Shown one piece after another: positions 1 through 64,000 of a stretch of DNA of 64,000 nucleotides. The stretch is from Ilumatobacteraceae bacterium (GTDB lineage: Bacteria; Actinomycetota; Acidimicrobiia; Acidimicrobiales; Ilumatobacteraceae): contig JBDSKN010000015.1 of assembly GCA_039916865.1 (NCBI GenBank), positions 6,225 through 70,224 of the forward strand, given 5' to 3'. Made by a program: the position numbers and the translations under genes. Each line of letters starts with the position of its first letter. The first letter of the stretch is position 1. A model generated the notes under the pieces. That model was not told the DNA's origin and did not search any database. It worked only from the letters and a program-made list of their open reading frames with translations.

Positions 1-1492
1 TCTTGGTCTGATCAGAGGTGGCACGAGCCGACCGCAGCAAACTCTCACTCACCGGGTCGGAGAACCTCGAGAGGTTCAAGATGCCGGAAAGAATTGCCAA
101 TGGAGTTCCCTTCAACACCCAATTTGGGTTGCCACCTGACATGTCACTCACGATGAACGGAAAGATAAACGCCGTCCCCGTACCTTCCATCAGCAACAGT
201 GACATTGCCTGGAACTGCTGGGGGAAGGCGCGCTGAATGATTTCTGCCACGGTAAACGGCGTCAGGTTTACAGTAAACCCTGCCGCAGCCCCGAAGGTCT
301 TGATCATCTGACCATTGGCCAGGGATTCCACCGAACCACTGGCATAGGGCATCGAAAACACGAGGTCCTTGCCGGTCTCGGCCTTGTAGTCCGCTACATA
401 CCTCTTGGCCTTGACGAGGTCAAAGTTTTGGAAAGCCCTCGTGTTATACATGATGTTGTTCGGTCCGACGATGCTCGTCGGAACGCCACCTAATCCCTTT
501 TGGCGAACCTTGACGAACTTAGCTCGATCCATGGCAAAGGAGAAGGCAAGTCGTGCGTTCCGGCTGTTGAATGGCGCAATGTTGTGATTCAGCCAAACCG
601 ACGGGTAGTAGTCCGCCGGAGAAAGAATCGTCTTTACCTTTGTCACATTTCGAATGTCGATAATCTGCTTGGCCTCGGCCGCGGAAGTGAACATCACCGC
701 ATCGAGAGCACCGCTCTTGACACCCTGGACTCGAGGTGCAACCTCGGAGAGGAAGGTGAACGTGATCCCATCGAGATACGGCAGCTTGTCGCCGTTTGGC
801 GCTTTGCGCCAGTAGGTGGTGTTCTTGGTGACTACAAGTTCGGACAACTTGGTCGAGACCAACTTGAAGGCTCCTGTACCAATTGGTGTCGTCGAGCACT
901 TTGCGCCACTGAGAATCTGGCTTGGTGCACGGGCAAAGAATCGACCGGAGGCATACAGCGAGTCCGGATATTCGGACTCCGCCTGGTAAAGATAGACCGT
1001 CACTTCCATAGGACCGGTCAGCACAACCTTGTCGATGTTGGCGGTAAATCCACCGGCGGTTCCTGGGGAGGGCGCCTTGCCCTGCAGGGTGAGCACGCCA
1101 CGAAGGGCCTGAAGGTTGGTGAGTAATGCCGCACCGTCTACCGCAGTTCCGTCATGGAACTTGATGCCGTCACGGACGGTTAGTTTCCAAGTCTTGTTGT
1201 CGGCGCTGTGAGCCCACGACTTGAGGAGGTACGGCACGATCTTGCCGTCGGAGCGCTGTTCAACCCAGGTCTCATAAATGGTACGGGCACCCATGAGCGC
1301 CGAGTTGGCGAGGTTGTCGGCCATGCAATAGCCAGGAAACGAGTCGAAAATACCAACTTTGATATTTCCGCCGTACTTGGCCGAAACTACTGGCGACGCC
1401 GAACTTGACGCCACTTGACTAAGTGACGCGACAAGTGCAATTGTCATGACAGCAGCAACCTTGCGGCGACCGCCTCTAAAGAGATACTTCAT
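1..1492 (-). CDS. ABC transporter substrate-binding protein, family 5 (peptide/nickel type); 3' end runs off the window
   Basis: Own minus-strand translation from ATG at 1492: MKYLFRGGRRKVAAVMTIALVASLSQVASSSASP (signal peptide) ... PIGTGAFKLVS...NTTYWRK...LPYLDGITF. Absent from the ORF track because its stop lies outside the window. Lies downstream of the ABC ATPase on the same strand. Confidence 0.85.
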   Translation of the reverse strand, partial: MKYLFRGGRRKVAAVMTIALVASLSQVASSSASPVVSAKYGGNIKVGIFDSFPGYCMADNLANSALMGARTIYETWVEQRSDGKIVPYLLKSWAHSADNKTWKLTVRDGIKFHDGTAVDGAALLTNLQALRGVLTLQGKAPSPGTAGGFTANIDKVVLTGPMEVTVYLYQAESEYPDSLYASGRFFARAPSQILSGAKCSTTPIGTGAFKLVSTKLSELVVTKNTTYWRKAPNGDKLPYLDGITFTFLSEVAPRVQGVKSGALDAVMFTSAAEAKQIIDIRNVTKVKTILSPADYYPSVWLNHNIAPFNSRNARLAFSFAMDRAKFVKVRQKGLGGVPTSIVGPNNIMYNTRAFQNFDLVKAKRYVADYKAETGKDLVFSMPYASGSVESLANGQMIKTFGAAAGFTVNLTPFTVAEIIQRAFPQQFQAMSLLLMEGTGTAFIFPFIVSDMSGGNPNWVLKGTPLAILSGILNLSRFSDPVSESLLRSARATSDQTK

Positions 1493-1576
1493 TTAGTTCC
1501 CCTGTTCCCCAAAAGTGACACCACGGTGATGTCAACTGATGGGTGAACATTAGGTAGTGGACTTAGACATTGCAAG

Positions 1577-3622
1577 TCACGCCCCGACCGATGGCGATTG
1601 CATCCTGCGTAATTGGCCAAGGGGTATGTGACAGCGCATGAAGTGTCCCGGCTCGGCCTCCAACAGCTCCGGCTCCTGGCTTGTACACAGGTGTTCCACG
1701 CCGCTACCAGCCATGCGGGGACAGCGCGGGTGGAGAGTGCAACCAGTTGGGGGCTGGGCTGGGCTAGGGATTTCACCGCCGAGCCGAATTCGTTGGCGGG
1801 CGCTTCCATCGATGGCCGGAATCGACGAGACCAGAGCCTCGGTATAGGGATGATGGGGCCCCGAAAAGACAGTTTCGGCGGTACCTAGTTCCATTATTCG
1901 ACCCAAATAGAGCACGGCAATCCGGTCTGAAAGATAGCGCACCACACCAAGGTCATGAGATATAAATAGGTAACTCACATTCTCGGTCGCCTGCAGATCG
2001 GCGAGCAGGTTGAGGATGGTGGCCTGAACCGAGACATCTAGGGCCGAGGTTGGCTCATCGCACACGACGAGTTTGGGATTACCGGCAAACGAGCGGGCGA
2101 TCGCCACTCGTTGTTTGAGGCCCCCAGACAGCTGAGCCGGTTTCACACTGTGGAGCAATGGATCCACGCTCATGTCGGTCAGCAGAGTGCGGGCTCGCTC
2201 TTTCGATAAATCCTTCGATAGCCCGGCCAATTTTTCGACCGCGCGCGACACGATACGGGTTACGGAATGTCGCCGATTGAGTGCCGAATCTGGGTTTTGG
2301 AAAATGATTTGCACCGATCCGACTTCGTTGGCGCTGCGATCGGCCAGCGTTGCACCGAGCGCCGTCCCGTCGAGTAAAATTGTGCTTCCGGCATCGGGAT
2401 TTGTCAGGCCAAGAACAAGTCGCGCCAGCGTCGTTTTTCCCGATCCAGATTCGCCCACGAGCCCAAGTGTCTCGCCGGCAGCCAAGTGGAGAGCGATTTC
2501 CGTCAGCACCCGAATGTCGTGGCCATCGTGTTTGAATGTCTTGGTCACGTGGCTTAGCGCAAGTAGTGGCGCATCGTTATCGGTGACAAATTTTTCGGTG
2601 CGTTGAGCGATTCCGGTGACTGCAATGCTGCGCGGAAGATTGGCCGCCTGGTCGTGAAAGTAACAACGACTTAGATGTCCAACACCGAGATCGAACAGCG
2701 GGGGATTTTCGAGTCGACAAATGTTCTGAGCCAGTGAGCAGCGATCCACGAACACGCAACCAGACAGCTTGGCGCCGAGTGGAGGAGGCGTACCAGGTAT
2801 GGTATCGAGCCGATCGTGCCGTTTCTGTAAACCTCCTTTTGGAATACAACGAAGAAGTCCAACCGTGTAGGGATGACTTGGGGTTGAAAGAATTGTCTGA
2901 GTGTCGCCTTCCTCTACAATCGATCCTGCGTAGAGAACGCCAACACGGTCACACATCGTGCGAATCACTCCGAGATTATGACTGATAAACAGCACAGATG
3001 TTCCAGACTCTGCACGCAGCCCGCGAATGAGATCGAGCACTTCGGCCTCGACGGTTGCATCTAATCCAGTTGTCGGTTCATCCAATACCAGTAGTCGAGG
3101 ATTCGATGCGAGTGCCATCGCAATAACTACTCGCTGAGCCATTCCTCCGGAAAGTTGATGCGGGTAGCGACGCATCACGGCCGGCGGATCGGCAATCTGC
3201 ACCTTGCGGAGCGCCTCTTTGGCGAGGACGAGGCTGTCTCTCTTGCTATGGCCTAGAAGCATGTACGACTCGGCCACCTGGACACCAACACGAATTGTCG
3301 GATTGAGTGCCGTGATTGGGTTTTGGTACACCATTGAGATGGCCCTAGAGCGCAACTCGCGGATTTCTTTCCAGCTCACATTGGTTAAGTCTCGTCCCTC
3401 GAAGTGAATTGAGCCGCTCGATATCACCCCGTTTCGAGGTAGATATCGCATTGCCGCGAACGCCGCGGTGGATTTCCCGCAACCGGACTCGCCGACCAAT
3501 CCGTACGACTCGCCTGGGGCTATCTTGAACGAAACATCACGCAACACTGTGCGGTAGATACCTCGCACGCGGTATGCCACTTGCAGTTCTCGCAATTCTA
3601 AGGTGGGGTTCTGCTCGCTCAC
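1577..3622 (-). CDS. Fused double ATP-binding protein of an Opp/Dpp-type ABC importer (OppD-OppF-like fusion)
   Basis: Two Walker A motifs (GESGCGKST, GESGSGKTT), two LSGG signatures (LSGGMAQR, LSGGLKQR) and two Walker B motifs (LLVLDEPT, LVVCDEPT). Start set to GTG 3622, which forms a GTGA overlap with the permease stop at 3619-3621. Confidence 0.9.
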   Translation of the reverse strand: MSEQNPTLELRELQVAYRVRGIYRTVLRDVSFKIAPGESYGLVGESGCGKSTAAFAAMRYLPRNGVISSGSIHFEGRDLTNVSWKEIRELRSRAISMVYQNPITALNPTIRVGVQVAESYMLLGHSKRDSLVLAKEALRKVQIADPPAVMRRYPHQLSGGMAQRVVIAMALASNPRLLVLDEPTTGLDATVEAEVLDLIRGLRAESGTSVLFISHNLGVIRTMCDRVGVLYAGSIVEEGDTQTILSTPSHPYTVGLLRCIPKGGLQKRHDRLDTIPGTPPPLGAKLSGCVFVDRCSLAQNICRLENPPLFDLGVGHLSRCYFHDQAANLPRSIAVTGIAQRTEKFVTDNDAPLLALSHVTKTFKHDGHDIRVLTEIALHLAAGETLGLVGESGSGKTTLARLVLGLTNPDAGSTILLDGTALGATLADRSANEVGSVQIIFQNPDSALNRRHSVTRIVSRAVEKLAGLSKDLSKERARTLLTDMSVDPLLHSVKPAQLSGGLKQRVAIARSFAGNPKLVVCDEPTSALDVSVQATILNLLADLQATENVSYLFISHDLGVVRYLSDRIAVLYLGRIMELGTAETVFSGPHHPYTEALVSSIPAIDGSARQRIRLGGEIPSPAQPPTGCTLHPRCPRMAGSGVEHLCTSQEPELLEAEPGHFMRCHIPLGQLRRMQSPSVGA

Positions 3623-4497
3623 AGATCGAATGCCTCCATAACACCATCGGCAATCAGATTGATGGCAATGGCAAGAGTTGCAATTGCGGCGGCCGGAAAT
3701 ACGGTCGACCACCAGATGTTTCCATATATGCGTGTGTAGTTTTCTGCCACCTGCGAGCCCCAATTTGGCGAACCGAGTTCAACGCCAACGCCTAGGAATG
3801 AAAGAGTGGCGATCGCGAACACCGCATAACCAAGCCGAATTGTGAATTCAACAATGATTGGAGGCAACACATTGGGCAAAATCTCAACAAACAGAATGTG
3901 CGGCATCCGCTCGGAGCGAAGTTTGGCGGCGGCTACGTAGTCAAGTTCGGCTTCGTTGAGAACTGTGGCTCGAACTGTTCGCGCAATGATGGGGGTGAAA
4001 ACAAAGCCAACGATGATCACGGTGATGGTGGATGATGAGCCGTCGACTGCTGCCAGGGCGAGCAGAGCGATGACCAAAACCGGCAGGGCCGAGATTGCAT
4101 CCAGAACGCGCATCGTGATCGCATCGAACTTGCCCTTCAGGTAGCCGGTGGTAAGGCCAATCAAGGTGCCAAACACCGTGCCGAGGATGGTTGCGACAGC
4201 CGCCATGATCATGATCGGTCGCGCACCGACAATGACTCGGGCAAAAACGTCTCGACCCAAACTGTCAGTGCCAAACCAGAACTCCTTGGACGGCGACCGA
4301 TCGCTGGCCAAAACGTTTACGGCCGAATAATCCTTCGAGGTAAGCATCGTGCCGACCACAGCACACAGAATCCAAAAACCCAAGATGACTGCCCCTGCAA
4401 CGAAGGCTCGGTTGCGGCGCAACTGGGTAAGTCGTTCCCGTCGAATTCGGACACGCTCGGCTAAATCTGTCTGCCGCAGGCTAGGCGTATCGCTCAT
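3619..4497 (-). CDS. ABC transporter permease (DppC/OppC-like)
   Basis: 292-aa multi-TM protein with an N-terminal OppC-like segment. Its ATG shares 1 nt with the upstream permease stop (TAATG). Confidence 0.9.
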   Translation of the reverse strand: MSDTPSLRQTDLAERVRIRRERLTQLRRNRAFVAGAVILGFWILCAVVGTMLTSKDYSAVNVLASDRSPSKEFWFGTDSLGRDVFARVIVGARPIMIMAAVATILGTVFGTLIGLTTGYLKGKFDAITMRVLDAISALPVLVIALLALAAVDGSSSTITVIIVGFVFTPIIARTVRATVLNEAELDYVAAAKLRSERMPHILFVEILPNVLPPIIVEFTIRLGYAVFAIATLSFLGVGVELGSPNWGSQVAENYTRIYGNIWWSTVFPAAAIATLAIAINLIADGVMEAFDL

Positions 4498-5466
4498 TAT
4501 TTTGTCCTCTGGCGAATTCGTGGATTGAGAACCGCAAACAAGATGTCGGCAATTAGTTGAACCGACACGATGACGACCGCAACAATCAGTACAGCGGCCT
4601 GCAGCACCGGATAGTCGCGGAATTGCACGGCCTTTAGTAACAGGGTGCCAAATCCTGGGTAATTAAATACGCGTTCTACCGCAACTAGCCCGCCGATGAG
4701 GTACGGCACTTGGGACGCAATCACGGCAATTGTCGGGAGTAGTGCGTTGCGCAGAATGTGTCGCGTCACGGTGACGCGCTGGTTTAGTCCTTTGAGATAT
4801 GCGGTGCGCACATAATCGGAATCAAATGCTTCGATAACGCCTGCCCGCGTAATTCGAGAGATATAGCCGAACAAAACCAATATCAGCGCAATCGACGGAA
4901 GGATGAGGTGGTGGACAATGGTAAGAACGCCTGCGCTCTGGCCGGGAAAGGCGTTGACCGGGAGCCATCGCAATTTAACGCCGAAGACGAGAACTAGGAG
5001 CACGGCCCACACAAACTCGGGTACGACCGCTGCCGAAAGTCCCCCAACTGTGATTACCCTGTCGACCGGTTTGCCACGATTGATTCCGGCCACGACTCCG
5101 GCGATGATGCTGAGTGGAATGGTGAGGATAAATGCCATTGCTGCCAGGCGTAACGAGTAACCAATTGCGGGCAGGAGAATCTTTGTTACTGGCACCTTGA
5201 ACTGAACCGAATCACCAAGATCGCCGCGCAGAGCGTCGCCAAGCCAGTTCCAATACTGGACAGGGATAGGTTTATCGAGTCCTAGTTTCAGTTCCAGTTT
5301 TAATACCGCTTCGCGTTCGGCGAGATTGCCAAGGATTCGCTCGGCTGCATTGCCGGGGAGAATGTGGGTCATGAAAAAAATTGCGGCGGTGACAATTAGA
5401 ACCGTAAAAAAAGCAAGCGCAATGCGCTTCAGTATGTAGCGGCCCACATCGGACACTCTAGGTGCC
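4497..5466 (-). CDS. ABC transporter permease (DppB/OppB-like)
   Basis: Begins (V)GRYILKRIALAFFTVLIV, the typical DppB-type N-terminus, and is multi-TM. Start is uncertain between GTG 5466 and GTG 5457; the ORF-track extension to 5531 is unlikely. Confidence 0.8.
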
Positions 5467-5546
5467 GATGCGTGACGACCGGAAGACGATAATAGTTTGT
5501 TGCAAAGCTGCGACGAACCGCCGCAGACCAACGGAATTTCTGCTAC

Positions 5547-7214
5547 TTATACGTTGTGCGCAGCGGCAGATTCAAACTGTTGCATGCCGTTGGCATAGAA
5601 GCCTGCCAGGCCCTTGCGAACAACTGCTGTCTGGGTGCCGAAGTAAAGGAAAAGATACGGAGTGTCCTCCAAGCAGAGTTCTTGAATACTCTTGCTGGCT
5701 GCCTTACGAGCATCATCGGTGGTTGCCGAGATGTACACATCGGCCGCCGCATCGAATGCATCGCTCTTGTAGTGGGCGGCGTTCCAGTCGCCTGTGGATT
5801 TGAATGCACGGGTGAGAATTTCGACTGGCGAGCCACGGTGTCCCCAGTTCGTAATACCAAAATTGGACTCGAGCCAAACGTGGTTCTCCACCTCTTTGGA
5901 TTCCTGTGCGGTCCACGGTGGTGAATAGTAAGAATCGGCCAACTTAATAGTGACCTTGATGCCGATTTCAGCCAGTGACGATTGCAGGAATGGTGCCAGT
6001 AAATTGATGTCGTCGCGAGCAAAACTGGACAGGTCAACTTCGAATCCGTCGGCGACCCCCGCTTCCGCCATTAGTGCTTTCGCTTTGACCAAGTCCTTTT
6101 CTCGCTGGGGCACCGAGGTGTCCTTAGTCGCATACGCGTCCATGATGCTGTCGTTTCCAACCACACCCGAACCTTTGAGCACGCCGTCCACGTAATCTTG
6201 ACGGGCAAGCGTTAAGGCTGCGGCCTGACGGACTCGCTTGTCTTGGAACGGCCCGAAATCGTTGCGCATATGAACTGCCAAGTGGCCAGAAGATGCAACC
6301 TGAACTAGGTCAGCTCGGCTGAGGTCGATGGTCGCTGCGACGGCAGGGGTGACACCAACAATGGCATCGATCTGACCCGTTACCAACTGAGCCACGGCGG
6401 ATTCGGCGGACTCAAACTGGATGACTTCAAGCGCATCGAAGGATGGGATTCGAGAGGGGTCCCAATAATTGTCGTTGCGGGTGAAGGTGGTGCGGTCTCC
6501 CTCGGTGTACTTGTCGAGCACCCAAGGTCAGCAGCCGTTCATCGTGGTCTGCCAGCCTTCGCCGCCGCTCTCGCCATCTTTAAAGATGAACAAGCCATAA
6601 CTGGTGGAACTGAGGATGCTTGGGAAACTACCTACTGCCCCGAGCAGTGAGAACTGAACCGTATTGTCGTCGATCTTGGTGATGCCATCGGCCTCCAAGA
6701 TGCCCGCAAACTTTCCAGCAGATTGCGAGGCGTTGTCTGGATTTAGGTGGCTACTGATTGTCCACACCACGTCGTTGGCGGAAAGGGGAGAGCCATCGTG
6801 GAAGGTGATGCCTTGCCGGATCACATATGTCCATGTTTGACCACCGTCGTCGCTACTCCAACTTTCGGCAACACGAGGAGCAAGTTCACCCTTATCGTCC
6901 TCCCAGGCAAGGTATTCACCTACTGCGCAAAGAATTTGCAAACTACCTTCGTCGGCCGTTGTAAAAGGTGTTGGGGCCGCGGCAAGTTTGCCGCCTGCTA
7001 CTCGCAGCGTGCCACCTTGGGCAACACCTGGATCAACTGTCGTATCCGTGCCAACGCTGGTTGTGCTTGCCGATTTATCGTCGCTCCCGCATGCAGCGAG
7101 GCCGAAAAGACTTGCTCCCAAACCGGCTACGGCAACACCCTTAATAAAGTGGCGGCGCGTCAACCCACTTGTTGCGGATACGACATCACTAATTTGCTTT
7201 TCGATTTCAGACAT
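5547..7214 (-). pseudogene. Family-5 ABC substrate-binding lipoprotein interrupted by one in-frame TGA (6528-6530)
   Basis: ORFs 6528..7226 and 5547..6521 are in the same frame, separated only by TGA-CCT-TGG. The N-terminal part carries a Tat-like signal plus lipobox (TRRHFIKGVAVAGLGASLFGLAAC). The junction reads ...TTMNGC*PWVLDKYTEGDRTTFTRNDNYWD. A GGGGG RBS-like run lies 5' of ATG 7214. Confidence 0.7.
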
Positions 7215-7292
7215 ATGTCCCCCCACAGGCTGATGTGTCAGCGGTAACCATAGTCTCGATACTCACGGGCGTGCCAATGACTTTGCAAGAAA

Positions 7293-7541
7293 TTAACCCT
7301 GGAGGAGGTCTGAACTGTCGATCTTGAGGGCCGTGGAGAGCCGGACGATGGTGTCCATTGCCGGCGAAAAGTGGCCGTTTTCAATGCGGTTTATCGTTTT
7401 TCGGTCAACGCCGGCAATTTGGGCCAGTCGGGCCTGGCTGAGGTCATGGTCCTGACGAAGTTCGTACAGCCTTGCGGCTAGGACAAGGCGTTGCTCTTTG
7501 ACGCGACGCTTGAGCAACGCTGCTGTAATTTTCTGTGCCAT
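7293..7541 (-). CDS. XRE-family helix-turn-helix transcriptional regulator
   Basis: 82 aa containing LSQARLAQIAGVDRKTINRIENG, a Cro/C1-type HTH. Sits directly upstream of the ABC operon on the same strand. Confidence 0.8.
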   Translation of the reverse strand: MAQKITAALLKRRVKEQRLVLAARLYELRQDHDLSQARLAQIAGVDRKTINRIENGHFSPAMDTIVRLSTALKIDSSDLLQG

Positions 7542-7623
7542 AGACTAAATATAGGTCTCTTTTCCAAGGATGTCGGACCTTCGTCCGATATCGATGCGCG
7601 CGGTGACCCCGTATCCTTAAAAC

Positions 7624-8658
7624 ATGCGTCTCGCAGTCCTAACAGGCGGTGGCGACTGCCCAGGGCTAAATGCCGTCATTCGGGCTATCACCCGCAAGGC
7701 GGAAAATCGCTTTGGCGACACCGTAATTGGTTTTTATGACTCCTGGGACGGGGTGATGGAGCAGCGATATGTCGAACTCACCACGGCATCGATAAGGGGG
7801 TTACTGCCCAAGGGTGGAACTGTCCTAGGCACGCGACGCGGGAGTCCATTCGATTATTCAGATGGCGTTCGCCGCGTTGAGGCGTCGCTCATTTCCTTGC
7901 GAATTGATGCACTCATCGTAATCGGGGGTAATGGATCGCTGACGGTCGCATCAATCTTGCATCAGCATCATGGTCTGCCGATCATCGGCGTTCCAAAGAC
8001 AATTGACAATGATGTGGTTGGCACAGACACAACATTCGGCTTTCAAACTGCGGTGCAAATCGCAACGGATGCAATAGATCGATTGCACACGACGGCCGAG
8101 AGCCACGACCGAATCATGGTTGTCGAAGTGATGGGTCGCGATGCAGGTTGGATCGCAATGCACGCCGGAATCGCCGGAGGAGCGACTGCAATTCTGATAC
8201 CCGAAGTTCCATTTGATATTGATGAGGTCGCCGCGATCGTGGCGCGGCGACATTCACGCGGAAGATATGCATCGGTAGTTGTCGTTGCCGAAGGGGCTTT
8301 GCCCAAGTCGGGGATGCTTGTGGTGCCGGCTCGAAAGCTTGATCGATACGGGCACGAGTTACTTGGAGACATAGCGCACATTGTCGGTCCAGAATTATCC
8401 TTGCGCACCGGTTACGAATCGAGGGTGGTGCAATTGGGGCATGTCCAGCGAGGTGGAACCCCGAGTGCCTACGACCGAGTGCTGTCGACTCGATTCGGCT
8501 TGGCGGCGGTTGATGCCGCACATAACAAGGCATTTGGAGACATGGTCGTATTGCGCTGCGGAAAAATCGAACGAGAGACGATGATAGTCACTCAGGGCAA
8601 GACTCGAACCGTTGATATCGATCTGTTCGATGACGTTGCCGCCACATTCTTTGGATAG
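7624..8658 (+). CDS. pfkA: 6-phosphofructokinase (phosphoryl donor not assignable by eye)
   Basis: MRLAVLTGGGDCPGLNAVIRA..., IGGNGS, PKTIDND, MGRDAGW, GHVQRGG: the PFK family signature blocks. Confidence 0.9.
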   Translation: MRLAVLTGGGDCPGLNAVIRAITRKAENRFGDTVIGFYDSWDGVMEQRYVELTTASIRGLLPKGGTVLGTRRGSPFDYSDGVRRVEASLISLRIDALIVIGGNGSLTVASILHQHHGLPIIGVPKTIDNDVVGTDTTFGFQTAVQIATDAIDRLHTTAESHDRIMVVEVMGRDAGWIAMHAGIAGGATAILIPEVPFDIDEVAAIVARRHSRGRYASVVVVAEGALPKSGMLVVPARKLDRYGHELLGDIAHIVGPELSLRTGYESRVVQLGHVQRGGTPSAYDRVLSTRFGLAAVDAAHNKAFGDMVVLRCGKIERETMIVTQGKTRTVDIDLFDDVAATFFG

Positions 8659-8671
8659 CGCTAACGGCCCA

Positions 8672-9316
8672 TTAATTAGGTGGTCCAAACTGACGGTCAC
8701 CGGCATCACCGAGTCCCGGCACGATAAATGCATGTTCGTTGAGCCGCTCGTCGACCGAAGCGGTGACGATGTGTAAATCCATTCCCGACTTTTTGAGAAA
8801 CTCGATGCCTTCTGGAGCCGCAAGCACGCAGGCAATAATGATTGGTTGTGGCGCGCCACGATTAGCGAGTAGCCGACATCCATGCTCGAGCGATCCTCCG
8901 GTAGCGAGCATCGGGTCGAGCACAATGCAATGTCGACCGTCTAGACGGGACGGAAGCTTTGCCACGTATTCACTTGGAGCATGAGTTTGTTCGTCGCGTT
9001 GCACCCCCACAACCGCGATGTCGGCATCGGGCAGAAGTTCCATCGCCGCCGGCAACATTCCTAGTCCCGCTCGCAAAATTGGAACAAGCACCGGACGCTG
9101 CGAAATTTTTGCACCGCTTGTTCTAGCCAATGGGGTTGTTACAACAACCTTGGTGATCGGCAGGGCTCGAGCCGCTTCGGCCACCACAATTAATGACAGT
9201 CGTCGCATTTCTGCGCGAAAGAATTGATTGGATGTGTTGATATCGCGAAGGTGCGTCAGGGCTTCGGCGGCAATTGGATGATCAATGACGGTGACATGTA
9301 CGGCCATGGTCCCCAT
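8672..9316 (-). CDS. upp: Uracil phosphoribosyltransferase
   Basis: VTVIDHPIAAEALTHLRD..., LVPILRAGLGM, and PRPP-binding loop IVLDPMLATGGS. Confidence 0.9.
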   Translation of the reverse strand: MGTMAVHVTVIDHPIAAEALTHLRDINTSNQFFRAEMRRLSLIVVAEAARALPITKVVVTTPLARTSGAKISQRPVLVPILRAGLGMLPAAMELLPDADIAVVGVQRDEQTHAPSEYVAKLPSRLDGRHCIVLDPMLATGGSLEHGCRLLANRGAPQPIIIACVLAAPEGIEFLKKSGMDLHIVTASVDERLNEHAFIVPGLGDAGDRQFGPPN

Positions 9317-9343
9317 CTTTGCCTATTGGTAGCGTGAGCACCA

Positions 9344-10057
9344 ATGTCGGGAATTATTGACATCCAATTGGTGGCGACTACCGCCGACGCCGCCGAGGCA
9401 TCCATGCTGTTTGACCGCGTCTGGGAAGCGGCATCAATGGTCCCTCCCGAAATCATTGTTGCCGCGCTACACAGTGGCGGATATTGCGCGCTAGCCCGAC
9501 TTGGCGACACGGTTGTCGGGGCTTCATTTGCGTTGGCGTCCAACAATGGAATCCTGCATTCGCATGTCACCGGTGTTGCCAAGGGTCACTCGGGATCCGG
9601 AATTGGCGCACAATTGAAGAGACATCAATGGAATTGGGCGCAGGCACACGGTTATCGGGCGATCGGTTGGACCTTTGACCCATTGATACGACGAAACGCA
9701 TGGTTCAATCTCGTCAAACTTGGCGCAGAAGTTGTGTCGTACCACGAAAATTTCTATGGCGAACTAGCTGATTCCATCAATTCGGGTGACCACAGCGACA
9801 GGCTGTACGTGAATTGGAGTGTGTCCGCCACCGGCAACTCGACATCGGGAGTATTTGTAGTCGCCACCGGCAATGACGTCGTCGTGCCCACTCCCGACGA
9901 TATTGAGTCCCTGCGTCAACTCGACCGTTGTGCGGCTCTTGAATGGCGCCTTCGCCACCGAGAATTATTGCGCTTATTGTGGCAGCCAAGTGCCTACATT
10001 CGAGGACTTACCGAAAATTCTGAATATGTGATCTCCACCAATGATCGGAAGGCCTGA
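9344..10057 (+). CDS. GNAT-like acyltransferase (actinobacterial conserved family)
   Basis: HSHVTGVAKGHSGSGIGAQLKRHQWNWAQAHGYRAIGWTFDPLIRRNAWFNLVKLGA resembles a GNAT acyl-CoA binding core. A 2-nt gap separates it from the downstream enolase-superfamily gene. Confidence 0.55.
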   Translation: MSGIIDIQLVATTADAAEASMLFDRVWEAASMVPPEIIVAALHSGGYCALARLGDTVVGASFALASNNGILHSHVTGVAKGHSGSGIGAQLKRHQWNWAQAHGYRAIGWTFDPLIRRNAWFNLVKLGAEVVSYHENFYGELADSINSGDHSDRLYVNWSVSATGNSTSGVFVVATGNDVVVPTPDDIESLRQLDRCAALEWRLRHRELLRLLWQPSAYIRGLTENSEYVISTNDRKA

Positions 10058-10059
10058 GC

Positions 10060-11169
10060 ATGCCGGTTAGCCACGTTGAAATAGTCCGTGCTCATATCAA
10101 TCTTGTCGCGCCATTTCGCACTTCATTTGGCGTGGAAACCGATCGCGACTTGCTTTATGTCCATGTAATTGGAGACGATCAGGAGGGTTGGGGCGAGTGC
10201 GTCGCCATGGCCGATCCACTTTATTCCTCTGAATACGTGGACGGATGTGAGGAAGTGATTCGTCGGTATCTGCTGCCGCTGGTAGATGCCAATGTGACGG
10301 CCGAAACGTTCGCCGCCGCCGCCGCCCCAATTCGTGGAAACTTTATGGCCAAGGCGGCGATTGAAGCGGCACTGCTTGACTATCAACTACGCGTCGCCAA
10401 ACAATCGCTGGCCTCGTATCTGGGTGCGACCCAAGCCCGTGTCGCGTCCGGGGTATCGGTTGGAATTCAATCGACAATTGATGGTCTCATCGAAGTGGTG
10501 GCCAAGTATGTCGCGCAGGGCTACGTACGGATTAAATTGAAAATTGAACCGGGTCACGACATTGAAAATGTCCGCGCGGTGCGGGATTCATTTGGATCGG
10601 AAATGCTGTTGCAAGTGGATGCAAACGCGGCCTACTCGGTGGAAGACAGCAAGCACCTGTCGCAACTCGATGAATTTGGATTACTGCTCATTGAGCAACC
10701 GCTCGCAGAGGAAGATCTTGCCGGTCATGTCACGCTCGCCAGCCAAATCTCCACTCCAATTTGCCTGGACGAATCAATTACCTCATGTGAGGTTGCGCGT
10801 GGCGCGCTCGACCTTGGTGCATGTTCGATAATCAACATCAAACCGGGTCGCGTCGGCGGCTATCTTGAGGCTCGCAAAATTCACGATCTGTGTCTATCTC
10901 GGGGCGTAGCCGTGTGGTGTGGGGGGATGCTCGAGACTGGGATTGGCCGCGCCGCAAACTTGGCCCTGGCCGCTTTGCCTGGTTTTACTTTGCCGGGGGA
11001 CACCTCGGCATCCGCCAGATATTTTGCCCAGGATGTCACTAGGCCATTTGTGCTAATTGACGGCTATATAGAGGTACCAACCGGCGATGGTATTGGGGTC
11101 GTTCCGATCCCGGAAGTGCTTGATGAAATGATGGTTCGCCGCGAGAGTTTCGCCGTCGCCAGAAGCTAA
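10060..11169 (+). CDS. Enolase-superfamily enzyme, o-succinylbenzoate synthase / N-acylamino acid racemase type
   Basis: KxK motif (IKLKIEPG), metal ligands in LQVDANAAY, LIEQPL and LDES, and second catalytic Lys in NIKPGRVGG. Confidence 0.85.
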   Translation: MPVSHVEIVRAHINLVAPFRTSFGVETDRDLLYVHVIGDDQEGWGECVAMADPLYSSEYVDGCEEVIRRYLLPLVDANVTAETFAAAAAPIRGNFMAKAAIEAALLDYQLRVAKQSLASYLGATQARVASGVSVGIQSTIDGLIEVVAKYVAQGYVRIKLKIEPGHDIENVRAVRDSFGSEMLLQVDANAAYSVEDSKHLSQLDEFGLLLIEQPLAEEDLAGHVTLASQISTPICLDESITSCEVARGALDLGACSIINIKPGRVGGYLEARKIHDLCLSRGVAVWCGGMLETGIGRAANLALAALPGFTLPGDTSASARYFAQDVTRPFVLIDGYIEVPTGDGIGVVPIPEVLDEMMVRRESFAVARS

Positions 11170-12116
11170 CGGGAACGGCGGGTGACCAAATCCAGCATCT
11201 CGTTGAATCGAGGGCTTTCAAAGTCAGATTGAGCGCGCTCGTATTTTTCCATTCCCCATTGCCAGAAGTCGAAATCGAACGTTGAGATGGATTGCTGGAT
11301 CGAAGCCCACAGAGTCCATCCGTATTTTGACATCAGCGCTAGAAACCATGCGCGAGCAATTTTTTCCGGCCTATGGCTCTCGTAATAGGCTTCGACTAGT
11401 TCGAGCAAGCAGTCATACTCGAGCGATGCCTCCGACCAGATATTTCCAAGTTCGAAGCAAGCGTCGTTGTTTCCCGAGTATTCGTAGTCGATGATCCAAA
11501 TTTTTTTGCCGTCGTCGATGAAATTGGCGGGTAGCAAGTCGTTGTTGCAGGGAACCGTTCCCTCGTCAAGAACTTTCAGGGCTTGCTCTATCTGAATAAT
11601 TTGTGGCAGGTACGAGACGTATTTATCCGGCAACCGATAGCCATTTTGCCGAACGGTATGCAGATACAGCCGCTGGATATCAAACATGTTGAAATTGCTG
11701 ACAAAGGGTTTCGCCCCGTGCAGAATACGACAACTTGCGGCGATCCGCCCCAAGTTGTTGGCAACATCGTGTGGGCCATATGTTCGACCTTCGAGAAATC
11801 CGATCACCAGCAATCCCTGGTCGGGAATGTAATCGTGGACGGGAGCACCAATTCCCACCAGTGCAGCGATCTTGGAGTTTTCGTACTCGCTTTCTCGATT
11901 TATAGCCAGCATCGACGATGTGTTGCTTGAAACGCGTGCGACGTACTTGCCCGAAGGTGTATCGATGGCCATATTGCGGTTGGTCAATCCGCCAGACAGT
12001 TCGCGGATTCGGGTGCGATCCCTCAGCAGGGGAACTTGGTCGAACAATTTTCGGTAGTTTTCGTCAATTGCTTCGTCCAAACCATCCACCACATCGACAG
12101 GATACATTTTCTCCAT
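11166..12116 (-). CDS. Choline/ethanolamine-kinase-like phosphotransferase (APH/ChoK family)
   Basis: LSGGLTNRN, Brenner motif CNNDLLPANF, and ChoK motif IIDYEYSGNNDACFELGN. Start is uncertain between ATG 12116 and ATG 12107; the ORF-track start 12152 would overlap the divergent gene. Confidence 0.75.
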   Translation of the reverse strand: MEKMYPVDVVDGLDEAIDENYRKLFDQVPLLRDRTRIRELSGGLTNRNMAIDTPSGKYVARVSSNTSSMLAINRESEYENSKIAALVGIGAPVHDYIPDQGLLVIGFLEGRTYGPHDVANNLGRIAASCRILHGAKPFVSNFNMFDIQRLYLHTVRQNGYRLPDKYVSYLPQIIQIEQALKVLDEGTVPCNNDLLPANFIDDGKKIWIIDYEYSGNNDACFELGNIWSEASLEYDCLLELVEAYYESHRPEKIARAWFLALMSKYGWTLWASIQQSISTFDFDFWQWGMEKYERAQSDFESPRFNEMLDLVTRRSR

Positions 12117-14565
12117 GTCTTTATCGAAACTTCCTCTTCGAGCAAGGATCATTGTTATCGGCGGAGGAGTGGGTGGGACATCGGTTGCGTATCACCTCGC
12201 CGAACTTGGTCAGCGTGATGTATTACTCGTGGATCGCAACGAACTGACGAGCGGTTCAACATTCCATTCGGCCGGTCTTGTCGGTCAACTCCGCGCCGAT
12301 CCAACATTGACGAAGATGAACATGCACTCGGTGGACTTGTACCGTCAGTTGGAACTGACGGACACTCCGCCCGGATGGAAGGAGTCCGGCAGCATAAAAC
12401 TTGCATCGTCGCCCGAGCGAATGGAGGAAATTCGTCGCCAGATCGGGTGGGCACGAAGCTTTGACTTGGACTTGCACGAGATCTCTCCCCAGGAAGCGCA
12501 GTCGCTCTTTCCCCTGATTGATTTAGACGGCGTCGTCGGGGCTTGCTACATGGCCTCGGATGGTGAAGTCGATCCGTCGCAACTTACTTACGCGATGGCC
12601 AGCGGTGCCCGCAAGGGCGGGGTGCAATTCGCAACCAACACCCGTGTGCTGGCAATTCTCACGGTAAAGGGCAGAGTTTCGAAGGTGATCACAGACCGCG
12701 GCGAGATCGAATGCGAGGTCGTCATTAATTGTGGGGGAATGTTTGCCCCGTCAATAGGGCGCATGGTGGGAGTGCGCATTCCGATCGTGCCGATGAGCCA
12801 TCAGTACATGATCACGGAGAACTTTCTAGATCCGGCCGCTAGTCGACTTCCGTCGTTACGAGACCCCGACAATCTTGTCTACTTTCGACAAGAGGTCGGC
12901 GGCCTATTGATGGGAGGGTACGAGCGCGTCTCTCAGCCATGGACGGCCAGTCCCGCACATCTTGATGACATCCCTGCCGACTTCAATTCGCGCCTTCTGG
13001 ATCAAGACTGGAATCGATTTGAAGAGATCGCCCTCAACTCGCAGCGCCGCGTGCCGATGATGGAAAGAATCGGGATGAAAAACTTCATTAACGGTCCGGA
13101 GGGATTTACGCCGGACAACGAATTCTGCTTGGGTGAAACCGAAGTAGGCGGATTCTTTGTCGCCGCAGGATTCTGTGCCCATGGCATCGCCGGTGCCGGT
13201 GGAATCGGAAAAGTAGTCGCCGAGTGGGTCATTTCAGGCGAGCCGCAAACCGATCTGTGGCACATGGACATTCGCCGCTTTGCTAAGGCATACGAGTCTC
13301 CTTCCTTCACCGTCAGTCGAGTGCAAGAAAATTACGAGTCGTACTACGACATTCACTATCCGGGCGAGGAACGCCAAAGCGCGCGACCACACAAGACTTC
13401 AACTGTTTACCCCTGGCACCTCGAATCGGGCGCCGTGTTTGGCGAAAAGGCCGGTTGGGAAAGAGTCAATTACTACCTCCCGCATGCCACCGACGATTCG
13501 TTCAGGCCGCTCGGTTGGGCCGGAAAGCATTGGTCATCGGCAACTGCCACCGAACACAATGCCACCCGCGAGTCGGGCGGACTCTTCGATGAGTCGAGTT
13601 TTGCCAAAATAGAGGTATCAGGCGATCGCGCCGGAGAATTTCTCAACATTGTCTGTGCCAACAACATTGAACGCGGGCTCGATCGAGCCGTGTATTCCCA
13701 GGCGCTAAATTCGCACGGAGGTATCGAGTGCGACTTCACCGTGACCAGGACGGGAGAGCAATCGTATTTCATTGTCACCGGCACGGCGTTCGGTACCCAT
13801 GACCTTGGTTGGCTTAAAAAGCAGAGTCGGGAATTGGATTACCCGGATGTTGTGCTCAACGATGTCACCGACAACTTTGCGTGCTTCGGGTTGTGGGGCC
13901 CAAACTCTCGGGAAATTCTTTCTGCAATCACAGCTGATGACGTGAGTAACGCTGGGTTCAAATTTATGCATTCGCGAGAAACCACAGTCGGTGGCATCTT
14001 GGCGCGCGCTACTCGGATTACGTACGTAGGCGAACTGGGCTGGGAGTTGTATGTTCCTACCGAAAACGGAGCCGCACTGTGGCAGGTACTGCTCGAAGCG
14101 GGTAAGTCGCACCAATTGATGACGTGCGGTTACCGAGCAATCGAATCGCTTCGTTTGGAAAAGGGCTACCGCGCATGGGGAGTCGAGATCAATTCTGAGA
14201 CCACCCCTTGGGAAGCAGGACTGGAATTCGCGATCGCGCTAACCAAGACAAACTTCAACGGTCGCGAGGCTCTAATTGCCTCGCGAGGCAGAGAATCCAA
14301 GAAGTTGATGGCAATGACCTTTGACGACATCCGACGGGTGCCACTGGGCAACGAACCAATTCGCATCGGAAACGAAGTTGTCGGCCGCGTCAAAAGCGGA
14401 GGTCAAGGTTTCACGATCGGCAAGGCAATTGGCTACGCCTATTTTCCAATTCAACACGCTCGCCCCGGCATCGAAATCGAAGTCGAGTTTTTTGGCCAGT
14501 GGGTAAGTGGCGTCGTGGCCCAGGATCCGCTCTTCGATCCCACTGGGTTGCGAATTCGCGCCTAA
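12115..14565 (+). CDS. FAD-dependent oxidoreductase fused to a GcvT/aminomethyltransferase domain (dimethylglycine/sarcosine dehydrogenase-like)
   Basis: N-terminal dinucleotide fold IIVIGGGVGGTSVAYHL, 816 aa, C-terminal GcvT-like block (LRLEKGYRAWG...). Confidence 0.85.
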   Translation: MSLSKLPLRARIIVIGGGVGGTSVAYHLAELGQRDVLLVDRNELTSGSTFHSAGLVGQLRADPTLTKMNMHSVDLYRQLELTDTPPGWKESGSIKLASSPERMEEIRRQIGWARSFDLDLHEISPQEAQSLFPLIDLDGVVGACYMASDGEVDPSQLTYAMASGARKGGVQFATNTRVLAILTVKGRVSKVITDRGEIECEVVINCGGMFAPSIGRMVGVRIPIVPMSHQYMITENFLDPAASRLPSLRDPDNLVYFRQEVGGLLMGGYERVSQPWTASPAHLDDIPADFNSRLLDQDWNRFEEIALNSQRRVPMMERIGMKNFINGPEGFTPDNEFCLGETEVGGFFVAAGFCAHGIAGAGGIGKVVAEWVISGEPQTDLWHMDIRRFAKAYESPSFTVSRVQENYESYYDIHYPGEERQSARPHKTSTVYPWHLESGAVFGEKAGWERVNYYLPHATDDSFRPLGWAGKHWSSATATEHNATRESGGLFDESSFAKIEVSGDRAGEFLNIVCANNIERGLDRAVYSQALNSHGGIECDFTVTRTGEQSYFIVTGTAFGTHDLGWLKKQSRELDYPDVVLNDVTDNFACFGLWGPNSREILSAITADDVSNAGFKFMHSRETTVGGILARATRITYVGELGWELYVPTENGAALWQVLLEAGKSHQLMTCGYRAIESLRLEKGYRAWGVEINSETTPWEAGLEFAIALTKTNFNGREALIASRGRESKKLMAMTFDDIRRVPLGNEPIRIGNEVVGRVKSGGQGFTIGKAIGYAYFPIQHARPGIEIEVEFFGQWVSGVVAQDPLFDPTGLRIRA

Positions 14566-14729
14566 TAAATACGAAAGTCCGAAAATACACCGTCCACACA
14601 CATTTGTTCCATATTGAGGTTCTCGAAATCGCGGGTTTCTGCCAGAAAAGATCGACACAGGCTGGGAGCGAACTGCGATACAAGTCGGTAAGCATGGTCA
14701 CTTGGAGCCAAATTTTTACGGAAGTTCCA

Positions 14730-14758
14730 TTGCTTTTAATACTTACAGTAAGTATAGT
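14730..14758 (+). promoter_or_regulatory. Putative promoter TTGCTT-17nt-TATAGT, overlapped by the 15-bp palindrome TACTTACaGTAAGTA (14740-14754)
   Basis: The -10-like hexamer ends 6 nt before ATG 14765, which is leaderless-type spacing, and no SD is visible. The perfect 7+1+7 inverted repeat spans the spacer and the -10. Confidence 0.35.
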
Positions 14759-14764
14759 AAATCT

Positions 14765-15760
14765 ATGCAGATCTCAGGACGACCTTTACTCGCCACCAGA
14801 GTCGACGCGACGCTCTACGTCGAGCGGGGTATTGAGGCGAAAGTCATTACGGCCGCTCGGCGAGGACTAAATACTCTCATCATTGGCGATGCAGGAGCAG
14901 GAAAGACAAGCCTGCTACACCGACTTGAATGGGAGTTACGCCAAGACTACTCCTCGGTTGTCTATGTCGATGGTCGCCGAAGTGATGAGCTTGACGAGAT
15001 GCTTGACAATCTTCGAATTCAACTCGGGATCGAAGCACTACCTAATCCGTCCCCATTCGCTGCTTTCTCGGGGCTGAACGAAACAATCAACGGTATTAAG
15101 TCACCGAAGTTCGTGCCTCCGACTGAACGAACGTTGAAAAGGCTAGCTGATAAGTTGCCAGCGGACAAACGCAAAATAGTTCTTCTGGATAGCCCAGAGC
15201 GCAAGGTCGCTCACACATTGTTTGGACGATTGCGCGATGTCGTTTGGCAATTGCCAATCAGTTGGATCGTAGTCGCCGATTCGAGCGCAGCCGACGCATT
15301 TCGTCGCCCGCCCGCCGATGCATTTTTTGATCTATTGGAGCGACTTGGTGGTATTAGCGCGAATGAAGGTCGAGAAATACTGCGACTCCGTGAAGTGCCG
15401 GTCAATTACATTGCAGATTTTCTATTCTCTAAGGCCACCACACCACGTATAGTGCTCGACCACGCCAGGCGATCGATTCTTGAACCACCAACATCTGACA
15501 AGTTGCAGAAGAGTGACGCCGAATTCATGAGGCGACTCAGTGTTGTTTCACGAGCGGCATCTATGTTGGCGAGCGAACTACGCGGTCAAGGTGCAGTAAG
15601 CGCGTCCGACAAAGATCTTCAGAGACGTATGAGTTGGACGCGTGAACGGTTGACCCAGGTATTAAAAGAACTCGAGGCCGCTGGGTTGGCGAAAGCAACA
15701 GAAGCCGCGGATGGGAAGCCGGGACGCCCTCGGCGCTTCTACGAGATATTGGTGTCGTAA
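14765..15760 (+). CDS. Uncharacterised P-loop ATPase with a C-terminal winged-helix-like tail
   Basis: Walker A IIGDAGAGKTSLL (nt 14885-14911) and Walker B-like KIVLLDSPE. The C-terminus reads LQRRMSWTRERLTQVLKELEAAGLAKATEAADGKPGRPRRFYEIL (HTH/wHTH-like). Start trimmed to ATG 14765; the ORF track starts at TTG 14702. Confidence 0.7.
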   Translation: MQISGRPLLATRVDATLYVERGIEAKVITAARRGLNTLIIGDAGAGKTSLLHRLEWELRQDYSSVVYVDGRRSDELDEMLDNLRIQLGIEALPNPSPFAAFSGLNETINGIKSPKFVPPTERTLKRLADKLPADKRKIVLLDSPERKVAHTLFGRLRDVVWQLPISWIVVADSSAADAFRRPPADAFFDLLERLGGISANEGREILRLREVPVNYIADFLFSKATTPRIVLDHARRSILEPPTSDKLQKSDAEFMRRLSVVSRAASMLASELRGQGAVSASDKDLQRRMSWTRERLTQVLKELEAAGLAKATEAADGKPGRPRRFYEILVS

Positions 15761-16801
15761 ATGGCCGACCTTCTCACCGAACTTCAACAGATACGCGCCT
15801 TCGACCCGACTCTACGCTTTGAGGAACTTGGCTATCTTCATGTACCGTTCGATGATCTGCACGGTTCGACAAATGTTGAAGGACGCATTCTCTCAGCCGT
15901 TGGCCGAGGCGATCGCGTTGCTCTAATTGGTACCACGGGAAACGGGAAGTCGAGTACTGCGTCGTATGTGGTGAGCCCAATGAACGAAGCGATTATCGCG
16001 TTTCGAATCGGAGTTACAGTCGAAGATCCGAATCTGTTAGCCAACCCGGGACGTTTTGCCCAGTATGTGGTGCGCCACATTGCCCGCGATGCAATGGAAG
16101 TCTCTGCGCCGCTACGAATTCAGTTGCAACTTGATGTGGCAGAAACTCATTCCGTGCGGAACGAACGATCACGGCGCGGAATTGGGAAAATCAATGCGAA
16201 GGTATTCGAATTGTCCGGCGAACTCGGCGTGGTGATGCGGTCGATTGATCAGCCAACGTCATCTCATGAGTTTATTGAAGCACTTGACCACGCACTAGAA
16301 CTGGTGCGTTCAACTGGCGCCGTCCCAGTACTTGTGATCGATGACTCTGATACGTGGCTAGAAGTTACGGGTGCAAAACTAAGTGAAACTCGTCGAGATT
16401 TTTTTGGTCCGATCATGCGAATGCTTGCTGAACGGAACTGTGGTCTTCTGGTCGCCGTCGACGAGCGCTATCTCGACAGTGACGATTATAAGCCAGCTCG
16501 CGATGGATTCCTTCCGACCGAGGTACATGTTCCTCGATTGCGTGACGCACACGATCTGGAACGCCTCTTTGCGCGACGCATCTCTGAAATCGAAAGAGCT
16601 GTTGTCGGTGACGTTTTCACGGATTCAGTAATTGACGAAATTTATGCCCATTATGCAGGTTCAAACCTCAGCCTCCGGCAACTTATGCGCTTGGTTCATT
16701 CGTCGATGTATCATGTTTCGACGCTTGGAGAGTCCCGGGTGGGTTCGGCCGCATTCGCCGCGAGCGTTCGCGAGTTTGGTGCGGAATTTCAGACAAGTTG
16801 A
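15761..16801 (+). CDS. Uncharacterised P-loop ATPase, second gene of the pair
   Basis: Walker A LIGTTGNGKSST (nt 15929-15952) and Walker B VLVIDDSDTW. A C-terminal helical segment resembles an AAA+ lid (my reading). Its ATG directly follows the TAA of the upstream gene (TAAATG). Confidence 0.7.
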   Translation: MADLLTELQQIRAFDPTLRFEELGYLHVPFDDLHGSTNVEGRILSAVGRGDRVALIGTTGNGKSSTASYVVSPMNEAIIAFRIGVTVEDPNLLANPGRFAQYVVRHIARDAMEVSAPLRIQLQLDVAETHSVRNERSRRGIGKINAKVFELSGELGVVMRSIDQPTSSHEFIEALDHALELVRSTGAVPVLVIDDSDTWLEVTGAKLSETRRDFFGPIMRMLAERNCGLLVAVDERYLDSDDYKPARDGFLPTEVHVPRLRDAHDLERLFARRISEIERAVVGDVFTDSVIDEIYAHYAGSNLSLRQLMRLVHSSMYHVSTLGESRVGSAAFAASVREFGAEFQTS

Positions 16802-16810
16802 AAAAATTTG

Positions 16811-16883
16811 TCGGGGAGGGGGGACTTGAACCCCCGGCCTCCTGGTCCCAAACCAGGCACGCTACCAACTGCGCCACTCCCCG
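16811..16883 (-). tRNA. tRNA-Pro (anticodon UGG)
   Basis: Minus-strand 73-nt cloverleaf: acceptor CGGGGAG/CTCCCCG plus discriminator A, D arm GCGC-AGTTGGTA-GCGT, anticodon stem CCTGG/CCAGG with loop TTTGGGA, T arm GGGGG-TTCAAGT-CCCCC. CCA is not encoded. Confidence 0.95.
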
Positions 16884-16908
16884 GGACGAGCCATCCTAGC
16901 GATGGGGT

Positions 16909-18081
16909 CTACCGATTCGACGCGAGAGTACGAACACAGTCGAGCAGACGCGTGACATCGTCGTCATTTACATATCGCACGACTCCAGCGCGCACGACAC
17001 CACCACTATCGGCGAGACCAAGTTGATCGACTGCCTCGACCGCGTACGAGTGTCCGGCCCACACGGCAATGCGATTCGCGGCCAACACTTGTGCCACGCG
17101 CGCGGGCGAATGTCCATCGATTGTGAACGCCACGGTTGGCGCTCGACCTTGCATCGTTTTCGGTCCCCACACACTCACGCCCTGAGTTTCGATCAACCCA
17201 TGTAATAGAGGTCCAAACACATCCGATTCGATTTGCCCGATACGCGACATGTCTTCCTCGATCAGGAAGCGAGCCGCCGCATCAACCGCGGCAATTCCTT
17301 CGAAGTTTGGGGTCCCAGTCTCAAAGCGTGCTGGTCCAATGTTGTTGGCCGGGCGCACCTTGGCAACGGGTAGATCGTTGAGCAGATTGGGTTCGATGCA
17401 CAGCACGCCGGCGTGAGGTCCATACCACTTATATGGTGAACATGCCAGGACGTCGCATCCGAGCGTTGCGACATCGATGGGCTGATGTACCGCTAGGTGC
17501 ACGGCATCGACAAACACGCGAGCGCCAGCATCATGGGCAGCACGAATAATTGGCGCCAGGTGAGGTGTAGTGCCAAGGAGATTGGAAGCCCCGGTGACGG
17601 CAACCCACGCAGTTCGATCATTGATCAGATTGATAACCGCAGATGGTTCCAAGATTCCGGTAGTCGCATCGAATGGGGCTAAGACATGTTCTGCGCCCGC
17701 CATCTCGCAGGCAATCCGCCAAGTGGAGACATTTGAATCATGATCGAGTCGAGTTCCCACCACTCGGTCGCCTGGTTTGAGCATTTTTGCCACGGCACGG
17801 GTGAAGGCCATGGTCATCGTCGTCATATTGGCGCCCAAACAGACCCCGGCGGCATCCGCGTTGAACAATTGAGCCACCGTGTTGCGGGTGCGACTCATCA
17901 ACGCATCGCATTCCTGTGCCGCGGAAAAGGAGCCGCCGCAATTGGCGTTTGAGCCATTTGTTGCCCAGTCGGTCATCGCCCGAATTGCCACATCCACCAT
18001 CTGGGTACCGGCCGGACCATCAAAGCGAGCCCATCCGTCGCGCACGCCGGGAAAGCGATGGCGAATGTCTGGCAAAATCAC
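16909..18081 (-). CDS. Class V aminotransferase / cysteine desulfurase family protein
   Basis: PLP-lysine context ACSPYKWYGPHAGV, plus VAVTGASNLLGT and FVDAVHLAVHQPIDV. Confidence 0.85.
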   Translation of the reverse strand: MILPDIRHRFPGVRDGWARFDGPAGTQMVDVAIRAMTDWATNGSNANCGGSFSAAQECDALMSRTRNTVAQLFNADAAGVCLGANMTTMTMAFTRAVAKMLKPGDRVVGTRLDHDSNVSTWRIACEMAGAEHVLAPFDATTGILEPSAVINLINDRTAWVAVTGASNLLGTTPHLAPIIRAAHDAGARVFVDAVHLAVHQPIDVATLGCDVLACSPYKWYGPHAGVLCIEPNLLNDLPVAKVRPANNIGPARFETGTPNFEGIAAVDAAARFLIEEDMSRIGQIESDVFGPLLHGLIETQGVSVWGPKTMQGRAPTVAFTIDGHSPARVAQVLAANRIAVWAGHSYAVEAVDQLGLADSGGVVRAGVVRYVNDDDVTRLLDCVRTLASNR

Positions 18082-18084
18082 CGA

Positions 18085-18357
18085 CTACGAATTGCGCTTG
18101 GCCGCTTTGGCTAATCGACGCGCGGTTTTACCGATCGGCTTAAAGTGTCGCTGGTCAAGATCGGCAACTTCAACTCCATTTGCAAAACGGACGCGATAGC
18201 GAAGCCAATTGAACCCGTTAGCCAAAATTATTTTACCTTCGGAACCAGCGGGTGCTTGCGCAAGGTCGACAGTGGTTTCGACAACGTCACCAATTTTTAG
18301 GTTGATTTGTTGTGGGTGCGGAAACGCTAAGACATGCGGTTTCCACGAGGCTGTCAC
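18085..18357 (-). CDS. Hypothetical small protein (90 aa)
   Basis: ORF ends 3 nt before the desulfurase-family start on the same strand. No recognisable motif. Confidence 0.45.
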   Translation of the reverse strand: MTASWKPHVLAFPHPQQINLKIGDVVETTVDLAQAPAGSEGKIILANGFNWLRYRVRFANGVEVADLDQRHFKPIGKTARRLAKAAKRNS

Positions 18358-18384
18358 AGATCAAAAGGGTACACTTTGCGCTCT

Positions 18385-19746
18385 GTGAAAAGCATCATTG
18401 AGACCCTTGAAGGCAACAAAGTCAAAGTTTCCATTGAAATAGATGAGGTCGAATTCGATCGCAATATCGACCAGGCGTTTCGCAAGATCGCCAAAGAAGT
18501 TCGAATCCCGGGGTTTCGGCCGGGCAAGGCTCCGCGTCAACTTCTTCAAGCCCAAATCGGTCTTGGCGCGGCGCGCTCGCAGGCAATTCAAGATGCGATT
18601 CCTGAATACCTTTCTGTCGCCGTACGCGAGCACGACATTGACCTAATAGCCACCCCCAAAATTGAGATCACCAACGGTGAAATAGAAGGTCCGATCGCAT
18701 TCGATGCCACTTGCGAAGTCCGACCGGAGGTTTCTGTGCCCGGATATAACGGCCTACGTGTTGAATTGCCGTCGCTCGTCGTCACGGAAAGCGATATCGA
18801 AGAGGTAATCAATTCGGAGCGTCGTCGTCATGGAACTCTCGACGATGTCGACCGAGCAATCGTGATCGGCGATCAAGTCACCCTTGACATATCTGGGATG
18901 CGAGAAGGAACTCCGGTGCCCGGTCTCAACGTCGAGGATTGGCTGTACGAAGTTGGCAAGGGTTGGGTATCCGAAAGTTTCGATAGCAAGTTGATCGGCG
19001 CAAAGTTGAATCAACATATCGAATATTCCGAGGCACCAAACGGAACAACGGGCGTGGCCGAAATGACAATCAAAGTCAAGAAAATTCAGGAAATGCGCCT
19101 CGATGATCTCACCGACGAATGGGTTTCCGAGCATGTTGCCGAATACGAATCAATTGATGCCTGGAAGTCGTCAATTCGGATGCGTCTTGAATCGATGAAG
19201 TTGAATCAGGCGCGAAATGTATTTGTCGAACGCACCACCACTGCCCTCGGTGGACTTGTCTCAATTGAGGTGCCCGAAGCAATGGTGGCGAGCGATTTGC
19301 AGTCGAGAGTGCGAAATACGGTTGAGCAATTTAAGTCGCAAGGAGTTGCCCTCGAGCAATGGCTGTCGGCAACCGGGCAGTCAACCGATGAATTCATCGA
19401 GACACTGCGAACGCAGTCGCAATCTGCTGTAAAGGTCGACCTCGCACTTAGGGCGGTTGCCGTCAACGAAAACATCGTTGCCGATGAAGACGATATTGAT
19501 GCTGAATTCCAGCGAATTGCGATACAGGTCGGACGCAAGGTACAACAGGTACGAAAAGCGTACGAACAAAACGACGCGGTTGCAGAACTCAAGGCGCAGA
19601 TTCGCAAGTCAAAGGCCGTCGATTGGCTACTTCACAACACGATTCTCGTCGATCCCGATGGCCATGAAATCGATGCCGGTGCGATGTTTGATGACCATGT
19701 TCACGAAGAGTCCGCAGACAAGCCCGAAGACACAACTACTATTTAG
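18385..19746 (+). CDS. tig: Trigger factor
   Basis: (M)KSIIETLEGNKVKVSIEIDEVEF..., and the ribosome-binding motif GFRPGKAPRQLL. Start is GTG 18385 or in-frame TTG 18376, which follows an AAGGG. Confidence 0.9.
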   Translation: MKSIIETLEGNKVKVSIEIDEVEFDRNIDQAFRKIAKEVRIPGFRPGKAPRQLLQAQIGLGAARSQAIQDAIPEYLSVAVREHDIDLIATPKIEITNGEIEGPIAFDATCEVRPEVSVPGYNGLRVELPSLVVTESDIEEVINSERRRHGTLDDVDRAIVIGDQVTLDISGMREGTPVPGLNVEDWLYEVGKGWVSESFDSKLIGAKLNQHIEYSEAPNGTTGVAEMTIKVKKIQEMRLDDLTDEWVSEHVAEYESIDAWKSSIRMRLESMKLNQARNVFVERTTTALGGLVSIEVPEAMVASDLQSRVRNTVEQFKSQGVALEQWLSATGQSTDEFIETLRTQSQSAVKVDLALRAVAVNENIVADEDDIDAEFQRIAIQVGRKVQQVRKAYEQNDAVAELKAQIRKSKAVDWLLHNTILVDPDGHEIDAGAMFDDHVHEESADKPEDTTTI

Positions 19747-19770
19747 TCGAACCCCCTAGGAGTGCACGAC

Positions 19771-20409
19771 ATGCGCGATAACAACGTGATGCGGAACTAT
19801 TACGTTCCAAATGTCACCGAGCAAACGAGCCGTGGCGAGCGTGTTTACGATCTATACAGTCGATTGCTAAAAGAGAACATCATCATCTTGGGCACGCCAA
19901 TCGATGACACCATTGCCAATCTCATTTGCGCTCAATTGATTCATCTGGAGAGCGAGAATCCAGACAAAGACATCAACATCTATATCAATAGTCCAGGCGG
20001 GGATATCACGGCTTTGTTCGCGATATACGACACCATGCAGTTCATCAAGAATGACATTGCCACGATTTGCTTGGGACAGGCTGCCTCCGCGGCCGCCGTT
20101 TTGTTGGCGGCTGGCACCAAGGGCAAGCGCCTGGCGCTTCCTCACGCCCGTGTTTTATTGCACCAGCCTTATGGCCAAATGGATTATGCCCAGGTAACCG
20201 ATCTAGAGATTGCGGCGCGCGAAATTCTACGGATGCGCGAATTAATGGAGCATATTTTGTCCAAGCACACGGGCCAGCCAACGGAGCGAATCCACATCGA
20301 TACAGATCGCGACTTTGTTCTGGAAGCAAAGGATGCCCTTGAATATGGTGTCATCGATGAAATAATTACGTCGCGCGCACTTTCTGATCGCACCGGCCCG
20401 ATTCGCTGA
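19771..20409 (+). CDS. clpP: ATP-dependent Clp protease proteolytic subunit
   Basis: [21 protein letters not shown], active-site context [14 protein letters not shown], and LLHQP. A GGAG RBS lies 8 nt before ATG 19771. Confidence 0.9.
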
Positions 20410-20426
20410 CCTAGATCGACACATTC

Positions 20427-21704
20427 ATGGCAAAATTTGGTGACTCCGCCGAGTTAGTGAAATGTTCGTTCTGCGGCAAATCACAAAAGTCGGTGAAGAA
20501 ACTTATCGCCGGCCCGAGTGTTTACATCTGCGACGAGTGCATCGAACTGTGCAATGAAATTATCGAGGAGGAGTTCACCTCGACGGCCGAAGTTGGAATA
20601 GAACAACTTCCAACGCCTAGAGAAATCAGGGCATTTCTGGATGAATATGTCGTCGGCCAAGAGCAGGCAAAGAAGGTCCTATCTGTGGCCGTGTTTAACC
20701 ACTACCGCCGCATCCGTTATCGATCTTCGGGAAATTCGCGTAACGATGAAGTCGAACTTCAGAAAAGCAATATCTTGCTGCTTGGGCCTACCGGTTGTGG
20801 CAAGACCCATATGGCCCAAACTTTGGCGCGGATGCTCAATGTTCCGTTCGCGATCGCCGACGCGACCGCACTCACCGAAGCTGGGTATGTCGGTGAAGAT
20901 GTCGAAAACATTTTGCTTAAGTTGTTGCAAGCCGCCGATTTCGATGTGAAGAAGGCCGAAACGGGAATTATCTACATCGACGAAATTGACAAAGTTGCGC
21001 GCAAGAGTGAAAATCCGTCAATCACTCGAGATGTGTCGGGAGAGGGAGTTCAGCAGGCTCTACTAAAAATTCTCGAGGGAACGGTTGCGTCGGTTCCGCC
21101 ACAGGGCGGTCGCAAACATCCGCACCAGGAGTTCATCCAAATCGACACAACCAACGTGCTATTCATCGTGGGCGGCGCTTTTTCAGGTCTTGAGCAAATC
21201 ATCGGCACGCGCATTGGTCACAAGGGTGTGGGCTTCCATGCCCAGGTTCGTTCCAAGGCAGAAAAGGATGCAGGCGAATTGTTCGCCCAGGTAATGCCTG
21301 AAGACCTATTAAAATTCGGCATGATTCCCGAATTCGTCGGGCGATTGCCGATGATAGGAGCCGTGCACAGCCTTGATCGCGGAGCGCTAATCCAAATTCT
21401 CACCGAGCCAAAGAATGCCCTGCTTAAGCAGTATCAGAAGTTTTTTGAATTTGAGGAAGTTGAACTCGAAATCACTAAGGCCGCACTTGAGGCGATCGCC
21501 GATCAGGCCTTGAAGCGAGGCACTGGCGCTCGTGGTTTGCGTGCAATTCTTGAAGAGGTGCTACTCAATGTGATGTACGAATTGCCCGGTCGAACAGATG
21601 TCGCCAAAGTAGTTGTTGATATTGATTCTGTCATTGGCAAGGCGAGCCCGACGATGGTTGCGCGCAATACCCGTGTCACCCGTCAGCGCCGCGCAGCGTC
21701 CTAG
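20427..21704 (+). CDS. clpX: ATP-dependent Clp protease ATP-binding subunit ClpX
   Basis: Zinc-binding CSFCGKSQ...YICDECI, Walker A GPTGCGKT, Walker [10 protein letters not shown], and the pore-loop context [16 protein letters not shown]. Confidence 0.95.
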
Positions 21705-21720
21705 TCCCAAATTTAAACTG

Positions 21721-23019
21721 ATGCAATACGCGGAGGCGTTGGGCTATCTCGACGAACACGCCAGTTACGAAAGGACGGGTCGGGTCGAGTCGCCATCCTT
21801 GGTCAATATCTCCAGGCTGATGGATCAGATTGCCAATCCGCAACTCAGTTATCCGGTCGTTCACGTCACCGGCACAAATGGCAAAGGTTCGACCACTCAA
21901 ATTATTACCCGATTGCTGATGGCCCACGGATTAAATGTCGGCACATATACGAGCCCGCATCTTGAGCGACTAAACGAGCGGATTTCTTACAACGGTAATT
22001 CAATTAGTGATGAAGACTTTGGGACAAATGTGGGTGCAATTGCTGACATCGAAGTGCTGGCTGGGGTGCGTCCGTCGTATTTCGAGATTATGACCGCGGC
22101 AGGATTCCGGTACTTTGCAGACTCAGCGGTCGATGTGGCAGTCGTCGAAGTGGGAATGCTGGGTCGTTGGGACGCGACGAATGTGGTCAATTCGGAAGTT
22201 GCGGTGATCACAAATATTGATCTCGATCACGTCGAGTTTGCCGGACCACAACTAGCCGACATCGCACGCGAAAAAGTTGGAATCGCAAAGCCAAATAGTT
22301 CACTCGTCGTTGGCGATACAAATCCCGAGCTGCGACCAATATGGAGTTCGGCCGGAGCGACACGCGTGCTTCTTCGGGGCGATGACTTTGACTGTATCGA
22401 CAATCAGTTAGCGGTCGGTGGGCGCCTGATCGATGTGCGAACTCCGCGAGGAATTTATAACGAACTCGTCCTGCCACTAAACGGTCGATATCAGGGCGAC
22501 AACGGATCGATTTCAATCATGGCGGTCGAGGAATTCTTCGACTCCCCGTTATCGCGTGAAATTGTCAGCGAGGGATTTGCCAATGTGGACATGCCCGGAC
22601 GCTTTGAAGTAATGGGTCGCCAACCGCTAGTAATAATTGATGGGGCACACAATCCCGCCGGCGCCGAAGTTTGTGCCCAGGTTTTCTTCGAGGACTTCGA
22701 CCCCCAGGGGCGCCGAGTTCTGATCGTTGGAATGTTGAAAAGTCGCGAACCGGGATCGATGCTCTCGGCTTTGCGCGCCGACGATTTTGAACTTGTTGTG
22801 TGTTGCACCGCGCCATCTCCGCGAGGGTTATCGGCTGAAACGATTGCACAAGCAGCGCGTGCAATGGGTTGTGATGATGTCGAAACTGTTGATTCGGTTG
22901 CGCAAGCCTGCGAACGTGCATTGGCGTTCGCAAAAAAGGAAGATGCGTTACTTGTTGCTGGATCGCTGTATGTGGTGGGTGCTGCGCGCACATATTTACG
23001 AAACTCCAGTAGCATTTAG
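21721..23019 (+). CDS. folC: Folylpolyglutamate synthase / dihydrofolate synthase
   Basis: MQYAEALGYLDEH..., P-loop HVTGTNGKGST, SPHL. Start trimmed from 21613, which overlapped clpX. Confidence 0.9.
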   Translation: MQYAEALGYLDEHASYERTGRVESPSLVNISRLMDQIANPQLSYPVVHVTGTNGKGSTTQIITRLLMAHGLNVGTYTSPHLERLNERISYNGNSISDEDFGTNVGAIADIEVLAGVRPSYFEIMTAAGFRYFADSAVDVAVVEVGMLGRWDATNVVNSEVAVITNIDLDHVEFAGPQLADIAREKVGIAKPNSSLVVGDTNPELRPIWSSAGATRVLLRGDDFDCIDNQLAVGGRLIDVRTPRGIYNELVLPLNGRYQGDNGSISIMAVEEFFDSPLSREIVSEGFANVDMPGRFEVMGRQPLVIIDGAHNPAGAEVCAQVFFEDFDPQGRRVLIVGMLKSREPGSMLSALRADDFELVVCCTAPSPRGLSAETIAQAARAMGCDDVETVDSVAQACERALAFAKKEDALLVAGSLYVVGAARTYLRNSSSI

Positions 23020-23022
23020 CGA

Positions 23023-23436
23023 GTGACAAATCGAACTCTCGTACTTCTCAAGCCGGATGCCGTCGAGCGAGGACTGGTCGGCGAGATAATTTCGCGCTTT
23101 GAAAACAAGGGTCTCACCATTGCCGCACTTGAACATCGGAAATTAGATGCAAAGATTCTCGAAAGACATTACGAGGAACACAAAGGTAAGAATTTTTATA
23201 AAGATCTTGTCGCTTTCATGTCGAGGGGACCGATTGTTGCCGTTGTGGTGGAGGGCCCCGACGACACTTGGCAGATTGTTCGTTCAATGATGGGCGCTAC
23301 CAATCCCCGGGATGCTTCACCAGGAACTATCCGAGCCGATCTTGGCACCATTTTTACCGAAAACCTTGTCCATGGAAGTGATTCGGCCGACTCGGCCGAG
23401 CGCGAGATCGGAATCTTCTTTCCGAATCTTAAGTAG
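23023..23436 (+). CDS. ndk: Nucleoside-diphosphate kinase
   Basis: RTLVLLKPDAVERGLVGEIISRFE, GTIRADLG, and active-site NLVHGSDS. Confidence 0.95.
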   Translation: MTNRTLVLLKPDAVERGLVGEIISRFENKGLTIAALEHRKLDAKILERHYEEHKGKNFYKDLVAFMSRGPIVAVVVEGPDDTWQIVRSMMGATNPRDASPGTIRADLGTIFTENLVHGSDSADSAEREIGIFFPNLK

Positions 23437-23492
23437 AATTACAACACCTATGTGGCGCGATCGTTCACGATCGGCGTCAAGGAGAATTCAAA

Positions 23493-24527
23493 ATGGTTCG
23501 TGGTAACGCTCTATCTCTAGGTCGCGATATCGCGATCGATTTGGGTACGGCGAACACCCTGGTGTACGTGAAGGGCGAGGGAATCGTCCTTGATGAGCCA
23601 TCCACTGTTGCGATTGACAATCAGACCGGCCAGCTTGTCGCCGTTGGACTGGAGGCCAAGAGGATGTGGGGAAGGGCCCCCAAGAATATTCGAATCGTCA
23701 GGCCACTGAAAGATGGAGTAATTGCAGACTTTGCAATCTGTGAAAAAATGTTGCGATATTTCATTCAGAAGGTGCATTCGAGTAGATGGAATAAACCGCG
23801 AATGATTATTTGTGTGCCATCCGAAGTAACCGGCGTCGAGCGCCGAGCCGTGCAAGATGCGGCCCAGTTTGCCGGCGCCCGGCGACCGGTATACATCATT
23901 GAGGAGCCGATGGCGGCGGCAATCGGAGCAGGGCTTCCGGTGCATTTGCCGAGCGCAAATATGATTGTCGATATCGGCGGTGGTACCACCGAAGTAGCGG
24001 TAATTTCAATGGGCGGAATCGTGACGGCCCATTCTGCTCGTGTCGCAGGCGATGAGATGAACGATGCAATTGTGGCGATGTTTCGCAAAGAATTCAATTT
24101 GGATATTGGGGACAACACCGCCGAAGAAGTGAAGATTCAGATCGGCTCTGCGTGGCCTCTAGCTGAAGAAATCACCGCCGATGTTGGTGGACGGGACGTT
24201 GGAACAGGATTGCCACGAACCCAAGCAATTACCACCAACGATGTGCGCGCCGCACTGGATGAGCCCGTGACGGCAATAATTGACGCAATCAAGATGACCC
24301 TTGAGCGAACGCCACCCGAACTAGCCGCCGACATAATCGGACAGGGACTCGTGCTCTCGGGCGGGGGATCGCTTTTGGCTGGACTTGCCGAGAGAGCAAC
24401 CTTTGAAACTGGAATACACGCTTATCTGGCGCCCGAACCGCTGTATTCGGTAGTCCTCGGAGCTGGGCTCACCCTCGACAACATTGAAGCCATGAAGGGT
24501 CTGACTGCGCAGACCGTTCTCGAGTAG
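23493..24527 (+). CDS. mreB: Rod shape-determining protein MreB
   Basis: IAIDLGTANTLVYVKG, IVDIGGGTTEVAV and LSGGGSLL actin-fold motifs. An AAGGAG RBS lies upstream. Confidence 0.95.
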   Translation: MVRGNALSLGRDIAIDLGTANTLVYVKGEGIVLDEPSTVAIDNQTGQLVAVGLEAKRMWGRAPKNIRIVRPLKDGVIADFAICEKMLRYFIQKVHSSRWNKPRMIICVPSEVTGVERRAVQDAAQFAGARRPVYIIEEPMAAAIGAGLPVHLPSANMIVDIGGGTTEVAVISMGGIVTAHSARVAGDEMNDAIVAMFRKEFNLDIGDNTAEEVKIQIGSAWPLAEEITADVGGRDVGTGLPRTQAITTNDVRAALDEPVTAIIDAIKMTLERTPPELAADIIGQGLVLSGGGSLLAGLAERATFETGIHAYLAPEPLYSVVLGAGLTLDNIEAMKGLTAQTVLE

Positions 24528-24543
24528 GTCGACTCGAGAGATT

Positions 24544-25593
24544 GTGTCCGGATTAACCATAAATCGACGCCGAGCAATTGTATTGCTCGCTTTGACATCG
24601 ATCATTTTGTTGACGCTGGATCTGCAGGGCAGTTCGGCCACGGCGACAGTTCGTTCGGCGTTTGCCACCATCTTTCGGCCGATAGAAGGCGTGGTTCGAG
24701 TTGTGACTCGGCCAGCAAGCAATGCGTGGTACGGAATTACTCATTACGACGATGTCAAGTCCGAAAACAGGTTGCTGCGCGAAAAAATTGCCCAGCAGGA
24801 AGGCGCCGCGGTGGCGGCGGCGGCCTCTGTGAGGTTATCTCAGGAATTGCTAGCGCTCAATGGATTGCCGACTCTTGCAGGAATTAATTCGGTAACAGCG
24901 CAAGTGATCGGTGATTCGCCTTCAAACTTTTCACAAAGTGTTGAAATCAATCAAGGCAGCGAAAGCGGAATTCGTGTCGGCATGCCGGTATTGAATGCGG
25001 CCGGTCTCATCGGTCGGATTACCCAAGTATTTCCAAATCGAGCTGTCGTCATGTTGATCAGCGATCCAGAATACGCGCTGTCGGTAAAGGTGGGAAGCGT
25101 GCCCGAATCGACGACATCTTCGACGGTACCGGGAGAAGGGATCGCGACGAAAATCACGGTGCCGCAAACCACGACGACCACGATCGCAAAACCGGTGGTG
25201 GTGTCGACCATCCCAGGGTTTACGCCGGGCGCAACGACAATTCCATCTGCGCCGTCGGGAATCACGACGCTCACGATTCCCAGCAGCGGAACTCTGGCCG
25301 TCCGCGAAACAGGGATCCTTGAGGGGCAGGGCCCGTCACATGCTCCGACTGTCAGATTTATTTCCGCTGATACTCGCTTTGGCGAGATCAATGTGGGTGC
25401 ACCGATCGTGAGCGCCGGGGGATCGACGAGTTTAGCGCCCCCCGACATCGTTATCGGCACGGTGTCCCGAGTTGTGCGGCGTCTGGGGACCGCTGGTCCG
25501 ATTTTGGAAATCGAATTAGTCACAGACCTGTCAAATCTCTCGTTCCTTCGAGTCTTGCTCTATCAACCGATTACGGAACTTGTGACTCCGTGA
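24544..25593 (+). CDS. mreC: Rod shape-determining protein MreC (with a Thr/Pro/Ser-rich insert)
   Basis: Single N-terminal TM segment, a coiled-coil segment (ENRLLREKIAQQE), and beta domains (GMPVLNAAGLIGRITQV; VSAGGS). Sits between mreB and mreD. Confidence 0.85.
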   Translation: MSGLTINRRRAIVLLALTSIILLTLDLQGSSATATVRSAFATIFRPIEGVVRVVTRPASNAWYGITHYDDVKSENRLLREKIAQQEGAAVAAAASVRLSQELLALNGLPTLAGINSVTAQVIGDSPSNFSQSVEINQGSESGIRVGMPVLNAAGLIGRITQVFPNRAVVMLISDPEYALSVKVGSVPESTTSSTVPGEGIATKITVPQTTTTTIAKPVVVSTIPGFTPGATTIPSAPSGITTLTIPSSGTLAVRETGILEGQGPSHAPTVRFISADTRFGEINVGAPIVSAGGSTSLAPPDIVIGTVSRVVRRLGTAGPILEIELVTDLSNLSFLRVLLYQPITELVTP

Positions 25594-26105
25594 ACCGAAT
25601 CCTGCAGGTCGCCTCTAATCGATGGACGCGACTGGTGCTCGTCGCACTTGTCTTGCTTGGACTGCAAACGACTCTCTTCAGTCAGTTGCGGCCGTTCGGA
25701 GTGATGTTGCCGTTGGTCCTGATATTTGCGGTGAGCACCGGCACTGTGCACGGATCCGAGGTCGGGGCAATCACGGGGCTGGTGGTCGGCGCAATGTATG
25801 ACTGCGTGCTCGCCACTCCGTTTGGATTGGCTTCTCTGGTAATAGGAAGTGCCGGATACCTGGCCGGACTCTTGCCGTTTTTTCTCCGAGAACCGACTTG
25901 GTGGAGTCGAATAATTGTCGTCGTCGTCGTGAGCGCATTCGGGGAAAGCATGTTCCCGGTAGCCCTCGCGACGGTCGGTTTGGATGGTTGGTTGAATTCG
26001 CATGTCTTGTGGATCGCTGCGGTTGTGGCACTGTTCGCAGGCGTTCTGGCGCTACTTCTGGTTCCCCTATCTCGGTGGACGCTTCATGAAACGGCAAGTA
26101 CATAA
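25590..26105 (+). CDS. mreD: Rod shape-determining protein MreD
   Basis: 171-aa polytopic membrane protein. GTGA overlap with the mreC stop, and a position conserved in mreBCD operons. Confidence 0.7.
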   Translation: MNRILQVASNRWTRLVLVALVLLGLQTTLFSQLRPFGVMLPLVLIFAVSTGTVHGSEVGAITGLVVGAMYDCVLATPFGLASLVIGSAGYLAGLLPFFLREPTWWSRIIVVVVVSAFGESMFPVALATVGLDGWLNSHVLWIAAVVALFAGVLALLLVPLSRWTLHETAST

Positions 26106-28277
26106 GTGGCCACACCAACGCGATCTAAGCGCCTAGTGGCACTTGGCGTGACGGCCCTGTTGTTGATGAGTTTGCTGACCGTTCGAATGTGGGTCTTGCA
26201 GGCAGTCGAGGCGGAGTCAACCGAGTCCATCGTGCTCGCGGTTCGGACGCGCACCATCAAGCTGTTGGGAGAGCGGGGACGAATTTTTGATGTGACCGGG
26301 CGAGTACTGGCCGCCAACAAGCGCATCCTCACGGTGACGATTGATCGAAGTGTTATCAGCGATCCGGTCGACAGGTTGGCGATGTTCCAACGCCTATCCG
26401 GGCCGCTGGGTTTACCGCTTGATCTGTTGTACAAGCGATTCGACGACCAACGATTCGGACCCTTAGAGGCACTTCCGCTTAAGGAAGATGTATCCGAGGA
26501 TACGGCGCTGTTTTTGGCGGAGCGCACCGAGGATTTCCCCGGCGTGTTTGTCCGCGAGGAGTATCGACGAAATTACCCGTATGGCGCGTTGGGCAGTCAC
26601 ATCGTTGGATACTTGGGCGCAATTTTGCCCAACAATCTTGCGTATTACCGCTCGGTTGGCTACGACCCCAATGAACGAGTTGGTCAATATGGCGTCGAGC
26701 AATCGTATGAAACGATATTGAGAGGAAAGCCGGGATACATACGATTCGAGGTCGACGCGCAAGGTAATGTCCTTCGAATTCTTGAACGGGTTGAACCCGT
26801 CATCGGCAATGACCTTCAATTGTCAATCGATCTTTCGATTCAGCAATTCGCCGAACAAGCGCTTGAAACTCAGTTGGGGCTTCGCCGACGAGTTGAGGCG
26901 GCCACGGTGAATTTGCCCGATGGCACACCGGATCCGCAATATCCGGAGATCACGTATTACAAAGCGCCGGCAGGCTCGGTGGTACTGCTCAACCAAGAAA
27001 ATGGACAAATAGTTGCGATGGCGTCCTATCCGCGATTTGACAATCGCTGGTTCGGTTCGGTGATTACGAATAATAAATACGCCCAGATATTTCCCCAGAC
27101 GGATGATCCCGACTTGTCAATACTTGTTAATCGTGCAGTATCGGGTCGCTACAACTTAGGGTCGTCGTTCAAGCCATTCGTCGCCTATGCAGCGCTCAAC
27201 ACGGGTCAGTTACCCGGAGGATCGAAATATACATTTCGAGACGAGGGCACGTACAAATTAGAAAGTATTCCTAATGATCGATGTCAACAGGGGGTGAAGT
27301 GCGTTTTTCGAAACGCAACCTGTAGAGCCACCAACCAACCGTGCAGATACGGAACCGTTACCGTCGAGGAGGCGCTGGCTGTTTCCAGCGACTCGTTTTT
27401 TTACAAGATCGGAGAACAGATTCTCACCGAGCGAGGGTATCAAGCGATTCTCGAACAGCAGGTTCGGCTGTTTGGATTTGGATCGCCAACCAATGTCGAC
27501 CTTCCGTATGAGTATTCGGGCACGATTCCCAGTAAGGCGCTCAAGCGACGAATGGCTGACTTGGGGGCCATTTCGAAGGAGTCCGGTCAGGCCTACTTCG
27601 TAGGTGACCAGATTCTCTTTGCCATTGGTCAAGGACTTTTGTCGGCAACTCCGCTCCAGGTGGCCTCCGCATTTGCGGTATTAGCAAATTCCGGAAAATT
27701 ATTCCAGCCTCATGTCGTCCAGAGGATATTGTCGCCCGGCACGCCGGATGCTTCACCGGGAGTTGCAGATCTAAATATTGGTTCAGTAACTGAGCGATTC
27801 GACCAGTTAAAACCAGTTCGCATTCTTGATATGTCCGGCGATCGTCGGGATCCGATCGTAAAGGGACTGACGCGAGTCATCACCGGACCGGGCGTGACTT
27901 TCGGTTACTACCACAAGACCACCGGTGAGAATCTGTTTCGGGGTTACCCATACAAGATTTTGCCAATTGCCGGGAAGACCGGAACCGCCCAAGGATTCGG
28001 CAACCTGCCGTGGAATGACTCGTCGGCTTTCGGTGCGTTCAGCCTCGATCCGGCTATGCCATATGCCGCATATGCATATTTAGAAAAGTCTGGCTATGGA
28101 TCGCAGGCGGCTGCGCCAGTTATTAAATGTCTGTTTACAGCATTGGCTGGCGAGTATCGACTAGACCCAGTTGTCCCGGCCGATCCGCTCAATCTCAATT
28201 CGGCCGTGGCCGCCCCACCATCGAGTTTGCGTAACCCGCTGTGTCTGGCGGGTTTGGGTTCGGAAAGTCGCGACTGA
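26106..28277 (+). CDS. mrdA: Class B penicillin-binding protein, elongation-specific (PBP2)
   Basis: Transpeptidase motifs SSFK, SSD-type and KTGTA. Located between mreD and rodA. Confidence 0.9.
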   Translation: MATPTRSKRLVALGVTALLLMSLLTVRMWVLQAVEAESTESIVLAVRTRTIKLLGERGRIFDVTGRVLAANKRILTVTIDRSVISDPVDRLAMFQRLSGPLGLPLDLLYKRFDDQRFGPLEALPLKEDVSEDTALFLAERTEDFPGVFVREEYRRNYPYGALGSHIVGYLGAILPNNLAYYRSVGYDPNERVGQYGVEQSYETILRGKPGYIRFEVDAQGNVLRILERVEPVIGNDLQLSIDLSIQQFAEQALETQLGLRRRVEAATVNLPDGTPDPQYPEITYYKAPAGSVVLLNQENGQIVAMASYPRFDNRWFGSVITNNKYAQIFPQTDDPDLSILVNRAVSGRYNLGSSFKPFVAYAALNTGQLPGGSKYTFRDEGTYKLESIPNDRCQQGVKCVFRNATCRATNQPCRYGTVTVEEALAVSSDSFFYKIGEQILTERGYQAILEQQVRLFGFGSPTNVDLPYEYSGTIPSKALKRRMADLGAISKESGQAYFVGDQILFAIGQGLLSATPLQVASAFAVLANSGKLFQPHVVQRILSPGTPDASPGVADLNIGSVTERFDQLKPVRILDMSGDRRDPIVKGLTRVITGPGVTFGYYHKTTGENLFRGYPYKILPIAGKTGTAQGFGNLPWNDSSAFGAFSLDPAMPYAAYAYLEKSGYGSQAAAPVIKCLFTALAGEYRLDPVVPADPLNLNSAVAAPPSSLRNPLCLAGLGSESRD

Positions 28278-29461
28278 TGTTCAAGCCGTCAGGTGCATTG
28301 TTGGCGATGCGACGACAAGGGTCAAGTAATAGGACATTTGCCGGAAGCTTTGCCGATCCATTCCGCAACATTGATTGGCTACTCCTTGGCGCAGTAATTG
28401 CTCTTGGCATCATCGGAATGTTCAACACGTACTCGGCGACCCGCCAACGACTCATCAATCAGGGTTTTGATCCGTTCATCTATGTCCAACGACAGGTTGC
28501 TTTTGCAATTATTGCCACACTAGTGATGATCCTGATCATGGCGATAGGACACGAATGGCTTCGTGGCAGAGTGATTTTCATTTACGGCGCCGTATTAGTT
28601 GCCCTTCTGTTGGTATTAGTTGCCGGTGCGGTAAAGGGAGGGGCCCGACTGTCATTTGACTTTGGTTATTTCTCGGTGCAGCCAGCAGAAGCGGCGAAAC
28701 CTGTCGTCTTGCTGACAATTGCCGCCTACCTTTCCGACACAATGGAAGGTCGAATCAATTATCACCAATTTGTGATGTCGCTTTATATTCTTGGCGCACC
28801 AATTGGATTAATTCTGTTGCAGCCCGACCTTGGCTCGGCCTCGGTAATCGTCGCCGGGGTCGCTGGTGTGCTGTTTGTCGCCGGCGCCAAGCGAAGGTAC
28901 CTGGCCCTGATAACTGCGATGTCAATTTTGACGGTGGTCGGAACCGTAATCGGGGGAGTGGTTGGTGGATATCAATTAGCACGAATTGAGGCCTGGCTAA
29001 ACCAAAACTCGCGGGACAGCGCGTTGGACCGAATTCTCCTTCAAGTGAGATTTGCCAAGCGCGCAGTTTCGACCGGAGGATTCTTCGGCAAGGGCTACCT
29101 GAATGGTCCATTAACCAACGGCGCGTTCATACCCGTTCAATTCACCGACTTTCCATTTTCCGCAATTGCCGAACAATTTGGAATGCTCGGGGGCGGAGTG
29201 GTGCTCGGACTGTTTGGAGTGGTCCTGTGGCGAACGTGGCGGATTGCCCAGCTGGCTCGAGACCGACTTGGACTCTTACTTGCGGCAGGGATTTTCACGA
29301 TGCTGGCGTGGCAAATTTTTCAAAACATCGGAATGACACTTGGCCTCACCCCGGTCAGCGGTCTACCACTTCCGTTCATATCGTATGGGGGTTCTCACCT
29401 GGTGTCGTCGGCGATACTTATCGGAATGGTCCAGAGTATCCATATGCGACGACTCGAATAG
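28277..29461 (+). CDS. rodA: SEDS peptidoglycan glycosyltransferase RodA
   Basis: FtsW/RodA/SpoVE family: multi-TM, QPAEAAKP, GLPLPFISYGGS. ATG 28277 overlaps the mrdA stop (TGATG). Confidence 0.9.
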   Translation: MFKPSGALLAMRRQGSSNRTFAGSFADPFRNIDWLLLGAVIALGIIGMFNTYSATRQRLINQGFDPFIYVQRQVAFAIIATLVMILIMAIGHEWLRGRVIFIYGAVLVALLLVLVAGAVKGGARLSFDFGYFSVQPAEAAKPVVLLTIAAYLSDTMEGRINYHQFVMSLYILGAPIGLILLQPDLGSASVIVAGVAGVLFVAGAKRRYLALITAMSILTVVGTVIGGVVGGYQLARIEAWLNQNSRDSALDRILLQVRFAKRAVSTGGFFGKGYLNGPLTNGAFIPVQFTDFPFSAIAEQFGMLGGGVVLGLFGVVLWRTWRIAQLARDRLGLLLAAGIFTMLAWQIFQNIGMTLGLTPVSGLPLPFISYGGSHLVSSAILIGMVQSIHMRRLE

Positions 29462-29649
29462 GTCACCGAATGTGGTCGATGTTGGCGATATCCTGATAGC
29501 AGGGTCGGGTACAGATACCGAACCACAGGTTGATGACGCGATAGTGCACCGCCGAAACTACGGTTTCGCGAGCGCTGCGCGGAGATGACAGTAAGGGTGC
29601 GTCATGGTCGCATCCTCAAGGTCATCGGATTACAGGAAACGAGAAGTCA

Positions 29650-31383
29650 ATGAGTGATATGAGCGCAGGGGCGCCCAGCCCCGAGCAGCCATCGATGATC
29701 CCGCAGGTTGCCCCAAGCGAGAGTGAAATTGCGACACGCAAACGGCGTCGCGGACATCGTGGCGGAAGCAACCGAAATCGCTCGAACCCGATCGAGCTAC
29801 CAGATCCGCCGAAAGAGGCCAAAATGTACAACCTAGAAGCCGGGGCAGATGCACTTGTGCGCAAGCCCCAAATCGGGGACACACGTCCTGCCCCTGCAAT
29901 CCAAGTATTGCCAAATGCGACTCCGACGCCATCGGTTCACAATGGCGATCAGCCCTCTGGTTCGCGCGCCAAGCCGAAAGTTCGGCGTGGAAATCGACGA
30001 GGTGGTCGAAATCGTCGTGGTCGGGCCGAGCGCACCGATAACGAAAGTGTTTCAACCAACACGGACGCCGATCTCATTGAGCGTCGTCGTGGGAAAGAAC
30101 GCAACGGTCGGCCTCTCGGGCGATATTTCATGTGTGTGCAAGTGCGCCCGGAGTTTACGCAGGTGGCAATGCTGGAGGGGCGAAGCCTCATCGAACACTA
30201 TGTAAGTCGTCCAGCAGACGATGACGAGCAAATTCACGGAAATATCTACCTGGGGCGTGTGCAAAACGTATTGCCGGGGATGGAAGCAGCTTTTGTCGAC
30301 ATCGGGACTCCCAAGAATGCGGTGCTTTATCGCGGAGATGTGCAGTTCGACAAGGAAGACGTTGTCGAGCAAGGACCCGATCCTCGAATCGAGCAAGTTC
30401 TAAAGGCACGTCAACTCATTTTATGTCAGGTCACCAAAAATCCGATTGGGGCCAAGGGCGGCAGGTTGACTCAAGAGGTTTCCCTGCCCGGAAGATTTGT
30501 CGTGTTGATTCCAGACTCGCGAACGTATGGAATTTCTAAGCGACTTCCCGACAACGAGCGACGTCGACTCCGGGCGATTCTTGACCGAATTAAACCGGAG
30601 GAACACGGAATTATTGTTCGCACCGCATCTGTCCATGCCACAGAGCACGAACTTGACACCGATCTGAAACGATTGCTTGCCCAGTGGGAAGTCATCAAGG
30701 AAAAGGCAAAGAAGGCCAATTCGCCGACTTTGTTATACCGCGAACCACCATTGGCCGTTCGTGTGATTCGCGAAGAATTCAGTAGCGACTATCGCGGGGT
30801 GACCATAGACGACGAGGCTTTGTACATCGAAGTTCGCGACTACATCCAGGCGTTCAATCCCGAGTTTGCAGATCGCGTCGAGTTTTACGATGCTGCCAAA
30901 GTCGGACTCCCGATGTTCGAGCACTATCGGGTGCACGAACAGTTGCGCAAAGCATTGGAACCAAAGGTTTGGCTGCCTTCGGGAGGTTCCCTGATTATTG
31001 AGCACACCGAGGCACTCACCGTTATCGATGTGAACACGGGCAAGAATGTCGGAAAATCGAATCTTGAAGAAACGGTGTACCACAACAACTTGGAGGCCGC
31101 CGACGAAATTGCTCGGCAATTGCGCCTTCGAGACATAGGCGGCATTATCGTCATCGACTTCATTGACATGGAAATCCGCGAAAATCGACGCAAAGTGCTC
31201 GATGCCTTCCGCGACGCATTGGGTCGTGACAAAACTCGTACCCAGGTCTTCGAGATCTCCGACCTGGGGTTGGTCGAGATGACGCGAAAGCGGATCGGGG
31301 AGGGTTTGCTGACCAGTTTCACCGACATCTGTGAAACATGCGAGGGTCGCGGTGTCCTGATGGACCTGTCGATGCTCGACTAG
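29650..31383 (+). CDS. rne: Rne/Rng-family endoribonuclease with an Arg-rich N-terminal extension
   Basis: S1 domain GNIYLGRVQNVLPGMEAAFVDIG and catalytic core (LTVIDVNTGK, GGIIVIDFIDM). The N-terminal ~150 aa are low complexity and R/G/N-rich. Confidence 0.9.
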   Translation: MSDMSAGAPSPEQPSMIPQVAPSESEIATRKRRRGHRGGSNRNRSNPIELPDPPKEAKMYNLEAGADALVRKPQIGDTRPAPAIQVLPNATPTPSVHNGDQPSGSRAKPKVRRGNRRGGRNRRGRAERTDNESVSTNTDADLIERRRGKERNGRPLGRYFMCVQVRPEFTQVAMLEGRSLIEHYVSRPADDDEQIHGNIYLGRVQNVLPGMEAAFVDIGTPKNAVLYRGDVQFDKEDVVEQGPDPRIEQVLKARQLILCQVTKNPIGAKGGRLTQEVSLPGRFVVLIPDSRTYGISKRLPDNERRRLRAILDRIKPEEHGIIVRTASVHATEHELDTDLKRLLAQWEVIKEKAKKANSPTLLYREPPLAVRVIREEFSSDYRGVTIDDEALYIEVRDYIQAFNPEFADRVEFYDAAKVGLPMFEHYRVHEQLRKALEPKVWLPSGGSLIIEHTEALTVIDVNTGKNVGKSNLEETVYHNNLEAADEIARQLRLRDIGGIIVIDFIDMEIRENRRKVLDAFRDALGRDKTRTQVFEISDLGLVEMTRKRIGEGLLTSFTDICETCEGRGVLMDLSMLD

Positions 31384-31446
31384 ATTTCGTTGCCGTATCA
31401 TTTAATAGCCCAATTTGACTACTCACCGATAGGATAAGAAACCGTT

Positions 31447-31758
31447 ATGTACGCAGTGATTGCAACAGGTGGCAAGCAAGAGAAGGTCTCCAAGGGTCAA
31501 CAGGTCCAAGTTGAGCTTCTAGATATTGCCGAAGGTGCCGTGGTTCGCTTTACCCCGGTGCTTGTTGTCGACGGATCGAGCGTGCTTTCAACTCCGGATC
31601 AGTTATCTAAGTCTTCGGTTACCGCCAAAGTAGTCGGCAAGGCGGCGGGACCAAAGATCGATGGATTTACCTACAAGAACAAAACGAATCAGCGTCGTCG
31701 TTTTGGTCATCGTCAGAAGTATTCGGTAATCGAAATTACCGACATCGCGAAAGGCTAA
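31447..31758 (+). CDS. rplU: 50S ribosomal protein L21
   Basis: MYAVIATGGKQEKVSKGQ... and KNKTNQRRRFGHRQ. Confidence 0.95.
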   Translation: MYAVIATGGKQEKVSKGQQVQVELLDIAEGAVVRFTPVLVVDGSSVLSTPDQLSKSSVTAKVVGKAAGPKIDGFTYKNKTNQRRRFGHRQKYSVIEITDIAKG

Positions 31759-31761
31759 TTG

Positions 31762-32016
31762 ATGTCAAAGACAAAGGGCGGCGGCTCAACACGCAATGGT
31801 CGCGACTCCAACGCGCAGCGATTGGGGGTCAAGGTATTCGACGGAACGTTAATCACCGCGGGCACGATCCTGATTCGTCAGCGCGGCACAAAGGTGCATC
31901 CCGGAAATAATGTTGGCATCGGCAAAGACGACACTTTATTTGCTCTGGCCGCCGGGAACGTAAAATTTGGTGAACGTCGTGGCCGTAGGGTCGTCGATGT
32001 TGTGGCGCCTAGCTAA
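31762..32016 (+). CDS. rpmA: 50S ribosomal protein L27
   Basis: [24 protein letters not shown]...[15 protein letters not shown]. The ORF track starts one codon earlier, at TTG 31759. Confidence 0.95.
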
Positions 32017-32028
32017 CTGCGAATCAAG

Positions 32029-33213
32029 TTAGTTCGTATCGATTCCCTGCGGGAGTTGCGAGTCGTTCCAGCCGAGTAGGGCAACCCCTTGTCGGCAAGC
32101 AAAGCGATCGGTCATTCCGCCCACGTATGCCACGGCATCGTGGACTATGTCGTGACCCAAGGTTTGCGCTTCGCCTGTTTCTCCAATTAAGTGGGGATGC
32201 TTGATGTAGTGCTCGACTAGGGCTCGCAGCAGGCTGATCACGGTCGATGCTTGATTTCTTGATGCCTCACGCATATAGATTTTTTCATAGTTAAACTTTC
32301 GAAACTGCGCCAGCGCATCTGCAGTGCTAGGTGCCATACCGATGAAGCCGGTAGAGGCTGTGGCAGCAATCACCGCTGAAATGAATGATCGCAATTGGCT
32401 GCTGCGACTAATTCCGCACTGCAACCTAATTTCGGAGGGTAACTGTTCGGGTGAGACGATGCCAGCCGCTGCCGCATCTTCGAAGTCGTGGCAGACATAG
32501 GCGATACGATCCGCCCATGAGACGACTTCGCCCTCCGGCGTACTGGGAGCGGGTCGAGACCAGGAATGATTGCGTATTCCGTCCAATGTTTCAGCGCACA
32601 AATTGAGCGATGAAAGTGTGACATCGGCACCCCACACGGCATGATCGAATCCGTTTTTAACAAATTGAGATAGCGCGTCTTCGCTGGCATGTCCGCCGGG
32701 CCCATGGCCGCAGTCGTGACCAAGCGCAATTGCCTCGGTGAGCGAAACATTGAGACCAAGCGAGCGCGACAATGCGGTTGCAACTTGGGCAACTTCTAAG
32801 GCATGAGTAAGACGGGTGCGTTGATGATCTTGTGGGAAAACGAAAACCTGCGTCTTACCGGCGAGGCGACGAAATGCCGCGGCATGCAAAATGCGATCGC
32901 GATCACGCTCGAAACAAGTGCGGAAGGGGTCCGGTTCTTCATCTTGGGCACGGTTGCCGGATGCAAATGAGCGGGTGGCAAGTGGCGAGAGGTGATTTTC
33001 CTCGGATTCTTCCCGTCGAGCCCGATCGATGAGGTGCGTCGCGCCGGGGCCAGCCCAAGAGTCTTGATGCGCGAGTCGAATTTCGGATTCGCTGTCATTT
33101 CCGTGCATCGTTTCGGCCCAAGATTCGATTCGAGAATGCACTTGGCGATCACCCATGGCATCACGATACGTGGAGCGTGAGGTGCAGTGCGGGCAGTATC
33201 CTGAAAAATCCAT
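32029..33213 (-). CDS. dgt: dGTP triphosphohydrolase-like HD-domain protein
   Basis: FERDRDRILHAAAFRRLAGKTQV, RTRLTHALEVAQVA, and HDCGHGPGGHASE (HD motif). Start is uncertain: ATG 33213 abuts the obg ATG, and ATG 33156 or 33108 are alternatives. The ORF-track start 33483 overlaps obg and is rejected. Confidence 0.8.
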   Translation of the reverse strand: MDFSGYCPHCTSRSTYRDAMGDRQVHSRIESWAETMHGNDSESEIRLAHQDSWAGPGATHLIDRARREESEENHLSPLATRSFASGNRAQDEEPDPFRTCFERDRDRILHAAAFRRLAGKTQVFVFPQDHQRTRLTHALEVAQVATALSRSLGLNVSLTEAIALGHDCGHGPGGHASEDALSQFVKNGFDHAVWGADVTLSSLNLCAETLDGIRNHSWSRPAPSTPEGEVVSWADRIAYVCHDFEDAAAAGIVSPEQLPSEIRLQCGISRSSQLRSFISAVIAATASTGFIGMAPSTADALAQFRKFNYEKIYMREASRNQASTVISLLRALVEHYIKHPHLIGETGEAQTLGHDIVHDAVAYVGGMTDRFACRQGVALLGWNDSQLPQGIDTN

Positions 33214-34464
33214 ATGAGCGTTTTTGTTGATGAAGCCCAACTCAATGTTCTCGGTGGCGACGGTGGAGCTGGCTGCGTAAGTTTTCGGCGGGAGGGCCCG
33301 GTTGCATTTGGCGGCCCCAATGGAGGCGACGGCGGCAACGGTGGTTCGGTGTGGCTTGTGGCTGATCACAATGTCGCCTCGCTGCTGGCATTCAGGGATC
33401 ATCCCCATCGGCGTGCAAGCGACGGTGTCCACGGTATGGGCAAGGACCTGCACGGCCGACGGGGCAAAGATCTCGAGATTCATGTGCCGGAGGGGACAGT
33501 TGTCAAGGACATGTACACGGCAGAGACTCTCGCGGATCTACCGGTTCACGGTTCAAGATGGTTATGCGCCCCGGGTGGTCAAGGTGGACGAGGAAACGCG
33601 CGTTTCTTATCGAACCGTCGTCGGGCGCCAAAGTTCGCCGAGCAAGGCGAACACGGGCTGGAACGATGGCTAAAATTGGAACTGAAACTAATGGCCGATG
33701 TAGCACTGGTCGGGTTCCCCAATTCGGGCAAAAGTACCTTCATCAGCGCGGTTTCGGCGGCTAAGCCCAAAATCGCCAACTACCCGTTCACCACACTTGA
33801 GCCACATCTCGGAGTTGTCCGACTTGACAACACAACCGAATTCATACTCGCCGATATTCCTGGAATCATCGAAGGTGCGAGTGACGGCAAGGGTTTAGGT
33901 CATCAATTCCTTCGTCACATTGAACGAGCCCGAGTGCTGTGCGTATTGCTTGACCTGGCACCGATGGATGGAATTTCGGCGACGCGCCAGCTCGAGATTT
34001 TGTTGCATGAATTGCAGGCGTATAAACCAGAGCTGCTCGATCGTCCGCGATTGATTGTCGGGACAAAGGTTGATGCAGCCGATCCACAATTGAACTCAGA
34101 TTGGTCCGGAGATCGAATTTCGGCCGTCACCGGCGATGGGGTGCGACCGGTGCTTGGAAAATTGGCCGAGTTGGTCAAACAAGCGCGCCAAAGCGAGCCT
34201 CCGCTTCAGTCTCCGGTCGTTATTCGACCAGAGCCAGAAGGAACCCATGTGGAGAGAATTGCCGACAATGAGTTTCGACTTAAGGGCCGTGCAGTAGAGC
34301 GGGCCGTGGCATTAAACGACGTGCATACTCCCGACGCACTCAACTACATCGATGAGAGATTGAAAAATTTGGGTGTCCCGCGATTGCTCGTGCGAGCCGG
34401 GGCAGGGGACGGTGCCGTTGTCTGGATAGGTGAATTCAGCTTTGACTATGTGCCGGAGCAGTAA
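33214..34464 (+). CDS. obg: GTPase Obg/CgtA
   Basis: MSVFVDEAQLNVLGGDGGAGCVSFRRE (Obg fold), G1 GFPNSGKST, G3 DIPG, and a TGS-less actinobacterial-type C-terminus. Confidence 0.95.
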   Translation: MSVFVDEAQLNVLGGDGGAGCVSFRREGPVAFGGPNGGDGGNGGSVWLVADHNVASLLAFRDHPHRRASDGVHGMGKDLHGRRGKDLEIHVPEGTVVKDMYTAETLADLPVHGSRWLCAPGGQGGRGNARFLSNRRRAPKFAEQGEHGLERWLKLELKLMADVALVGFPNSGKSTFISAVSAAKPKIANYPFTTLEPHLGVVRLDNTTEFILADIPGIIEGASDGKGLGHQFLRHIERARVLCVLLDLAPMDGISATRQLEILLHELQAYKPELLDRPRLIVGTKVDAADPQLNSDWSGDRISAVTGDGVRPVLGKLAELVKQARQSEPPLQSPVVIRPEPEGTHVERIADNEFRLKGRAVERAVALNDVHTPDALNYIDERLKNLGVPRLLVRAGAGDGAVVWIGEFSFDYVPEQ

Positions 34465-34466
34465 CC

Positions 34467-35558
34467 ATGCGCATAGTCGTAAAAATTGGTACTTCATCGG
34501 TAACCGATGTGGACGGCCGAATTCAGCAATCGACGATTGCCGATCTCTGTCGACAGGTTGCACAATTGCGCGGGGACGGGCACGAAGTTCTAATCGTTAG
34601 CTCAGGAGCAGTTGCCGGAGGGGTTGCCGCCCTCGGAATGACACAGCGGCCAAGCGACACCCTCACGCTGCAAGCGTTGGCCGCCGTCGGGCAAAGCCGT
34701 CTGATGCAGGAATACAATCAGCAACTTCACGGGTACGGGCTCGTGGGGGCCCAAGTGTTGCTGGTTCCTAACGACTTCATTAATCGACATCAATACCTGC
34801 ATGCACGCGACACTCTGGGCCGCTTACTCGAACTTGGCTGTGTGCCGGTGATTAATGAAAATGACGCAATCGCTAGTGACGAAATTAGATATGGCGACAA
34901 CGATCGAATCGCCGCTCTGGTCGCACACAATGTTGTTGCCGATGTTCTGATCTTGCTGACCGATATCGCCGGTCTATACACCTCAGATCCAAATATCGAT
35001 CCGGATGCGAAGTTCATCGATCAAGTGAATGCCGACGACCCGCTGCTTTCAGTCAATGCAGGTTCCTCGTCGACGGCTCGGGGCAGTGGAGGTATGGCGT
35101 CCAAATTGGCTGCTGCGCGAATTGCCTCTTGGTCCGGAGTGCGTGCCGTAATTGCCGATGCAAAACGACAAGATGTGCTTGTCCAAGCACTGTCGCAAGT
35201 GAAGGGTGCCGGTACACAATTCCTTCCCCATGACAGACAATTGTCGGCGCGCAAATTATGGATCGCCTTCGCCGCCCATAACGCCGGTGTCATCGTCGTG
35301 GATACGGGTGCCAAAACCGCGCTCACCGAACGAAATACCTCGCTACTTCACGCGGGGGTCATTGAGGTCCACGGAGATTTTGCGGAAGGCGACACCGTCG
35401 AGATCTCCGATGTCGAAGGGCGAGTGTTTGCGCGCGGAATGGTAAGCGTCGACGTCATTCAGGCGAGCGCCGCCGCCGGCTGCCAAAGCAGTGATCTACC
35501 AGAAGGTGTGCCACACGAACTTGTTCACCGCGATGACCTAGTCGTGCTTGTCGATTGA
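34467..35558 (+). CDS. proB: Glutamate 5-kinase
   Basis: RIVVKIGTSSVT, VSSGAVAGG, PVINENDA, and a PUA-like C-terminus (GDTVEI...RGMV). Confidence 0.95.
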   Translation: MRIVVKIGTSSVTDVDGRIQQSTIADLCRQVAQLRGDGHEVLIVSSGAVAGGVAALGMTQRPSDTLTLQALAAVGQSRLMQEYNQQLHGYGLVGAQVLLVPNDFINRHQYLHARDTLGRLLELGCVPVINENDAIASDEIRYGDNDRIAALVAHNVVADVLILLTDIAGLYTSDPNIDPDAKFIDQVNADDPLLSVNAGSSSTARGSGGMASKLAAARIASWSGVRAVIADAKRQDVLVQALSQVKGAGTQFLPHDRQLSARKLWIAFAAHNAGVIVVDTGAKTALTERNTSLLHAGVIEVHGDFAEGDTVEISDVEGRVFARGMVSVDVIQASAAAGCQSSDLPEGVPHELVHRDDLVVLVD

Positions 35559-37160
35559 TGACCTGTCAAATTTCTGAAATCTGAATTTCTGCAGCTCCTC
35601 GACGTTGAAGAGTTTGAGCAATAGCGCATAGCTCAGGCAACCGACAACCACCCCCACGGCTACCTTGAGAATCGCGCCCGCGCCTGCATCGGATCCAAAG
35701 AAACTCGTCGAGATTGCCACGGTCGCGGCCATTAGTCCGGCGGCGAGGCCGATGCCCCAGAGCGAACCAAGTGCGGCGATGAATTTAAATGCTGGAGTCT
35801 TTCTGTGGAGAACAAAGAGGGCTACAACCGCGGAAATTAAATATGCCATTGAAAATGCCAATCCCAGGCCAAGGACTCCATAGCGGCCCACTAGAGCAAA
35901 AGCGAAGACAATATTCAAAGCGTTTTCGCCGAGATTGATGAAGAAAGGGGTGCGGGTGTCGTTTTGGGAATAAAACCCGCGAAGCACAAAGAGATAGAGC
36001 GAAAATCCGATTAGGCCAAGTGATAGTCCGGTAAGTGCCCGGCCCGTGTTGACTCCTGCGACGGCGGTGAAATTGCCGTGCTGCAATACCACTCCGATGA
36101 TTGGTCGGCTCAGCACCAGGAGACCGACGGCGGCCGGAAAGGTGAGCAATGCGGTGAGTCGAATTCCGGAAGTCATTCTCCGGGAGAACCCAGCCGAGTC
36201 GTTTCGAGAGGCCAGTCGTGCCAGATCGGGGAGAAATGTTGTGGCGATCGAAACCGCCAGGAGGCCATGTGGCAATTGAAGAAGAATCATCGCCTTGGCG
36301 TAGGCGTCGACATTTCCGCTGCCCGGTTCGGCGAGGTTCTTGATCACGACTAGTGCAATTTGATTGGCAACCACATAGCCAAATGTCCACAGCGAAAGTC
36401 GGAACAGTTGGCAAACCGCTGGGTGCCGAAAACGTGGCCTGAATCGAAACACGACCCCGCTGCGCCGAACGGCAATGACCATCACCAATGCCATGGCTGC
36501 GACTCCCAAGGTCGACCCAAGGCCGAGTAGCCACTTAAATGCAGAACGGTTCAACACATCGAATAGGGACGGCGGTGAATCGGATGTTGTTAGCGGAAGA
36601 AGAAGTAGAAAACCAATGGTCACACAGTTGGCCAGGACTGGCGACCATGCCGCGGCAAAAAAACGCCGCCGAGCGTTAAGCACGGCCGAAGCCAGCGCAC
36701 TGACTCCGTAAAAAAAGATTTGTAAGAGAAATACGCGGGCAAGCAAAGTACCGGCACGGCGAAATTGCTCGACATCGATATTTGATGCTGGGTTCAGCGA
36801 AAAGACTCGGAATATAAGTGGCGCTGCCAGCACCGCGAGAACTGTGCACGCCACAAGAAATACGAGTGTGACGCTGATAACCGCCTCGCTGGCCTCGTGA
36901 TCTTCATCTTCTAAATACCGAATGAAAAGTGGCACGAGACTCGCCGAAAGGACTCCACCAATGAGCAGTTCATAGACGGCATTCGGGGCGTTATTGGCCG
37001 CATCAAATGCATCCGCGAGTGCAGTTTGACCGATCACGATGCCAAAAACGACAATGCGAATTAATCCAGTCACGCGCGACAACGCGGTTCCAGTTGCAAC
37101 TGTGAAATTGGACCGCATCAAGCCGGGCTCAGGTTGAAGCGATGAACGAAACTCTGACAT
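35538..37160 (-). CDS. murJ: Lipid II flippase MurJ/MviN
   Basis: ATGTALSRVTGLIRIVVFGIVIG...ADAFDAANNAPN, the typical MurJ N-terminus, with about 14 TM segments. Start is ATG 37160 or 37166. Confidence 0.85.
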   Translation of the reverse strand: MSEFRSSLQPEPGLMRSNFTVATGTALSRVTGLIRIVVFGIVIGQTALADAFDAANNAPNAVYELLIGGVLSASLVPLFIRYLEDEDHEASEAVISVTLVFLVACTVLAVLAAPLIFRVFSLNPASNIDVEQFRRAGTLLARVFLLQIFFYGVSALASAVLNARRRFFAAAWSPVLANCVTIGFLLLLPLTTSDSPPSLFDVLNRSAFKWLLGLGSTLGVAAMALVMVIAVRRSGVVFRFRPRFRHPAVCQLFRLSLWTFGYVVANQIALVVIKNLAEPGSGNVDAYAKAMILLQLPHGLLAVSIATTFLPDLARLASRNDSAGFSRRMTSGIRLTALLTFPAAVGLLVLSRPIIGVVLQHGNFTAVAGVNTGRALTGLSLGLIGFSLYLFVLRGFYSQNDTRTPFFINLGENALNIVFAFALVGRYGVLGLGLAFSMAYLISAVVALFVLHRKTPAFKFIAALGSLWGIGLAAGLMAATVAISTSFFGSDAGAGAILKVAVGVVVGCLSYALLLKLFNVEELQKFRFQKFDRSSIDKHD

Positions 37161-37224
37161 GTTCATCTCTATCGTACGCTGTTCGGTAGATATCAATGTC
37201 ACATCGAACGCTAGAGTTGCACCG

Positions 37225-38091
37225 ATGGGAACACGCTTTGAATCAGTGCAAACTGTTCGCGACGGGCTAAAGGCGGTCCATTACCTTGCCGACGAGGGAA
37301 TTGCCGGCGTCGTATTTCTCGCTCAGCGACTTGGCAAACCTGTGCTCGTCGAAGGCCCTGCGGGAACGGGGAAAACTCAACTTGCCAAGAGCGTTGCCGA
37401 ACTCACGGGTTCACGGTTGATTCGATTGCAGTGCTACGAGGGTCTGGACGAGTCAAAGGCCCTGTATGAATGGAATTATAAGAAGCAGCTTCTTCGCATA
37501 CAGGCCGACAAAAATAGTGATGCTTGGTCGGAAGTCCATGACGACATCTTCAGTGAGGAGTTTCTACTCACCAGGCCGTTGCTCGAGGCGATTAGTAGCA
37601 CCGAGCCGGTGGTGCTTCTCATCGACGAAGTCGATCGAGTTGAAGTTGAAACTGAAGCGCTGTTGCTGGAAGTTCTCTCCGAATATCAGGTATCGATTCC
37701 CGAGCTCGGCACGATCATCGCCAAGCAAATACCGATGGTATTTCTTACGTCGAATAACACGCGCGAATTATCGGAAGCACTGAAGCGACGCTGCCTGTAT
37801 TTGCATGTCGACTACCCGGACTTGGAGCGAGAAAAAGAAATCGTTCTTACTAAAGTTCCAGACATTTCGCAAAATCTCGCCGATCAGATCGCCCGAATTG
37901 TCCGCAGCATTCGCCAGTTGGATTTGAAGAAGGCTCCATCGGTTAGCGAGACCCTTGACTGGGCAAGAACTCTGATGTTGCTGGGTATCGAACACATTGA
38001 CGCTCAAGAAGCAAAAGACACCCTCCACGTACTGCTCAAGTACCAGACCGACATCGCCAAGGCGGCCAAGGAATTGTCGGTCGACAAGTGA
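37225..38091 (+). CDS. MoxR-type AAA+ ATPase (CoxD-like)
   Basis: Walker A VEGPAGTGKTQLAK, Walker B LLIDEVDR, and RLQCYEGLDESKALYEWNY. Start trimmed to ATG 37225. Confidence 0.85.
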   Translation: MGTRFESVQTVRDGLKAVHYLADEGIAGVVFLAQRLGKPVLVEGPAGTGKTQLAKSVAELTGSRLIRLQCYEGLDESKALYEWNYKKQLLRIQADKNSDAWSEVHDDIFSEEFLLTRPLLEAISSTEPVVLLIDEVDRVEVETEALLLEVLSEYQVSIPELGTIIAKQIPMVFLTSNNTRELSEALKRRCLYLHVDYPDLEREKEIVLTKVPDISQNLADQIARIVRSIRQLDLKKAPSVSETLDWARTLMLLGIEHIDAQEAKDTLHVLLKYQTDIAKAAKELSVDK

Positions 38092-38106
38092 GATAGGTCC
38101 CCGACC

Positions 38107-39546
38107 GTGCTCGATCTGCTGTCGGGTTTCATTGTTGAGTTGCGCAACGCCGGGCTTCCAGTAAGCCTCACCGAAAACCTGGATGCGATGGAGGCTGTCA
38201 AGGAGATTCCGATCGAGGATCGGCAGGCTTTCAAATACGCGCTCGGCGCGACATTGGTCAAAAGCAATTCACACTGGCGCGCCTTTGAAACCATATTTGA
38301 GGTCTATTTCTCATTGCGAGGTGCCGAATACAACCTTTCGGATGATCCAAATGCCACCGATGCCGAACTTTGGCGAGAGGCACAGGAACAGGAGCGAATG
38401 GGCGAAGGAAAGGGATCGGCCGGCGGAGGCATGGATTCGATGACTCCTGAAGAAATCGCCGCGATGTTGATGAGGGCATTGATGCGCGGTGACCAGGCAA
38501 TGATGCGAGCCCTAGCCCGACAATCCGTGCAGCGATTTGCCGGGATGGAGCCCGGTCGTCCAGTTGGCGGCACGTATTACTTGTACCGAACCCTTCGCAA
38601 TCTCGATCTTGACAACATGCTGGAAAAACTTATGCAAGCAAATCGCGATCTTGCTCAGCAGGAACTCACCAAACTCGAGGAACGTTTGGAAAAAGACGAG
38701 TATCAATCGAGGATTGAAAGTTTCAAACAAGAGGTAGAAGCAGAAATTCGGCGAAGACTGGTAGCAGATCGTGGAGCGGAGGCGATGGCCAAGACCCTGC
38801 GCAAACCGCTACCGGAAGATGTTGAATTTATGCACGCCAGTCGCGAAGAAATGCTGAGTTTGAAAAAGGCGTTGTATCCACTTACCCGCAAATTAGCCGC
38901 ACGTCTGACCCGCAAGCGTCGGCATGGACGAAAAGGTCCGCTCGATTTTCGCAACACCATTCGGCACTCGATGGGATATGGCGGGGTGCCCGCAGATCCA
39001 AAGTTCCGATATCCGCGACCGGCAAAGCCAGAGCTAATGGTGGTAGCCGACATTTCTGGCAGCGTCGCCGCGTTCGCCAGATTCACGCTGATGCTTGTAT
39101 ATGCGATTCAAGGCCAGTTTTCGAAGGTGCGGTCATTCGTTTTCATCGATGGTGTCGACGAAGTGACTTCATATTTTAAGGTCACCGAAGACATCGCCGA
39201 GGCGATTCACCGAGTAAATACGGAAGCCGATGTGGTGTGGGTAGATGGTCACAGCGATTACGGCCACGCCTTCGATGTGTTTTGGGAACGGTATGGCAAG
39301 GACATTTCATCAAAGACAACGGTGTTGTTACTTGGCGACGCTCGGAACAACTACCATGCCCCACAATCCTGGGTTGTCAAGGAAATGAAGAAACGCGCCA
39401 GACATGTGTACTGGCTAAACCCCGAACCGCGCTCGTATTGGGATACCGGTGACTCAATTGTTGGTGAGTACGGTGCATTCACAGACGGAGTTTACGAATG
39501 TCGCAATCTGCGACAACTCGAAAGTTTTGTCGAGAAACTTGCATGA
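38107..39546 (+). CDS. VWA domain-containing protein, CoxE-like
   Basis: N-terminus LLSGFIVELRNAGLPVS and a C-terminal VWA fold with MIDAS-like VVADISGSV. Follows the MoxR gene. Confidence 0.8.
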   Translation: MLDLLSGFIVELRNAGLPVSLTENLDAMEAVKEIPIEDRQAFKYALGATLVKSNSHWRAFETIFEVYFSLRGAEYNLSDDPNATDAELWREAQEQERMGEGKGSAGGGMDSMTPEEIAAMLMRALMRGDQAMMRALARQSVQRFAGMEPGRPVGGTYYLYRTLRNLDLDNMLEKLMQANRDLAQQELTKLEERLEKDEYQSRIESFKQEVEAEIRRRLVADRGAEAMAKTLRKPLPEDVEFMHASREEMLSLKKALYPLTRKLAARLTRKRRHGRKGPLDFRNTIRHSMGYGGVPADPKFRYPRPAKPELMVVADISGSVAAFARFTLMLVYAIQGQFSKVRSFVFIDGVDEVTSYFKVTEDIAEAIHRVNTEADVVWVDGHSDYGHAFDVFWERYGKDISSKTTVLLLGDARNNYHAPQSWVVKEMKKRARHVYWLNPEPRSYWDTGDSIVGEYGAFTDGVYECRNLRQLESFVEKLA

Positions 39547-40214
39547 CGCTGACACGCGTGGTGTTGGTGCGCCACGGTGAATCACAGGTCACCGTCAACA
39601 GAATTTTGGGCGGACCGCGATCCTGCACCGGTTTATCCGAGCTAGGTAGATTGCAGGCACAACGCCTTCGTGATCGAATAACCGAAACCGCCGAAATTTC
39701 CGCCGATCACCTCTACTCGAGTTCATACCCACGCGCCCTTGAAACCGCGGAAATTCTTCGGCAAGCGTTCGGTGGGATGGCGGTCACGGTCGACGGCGGA
39801 TTCGGCGAACATGATCCCGGCCCGGAGTGCGACGGGCTGACATACGACGAATTTGTGCGTCGACATGGTCGTCCGGATTGGGGAGCAGATCCAAACGCCG
39901 AGTTTTTTCCGGGCGGAGAGACCATCGCGGCATTTCATTCCCGGGTCGGCGCATCCTTTGATGCACTTGCGCGTCGACATTTTGGTGAAACAGTTGTTGT
40001 GGCCTGCCACGGTGGGGTGGTCGACGCGGTCTTGCGTCGAACGGTTGGGGCCCCATCGACCGGAAAATTCGAGATTCGAACCAAAAATTGCTCGCTCACC
40101 GAATTTGCCGAGATCCGCAGCGGTCACTGGGCCATGCTTCGCTACAACGACATCGCCCATCTACGTGGCCTGCCCTCGGCCACCATCGTAGACCCAGTCG
40201 CCGACCCCGATTGA
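39543..40214 (+). CDS. Histidine phosphatase (phosphoglycerate mutase) family protein
   Basis: RHG catalytic motif VVLVRHGESQ and a distal His in VVACHGGV. ATGA overlap with the VWA gene stop. Confidence 0.8.
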   Translation: MTLTRVVLVRHGESQVTVNRILGGPRSCTGLSELGRLQAQRLRDRITETAEISADHLYSSSYPRALETAEILRQAFGGMAVTVDGGFGEHDPGPECDGLTYDEFVRRHGRPDWGADPNAEFFPGGETIAAFHSRVGASFDALARRHFGETVVVACHGGVVDAVLRRTVGAPSTGKFEIRTKNCSLTEFAEIRSGHWAMLRYNDIAHLRGLPSATIVDPVADPD

Positions 40215-40222
40215 GGTATGAA

Positions 40223-41659
40223 ATGAAGACGGCTCAAACCCCAATCATCGTCGTTGGTGCGGGGTCAGCCGGGGCGGTAATCGCCGGACGACTTTCGGAG
40301 CGATCGTCGCTCAGTGTTTTGTTGCTCGAGGCCGGCGACGATGATCGCCCGGCGACACGCGATTCCCGAATTGAGGGAATCGACTATCTCGCAGCGCTGG
40401 AAGTGCCAGGCAGCATCTATCGCAATGTTCAAGTAACCAGGACCGCCGAGCAGGGCGTCGTGCCTTACTTTTTGGGTCGTGGAGTTGGTGGAAGCTCGAA
40501 GGTCAATGGTTTAGTCGGAATGTGGGGCCATCCAGCCGACTACGACAGTTGGGAGCGAGATCATGGATGCGTCGGCTGGTCATGGTCTCAAGTCGGTCCG
40601 GTGTTTCGCAACATGCCAATTTCATTGCAACAAATTCCGGTATCCGGCTGGGGAACCGCGGATCATCTGCTTTCAGGTGCCGCGTCGGATCGTGGGATCA
40701 CGGCTATCTCTGATCTGTGCACCACCTCGGCGGACGGATTCGGCGCCGCTCATCTGACAATTGCAAACTCGAAACGGCAGCTATTGAGCGATGTTTATGT
40801 CGCGCCCGCTCGTGAACGCACTAATTTCACTCTGCGCAGCAACTCCACAGCAAGTCGAATTATCTTCGATGGATCAACCGCGTCGGGAGTGCAGCTTGAC
40901 GATGGAGAACTGATTGATGCTCGCGCCGTAATCCTGTGCGCCGGCGCAGTTCATTCGCCGGCGATCCTACGAAGAAGCAACATTGATCTGGCCGGAATCG
41001 GGTTGGGTCTGAGCGATCATGTTGCGGTGACCTTTTCGCTGGCGGTGAACGACGTGATTCCGAGTGAGACGATCACCGGCACTCTTTTGCGAACATCTTC
41101 AGGTCAATCCAGCGGGGACATTCAAGTGCTTCCCATCAATCGCGTCGGCAATGATTCGAATCTTGTCGCACTAAGTGTTGCCCTCATGCAGGTGCAGTCT
41201 CGCGGCGAAGTCACTTTGAAAGGCGACGACCCGGCAATCTTCCCAACTGTGAATTTCAATTTGTTGAATGCTCCCGGCGACCTGCAACGAATGCGCGAGG
41301 CCGTGAGATTGTTGCTCGACCTAGTGAAGAGCCAATCGGTTCGAAGTCGAGTCCACGGGGTATTTTGTGACGACCGGCAAACTCCGGCCATGTCGCTTCT
41401 AGATATGACCGACTCTAAGCTCGATGATTGGCTTCGATGTCACGTCGGTAACTATTCCCACGCCTCCGGCACATGTCGCATGGGGTCGACCGGAGACCGG
41501 TTGACGGTGGTCGACACATCGGGAAAACTGATTGGCTTCGACAATCTATGGGTTTGTGACGCTTCGATCATGCCGGAGCTACCCAGGGCGACAACGAATC
41601 TGCCGGTCGTGATGATGGCCGAGGTTATCGCTCCTCGAATTGCACAAGTGTTTAGCTAG
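40223..41659 (+). CDS. GMC-family FAD oxidoreductase (choline dehydrogenase-like)
   Basis: IIVVGAGSAGAVIAGRLSE, GRGVGGSSKVNG, and C-terminal HASGTCRMG...V(V)D...L...NLWVCDASIMP. Confidence 0.85.
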   Translation: MKTAQTPIIVVGAGSAGAVIAGRLSERSSLSVLLLEAGDDDRPATRDSRIEGIDYLAALEVPGSIYRNVQVTRTAEQGVVPYFLGRGVGGSSKVNGLVGMWGHPADYDSWERDHGCVGWSWSQVGPVFRNMPISLQQIPVSGWGTADHLLSGAASDRGITAISDLCTTSADGFGAAHLTIANSKRQLLSDVYVAPARERTNFTLRSNSTASRIIFDGSTASGVQLDDGELIDARAVILCAGAVHSPAILRRSNIDLAGIGLGLSDHVAVTFSLAVNDVIPSETITGTLLRTSSGQSSGDIQVLPINRVGNDSNLVALSVALMQVQSRGEVTLKGDDPAIFPTVNFNLLNAPGDLQRMREAVRLLLDLVKSQSVRSRVHGVFCDDRQTPAMSLLDMTDSKLDDWLRCHVGNYSHASGTCRMGSTGDRLTVVDTSGKLIGFDNLWVCDASIMPELPRATTNLPVVMMAEVIAPRIAQVFS

Positions 41660-43130
41660 TCGCCCAATTGCGAGACCGTTCGACCCCGCGGGTCCACTCG
41701 AGGTATCCGATGTCTAGATATTCCCCAGCGCGAGTGAGCCCTCGCGGGCAAAATTCAGTTTCGAGCTGCCACGACTTGGCAATGGCATCCAGCGATGGCC
41801 AAACATCCTCTGCTAGTCCGGCTAGGTAAGCCGCCCCCATTGCCGTGGCCTCAAGCTCTCGCGGGCGTAACACGTTGACTCCGAGAAGATCGGCCTGAAG
41901 TTGGAGCAGTAGATTCATCACCGCAGCTCCTCCGTCAACACGCAAATCGCGAATGGTCACCCCCGAGGCTTGCGTCATGGCCGCCACCACATCACGCGAT
42001 TGATAAGCGATGGACTCGATTACGGCGCGGGCGATGTGTGCGCGAGTAGTGCCGCGGGTGATGCCAAGAATTGTCCCGCGCGCATAGGGATCCCACCACG
42101 GACTACCTAGTCCGGTGAATGCAGGAACGAAAATAACTCCGCCCGCGTCTGGAACGCTGGCGGCGAGCGGACCAATATCGGCGGCTTCATCGATGATGTT
42201 GATTCCGTCGCGCAACCATTGAATGGCGGCCCCGGTGACAAATATGGCGCCTTCAAGCGCGTACGTCGGCGTTCCATCGCCGAGAACCCAGGCCACGGTG
42301 GTGAGCAACCCCTCCCGAACCGGCGGACAAGTGGCACCCACATTCATCAACACAAAACTTCCGGTTCCGTAAGTATTTTTTGCGCTCCCAAGGCCAAAAC
42401 ATGCCTGACCGAAAAGGGCCGCTTGTTGATCGCCGGCGATTCCGGAGATCGGAATTCCATCCGGAACTCCCGAAACCGCAATTGTTACTCCGCATCGACC
42501 GCTCGAGGGCACGACAGTTGGAAGTGCAGTTAGAGGCACCTTGAAGATGTTGCATAGCTCTTCATCCCATTGCATGGTGTGGATGTCAAAAAGCATGGTT
42601 CTCGACGCGTTGGACGCATCGGTCACAAAACTTTCACTCGATGTCAGGTTCCAAATAATCCACGAGTCAATTGTGCCGAGCGCCAGATCACGGCTGTTCG
42701 GGACCTGGCCAGATTCGAGCAACCACTCAGCCTTTGATCCCGAAAAGTATGGGTCCAGGACCAAACCCGTGCGACCCCGCACCATTGGCAAAAACTCGGC
42801 AAGTTGTTCACAGCGCCGCGCGGTGCGACGGTCCTGCCACACGATCGCGCGATGATATGGAATGCCGGTACGACGATTCCAAGCAACAATCGTTTCTCGC
42901 TGGTTGGTTACACCGATTGCTGCAATCGGCTCGTTTACCTGGCCGATGACATCTCGTAAGGTTTCTTCAACCGCCGACCAAATTTCTAATGCGTCGTGCT
43001 CGATCCATCCCGGTTGCGGATAAAACTGGGTGAATTCTCGATACGCCGAGATCGAAGGACGTCCATCCGTAAATACGACTCGTGAGCGAACGCCGGTTGT
43101 ACCTGCATCTATCGCCACGACAACACTCAT
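41652..43130 (-). CDS. glpK: Glycerol kinase
   Basis: VVAIDAGTTGVRSRVV, IGVTNQRET, GIAGDQQAALFGQ, TYGTGSF, GGAA.N. Start trimmed to ATG 43130. Confidence 0.95.
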   Translation of the reverse strand: MSVVVAIDAGTTGVRSRVVFTDGRPSISAYREFTQFYPQPGWIEHDALEIWSAVEETLRDVIGQVNEPIAAIGVTNQRETIVAWNRRTGIPYHRAIVWQDRRTARRCEQLAEFLPMVRGRTGLVLDPYFSGSKAEWLLESGQVPNSRDLALGTIDSWIIWNLTSSESFVTDASNASRTMLFDIHTMQWDEELCNIFKVPLTALPTVVPSSGRCGVTIAVSGVPDGIPISGIAGDQQAALFGQACFGLGSAKNTYGTGSFVLMNVGATCPPVREGLLTTVAWVLGDGTPTYALEGAIFVTGAAIQWLRDGINIIDEAADIGPLAASVPDAGGVIFVPAFTGLGSPWWDPYARGTILGITRGTTRAHIARAVIESIAYQSRDVVAAMTQASGVTIRDLRVDGGAAVMNLLLQLQADLLGVNVLRPRELEATAMGAAYLAGLAEDVWPSLDAIAKSWQLETEFCPRGLTRAGEYLDIGYLEWTRGVERSRNWATS

Positions 43131-43149
43131 TGCAAGGAAATCTAGTCGG

Positions 43150-43350
43150 CTAAGGATTGGTGCTGTCTGAAGTCGTAATCGGGGTAATTGAGGGCAGGAG
43201 AAGTTCCTGCCTTTCGGGGTCGATGTTGCGGGGACGAATGTCAGGCGAAATTCCACACGCGCTGAGCGACAGGCATGACAGCGCCGCAATGGCTATGGAT
43301 CGAGCAATTCGAAGTCGGTGAGTTGACTGAGTCGACCGTCTTAAGTTCAT
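43150..43350 (-). CDS. Putative mini-lipoprotein (66 aa precursor)
   Basis: Basic N-region plus hydrophobic core plus lipobox LSAC (…IAIAALSCLSLSAC|GISPD…). Its ATG overlaps the sensor kinase stop (ATGA at 43347-43350). Confidence 0.55.
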   Translation of the reverse strand: MNLRRSTQSTHRLRIARSIAIAALSCLSLSACGISPDIRPRNIDPERQELLLPSITPITTSDSTNP

Positions 43351-44783
43351 ACGGTTATCACTCCCGAGCGTGACTCGCGTGGAAGCTCGACGATGAAGCG
43401 AGCACCTGAGATTCCGTCACCCCGGTGTTCGGCCCACACACGACCGCCATGCAAGGTGACGTGCTCTCGCGCTAGCGCGAGTCCTAAACCCGCACCTTCC
43501 GATGCGCCGCGCTTCCCGGCGGCGCCACCGCGCGAAAAGCGTTCAAAGATAAGTTCGAGTTCGCCTTCAACGAGTCCTTCGCCGTCATCTTGCACGATGA
43601 TCCAAACACTGCCGGTCGATTCGTCGAGATCATCAAGTGGCTCGGCGTGCGAAATAATTATGCTCGCTTTCCCGCCGCTGTGAAGACGGGCATTATCGAT
43701 GAGATTTGCCATGACTCGGGCAAGCCGACGACGATCGCCGCGAATAACCACATCTTGCAGTTCGGGATCACAGATTATGTCGGTGTTGGGAAGGCTGCTA
43801 ACGGAAACCGCCTGACGAACGAATTCATTCAATACGAGATTTTCTTTCAGCAGCCGAACTGCGCCGGCATCAAATCGAGAGATTTCTAACAAGTCCTCGA
43901 CCAAACCCTGAAATCGAATCACGTCTCCAACCAGTAGATCAAGGGCGACCTTTGACCGCTCTGGAAGCTCATCTCGTCGAGCAAGCATGACCTCCGCAGA
44001 GGCTGACAAGGTCATCAGGGGCGAACGAAGTTCGTGGCTCACATCAGACGCAAAACGAGCATCTCGCTCGACGCGCTGCTGTAGCGCGACAACCATGTCA
44101 TTAAACGCATTGGTTAAAAGCTGCAGATCGGGGTCATCGGTTTGTCCCAGGCGTGTGTCAAGTCGGCCGTCGGCAATAGCACGTGCGGCAAGGGCGGCAC
44201 TTGCAAGTGGTCGCACGACCCGTCGAGACGCGAATGCCCCGAGTCCTATTCCGACAATCGTGGTGAAGATGGTAGCCAGTAATAACGCCAGGCGAACGCT
44301 GCGCAGGGCGCTGGAAACTTCGGACAAGCTATTGATTTCAAAATAGGAAGCCTGAATTTGAGGCAATGGAATCCCGATAATGAGTGCACTCGAGCCGCGG
44401 TACTTGATGATCATTCGACTGGCCACAAGATCCTCGATCACGCGGGTCTGCAGCAACGGTGGAATCTGATTGGGTCCGAAAATCGGACTGGTGGAGCCCC
44501 AAGCGTTACGAAACAACAGCAAGCGATCTGGTGAATCGAGGTGGGCTAGAGTCTCGCCGACATTCGTTGGATCAATGATCAGGTCGCGCTGCACACGGCG
44601 CGCGTTTATGTATGCCTGGGTAATGCTTGCCGTTTCCCGCTGCTTGACCAGATTCGACTTCGTGATGCCATACGTTGTAAAGGCAAGAATTACCGACAAG
44701 AGAAGCGCACCGGCCCCAAACGTAATCAGAATGCGATTACGGAGACCGATACTTGGAAGTCGCCGCCAAGGGCTAGGTGTCAC
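43347..44783 (-). CDS. mtrB: Sensor histidine kinase (MtrB-like): 2 TM, HAMP, HisKA, HATPase
   Basis: H-box FASDVSHELRSPL, N-box NLIDNARLHS, G-boxes DDGEG and GAGLGLALA. GTG 44783 forms a GTGA overlap with the regulator stop. Confidence 0.8.
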   Translation of the reverse strand: MTPSPWRRLPSIGLRNRILITFGAGALLLSVILAFTTYGITKSNLVKQRETASITQAYINARRVQRDLIIDPTNVGETLAHLDSPDRLLLFRNAWGSTSPIFGPNQIPPLLQTRVIEDLVASRMIIKYRGSSALIIGIPLPQIQASYFEINSLSEVSSALRSVRLALLLATIFTTIVGIGLGAFASRRVVRPLASAALAARAIADGRLDTRLGQTDDPDLQLLTNAFNDMVVALQQRVERDARFASDVSHELRSPLMTLSASAEVMLARRDELPERSKVALDLLVGDVIRFQGLVEDLLEISRFDAGAVRLLKENLVLNEFVRQAVSVSSLPNTDIICDPELQDVVIRGDRRRLARVMANLIDNARLHSGGKASIIISHAEPLDDLDESTGSVWIIVQDDGEGLVEGELELIFERFSRGGAAGKRGASEGAGLGLALAREHVTLHGGRVWAEHRGDGISGARFIVELPRESRSGVITV

Positions 44784-45460
44784 GGCTGAAGTCGGTAGCC
44801 GAGCCCGCGCACTGTAATCACATGTTGCGGATTCGCGGGATCTGTCTCGACCTTCATGCGCAAGCGTCGGATATGAACATCGACCAATCGACCATCGCCA
44901 AAGTATCCGTATCCCCAAACCTTGTCGAGCAATACCTCGCGACTAAATACACCTCCCGGGTCGTGAGCAAGTTCACACAAAAGACGAAACTCGGTCTTGG
45001 TGAGTTGTGCTTCACGATTGTCGAGAAGGACCTTGCCCTCATTTGGGATAATTTCCAAGTTCCCGAATGTCAGTCGCGAATGTCCAGGAGCCGAAGGTCG
45101 AACGCGCCTGAGAAGCGCTCTGATTCGAGCAGATAACTCCTTTGGTGCAAAGGGCTTCGTCAGGTAATCATCGGCTCCCGCCTCCAGACCAGCGACCACA
45201 TCATGAGTATCAACCCGAGCGGTGACCATAACAATTGGGACATCGCTTGATTGGCGAATGCTTCGGCAAAGTTCGAATCCGTCGATTCCCGGCAGCATGA
45301 TGTCAATCAAAACGACATCCGCCGGCACCCGATTGAAAATGACGAGCGCCTCCTCGCCGCTCGACGCCTCGTCAACAATCCAACCCTCATCTTCGAGTGC
45401 GAGTTTTACCGACGCACGAATTCGTTCATCGTCTTCGACTGTCAACACACGCGTGCCCAC
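44780..45460 (-). CDS. mtrA: OmpR-family response regulator (MtrA-like)
   Basis: VLTVEDDERI, DVVLIDIMLPGIDG, VPIVMVTARVDTHDVVAGLEAGADDYLTKPFAPKELSARIRALLRR (closely resembles what I recall of MtrA), and a winged-helix C-terminus RGLGYRL. Confidence 0.85.
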   Translation of the reverse strand: MGTRVLTVEDDERIRASVKLALEDEGWIVDEASSGEEALVIFNRVPADVVLIDIMLPGIDGFELCRSIRQSSDVPIVMVTARVDTHDVVAGLEAGADDYLTKPFAPKELSARIRALLRRVRPSAPGHSRLTFGNLEIIPNEGKVLLDNREAQLTKTEFRLLCELAHDPGGVFSREVLLDKVWGYGYFGDGRLVDVHIRRLRMKVETDPANPQHVITVRGLGYRLQP

Positions 45461-45464
45461 GACG

Positions 45465-46280
45465 TTATTCTTGTCCAGCGGCGGTGCTTGACGCGGTGAT
45501 CAGAGTAGCCAGGTCATCAAAGAGGGCGGGGGCCGACGCCAGCAGCTGCGCCGTAGTCACTTCTTGCCCTGCGAAATTGCCACTTCGGCATCCGGCCTCT
45601 CTGGCAATCAATTCGCCCGCGGCGATGTCCCACGGTCCAAGATTCTCTTCAAAGTAAGCGTCAAGGCGTCCACAAGCGACAAAACAAAGGTCGATTGAGG
45701 CCGCCCCGAATCGACGAAAATCGCGAACCAAGTGAATCATCCTGGAAATTCGTTGGGCCTGCGCGGTTCGCCGCCCGGCCGAATAGCTGAAGCCGGTACC
45801 GACCAAGGCGTGCGACAGGCTTGAGGTGGTACTGCATCTGATCGGCAAGTCATTCAACTTGGCCCCATAGCCGCGGACCGCCGTGAACAATTCATCCATT
45901 GCCGGGATGTACACGGCACCCGCGAGCGTTCCGTGTTCATCGGTCGCGCCGATCGAGACCGCCCAATACGGGAGCGAATAGAGAAAATTGGTTGTGCCAT
46001 CGATGGGGTCGATGTACCAGGTGATGCCGCTTGATCCGCTGTGTGATGCCCCTTCCTCTCCGACAATTGTGTCCTCTGGTCGAGACCGCAACAATCCCTC
46101 AAACACCAGCAATTCGGAGGCACGATCGTATTCGGTGACCATATCGGTGACCGAGGACTTTGACTGAACTTCGGACAATCCTCCCCGGCGACCAATCAAT
46201 GCCATTGTTCCGGCTTGGCGCGCAAGTGTCGAGGCAACATTGAGTAGTTCGAACCCGAGCGAGTGATTCGTCGCCGTCAT
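45465..46280 (-). CDS. Inositol monophosphatase family protein
   Basis: Motifs GEEG, WYIDPIDGTTNF and WDIAAG. Confidence 0.85.
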   Translation of the reverse strand: MTATNHSLGFELLNVASTLARQAGTMALIGRRGGLSEVQSKSSVTDMVTEYDRASELLVFEGLLRSRPEDTIVGEEGASHSGSSGITWYIDPIDGTTNFLYSLPYWAVSIGATDEHGTLAGAVYIPAMDELFTAVRGYGAKLNDLPIRCSTTSSLSHALVGTGFSYSAGRRTAQAQRISRMIHLVRDFRRFGAASIDLCFVACGRLDAYFEENLGPWDIAAGELIAREAGCRSGNFAGQEVTTAQLLASAPALFDDLATLITASSTAAGQE

Positions 46281-46627
46281 GTTTTATTCGGTTGACCATC
46301 GGCGAGTTCTCGCCATTCACCGACCGCCCGCAACACCAACACCGTAATAATGCTCATGCCGATTGATCCGATTAAGGCTCCAATTAGTAGCCCTATTCCG
46401 ATCGGGACATCACAATTGCCGCTGCACTGCAGATCAATCATCGCCGAACCAATGAGCGCGCCAGCGATTCCGGCCACGAGAATCGCTATGAATGCGACGA
46501 CGCGCGATATCGGCGACGGAATTGCGGAAAGCGAACGGTTAGACCCTGGGGAAGACGACACGGCACCATCGTAGAGGTCGGTATCGTTCCTCCTAATGCG
46601 CACGATTCTCCATGTGGATATGGACAT
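46277..46627 (-). CDS. Small membrane protein (2 TM), hypothetical
   Basis: ATGA overlap with the IMPase start. Two Gly/Ile-rich TM segments. The start is uncertain: ATG 46627 overlaps dinB by 32 nt, and GTG 46561 is an alternative. Confidence 0.5.
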   Translation of the reverse strand: MSISTWRIVRIRRNDTDLYDGAVSSSPGSNRSLSAIPSPISRVVAFIAILVAGIAGALIGSAMIDLQCSGNCDVPIGIGLLIGALIGSIGMSIITVLVLRAVGEWRELADGQPNKT

Positions 46628-47873
46628 GTTTTATGTGGGAGTCGAATTGCGTCGACACCCCGAACTCATTGGCAAACCCGTGGTCGTCGGAGGCAGTGGC
46701 GCACGAGGGGTTGTGGCCGCCGCATCCTACGAAGCGCGCCGCTTTGGAGTGTTTTCGGCAATGTCGTCGGCACAAGCCAAGCGGCGATGTCCGCAGGCGG
46801 TCTTTCTGCCGGGGGATCAAGGACTCTATTCCGAGGCCAGTGCGCAAGTGTTCGATGTTTTTTCCGAGTACACGCCGCTCGTTGAGGGCTTGTCGCTAGA
46901 CGAGGCATTTTTGGATGTATCCGGTTCGCTGAGACTTTTTGGAAGTGGGGTAGAGATTGCCCACGATATTCGCCGACGAGTGCGGCATGAAACGCTGTTG
47001 GAGTGCAGCGTCGGAGTGGCCCCAAGCAAATTCATCGCCAAACTTGCATCCAAAGAGGCAAAGCCTCGCCCTACCGCCGATGCGGTTGAACCTGGGCGAG
47101 GAGTCGTCGAGGTTCGCCCTGGCGACGAGCTCGCATTTCTGCACCCGCTCAAGGTTGAATCGCTTTGGGGAGTGGGACCGGTGACTCTCGGCAAATTACA
47201 GCGCTTGGGAATTGCCACGGTTGGCGACATGGCCAGCTTCGATGTTCAAACATTGCAAACCATAGTTGGCCAAGCAAGCGGTCAACATTTGCACGAGCTT
47301 GCCAATGCACAAGATGATCGACCCGTTGTTGCCAGCAGCGAAGCCAAATCCATCGGTCACGAAGAAACGTTCAGCGCCGACATTTACAGACGAGATGAAA
47401 TTCAAACCAACCTCGTGCGACTCGCCGACGCAGTTGCACGAAGGTGCCGAGCCGAAGGACTTTCGCCGCGAACTTGTACCTTGAAGTTGAAATTTAGCGA
47501 TTTTCGAGTCATCACCAGATCACGGACGTCAACGTCACCATTGTCGTCTGCGCAGGCGATGCTTCGATTGCTCGACTCGGCCTTGGACGATATTGATTTG
47601 CAGGTTGGGGTGCGCTTGGTTGGGTTTTCGACACGCAACTTTTCAGAACCCGCCGCCCAGGACAGTCTCTTTGACGAAGGGTCTAATGCTGGGGAGGCGG
47701 CAGATTTAGACGCGGTATGGCGAGACGCAACTTCGGCCATAGATGAGATTCGGGAACGATTTGGGGCTGGCGCCATTCGTCCTGCGAGCACCCTGAATTC
47801 TGATCGCCAACCTGGTTCCTCGCCGTGGGGACCGTCGCGACAACCCAACAGCGGCGCGACGGAAGTCAGCTAG
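46596..47873 (+). CDS. dinB: DNA polymerase IV (Y-family)
   Basis: ILHVDMDMFYVGVELRRHPEL, SLDEAFLDVSG, KFIAKLAS. Confidence 0.9.
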   Translation: MRTILHVDMDMFYVGVELRRHPELIGKPVVVGGSGARGVVAAASYEARRFGVFSAMSSAQAKRRCPQAVFLPGDQGLYSEASAQVFDVFSEYTPLVEGLSLDEAFLDVSGSLRLFGSGVEIAHDIRRRVRHETLLECSVGVAPSKFIAKLASKEAKPRPTADAVEPGRGVVEVRPGDELAFLHPLKVESLWGVGPVTLGKLQRLGIATVGDMASFDVQTLQTIVGQASGQHLHELANAQDDRPVVASSEAKSIGHEETFSADIYRRDEIQTNLVRLADAVARRCRAEGLSPRTCTLKLKFSDFRVITRSRTSTSPLSSAQAMLRLLDSALDDIDLQVGVRLVGFSTRNFSEPAAQDSLFDEGSNAGEAADLDAVWRDATSAIDEIRERFGAGAIRPASTLNSDRQPGSSPWGPSRQPNSGATEVS

Positions 47874-48567
47874 GTGTTGAGTCCGGCCCCTGCCGCTTCC
47901 ATGTGAGTCCGAGCGCAATAGACCACAGACCGAATGGCAAAAGTAGACCGACTGTCCATCCAAGAAACAGAAGGACGGCGACAATCCACGCGGTGACAGA
48001 AACCCACCGCGGAAGAATTCCGGTACTCCGCCCGATCTTTCCAATTAATACGACCGCGATCGCCAAGGGAATGACGGCTACAAAGAGGGTCACCGACCCT
48101 GCTTGGGCAATGCCGGCCTGAACACCGATTTCGATACCCGTATCTCCCGTGATTGCACCAAGCGCCCTCGTAAAGGGCACGGTAAGTAATTGTCCAGCCG
48201 CTGCTAGCAGCCCCGCGGCAGAGACAAGCACGAACGCAGTGGCCAGGTCGCGACGAGTCCTTTGATGCTGGTCGGTAATCTCCGCGCGCATCGCAATCAT
48301 CAACCAAATCAACATTGTCGATGTGAATATGAGCCCTAGCCCACCGATCCCGTCGAGAATCACTTGAGCGTCGCTGCTGAAATGAACTTCAAATGCGGTG
48401 GATGCGTCCGCGGTGCTTCCCAGCAGCGCCCCAAGTAGACCGATGCTCGCAAAGTAGGCAACACCAAGGCTGACTGCTGGGGCCCGAAGAGGACGATTCA
48501 ACTGCTTCAATATCACTCCTAGCTGGATTACAACTGGCGCTACGGGGCGCCGAAGCAATCCTTGCAT
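47866..48567 (-). CDS. Hypothetical integral membrane protein
   Basis: 233-aa ORF with about 6 hydrophobic segments and no family motif recognised. An 8-nt convergent overlap with dinB. Confidence 0.5.
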   Translation of the reverse strand: MQGLLRRPVAPVVIQLGVILKQLNRPLRAPAVSLGVAYFASIGLLGALLGSTADASTAFEVHFSSDAQVILDGIGGLGLIFTSTMLIWLMIAMRAEITDQHQRTRRDLATAFVLVSAAGLLAAAGQLLTVPFTRALGAITGDTGIEIGVQAGIAQAGSVTLFVAVIPLAIAVVLIGKIGRSTGILPRWVSVTAWIVAVLLFLGWTVGLLLPFGLWSIALGLTWKRQGPDSTPS

Positions 48568-48645
48568 AAATTCGAATATTGATCATGCAGCCTGCGTTGT
48601 CCCAGTGGGCAATTCATGCGAGAATGGAGTAAATGAGGAGTCCAC

Positions 48646-48999
48646 GTGGCATTGTCAGATAACGAACAACGAATACTTCGGCAGATCGAGGAGCAGCTCG
48701 AGACCGATCAGCGATTCGCCCAAGCAGTGTCGCCCTCCGGTCTGTACCGCCACTCGGCCCGCAAGGTTCGTTGGGCGATACTCGGAATTTTGATTTCGCT
48801 AGTCGCCACGGTGGCCCTACTTCAGGTTCACTTCATGTTTGCGTTCGTAGGTTTCCTCGGCATGCTGTTCTTTGTTCTTGTAATTGAGCGTCAGTTACGG
48901 GCGATTGGCAAGGCCGGTATCCAAGACATTGCGGCCACACTCCGAACGTCGCGACTCAATGCGCAGACTATTCGCGAAAAGTTCTCCCGCGGCGCCTAA
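48646..48999 (+). CDS. DUF3040-like small membrane protein
   Basis: (M)ALSDNEQRILRQIEEQLETDQRF followed by 2 TM segments, the pattern of the actinobacterial DUF3040 family. A GAGGAG RBS lies 6 nt before GTG 48646. Confidence 0.6.
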   Translation: MALSDNEQRILRQIEEQLETDQRFAQAVSPSGLYRHSARKVRWAILGILISLVATVALLQVHFMFAFVGFLGMLFFVLVIERQLRAIGKAGIQDIAATLRTSRLNAQTIREKFSRGA

Positions 49000-49849
49000 C
49001 GCGTTTCTTGCCGTTGACGTTGGCGGCACAAAACTCGCAGTCGGCATCGTAACTGTCGACGGCGAACTTATCGAGCGATCTCAAGTGCCAACACCGGCAC
49101 ATGATGTCTGGGATGCGCTGAGATCGTTAATCGACCACCAGCTGGCGAACACAAGCTGCAATATCGTTGCCTGTGGCGTCGGTTGCGGTGGTCCAATGTC
49201 AATGAACGGACAGCTTGTATCGACGCTGCATATTCCCGAGTGGCGAAATTTTCCGCTGCAATCCAAATTGAGTAGACACATTGGCTACGACACCTATATC
49301 TACAACGATGCCCAGGCCTTTGTGCTCGGTGAGCAGTGGCGGGGCCACGCCGTGGGTGAGAAAAATGTCATTGGCATGGTTGTATCGACTGGCATCGGGG
49401 GTGGGATTATTCTGGATGGATTATTGGTGCGAGGTCGACTTGGTAATGCTGGCCACATCGGTCATGTCATCGTTGAACCCAATGGCCATGAATGCGCGTG
49501 TGGATCAAGGGGCTGTCTTGAGGCTCACGCATCGGGCAGTTCAATAGCCGCATTTACCGGGATGCCGGCCGTCCAAGCGACACGCCAAGTCGTCGAACAC
49601 GCTGGGCAACTGGTGGGGCGTGCGCTGGCTTCGGTTGGTGCAATAGTGGACGCCCGCCTGGCAGTGGTTGGAGGATCGGTTGCACTCGGATTTGGCTCGC
49701 CGTTCTTTGCGGCCGCGCAACAAGAACTCGATGAGCACGCTCGGCTTGATTTCATTTCTGGAATGCGGGTAGTTCCCGCCGGTTTGGGCGATTCCGCCCC
49801 GTTGATCGGCGCCGCGGCAGTTGCTAAGTACGGTCGCGCACTAGCGTGA
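48959..49849 (+). CDS. ROK-family sugar kinase (glucokinase-like)
   Basis: LAVDVGGTKLAVG, the ROK zinc motif GHVIVEPNGHECACGSRGCLEAHASG. Start ATG 48959 overlaps the preceding gene by 41 nt. Confidence 0.85.
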   Translation: MRRLFAKSSPAAPNAFLAVDVGGTKLAVGIVTVDGELIERSQVPTPAHDVWDALRSLIDHQLANTSCNIVACGVGCGGPMSMNGQLVSTLHIPEWRNFPLQSKLSRHIGYDTYIYNDAQAFVLGEQWRGHAVGEKNVIGMVVSTGIGGGIILDGLLVRGRLGNAGHIGHVIVEPNGHECACGSRGCLEAHASGSSIAAFTGMPAVQATRQVVEHAGQLVGRALASVGAIVDARLAVVGGSVALGFGSPFFAAAQQELDEHARLDFISGMRVVPAGLGDSAPLIGAAAVAKYGRALA

Positions 49850-49854
49850 TCTAA

Positions 49855-51075
49855 ATGCAGCCAACATATAGTCCCGAAGCGGAAGAGTACCGAGAAAAAG
49901 TACAGGCGTTTTTGGCTGAAAAATTACCCGCTAGCTGGAACGGGATCGGCTCGCTTGAGGGTGCACAACTGCAGCACTTCGTCAAGGAATGGCGAGCGAC
50001 TTTGGCATCGTCGGGATACCTGGCCACAGGCTGGCCAGTTGCCTACGGAGGGGGCGGACTTTCCGCACTCGAACAGGTAATTGTGGCGGAAGAATTCACC
50101 CGTGCCGGAGTTCCAACCGGTGCTCCAAACGATGTATTTAGCATTCAGATGCTGGGCAATACGCTGCTGTTATTTGGTACCGAAGAGCAAAAAATGCATT
50201 ACCTTCCGCGCATCATTTCTGGACAAGACACCTGGTGCCAGGGGTATAGCGAGCCAAATGCCGGAAGCGACCTTAGCAATGTTGGTTTGCGCGCGGAGTT
50301 GGATGGCGATCAATGGCTGCTAAACGGTCAAAAAATTTGGACATCGTCCGGCCACATGGCCGACCACATTTTTACTCTCTGTCGTACCGATCCAAGCGCT
50401 CCAAAACACAAGGGGATCTCGTTCATCCTTGTGGATATGCGACAGCCAGGAATCGAAGTGCGACCGATCAAGATGTTGTCGGGCGAAAGCGAATTTAACG
50501 AGGTCTTTTACACGGATGTGGTCGTCCCCAAGGAAAACGTTGTCGGTGGGGTAAATAACGGCTGGGCCGTGGCAATGGGACTACTCGGTTTTGAACGTGG
50601 GGAATCGGCCGCGACCGCACCAATTCGCTTTCAGGTGGAATTCGATCGCTTAGTGGAACTGGCTCGGCAATACGGAGTTTCCGATGATCCACGCATTCGG
50701 CAACGACTGGCCTGGTGTTACTCGAAGGTCCAAATCATGCGATATCTGGGCTTGCGAACACTTACAAAATTTCTCGCCGGTCATCATCCCGGACCCGACG
50801 GCGCAATTTCCAAACTGTATTGGAGCGAATATCACAAGATCATCACGGAACTGGCCGTCGACATACTTGGTGCGGACGCAATGGTTCCAACAGGTCGGAG
50901 ACCATCAAGTTCATTTGGAACGGATGACGCAGGTGTGGCGAATAGTTCGATGAGTTGGGCGATGACGTTTCTTAACGCCCGTGCCGGAACAATTTATGCC
51001 GGCTCATCACAGATCCAGCGCAATATAATTGGTGAAATGGTGCTCGGTTTGCCCAAGGAACCGAAACCAAACTGA
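49855..51075 (+). CDS. Acyl-CoA dehydrogenase family protein
   Basis: WCQGYSEPNAGSDL, QKIWTSSG, and C-terminal IYAGSSQIQRNIIGE. Confidence 0.9.
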   Translation: MQPTYSPEAEEYREKVQAFLAEKLPASWNGIGSLEGAQLQHFVKEWRATLASSGYLATGWPVAYGGGGLSALEQVIVAEEFTRAGVPTGAPNDVFSIQMLGNTLLLFGTEEQKMHYLPRIISGQDTWCQGYSEPNAGSDLSNVGLRAELDGDQWLLNGQKIWTSSGHMADHIFTLCRTDPSAPKHKGISFILVDMRQPGIEVRPIKMLSGESEFNEVFYTDVVVPKENVVGGVNNGWAVAMGLLGFERGESAATAPIRFQVEFDRLVELARQYGVSDDPRIRQRLAWCYSKVQIMRYLGLRTLTKFLAGHHPGPDGAISKLYWSEYHKIITELAVDILGADAMVPTGRRPSSSFGTDDAGVANSSMSWAMTFLNARAGTIYAGSSQIQRNIIGEMVLGLPKEPKPN

Positions 51076-51079
51076 ACTC

Positions 51080-51361
51080 ATGTTGACCACGCGCGATTTT
51101 CTACGACTTTGCAAAGCAATTGCGAAGCGACCAGGGCTGTGGCGGACGGCGGTTCGTCAGGGCCTCCGTTTTGCTCGACGCGATTGGTGGAGAACATTGC
51201 CCTTTCTTCCCTTGCCGTCACCCGCGTATTTGGAATTTCGAGCAATCACGCATTACGGAAACCCAAAGGCGACTCCGGTGATTGCCGATGTTTTGGACTA
51301 CCTCGAGTGGTGCCGAGATTGGGACAGTACCGGCGGGGCAAGGGAAAGGCGCTGCGGTTAA
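51080..51361 (+). CDS. Hypothetical protein (93 aa)
   Basis: ORF tightly packed between the acyl-CoA dehydrogenase and HNH genes. No motif recognised. Confidence 0.4.
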   Translation: MLTTRDFLRLCKAIAKRPGLWRTAVRQGLRFARRDWWRTLPFLPLPSPAYLEFRAITHYGNPKATPVIADVLDYLEWCRDWDSTGGARERRCG

Positions 51362-51364
51362 CTC

Positions 51365-51862
51365 ATGCGTAGCGCGCTCGTTCTCAACGCAACATTCGAG
51401 CCGCTGAGCATCGTCTCTGCCCGCCGAGCAGTTTGGCTGGTGCTTTCCGAAAAAGCAGAAATAATTGAAGACGATGGCTCCGAGATCCATTCGGTTTCGA
51501 TTTCGATTCCAGGTCCACTTGTGATTCGCCTTCGCTATTTGGTCAAGGTTCCGTATCACCGACGCACGGCGCTGTCGAGGCGTGCCGTGTTTGCGCGAGA
51601 TGACCATCGATGCCAATATTGCGGCGGCACTGCCGACAGCATCGATCATGTGATGCCACGCTCACGCGGAGGAATGCATGTTTGGGAAAATGTGACCGCC
51701 GCATGTCGCGGATGCAATCTGACAAAACGCGACCGAACTCCCGAAGAAGCCGGCATGCACCTGTTTAGCAAGCCGCATGCGCCTCGCGAATTGGCGTGGA
51801 TTGCCGTATCAGTGGGTCGTGTTCCTGATGCCTGGAAGCAGTATCTTGCAGTCGCGTCCTAG
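51365..51862 (+). CDS. HNH endonuclease family protein
   Basis: DDHRCQYCGG...IDHVMPRSRGG...WENVTAACRGCNLTK: an HNH/Cys4 motif. Confidence 0.8.
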   Translation: MRSALVLNATFEPLSIVSARRAVWLVLSEKAEIIEDDGSEIHSVSISIPGPLVIRLRYLVKVPYHRRTALSRRAVFARDDHRCQYCGGTADSIDHVMPRSRGGMHVWENVTAACRGCNLTKRDRTPEEAGMHLFSKPHAPRELAWIAVSVGRVPDAWKQYLAVAS

Positions 51863-51905
51863 CCCAAACTGGCAAGTTCACGAAGTCGAGCAATCAGCAT
51901 CGGAG

Positions 51906-52514
51906 ATGCACTCCCGAGATCTCCCGGCCGAGCGGGGTATCTGGAATGTCAAAGTCGCAAACGCGGCGCTGGTGTTGGGATCCAGTCAGCGCGACGATGT
52001 AGTCGATCTCGAGGAAAGCGGCAAGGCCAAGGTTGACGTGGTCCATCGACGTACAGGCGGCGGTGCCGTGTATCTGGAAATTGGCCAACACCTGTGGGTG
52101 GATGTAGTTGTCCCGGTAGATGATGATTTGTGGAGCGACGATGTCGTGATCTCGTCGCAGTGGATTGGGGACGCATGGAGCCGGGTCCTTACAACTTTTG
52201 GCGAGTCATTGCTCAGCGTTCATCGGCGCAGAGTCGAACCCTCCACCTGGTCCAAACTCATTTGTTTCGCCGGTTTGGGGCCAGGCGAAGTTTTGACCAA
52301 CGGAAGGAAGGTGGTTGGGATTAGTCAGCGACGGACCAACAAGTCGGCTCGCTTTCAGTGCTTCATACATCGGCGCTGGGTACCGGAGATTTTTTTGTCG
52401 CTTTTGGCCTTACCGCGACCAAGTATCGAGGAGTTATCCGAACTCGTGGCGGTAGTTGACCACGATCCAACCCTGGTGTTTAAGGCGTTCGTCGACGAAC
52501 TGAAATTGCTCTAG
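51906..52514 (+). CDS. Biotin/lipoate A/B protein ligase family protein
   Basis: RRTGGGAVY and the catalytic-Lys context NGRKVVGISQRR. Start uncertain; the ORF-track start 51777 overlaps the HNH gene. Confidence 0.65.
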   Translation: MHSRDLPAERGIWNVKVANAALVLGSSQRDDVVDLEESGKAKVDVVHRRTGGGAVYLEIGQHLWVDVVVPVDDDLWSDDVVISSQWIGDAWSRVLTTFGESLLSVHRRRVEPSTWSKLICFAGLGPGEVLTNGRKVVGISQRRTNKSARFQCFIHRRWVPEIFLSLLALPRPSIEELSELVAVVDHDPTLVFKAFVDELKLL

Positions 52515-52740
52515 TCGCCGGCGTGTGATCTGAGTACGCAGAATGAGAACAAGTCCAAGCATGAACTTGTAATCAATAGGCGATTTGACTTGAAGGATGC
52601 CCCCGATGCGTTTCGTTATCTCGAACTTGGCCACGCCCGGGGCAAGATAATAATTACCCCTTAATCGCCCGCAAGTCCATTAAATAAGGCATTCATCCGC
52701 TTCCTTGGAATTTCGCCGACTCTATTTTGACACCCTCTCC

Positions 52741-52786
52741 GTGGGGCAAAGTGGGGGCTAATACATCTCTGTGGGGCAAAGTGGGG
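52741..52786 (+). promoter_or_regulatory. Array of four GTGGGG boxes in 10-bp register; putative MraZ operator
   Basis: The 16-mer GTGGGGCAAAGTGGGG occurs twice (52741-52756 and 52771-52786), placing boxes at 52741, 52751, 52771 and 52781. This is 72-117 nt upstream of the mraZ GTG. A TTGACA lies at 52727-52732 and a TATAGT at 52788-52793. Confidence 0.5.
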
Positions 52787-52857
52787 ATATAGTGCTCGAC
52801 AGGGAAGTGGAGTGATCTCCGCCCCCTGGCAGCAAGAAAACGGCAGCGGAGGCCACG

Positions 52858-53274
52858 GTGTTTGTAGGGGTACATGAACGACAGCTCGACCCCAAGGGTC
52901 GCGTTGCGCTCCCAGCAACATTCCGCCCGCAACTCGAGCCACGCTGTTACCTCTCAATTGGCCGCGATAAGTGCGTAGACGTACTCACCGCGGCCTCCTT
53001 TGAGGAAGTTGCGCGAGATTCCGTGGCCAAAGTGCGCGCAGGCGAAATGGATCGAAATCAACAACGCGCGCTTGCCTCTAACACGTTTGAAGTTGCGGTG
53101 GATGCCCAAGGACGAATCAATGTCGACGAGAAACTGCGCCAGTACGCCGGACTCCAGTTGAATTCGCGAATTGTCGTGGCCGGATCGTTCGACCGGGTTG
53201 AACTGTGGGAGTCCGACCGTCATGGACGGATAAGTAGTGAGGGAATTACTCAGATCGCCGGACTCGAGTCGTGA
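52858..53274 (+). CDS. mraZ: Transcriptional regulator MraZ
   Basis: (M)FVGVHERQLDPKGRVALPATFR and a second SpoVT/AbrB-like repeat DAQGRINVDEKLR. A GGAGG RBS lies 5 nt upstream. Confidence 0.95.
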   Translation: MFVGVHERQLDPKGRVALPATFRPQLEPRCYLSIGRDKCVDVLTAASFEEVARDSVAKVRAGEMDRNQQRALASNTFEVAVDAQGRINVDEKLRQYAGLQLNSRIVVAGSFDRVELWESDRHGRISSEGITQIAGLES

Positions 53275-53359
53275 ATTCAGATTTTGTTTGTCGTGAATCC
53301 GAAAGGGGGGTCTGAAGCAAAACGTTGTAGTGCAACCACCTTCGACGTAGCAACCATTT

Positions 53360-53476
53360 CACCCATCAGCAGTCTCCCGGTCAGCAAATGGACAGCTCCT
53401 ACTCCGCCCGCTTCCATTCGCTCGATCCGGGGAGAAATCCCGGCGGCATAGCAGGCCGGGGGGCTGCTGATGGGTG
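53360..53476 (+). ncRNA. Structured cis-RNA in the mraZ-rsmH spacer (mraW-motif-like)
   Basis: A 23-bp closing helix pairs 53360-53382 (CACCCATCAGCAGTCTCCCGGTC) with 53454-53476 (GGCCGGGGGGCTGCTGATGGGTG), including 3 G-U pairs. Inside are a 10-bp stem (53383-53392 / 53413-53422, 1 mismatch) and a GAAA-capped hairpin (53427-53443). Confidence 0.45.
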
Positions 53477-53527
53477 GGGCGGTACTCGCGCTAGGTCGGA
53501 TTGCCCGCAGACGGCTTCGTTACTTTC

Positions 53528-54517
53528 ATGACGTCACCACACGAAAAATTTGAACATAACTCGGTAATGGAAGATGAGATTGCCGAAGTATTCGCCTGTG
53601 TCCCACACGGAGTTGTTATCGATGCAACCCTCGGCGGTGCTGGCCATTCCGTGAAGCTGCTTCAAACATATGCATGGATGCGCGTTGTGGGCATCGACCG
53701 CGATCCACAAGCGATCGCGAACTCCGAAAGGGTTATTGCTTCGCATCCGGAGATTGGCGATCGTCTCGTCGTTCGACACGGGCTGTTCAATCAGATTCCA
53801 CAATTAATGCAAGAAATGCAACTGACCGAAATTGCGGGTGCGCTTTTTGATCTAGGAGTCTCGTCCCCACAATTTGATCTGCCCCAGCGCGGATTTTCAT
53901 ATCGTCATGAGGGTCCGCTCGACATGCGAATGGATACCAATGCGAAACTCAGCGCTTCCGATGTTGTAAACGGCTATGACACGGAGCAACTAACTCGGGT
54001 AATTCGCGAATATTCCGATGAACGGTTTGCTTTCCGAATCGCGCGGGCGATTGTGACTCATCGCCCAATCTCGACTACGACCGAACTTGCGGAGATTATC
54101 TCGACGGCTATTCCCGCACCAGCGCGGCGAACCGGTGGCCATCCGGCGAAGAGAACGTTCCAAGCAATCCGAATCGAAGTCAACGCGGAATTGGATATGT
54201 TGCCAACTGCTCTTGACGATGCAATCGAGGCCACAGCGGCGGGCGGGCGTATCGCAGTGCTCACATACCACTCTGGCGAGGACCGAATTGTAAAACGAGT
54301 CTTTAGCGAGGCCGAAGTTGATCCAACGGTGGAAAATATTGCAACACCGTATTTACACCCGCGTCAATCGGCGTATAAAAGGGTTCGACGGGTTCGTGTC
54401 CGAGAGACACCAAGCGAAATTGAAATTGCTCGCAATCCACGCTCCAAGTCCGCACGTTTACGGGTGATCGAAAAATCTTCTGTGTCGATGTCTCCCCAGA
54501 TGACCGCAGGGGTTTGA
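53528..54517 (+). CDS. rsmH: 16S rRNA (cytosine1402-N4)-methyltransferase
   Basis: HNSVMEDEI..., the SAM site IDATLGGAGHS, DLGVSSPQFD, LTYHSGEDRIVK. Confidence 0.95.
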   Translation: MTSPHEKFEHNSVMEDEIAEVFACVPHGVVIDATLGGAGHSVKLLQTYAWMRVVGIDRDPQAIANSERVIASHPEIGDRLVVRHGLFNQIPQLMQEMQLTEIAGALFDLGVSSPQFDLPQRGFSYRHEGPLDMRMDTNAKLSASDVVNGYDTEQLTRVIREYSDERFAFRIARAIVTHRPISTTTELAEIISTAIPAPARRTGGHPAKRTFQAIRIEVNAELDMLPTALDDAIEATAAGGRIAVLTYHSGEDRIVKRVFSEAEVDPTVENIATPYLHPRQSAYKRVRRVRVRETPSEIEIARNPRSKSARLRVIEKSSVSMSPQMTAGV

Positions 54518-54518
54518 G

Positions 54519-55025
54519 ATGTCCCTCGCCTATGCCACCGAGAGATCACCGCGCCGACAACCTGCACGACATCAACCTGCACGACCTCAACCCGCTCGAC
54601 CCGAGCGCCATCTTTCGGTTGTACCGGACGTTGGTCGTCGGACGATTTCCTATGTGTTAATAGTAATGGTGTCGGTTTTTGCGATGATGGCGGTAGCCAT
54701 TGGGTTCCAGGCATTCATCGCCGAACAACAACTTAAACTAGACAAAGTCACGACTGATCTTCGGCTAGCCCGGCTCAATTTTGACGAATTGCGACAACAG
54801 CGTGCCGACCTCTTGGCACCCGACTATTTGCGTGAAAAAGCACGGTTGATGGGCATGTCCCAAGGTCTTGGTTCGCGATTTATAGATGTACCGGCCGACA
54901 TTGTGGCCCAGGTCGTCGCGTCGACCGGGACCATGGACTCAGTATTCGCGGATCCGGTGACAACACCAATCATTCAGCCCGGCGGTTTGATCAACTCTTT
55001 TCAGATATCGGTAGTCCAGCCGTGA
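54519..55025 (+). CDS. ftsL: Cell division protein FtsL-like (septum formation initiator)
   Basis: Basic/Pro-rich N-terminus, a single TM segment (ISYVLIVMVSVFAMMAVAIGF) and a coiled coil (QQLKLDKVTTDLRLARLNFDELRQQ). Position between rsmH and ftsI. Confidence 0.7.
   Translation: MSLAYATERSPRRQPARHQPARPQPARPERHLSVVPDVGRRTISYVLIVMVSVFAMMAVAIGFQAFIAEQQLKLDKVTTDLRLARLNFDELRQQRADLLAPDYLREKARLMGMSQGLGSRFIDVPADIVAQVVASTGTMDSVFADPVTTPIIQPGGLINSFQISVVQP
54558..54602 (+). repeat. 3 x 15-nt in-frame tandem repeat encoding QPARH-QPARP-QPARP
   Basis: CAACCTGCACGACAT / CAACCTGCACGACCT / CAACCCGCTCGACCC, codon-aligned within ftsL. Confidence 0.85.
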
Positions 55026-56872
55026 ACTCGACAATTAGGTCCATTCGCGCTCGCGAGTTACTGCGCGGTCAGGCACGTCGAGCGACCGAGTCGATGACCA
55101 CAAACTTGCAGGGCGGCAACATTCGAGTTCGGCTCGTTGCCATGTGGTTCTTCATCACGGCCATGCTGTTAGTCGTATTGCTTCGTGTCACACTTCTGCA
55201 AACAATTTGGGCCAGCGGTTACCAGCAGGCGAGCGTTGACCAGCGCACTCGTGTAAATATTGTTCGCGCCGAGCGGGGCTCAATTCTCGACCGGCAAGGG
55301 TTTGAACTGGCGCTTCCTGTGCCGACGCGAACGATCTATGCCGATCCGCGAGTAGTGGTTGACCCGGTTGGAACCACCCATGCGATTGCTGGTCTATTGC
55401 AGCTCACGCCAGAGAAGGAAACCGCGCTTGCGTCTTTATTGCAAAATACCGGATCCAGTTTTGCATATGTCACCCGGCAATCTCCGCAAAATATTGCCGA
55501 CGCAATCTTGGCGCTTCAGCTTCCCGGAATTTCCTCCTACATTGAGTCGAGCCGGCTGCTCACTAGCGAAACACTAAGGGCGGTAGTTGGGCGAACCGAT
55601 ATTGATGGAGTCGGAATCTCTGGACTGGAGAAACAATTCAACGAAGTCTTGGCCGGCGTCGACGGCCGAAGCGTGCGAGAAGTTAATAGCGATGGCCAAT
55701 CAATTTCTACCGGCTCCGACGACGGCATTCGCGCAATTCGCGGAACGGACATCGTGACAACGATTGACCGAAATATTCAGTTTCAAATTGACGGGATCGT
55801 GACTCAGCAAATCGAACGAATTGGTGCAAGAAGCGGTACGGCAATCGTGATGGACACGGCGACCGGTGAAATTTATGCGATGTCTAGTGTTCGTCGAAAT
55901 GCGGACGGCACTTACTCCAGCGACTCAGGTAACTTTGCGGCAGTCGAAGCATACGAACCCGGATCTGTAGCCAAAGTATTTAGTATTGCCGCCGCACTGA
56001 ACGAGGGAAATATCGTTCCAGCTTCAACTTTCAAGGTCCCTGGAATCCAGGTATTCGACCAGGGCACTCAATGGGAATACACAATCAGCGATGCCTATCC
56101 GCATGCTCTAGAAGACATGACGGTACGCCGGATCATTGTCGACTCTTCGAATCTCGGAGCCGCGTTAATTTCTCAAACCATGACGACTCAAACATTCTTC
56201 GATTACCTGAAGTCATTCGGCTTTGGTTCGAAAACAGATTTAGGATTTCCGGCCGAAGCGCAGGGGGCACTAAAACTGGCGAAGGATCTGCAGGGCACCG
56301 AGAAAATAACAAGGGCGTATGGGTACGGTTATTCAGCAACCGCCGTCCAACTTGTCTCAGCCGTCAATGTGGTTGCCAATGATGGTGTCTATGTTGCCCC
56401 AAAGATATTGGCGGCCAAGATTGATGGTGACGGTATCAATACTCCGACCCCGCCGTCGGATTCGCATCGAGTGATTTCGTCGGAATCGGCGCAATCGATG
56501 CGAGCCCTATTGACCGATGTGGTGTGTTTCGGTACCGGTAAACTGGCCAAGATTCAGGGTATGAGCGTGGCCGGCAAGACGGGTACGGGATACAAGCTGC
56601 AGGACAACGGCACCTACATCACCGATGCAGGCGCGCGCGCATATTTTGCTTCATTCGTCGGATTCCTGCCGGCCGATAAGCCAAAGTTCACGGTGTTGGT
56701 ATCCATTGATGAACCTGATCCGGCGACGCAGGACCGCTTCGGCGCGACCGCCGCAGCGCCGGTTTTCGCCACTATCTCTCACGTACTAATCAACGAGCTT
56801 GACATTCGCCCCTCGGCAACGGACTCCGGTTGCCCGCTCAAGAGACCAGCTGAACTCGGTCCGGGACACTGA
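55022..56872 (+). CDS. ftsI: Class B penicillin-binding protein, division-specific (FtsI/PBP3)
   Basis: N-terminal TM segment, then transpeptidase motifs (GSVAKV region, SSN, KTGTG). GTGA overlap with ftsL. Confidence 0.9.
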   Translation: MNSTIRSIRARELLRGQARRATESMTTNLQGGNIRVRLVAMWFFITAMLLVVLLRVTLLQTIWASGYQQASVDQRTRVNIVRAERGSILDRQGFELALPVPTRTIYADPRVVVDPVGTTHAIAGLLQLTPEKETALASLLQNTGSSFAYVTRQSPQNIADAILALQLPGISSYIESSRLLTSETLRAVVGRTDIDGVGISGLEKQFNEVLAGVDGRSVREVNSDGQSISTGSDDGIRAIRGTDIVTTIDRNIQFQIDGIVTQQIERIGARSGTAIVMDTATGEIYAMSSVRRNADGTYSSDSGNFAAVEAYEPGSVAKVFSIAAALNEGNIVPASTFKVPGIQVFDQGTQWEYTISDAYPHALEDMTVRRIIVDSSNLGAALISQTMTTQTFFDYLKSFGFGSKTDLGFPAEAQGALKLAKDLQGTEKITRAYGYGYSATAVQLVSAVNVVANDGVYVAPKILAAKIDGDGINTPTPPSDSHRVISSESAQSMRALLTDVVCFGTGKLAKIQGMSVAGKTGTGYKLQDNGTYITDAGARAYFASFVGFLPADKPKFTVLVSIDEPDPATQDRFGATAAAPVFATISHVLINELDIRPSATDSGCPLKRPAELGPGH

Positions 56873-56876
56873 CCAA

Positions 56877-58304
56877 GTGTCGACAGTTTCACTACCTCTT
56901 TCCGCTCTTTTGGAATCGGCGAAAAACATTGTTCCCACTTTGGTCTCTGGAGATCTGGCGGTCGAGATTACCGGTGTCGCATATGACTCACATGGCGTCA
57001 GACCAGGGACATTGTTCTGTTGCCTGCAGGGTGAAAACTTCGACGGACATGAATTTGCCGACGAGGCGGTCGAGGCGGGGGCGGTCGCACTACTGGTAAG
57101 TCATCGGATTTCGGTCGAAGTACCGCAAATTCAGGTCGACGATGTCCGCCTGGCAATGGCATGGATATCTGCGGCGTTTTATGGAAATCCAAGCCAAATA
57201 TTGAATGTCATTGCGGTCACCGGAACTAATGGCAAAACCACAACTGCACATCTCCTGGCGGCGATATTGCGCCAGCACGGTTGGGATACCGAGGTTGTCG
57301 GCACACTATCCAGCGTCCGAACTACGCCCGAGGCGCCTGATTTGCAGCGTAAATTTGCCGAGCAGCTGCAGTCCGGTAAACGCGCAGTAGTAATGGAGGT
57401 GTCTTCGCATGCACTTGCCCAGGATCGAGTCGTCGGGACTCGTTTTCGGGCCTCGATCTTCACCAATCTCTCTCGAGAACATCTGGATTTCCACGGCACC
57501 ATTGAGCGATATTTTTCGGCCAAGGCGTCCCTGTTTCGCAGCGAACTTACCGATGTAGGAATTATCAATCGTGATGATGTGCACGGAAAATTACTCGCCG
57601 ATACGGTTGATATTGAAACCGAGACTTTTGGTGAGAGCGATGCCTCCGACATCGAGTCGGACGCATCTCATCACGCATTCACCTGGAGAAATCAGCGAAT
57701 AGAAGTGTCAATTGGTGGTCGATTTAATGTCATGAATTCGCTTGCCGCCGCGACCGCAGCAGCCAAACTTGGTGTCGCTCCTTACGACATTGCCTTGGGT
57801 TTGGCCGCTGCGGGCACGGTGCCTGGTCGGTTTGAGGCCGTAAATGCAGGGCAATCGTTCGATGTCATTGTCGACTACGCTCACACCCCGGACGCATTAG
57901 AGCGCGTACTCCAGTCGGCGCGAAGCGTCGCTCGAAGCGGTCGAGTCATCGTCGTCTTCGGTTGTGGCGGAGATCGAGATCGGGACAAGCGACCGGACAT
58001 GGGCCACACAGCTGCTGCGTTTGCCGACGTGGTCGTGGTGACCTCTGATAATCCGAGGTCGGAAGATCCCGAGACAATAATTGCCCAAATTACAGCGGGA
58101 ATTGCTCCCGATCTAACGTCTCGGTTGCTGTCCGCAGAAGTCGATCGACGAACCGCAATCGGAATCGCATTCGGAGTTGCCGCGGCCGGCGATGTGGTTG
58201 TCATTGCAGGCAAGGGACATGAAACAACACAAACAATTGGTGAGTGTGTGATTCAGTTCAGCGATGTCGAAGTGGCACGAAAATTGCTCCAGGTGGCCTC
58301 GTGA
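56877..58304 (+). CDS. murE: UDP-N-acetylmuramoyl-L-alanyl-D-glutamate--2,6-diaminopimelate ligase
   Basis: P-loop VTGTNGKTTT, EVSSHAL, and the DNPR motif (TSDNPRSEDP) typical of meso-DAP-adding MurE. Confidence 0.9.
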   Translation: MSTVSLPLSALLESAKNIVPTLVSGDLAVEITGVAYDSHGVRPGTLFCCLQGENFDGHEFADEAVEAGAVALLVSHRISVEVPQIQVDDVRLAMAWISAAFYGNPSQILNVIAVTGTNGKTTTAHLLAAILRQHGWDTEVVGTLSSVRTTPEAPDLQRKFAEQLQSGKRAVVMEVSSHALAQDRVVGTRFRASIFTNLSREHLDFHGTIERYFSAKASLFRSELTDVGIINRDDVHGKLLADTVDIETETFGESDASDIESDASHHAFTWRNQRIEVSIGGRFNVMNSLAAATAAAKLGVAPYDIALGLAAAGTVPGRFEAVNAGQSFDVIVDYAHTPDALERVLQSARSVARSGRVIVVFGCGGDRDRDKRPDMGHTAAAFADVVVVTSDNPRSEDPETIIAQITAGIAPDLTSRLLSAEVDRRTAIGIAFGVAAAGDVVVIAGKGHETTQTIGECVIQFSDVEVARKLLQVAS

Positions 58305-59350
58305 TTCCCATTCTGATGGCGGGGGCCATCGGCATGTTTGCTTCTATGGCCGGCACTCGAGGTTTAATGCATTACTTTCGTCGCCTCGGCAAGGGCCAGC
58401 CAATTCTTGGTGCGCTTGATCGCGGGCCGGAGTGGCACATGAGTAAACAGGGCACACCGACGATGGGTGGCATCGCAATTTTGTTCGCCGGCGCACTCGG
58501 CTGGGCCGTCGCCCACATTCGTCCCGGTCTGGCATTTTCCGATCAGGCGATGATTATTTGGCTGGCGGTGATTGTCCTTGGCTTAATCGGATTCCTTGAT
58601 GATTTCCTCAAGGTGCGTCGTCAACATAATCGCGGAATATTTTGGAAGAAAAAGGGCTGGATCACATTCGGAATCACGGTGATCTTGCTGTGGCTTCTTG
58701 CGTCAACTACGGGAGTTCACGAAACTCTTTCATTTACTCGAGCCACCTACCCGGGGTGGGATTTGTCGGGTCCGTTGTTCGTGTTATGGACCGCGCTGAT
58801 GGTGTGGAGCACGGCAAATGCGGTAAATGTCACCGATGGCTTGGATGGATTGGCCGCAGGTTCTGCATTGTTTGGATTCCTGGCATTTACGATCATCGCC
58901 TACTGGGCATTTCGTAATCCAAGAATTTACGACATCGTCAATCCCCTTGACCTGGCCGTTTTGTCGGCCGGACTGGCGGGTGCGTGTGGCGGATTTTTGT
59001 GGTGGAATGCGGCGCCAGCACGAATCATCATGGGCGATGTTGGCTCGCTCGGGATCGGGGCAGCACTGGGAATGTTGGCGGTTACTACCAATACGCAACT
59101 CCTGTTGCCAATTATTTGCGGAATCAACGTGTTCGAGGCCGGATCGGTGGCATTGCAGATGGGTGTTTTCAAGGCATCCGGTCGCAAAAGACGATTGTTG
59201 AAAATGTCTCCAATTCATCATCACTTCGAACTCAATGGCTGGCCGGAGACGACGGTGATTATTCGATTCTGGATCATCTCGGGGATTTGCGTGGCGACCG
59301 CCGTGGCAATTTTCATTGCCGATTTCACCTCCGAAGTGCGGCTGAAATGA
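58301..59350 (+). CDS. mraY: Phospho-N-acetylmuramoyl-pentapeptide transferase
   Basis: PTMGGI, NAVNVTDGLDGLA, PARIIMGDVGSLGIGA, SPIHHHFEL. GTGA overlap with the murE stop. Confidence 0.95.
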   Translation: MIPILMAGAIGMFASMAGTRGLMHYFRRLGKGQPILGALDRGPEWHMSKQGTPTMGGIAILFAGALGWAVAHIRPGLAFSDQAMIIWLAVIVLGLIGFLDDFLKVRRQHNRGIFWKKKGWITFGITVILLWLLASTTGVHETLSFTRATYPGWDLSGPLFVLWTALMVWSTANAVNVTDGLDGLAAGSALFGFLAFTIIAYWAFRNPRIYDIVNPLDLAVLSAGLAGACGGFLWWNAAPARIIMGDVGSLGIGAALGMLAVTTNTQLLLPIICGINVFEAGSVALQMGVFKASGRKRRLLKMSPIHHHFELNGWPETTVIIRFWIISGICVATAVAIFIADFTSEVRLK

Positions 59351-60702
59351 CTTCCACCATGGTGTACGGACTTGCGGTCGCTGGCGAAGCCGTTGCACGC
59401 GCATTGGTGGAACGCGGTGAGCGGGTGGTGCTGGCCGATGATTTCATCAATGCCCGTCATCTCCAATTGGCCGCCGAACTCGGAACTGTTCTCATCGATG
59501 GAGCCGATGTCAAGGAAATAGACCGACAAATTCGAAATATCGATCGAGTAGTTCCGGCGCCGGGTGTACCAGAGCGACATCGAATAATTTCGGAATCCCG
59601 GGCGCTTCAGATTCCGCTGATGTCTGAGATCGAGGTTGCCTATCGCATCGAACAGGAGCGCGATGGCGGTCCAAGGCCAATGGTCGGTGTCACGGGTACC
59701 GATGGCAAAACAACAACGACGTTGATGGCGGCCGCAATCTTGACCAAGGCGGGACATCGCAGCATGGCGGTTGGGAATACCGAGACCCCGCTCATCGCCG
59801 CTCTGAATTCGTCTACAGAGGTTTTTGCGGTGGAGTGTTCAAGCTTTCGACTTGCATACACCGAGCAATTTCGAGTTCGTGCATCGGTTTGGTTGAATTT
59901 CGCACCCGACCATCTGGACTGGCACGACAGCATTGACTCGTACCGAGACGCAAAAGCCAATATTTGGCAGTACACCCGCGCCGGCGACGTAGCGGTAGCC
60001 CCGGCAGACGATGACTTACTGCTCGGGATTGCCCGAGATGCCGCTGCTCGAACGGTAACCTTTGGGACAAATCGAGGCGACTACAGCGGGATCGGTCGAA
60101 AACTCGCTTCGCCGCACGGCCTGATCATGTCGGCCGATGAAATGAAGCGATCGCTGCCACACGATGTAACTAACGCGCTTGCCGCGGCTGCAATCTGTAT
60201 CGAAGCGGGACTTGCCGAGCCACAACATGTTGCCCAAGCGATGGCCGAATTCAAGCACGCACCGCATCGAATTCAGATAGTGGCCGAACGCGACGGCGTG
60301 CGCTGGTATGACGACTCCAAGGCCACCTCACCTCATGCCGCCCAGGTTGCGCTCAGGTCGTTTGACAACATTGTGCTCATCGCTGGCGGTAGAAACAAAA
60401 ATTTGGATCTGTCGTCGATGGCAAGCCAACCAGGTCGGATGCGTGCGGTGGTGGCGATCGGAGAATCCGCGCCCGATATTTTCAGCGCATTTAACGGAAT
60501 GTGCCCGGTCGAAACGGCCACATCGATGCAAGATGCAATCCGATTCGCTCGTCGTCGGGCCAAATCAGGCGATGTCGTTCTGCTATCGCCGGGCTGTGCG
60601 AGTTACGACTGGTACTCAAATTACAACGAACGCGGCGATGATTTTTCGCGCCTCGTGATTGGCGAACTCGGAGAGGAGTTTAAACATGTCGACTGCAATT
60701 AG
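59347..60702 (+). CDS. murD: UDP-N-acetylmuramoylalanine--D-glutamate ligase
   Basis: VTGTDGKTTT, DHLDWH, and DSKATSPHA (D-x-KATN-type motif). ATGA overlap with mraY. Confidence 0.9.
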   Translation: MTSTMVYGLAVAGEAVARALVERGERVVLADDFINARHLQLAAELGTVLIDGADVKEIDRQIRNIDRVVPAPGVPERHRIISESRALQIPLMSEIEVAYRIEQERDGGPRPMVGVTGTDGKTTTTLMAAAILTKAGHRSMAVGNTETPLIAALNSSTEVFAVECSSFRLAYTEQFRVRASVWLNFAPDHLDWHDSIDSYRDAKANIWQYTRAGDVAVAPADDDLLLGIARDAAARTVTFGTNRGDYSGIGRKLASPHGLIMSADEMKRSLPHDVTNALAAAAICIEAGLAEPQHVAQAMAEFKHAPHRIQIVAERDGVRWYDDSKATSPHAAQVALRSFDNIVLIAGGRNKNLDLSSMASQPGRMRAVVAIGESAPDIFSAFNGMCPVETATSMQDAIRFARRRAKSGDVVLLSPGCASYDWYSNYNERGDDFSRLVIGELGEEFKHVDCN

Positions 60703-61876
60703 TGGCAAGTCATTGACACCGGCACAACGTCGCCGGGCGACACTCGATCGGAAGGGTTTCACCGAATCGAGACGTTTGGCGACCAAGGCCCCCACTCGCG
60801 CCTTCTATTGGATCACGGCGTCTATTTCAATGCTGATTCTCTTCGGGCTGATCATGGTTCTGTCCTCATCTTCGATCGTGGCCATCAATCGTGGTGGATC
60901 GGCATGGAACATGTTTCGAAAACAGGCAACATGGGCGATGTTCGGTGCCTTTGCGATGGTTACCACATATCGAATGCCGTACCACATGTGGCGACGATGG
61001 GTGACGCCAGTATTGGCTTTTGCCTTCGCCCTTATGCTTCTCCCGTTTGCTCCAGGTCTTGGTATCAGTATCAACGGCGCAAGGGCGTGGGTATCCGTGG
61101 GACCGATCAATTTCCAGCCCTCCGAAGTCTTGAAACTCGCGGTGTTGTTATTCTGCTGCAACCTGCTTGGCCGACGCCGCAGCGAAATCACCAATCTCCG
61201 ACGAACTTTCATACCAGTCATCGTTGTTTGGGGATTTTCCGGCGGTCTGTGTCTATTGCAGGGTGATCTCGGTGGAGCAATTGTATTTTCGGCAATCATC
61301 CTGTCGGTCCTGTTCATTGCCGGAGTACCGCTGAGACTTATTGGCGCAAGTGCCGCGATCGCCGGAACAATGGGGCTCGGTGCCGTGATGGTTACCGCGA
61401 CACGGCGTAATCGATGGACCGCATTCTTGGATTTGAACGGAACCAAGGGACATTACGGATATCAGGTGTGGGAATCAATTTTGAGTATCGCCAACGGTGG
61501 ACTCCTCGGAGTTGGTGCCGGCGAGGGGACAGGTAAGTGGGGTTATGTTCCACTTGCCCACAGCGACTTCATTTTTGCGATCATCGCCGAGGAGTTTGGC
61601 CTCGTCGGCGCGCTCGGCGTCATCGGTGGTTTTCTCATTCTCGCCTATTTTGGAATTCAGGCGGCCATCGGCGCGCGTGATCCGTTCGGCGCAGTTCTTG
61701 CGGGCGGAATCACGACATGGTTTTGCACTCAAGCATTCATCAATATCGGTGGAGTGACCGGCGCGATGCCAGTAACCGGACTAACACTTCCGCTCATTTC
61801 ATACGGGGGAAGTTCGCTGTTTATGTCAATGGCGGCTGCCGGTTTGTTGCTGAATGTTGCCCGTAACATGAAGTAG
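60686..61876 (+). CDS. ftsW: SEDS peptidoglycan glycosyltransferase FtsW
   Basis: FtsW/RodA family: QPSEVLKLA, TGLTLPLISYGGSS. Position between murD and murG. Confidence 0.9.
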   Translation: MSTAISGKSLTPAQRRRATLDRKGFTESRRLATKAPTRAFYWITASISMLILFGLIMVLSSSSIVAINRGGSAWNMFRKQATWAMFGAFAMVTTYRMPYHMWRRWVTPVLAFAFALMLLPFAPGLGISINGARAWVSVGPINFQPSEVLKLAVLLFCCNLLGRRRSEITNLRRTFIPVIVVWGFSGGLCLLQGDLGGAIVFSAIILSVLFIAGVPLRLIGASAAIAGTMGLGAVMVTATRRNRWTAFLDLNGTKGHYGYQVWESILSIANGGLLGVGAGEGTGKWGYVPLAHSDFIFAIIAEEFGLVGALGVIGGFLILAYFGIQAAIGARDPFGAVLAGGITTWFCTQAFINIGGVTGAMPVTGLTLPLISYGGSSLFMSMAAAGLLLNVARNMK

Positions 61877-61901
61877 GCGAAATGTCTATGAATGCGACTC
61901 G

Positions 61902-63032
61902 ATGACCTCTCGGCAGCATCCAATTTTTGCTGTAATTGCTGGTGGCGGTACAAGTGGACACATATTGCCAGCCCTCGCGATTGCCGAGTTGCTCGTTGAG
62001 GCTGGGCATTCTCCCGATTCGATACATTTTTTTGGCTCGGATCGAGGCGCCGAGTTTACAATTCTGCCCGATTCGCCGTACCCACATACATTTCTGCGCG
62101 TCGACGGTTTCCAGCGCGGCCTGAATCCGCGATCACTGGCACGAAATTTTCGTATGGTGCCAATGATGTGGCGTGCGATTCGATCGGCCCGAGCCTTGCT
62201 TGTGGAATTGCAGCCGAAAGTGGTTATCTCGGTCGGAGGATATGCCAGCGTCCCCGCCACGCGAGCCGCCCATCAGCTAGCAATACCCGTTGTCACATGC
62301 TCGTACGACCGACGTCCAGGTATTGCAACACGACTTCAGTCGCGCTACGCGGCTGTCAGCGCGGTTGCGTATCTGCCCACAAAATTGCACAATGCACAAC
62401 TCACGGGAGCCCCGGTGCGTGCCGCGATACGACACCTACGACGATCTGCCTCGCGCAACGAAGCCAGAGCGAGATTGAATATTGCCCAGGATCGAAGGCT
62501 AATTGTGTTGATGGGCGGATCGCTTGGTTCGGCAGCGTTGAATTCTGTCCTTCGCGGAGTAGTGGAACTGTGGGTAAACCGAACCGATCTATCGATATTG
62601 CATCTGAGTGGTGTTCGCTACTTCAACGACCCGCTGCCGAATCTGGGAGCATCGGCACAACACATCGAATATGTCCGACTGGCCTATTGCGAGAACATGG
62701 TGGACGTGTACGCGGCTGCAGACCTAATTGTTTCGCGGGCGGGAGCGAGTTCGGTAGCGGAAATTGCCACGGTTGGGGTGCCATCTATTTTGGTGCCATG
62801 GAAACAATCGGCGGAAAATCATCAGCAGTTAAACGCGAATTGGCTAGTTGAGCGTGGCGGGGCCGTGACGCTCAGCGATCCCGAACTAAGCGTCGATAGT
62901 TTGGCCAAAGTCATCGCCGATCTCATTGATGATCCCCGACTGCTCGCTCAACTTAGAGATCGAGCCTACGAACTTGGCGCGGTGCATCGAGACAGTTCCA
63001 TAGCACGGGTAATATGTGAGGTAGCACGATGA
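61902..63032 (+). CDS. murG: UDP-N-acetylglucosamine--N-acetylmuramyl-(pentapeptide) pyrophosphoryl-undecaprenol GlcNAc transferase
   Basis: IAGGGTSGHILPALAIAE, GGSLGS, and SRAGASSVAEIATVGVPSILVP...ENHQ..NA. Confidence 0.95.
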   Translation: MTSRQHPIFAVIAGGGTSGHILPALAIAELLVEAGHSPDSIHFFGSDRGAEFTILPDSPYPHTFLRVDGFQRGLNPRSLARNFRMVPMMWRAIRSARALLVELQPKVVISVGGYASVPATRAAHQLAIPVVTCSYDRRPGIATRLQSRYAAVSAVAYLPTKLHNAQLTGAPVRAAIRHLRRSASRNEARARLNIAQDRRLIVLMGGSLGSAALNSVLRGVVELWVNRTDLSILHLSGVRYFNDPLPNLGASAQHIEYVRLAYCENMVDVYAAADLIVSRAGASSVAEIATVGVPSILVPWKQSAENHQQLNANWLVERGGAVTLSDPELSVDSLAKVIADLIDDPRLLAQLRDRAYELGAVHRDSSIARVICEVAR

Positions 63033-64000
63033 GTCGCGTGCACGTTGTTGGCGTTGGTGGTCCGGGAATGAGCGCGATAGCCACCGTGCTTGCCCACATG
63101 GGAAAAGACGTTTCGGGCAGCGACATCCGCGACTCGCCGGTTCTCGACTCGCTGCGCGCGCTTGGTATTCGCATCAATGTTGGTCACGATTCCCAAGTAG
63201 TTGATGGTTGCGATGCGGTAACTTTTTCCTCGGCGATTCCTACTGACAACATCGAGCTATCTGCGGCTCGTCAAAGAGGAATCGAAGTGCTCACTCGTGG
63301 GCAGATGTTGGCCGACATTTGCAGCAAGAAAACCTCGATCGGAGTTGCCGGCACGCACGGAAAAACGACCACCTCGTCGATGCTGATGCTGATGCTCGCG
63401 GATGCCGGAATGGAACCAAGTTTCATAATCGGTGGGGAGGTCGTCGAAGTCGGAACTGGCGCTAAGTGGTCAAAGGGTTCTCTCATGGTTGTGGAGGCCG
63501 ACGAGAGTGATGGAACTCACCGCCAGTTGCCGCTGGCAGGCACAATTCTCACGAATATTGATGTTGATCATCTTGATCACTTCGGAAGTATCGAAAGGAT
63601 TGAGACCGATTTCGATGAATATCTAAGCGGGATATCTGGAACCAGGGTGCTCTGCCTGGATGACGCTCGCTGTGCCCAACTTTCGCATAGACACCAGTCG
63701 ACGACCTATGGGATCGAGTCCGCGGCCGATGTGCGGGCGACACAAATCCTGTTCGACCACGGCTCTTCCGAATTTGATGTCCAGGTCCGAAATAACGGGG
63801 ACTCGAAGTACCAAACTTTGGGGCACATCGGGCTACCTCTGCGTGGTCAACACAATGTTCTCAATGCCCTTGGTGCGCTGACAATGGCAATGGAACTAGG
63901 AGTCTCCTTTGAGAGTGCGGCGCGAACCTTAAATCGGTTTTGCGGGGTGGCGAGACGATTCGATCTGCGTGGAGTCGACGCCGGGGTCACATTCGTCGAT
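63029..64000 (+). CDS. murC: UDP-N-acetylmuramate--L-alanine ligase (5' part; runs off the window)
   Basis: Own translation from ATG 63029 (ATGA overlap with murG): MSRVHVVGVGGPGMSAIATVLAHMG...GVAGTHGKTTTSSM. Confidence 0.9.
   Translation, partial: MSRVHVVGVGGPGMSAIATVLAHMGKDVSGSDIRDSPVLDSLRALGIRINVGHDSQVVDGCDAVTFSSAIPTDNIELSAARQRGIEVLTRGQMLADICSKKTSIGVAGTHGKTTTSSMLMLMLADAGMEPSFIIGGEVVEVGTGAKWSKGSLMVVEADESDGTHRQLPLAGTILTNIDVDHLDHFGSIERIETDFDEYLSGISGTRVLCLDDARCAQLSHRHQSTTYGIESAADVRATQILFDHGSSEFDVQVRNNGDSKYQTLGHIGLPLRGQHNVLNALGALTMAMELGVSFESAARTLNRFCGVARRFDLRGVDAGVTFVD

Follow-up and report, generated by a model that had tools for sequence, protein, structure and literature searches.

A mobile pair of ORC/Cdc6-type AAA+ ATPase genes at a tRNA-Pro locus of an Ilumatobacteraceae bacterium, a candidate module of genetic conflict

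An accessory, mobile unit of two genes lies against the 3' end of a tRNA-Pro gene in an Ilumatobacteraceae bacterium, within the stretch of 64,000 nucleotides analysed here and referred to as the window. The products of these genes are distant paralogues that share an ORC/Cdc6-type AAA+ fold. The cassette is probably a mobile module in which two AAA+ paralogues of the ORC/Cdc6-STAND branch serve genetic conflict, directed against phages or against plasmids. Current annotations of both genes go no further than 'ATP-binding protein' or 'hypothetical protein', and names could now be given to them.

Gene 1 (14765..15760, forward strand) encodes a protein of 331 amino acids consisting of an AAA+ base, a helical lid and a C-terminal winged helix. 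Gene 2 (15761..16801, forward strand) encodes an AAA+ ATPase of 346 amino acids made of an N-terminal extension, a base with an insert and a lid. A sequence-only reading of this DNA had described two tightly coupled open reading frames on the same strand, and the junction GTGTCG TAA ATG GCC, in which TAAATG occupies positions 15758-15763, confirms this arrangement. The likely start of gene 1 is the ATG at 14765, in agreement with the identical protein P0001 and with the N-termini of the homologues; the start at TTG 14702 proposed by the ORF lister (352 amino acids) corresponds to an upstream extension of the gene. The gene 1 protein is 100% identical to P0001, encoded by an Ilumatobacteraceae MAG, and the gene 2 protein is 100% identical to P0121. 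The motifs GDAGAGKTSLL and IVLLDSPE of gene 1 and GTTGNGKSS and VLVIDDSD of gene 2, all pointed out beforehand, were found in the translations and fall in columns conserved among homologues. The pair does reach the 3' end of tRNA-Pro(UGG) (16810..16883, reverse strand; detected by ARAGORN and by Rfam at 69.8 bits), with a gap of 8 nt between the gene 2 stop codon and the tRNA 3' end. This tRNA gene forms the right boundary of the cassette and lies outside it.

The gene 1 protein matches Pfam AAA_22 at 30.3 bits (cut-off 27 bits). Its predicted structure (pLDDT 87.7, pTM 0.82) retrieved archaeal Orc1/Cdc6 proteins as best Foldseek matches, with 2qby_A at the top (E 7.4e-11, TMq 0.52) followed by 2v1u and 1fnn; Apaf-1, CED-4, NRC2 and ZAR1 were also among the structural matches, which include plant NLRs. 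In its Walker A motif (GDAGAGKT, residues 41-48, 14885..14908, forward strand), neither glycine varies and 49 of 55 homologues retain the lysine. The Walker B strand (IVLLD, residues 138-142, 15176..15190, forward strand) carries one aspartate, kept in 54 of the 55; the following position is variable and a second acidic residue is not conserved in this set. An arginine of the lid is invariant (55/55) and corresponds to residue 228 of the protein, or R227 in the family alignment, which like the structure model is numbered one lower than the protein. The winged-helix-like tail suspected from the letters is borne out by the secondary structure of the model (H-H-H-E-E) and by Foldseek; it extends over about residues 277-331 (15593..15757, forward strand), contains conserved SASD and RxR motifs and gives weak matches to MarR, PadR and Lrs14. 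From these features, gene 1 would encode the DNA-binding, ATP-switch subunit of the pair. The winged-helix region is fairly conserved (0.59) and not fast-evolving. Sensors specific for invaders do not usually show such conservation, which counts against a role in conflict.

The gene 2 protein (pLDDT 81.3, pTM 0.80) also retrieved 2qby_A as best Foldseek match (E 4.8e-7, TMq 0.51), followed by 2v1u and 1w5s. A conserved N-terminal extension (AFDPT...LHVPFD) precedes its base, in which an insert of about 100 amino acids separates beta2 from beta3. The helical C-terminus had been interpreted as an AAA+ lid, and both the model and Foldseek agree; the model ends at this lid, without a winged helix. 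Residues G60, G62, S64 and S65 of Walker A (GTTGNGKSS, residues 57-65, 15929..15955, forward strand) are invariant and K63 is present in 20 of 21 homologues. In Walker B (VLVIDDSDTW, residues 190-199, 16328..16357, forward strand), D194, D195, D197 and W199 are invariant in all 21, defining the motif DD(S/T)D. R273 and R306 are likewise kept in 21/21 homologues, and hhalign aligns R306 with the lid arginine of gene 1; the conserved lid arginines of both proteins are putative sensor 2 residues. The same program relates the two families with a probability of 95.5% and an E-value of 1.6e-8 over 220 columns. Gene 2 would encode the catalytic subunit, responsible for hydrolysis and for carrying effectors. 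Its family comprises at least 716 clusters at 50% identity and is largely actinobacterial. The helices located between beta2 and beta3 are the parts of lowest confidence in both models (pLDDT 31-72); in gene 1 they are also the least conserved, and they could not be superposed on the initiator-specific motif.

Database searches returned generic P-loop or AAA matches only, and nothing in PADLOC, NCBIfam, Pfam or PHROGs names the cassette, which had rightly been called uncharacterised. The same four resources give no recognisable effector domain in either protein, in line with what had been noted by inspection. This lack of a recognisable effector in the version found in the window counts against the conflict reading. 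The defence models were those of PADLOC-DB v2.0.0 and the anti-phage models of NCBIfam 20.0: gene 1 gave matches of P-loop length only (PDC-M54A, mad8, PtuA and DS41_1) and gene 2 gave none. Both window proteins scored far below the cut-off of the orc1/cdc6 model TIGR02928 (16.5 and 21.7 bits vs 181.3), stayed below the cut-offs of the nSTAND and NACHT Pfam models and did not match PF24389, the Pfam ORC-CDC6-like family. One gene 1 homologue, from Rhodococcoides, reaches 29.4 bits with PF24389 (cut-off 27), over the P-loop only. Sequence profiles of both families, searched against solved structures, found matches of P-loop length only (RecA, midasin, ABC transporters and ORC4). No housekeeping family was matched by either protein. 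[quoted passage not shown] A phage origin was rejected: tblastn gave no match in 50,697 phage genomes, IMG/VR contained no locus of either family, no PHROG was matched and a fold search of BFVD led to generic AAA+ proteins only. A plasmid origin was rejected as well, pFiD188 being the sole plasmid with the pair (2 database records among 72,556).

The spacer upstream of gene 1 (14566..14764, forward strand) measures 199 nt. It is indeed richer in AT, with a GC content of 0.417 vs 0.543 for the window; it had been described as the longest such spacer in this part of the window, but in the window as a whole it is only the tenth-longest intergenic gap. A sigma-70 consensus scan of this spacer did not recover the promoter-like element attributed to it. 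By eye, a -10-like TATAGT is seen at 14753-14758, 6 nt 5' of the gene 1 ATG, and could fit a leaderless-type promoter. A terminator scan gave a single terminator-like site, on the wrong strand and within gene 1, and Rfam at a permissive threshold detected only the tRNA. The bulk GC contents of gene 1 and gene 2 are unremarkable (z -1.0 and -1.3, respectively). At third codon positions, where composition was compared with that of the other genes in the window, both are low: 0.502 for gene 1 (z -1.8) and 0.477 for gene 2 (z -2.5), the lowest of 51 window genes.

The accessory status of the pair is apparent from the relatives of its host. Around tig and tRNA-Pro, it is absent from 62 of 62 related Ilumatobacteraceae loci, and a housekeeping reading was rejected on this ground. 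The slot adjacent to the tRNA differs in all four closest genomes, window included: the window contains the pair, the closest relative (L007) a PIN_2 toxin gene, L008 a DM13 protein gene and L010 genes resembling those of ABC-type substrate-binding proteins, the latter not domain-scanned. Other genes again are found beside the tRNA in 30 more distant relatives. Similarity to L007, L008 and L010 ends a few bases beyond the tRNA 3' end and, on the left, similarity to L008 ends just after the stop codon of the DMGDH-like gene. The view that core genes flank the pair on both sides does not hold for the left side, where the choline-kinase-like and DMGDH-like genes are shared with L008 only among the relatives. 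The proposal that the pair entered as a tRNA-targeted island found no support either: none of the open reading frames from the DMGDH-like gene to the tRNA resembles an integrase, and when 14400-16950 was searched for terminal inverted repeats or for a second, att-like copy of the tRNA 3' end, only matches of 11-26 nt at chance level came up.

Elsewhere, homologues of the pair are spread across Actinobacteria and every insertion site is different. In the approximately 35 independent loci for which upstream sequence is available, the gene 2 homologue always lies directly 3' of a gene 1 homologue that is encoded on the same strand, and the two mostly overlap by 4 nt; in one lineage, gene 2 is decayed. 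Most of the sampled contexts are ordinary housekeeping neighbourhoods and not defence islands, the pair being found for instance between ftsY/Band_7 and ffh or beside tsaD, and no functional partner genes are conserved around it. Association with defence islands was counted in about 4 of 11 well-sampled contexts, a raw count without a background rate. At one locus, the pair is located directly 3' of a CBASS operon (SMODS, TIR-SAVED), with RHS and IS elements close by; at another, it lies near TIR/ThsB, SNF2-NOV_C, methyltransferase and IS genes; at a third, its neighbours are a tyrosine integrase carrying an Mrr_N domain, a large STAND protein and a helicase. On the Rhodococcus linear plasmid pFiD188, it follows Phd/RelE and RES toxin-antitoxin genes. 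Neither in the window nor at most loci is a transposase adjacent to the pair, and IS elements are occasional and non-adjacent. A few relatives carry an additional domain. P0216 and P0295 are fusions of gene 2 with a CAP12/Pycsar TIR domain (PF10137, E 9.8e-22), and P0202 is a fusion of Trypsin_2 with gene 2. Upstream of P0216 lies a gene 1 homologue (HMM E 1.5e-89), and a type I methyltransferase gene adjoins that pair. Such effector fusions are rare, amounting to two clusters for TIR and one for the protease, and the TIR fusion shares 68% identity with the plain proteins closest to it.

The reading of the cassette as a genetic-conflict module, first put forward from the sequence, gains support from the strict two-gene unit maintained at unrelated sites, from the defence, toxin-antitoxin or integrase genes that neighbour it in a minority of loci and from the rare TIR and protease fusions; it is tempered by the housekeeping nature of most contexts, by the rarity of the fusions and by the lack of a match in the defence models searched. 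The three outcomes named beforehand as refuting it (both genes conserved at this locus throughout the clade, a composition like that of the flanks, homology to a housekeeping family) did not materialise. We infer hetero-oligomerisation, DNA binding, a trigger and an immune outcome for the pair. In this scenario, the two proteins would co-assemble on DNA in an ATP-dependent manner, like paired archaeal Orc1/Cdc6 paralogues, and the assembly would act in immunity to phage or plasmid DNA and might also be addictive. Among the rare fused relatives, oligomerisation would switch on the TIR domain, of the NADase type, or the trypsin-like protease. The bare pair of the window would most likely act by directly blocking the replication or packaging of invader DNA, or by recruiting a host factor. 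A more specific version, tentative and rather doubtful as it stands, portrays an effector-less immune system in which an ORC-like hetero-oligomer would load on invader DNA and block its replication or packaging by ATP-driven clamping, the TIR and protease relatives being later abortive-infection upgrades. A replication-initiator fold would then have been turned against foreign replicons.

The pair might instead be a selfish addiction module of the toxin-antitoxin type, an explanation we consider unlikely. One ATPase would be toxic, for example by binding DNA and stalling replication, the other would neutralise it and the winged helix of gene 1 would repress the operon; the unit would persist and spread as a result of its costly loss and have no immune role. 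In favour of such a module are the solitary two-gene insertions among housekeeping genes, seen at many unrelated sites, the tight coupling or overlap of the genes and the DNA-binding domain carried by the first of them, an arrangement shared with many antitoxins. The toxin-antitoxin genes adjoining the pair on pFiD188 and the PIN_2 gene in the tRNA-Pro slot of the closest relative also agree with it. Two paralogous AAA+ ATPases of about 330-350 amino acids with conserved nucleotide-binding motifs are, however, unlike typical small antitoxins, the fusions with TIR or a protease suggest the logic of an activatable effector, and plasmid carriage is rare (one plasmid, represented by 2 records, among 72,556). 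Many abortive-infection systems behave like toxin-antitoxin pairs, and the addiction and immunity readings are not exclusive.

Two further origins have to be weighed against genetic conflict. A mobile element could have left behind a pair of replication-initiator, partition or transposition-target ATPases (TnsC/TniB/IstB/MuB or plasmid Rep type), stranded or domesticated in chromosomes. The membership of gene 1 in AAA_22, the family of TniB-like ATPases, VchTnsC among the structural matches (TM about 0.46-0.53), the copy on a linear plasmid, the integrase beside the pair at one locus and the ancestry of ORC/Cdc6 proteins as initiators are compatible with this idea, which is nevertheless improbable: no transposase, integrase or replication gene accompanies the pair in the great majority of the loci, terminal or att repeats are missing here, viral-contig and phage collections contain no copy and only one plasmid does, and a remnant would not remain an intact, motif-conserving pair over more than 700 clusters. 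Least credible of all, and very improbable, is a regulator with a lineage-specific role in the cell, acting for example on chromatin, replication control or transcription, whose distribution would be patchy by chance. The many copies located among core genes, the conserved winged helix and a bulk GC content near that of the host would suit such a regulator; its absence from every related tig/tRNA-Pro locus sampled, the different site occupied in each lineage, the decayed copy, the TIR and protease fusions and the lack of conserved partner genes argue against it.

Should the genetic-conflict module be confirmed as a defence or exclusion system, it would add to bacterial immunity a compact two-gene family composed of ORC/Cdc6-type ATPases only, with no canonical effector. 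It raises the question of how an initiator-like ATPase pair stops an invader, which bears on the origin of STAND/NLR-type receptors from ORC-like ancestors, and the natural fusions with TIR or a protease give experiments a point of entry.

Among known systems, the best structural matches of both proteins are archaeal Orc1/Cdc6 proteins, namely the Sulfolobus Orc1-1/Orc1-3 heterodimer on origin DNA (2qby) and Aeropyrum ORC1 and ORC2 (2v1u, 1w5s). Gene 1 has their same three parts (AAA+ base, lid and C-terminal winged helix), the models of both window proteins place helices, at low confidence, between beta2 and beta3, and the two archaeal paralogues acting jointly on DNA provide a precedent for the proposed mechanism. 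Sequence identity reaches only 13-17%, however, and gene 2 differs by the absence of a winged helix, by a much larger insert and by its conserved N-terminal extension. The pair is moreover accessory and mobile, unlike an essential initiator; the bacterial host presumably initiates replication with DnaA.

Resemblance also extends to STAND NTPases (Avs, bNACHT and NLR-type immune receptors). Gene 1 is essentially a bare core of nucleotide-binding, helical and winged-helix domains, the Walker B of gene 2 (hhhhDDxD-W) is in the STAND/NB-ARC style and relatives carry TIR or protease effectors, whereas the window proteins possess neither sensor repeats nor an effector domain and their architecture is split over two genes.

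ORC/Cdc6-type ATPases are established components of BREX (BrxC, BrxD), Ssp (SspC) and other counter-invader systems (PMC12839542, PMC10853773). BrxC/PglY, BrxD and SspC belong to the same AAA+ clade as the pair; in BrxC, too, the lid is followed by a winged helix, and BrxD is standalone (PMC12839542). They act together with phosphorothioate machinery, PglZ or a methyltransferase, and BrxC measures about 1,200 amino acids, whereas no such partners accompany the pair; the Brx, Pgl and Ssp models of PADLOC matched neither protein. Another parallel lies in the paired Orc/Cdc6 genes that comparative genomics alone has described from mobile counter-invader neighbourhoods, where a KAP P-loop NTPase accompanies them (PMC10853773). 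The KAP NTPase gene present there sets them apart, a KAP_NTPase annotation being found among the neighbours of the pair at none of the loci examined here. Compared by description, both have two Orc/Cdc6 paralogues per operon, one compromised in Walker B (here gene 1) and one active (here gene 2). The active copy is sometimes fused to TIR, as in P0216 and P0295, and the context is mobile in both cases.

Two adjoining ATPase genes run on the forward strand of the window up to tRNA-Pro(UGG). Gene 1 (14765-15760, +) encodes 331 aa from an ATG; the ORF lister offered a TTG at 14702 as alternative start, and the ATG is preferred since the database protein P0001 ('MAG: ATP-binding protein, Ilumatobacteraceae'), 100% identical to gene 1 from ATG 14765, has the same length and the N-termini of homologues agree. 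Gene 2 (15761-16801, +; 346 aa) is 100% identical to the database protein P0121. The ORF listing bears out the two same-strand ORFs of the sequence-only reading, whose four Walker motifs are all found in the translations and whose junction reads TAA ATG with zero spacer. The pair had also been set against the 3' end of tRNA-Pro(UGG): ARAGORN and Rfam place this tRNA at 16810-16883 on the minus strand, which leaves 8 nt between its 3' end and the stop of gene 2. The spacer upstream of gene 1 is AT-richer as claimed (GC 0.417) but, at 199 nt, it is only the tenth-longest gap of the whole window. A consensus promoter scan of this spacer returned no promoter, and what remains of the promoter-like element is a TATAGT seen by eye 6 nt before the gene 1 ATG. 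The two largest stretches of the window without a long ORF are located at 52515-53500 (986 nt) and 31384-32028 (645 nt). The composition of the pair is distinct in part: its bulk GC is unremarkable, whereas its GC3 is low, with 0.502 for gene 1 (z -1.8) and 0.477 for gene 2 (z -2.5), the lowest among the 51 window genes.

The sequence-only reading could assign neither protein to a named family, and the databases agree. In Pfam, gene 1 matches AAA_22 (30.3 bits for a cut-off of 27), with AAA_16, nSTAND, NACHT and ATPase_2 below threshold and weak MarR-type matches at its C-terminus, and the sole match of gene 2 is AAA_16, below threshold. Searches of PADLOC, NCBIfam and PHROGs, as well as profile searches of PDB sequences, gave nothing beyond P-loop-length matches for either protein. 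Structures were predicted with confidence from family alignments, one model per protein (gene 1: pLDDT 87.7, pTM 0.82; gene 2: pLDDT 81.3, pTM 0.80, with residues 114-144 disordered), and compared with the PDB using Foldseek. The top matches are archaeal Orc1/Cdc6 proteins in both cases, 2qby_A (E 7.4e-11) followed by 2qby_B, 2v1u and 1fnn for gene 1, and 2qby_A (E 4.8e-7) followed by 2v1u and 1w5s for gene 2. Eukaryotic ORC/Cdc6, TnsC, RuvB and RuvBL occupy lower ranks for both, joined by Apaf-1, CED-4 and plant NLRs for gene 1. The gene 1 model comprises an AAA+ base, a lid and the C-terminal winged helix that had been anticipated. In the gene 2 model, a conserved N-terminal extension (AFDPT...LHVPFD) precedes an AAA+ base into which ~100 residues are inserted between beta2 and beta3; the helical C-terminus forms a lid, as had been proposed, and there is no winged helix. 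By predicted structure both proteins belong to the ORC/Cdc6 clade; they score below the curated orc1/cdc6 family thresholds and are replication initiators in no demonstrated sense.

Profile-profile comparison of the two families (probability 95.5%, E 1.6e-8, 220 aligned columns) shows them to be distant paralogues. In the gene 2 family, the Walker A lysine is found in 20 of 21 homologues, and the Walker B signature hhhhDD(S/T)D-W, R273 and R306 are each present in all 21. Of 55 gene 1 homologues, 49 retain the Walker A lysine; the Walker B of this family has a single conserved Asp, and the next residue varies. From this contrasting motif conservation, we infer that ATP hydrolysis is probably the task of gene 2, and that gene 1 would act as an ATP-binding switch with the DNA-binding domain.

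The surroundings of the pair were compared with those of tig, the trigger factor gene nearby, in related species; the 62 loci obtained (tig identity 54-95%) all come from freshwater Ilumatobacteraceae or acIV-type MAGs. These loci share a conserved block of tRNA-Pro, a class-V aminotransferase, a 76-90-aa ORF, tig, clpP and clpX. In the window, this small ORF (18085-18357, -; 90 aa listed, of which ~76 aa are conserved) is flanked by the aminotransferase gene and tig, whose listed start it overlaps. Its identity is 61-92% in essentially all 62 loci, and it has no Pfam match; it either encodes a conserved small protein of unknown function or reflects a wrongly assigned tig start, the conserved part then being a leader. 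Over about 10 kb around tig, tblastn and an HMM search of all ORFs detected gene 1 and gene 2 in none of the 62 loci. Universal synteny, an ordinary composition and confident homology to a housekeeping family had been named as grounds for abandoning the initial proposal; none of the three was encountered.

The site next to the tRNA-Pro 3' end carries other cargo in close relatives. The locus designated L008 (tig 90%) has the DMGDH-like gene of the window, next a 219-aa DM13 electron-transfer domain gene on the opposite strand (6811-7470, E 4e-26) and then tRNA-Pro; its similarity to the window breaks off directly behind the stop codon of the DMGDH-like gene and, on the other side, a few bases beyond the tRNA-Pro 3' end. 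A PIN_2 toxin gene abuts tRNA-Pro in L007 (27-371, E 7e-25; tig 95%), and what appear to be ABC-type substrate-binding-protein-like genes fill the slot in L010 (5431-8071). A PNPOx-like gene adjoins tRNA-Pro in 30 of the 33 relatives with sufficient sequence, all more distant. This site is therefore variable specifically within the clade of the window. In L020, the one locus of this kind read from end to end, the PNPOx-like gene is followed by histidine ammonia-lyase-like and ornithine cyclodeaminase-like genes (both identified by eye) and an MR/MLE-family gene, and the tRNA-proximal part of this arrangement is common to the 30 more distant relatives. The stretch from MR/MLE to tRNA-Pro differs by clade (10060-14565 in the window, 4419-8510 in L020). 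The pair had been described as lying between core metabolic genes; the left flank is itself replaceable, given this difference in gene content, and its choline-kinase-like and DMGDH-like genes occur, besides the window, only in L008 among the 62 loci. The tRNA 3' end had also been viewed as a classic island entry point, but neither an integrase nor an att-like repeat was found at the pair, and the slot is a small flexible hotspot without integrase.

Beyond this locus, the gene 2 family amounts to 716 clusters at 50% identity (E <= 1e-3), 261 of them at E <= 1e-30 and nearly all members of 330-360 aa, and gene 1 has at least 221 matches. Named sources are Ilumatobacteraceae, unclassified Acidimicrobiia MAGs, Rhodococcus/Rhodococcoides and Miltoncostaea, and the other loci, a share of them from soil samples, are mostly high-GC contigs (0.59-0.75); the family therefore looks largely actinobacterial. 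In all of the ~35 independent loci with upstream sequence, the gene 2 homologue has a gene 1 homologue immediately upstream in the same orientation, and the two mostly overlap by 4 nt. In one lineage (L072-L075), gene 1 is intact and gene 2 is split into two overlapping fragments (e.g. L072 7602-9772), a state that recurs on 23 contigs and represents either a copy that seems to be decaying or a derivative with gene 1 alone. The insertion sites all differ (between tsaD and a DnaJ-domain gene, leuA and DUF1707/serA, Band_7 and ffh, or aminotransferase and thiamine-biosynthesis genes). Around the pair in ten more metagenome loci, housekeeping genes predominate, and AbiEi, reverse transcriptase, CapP-like and relaxase genes are scattered among them. 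The pair is real, widespread, uncharacterised, accessory and mobile.

We consider it probable that the pair forms a two-component ORC/Cdc6-STAND-type AAA+ module in which gene 1 would serve as winged-helix ATP switch and gene 2 as active ATPase and carrier of the output, the two assembling together on DNA to counter invading replicons. The analysis demonstrates fold, paralogy, motifs, strict pairing, mobility and fusions, and assembly, DNA binding, trigger and outcome are putative; in the bare form, the output may be that DNA replication or packaging is hindered directly, or that a host factor is recruited. Domain fusions provide the strongest single argument for a family working in conflict systems, TIR domains and trypsin-like proteases being typical oligomerisation-activated immune effectors. 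The gene 2 homologues P0216 (577 aa) and P0295 (595 aa) carry a C-terminal CAP12/Pycsar-type TIR domain (PF10137, E 9.8e-22), and since their nearest plain relatives are 68% identical, this fusion is recent and rare. P0216 has a gene 1 homologue upstream (HMM E 1.5e-89), and its pair (L113 6964-9734) has as neighbours the genes for a type I methyltransferase (HsdM), a DUF5131 protein and an AAA_14/DUF4143 protein. P0202 (585 aa; L116 1132-2889) bears an N-terminal Trypsin_2 domain on the gene 2 core and is divergent from a small HTH gene, without a gene 1 partner. On the gene 1 side, the homologues P0095 and P0106 (545-546 aa) possess a ~200-aa C-terminal extension made of two tandem repeats of ~95 aa (LDAYVEVAATDLL...IHFIHDDLVAKIR) with no Pfam match. 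Some neighbourhoods are of a conflict or mobile kind: in L071, a CBASS-like operon (5025-7800; SMODS cyclase, 199-aa gene, TIR-SAVED effector) is located upstream of the pair at a distance of 200 nt, and RHS/YD-repeat toxin genes and an IS3-type transposase lie downstream; another copy lies near TIR/ThsB, SNF2-NOV_C, methyltransferase and IS genes; a different one adjoins a large STAND protein and a tyrosine integrase that has an Mrr_N domain; and on pFiD188, a linear plasmid of Rhodococcus fascians, the pair follows Phd/RelE and RES toxin-antitoxin genes. Altogether, the circumstantial evidence for a conflict role is moderate.

Three other explanations were weighed against this module. A toxin-antitoxin-like addiction module, which is compatible with abortive infection, seems unlikely; the pFiD188 context speaks in its favour. 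It is improbable that the pair is a replication or transposition ATPase pair stranded by a mobile element: searches of phage genomes, IMG/VR and PHROGs recovered no copy, and it is present on one plasmid only (two of 72,556 records). A patchily distributed cellular regulator is very improbable; the housekeeping surroundings of many copies speak for it, the different insertion site in each lineage against it.

Neither protein matched a catalogued defence component in PADLOC or NCBIfam. Comparative genomics has described operons of two Orc/Cdc6 genes, one with a disrupted Walker B, together with a KAP NTPase, in which the active copy is sometimes fused to TIR (PMC10853773). The asymmetry between paralogues and the TIR fusions are common to both, whereas no KAP gene lies beside the present pair in any examined locus; we regard the pair as an unnamed variant that is related to this theme but distinct from it. 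ORC-like ATPases also serve defence as BrxC and BrxD of BREX and SspC of Ssp (PMC12839542), whose partner genes are missing beside the pair. The pair belongs to a kind already known, that of ORC/STAND-type ATPases in systems countering invaders, but in a form that is uncatalogued.
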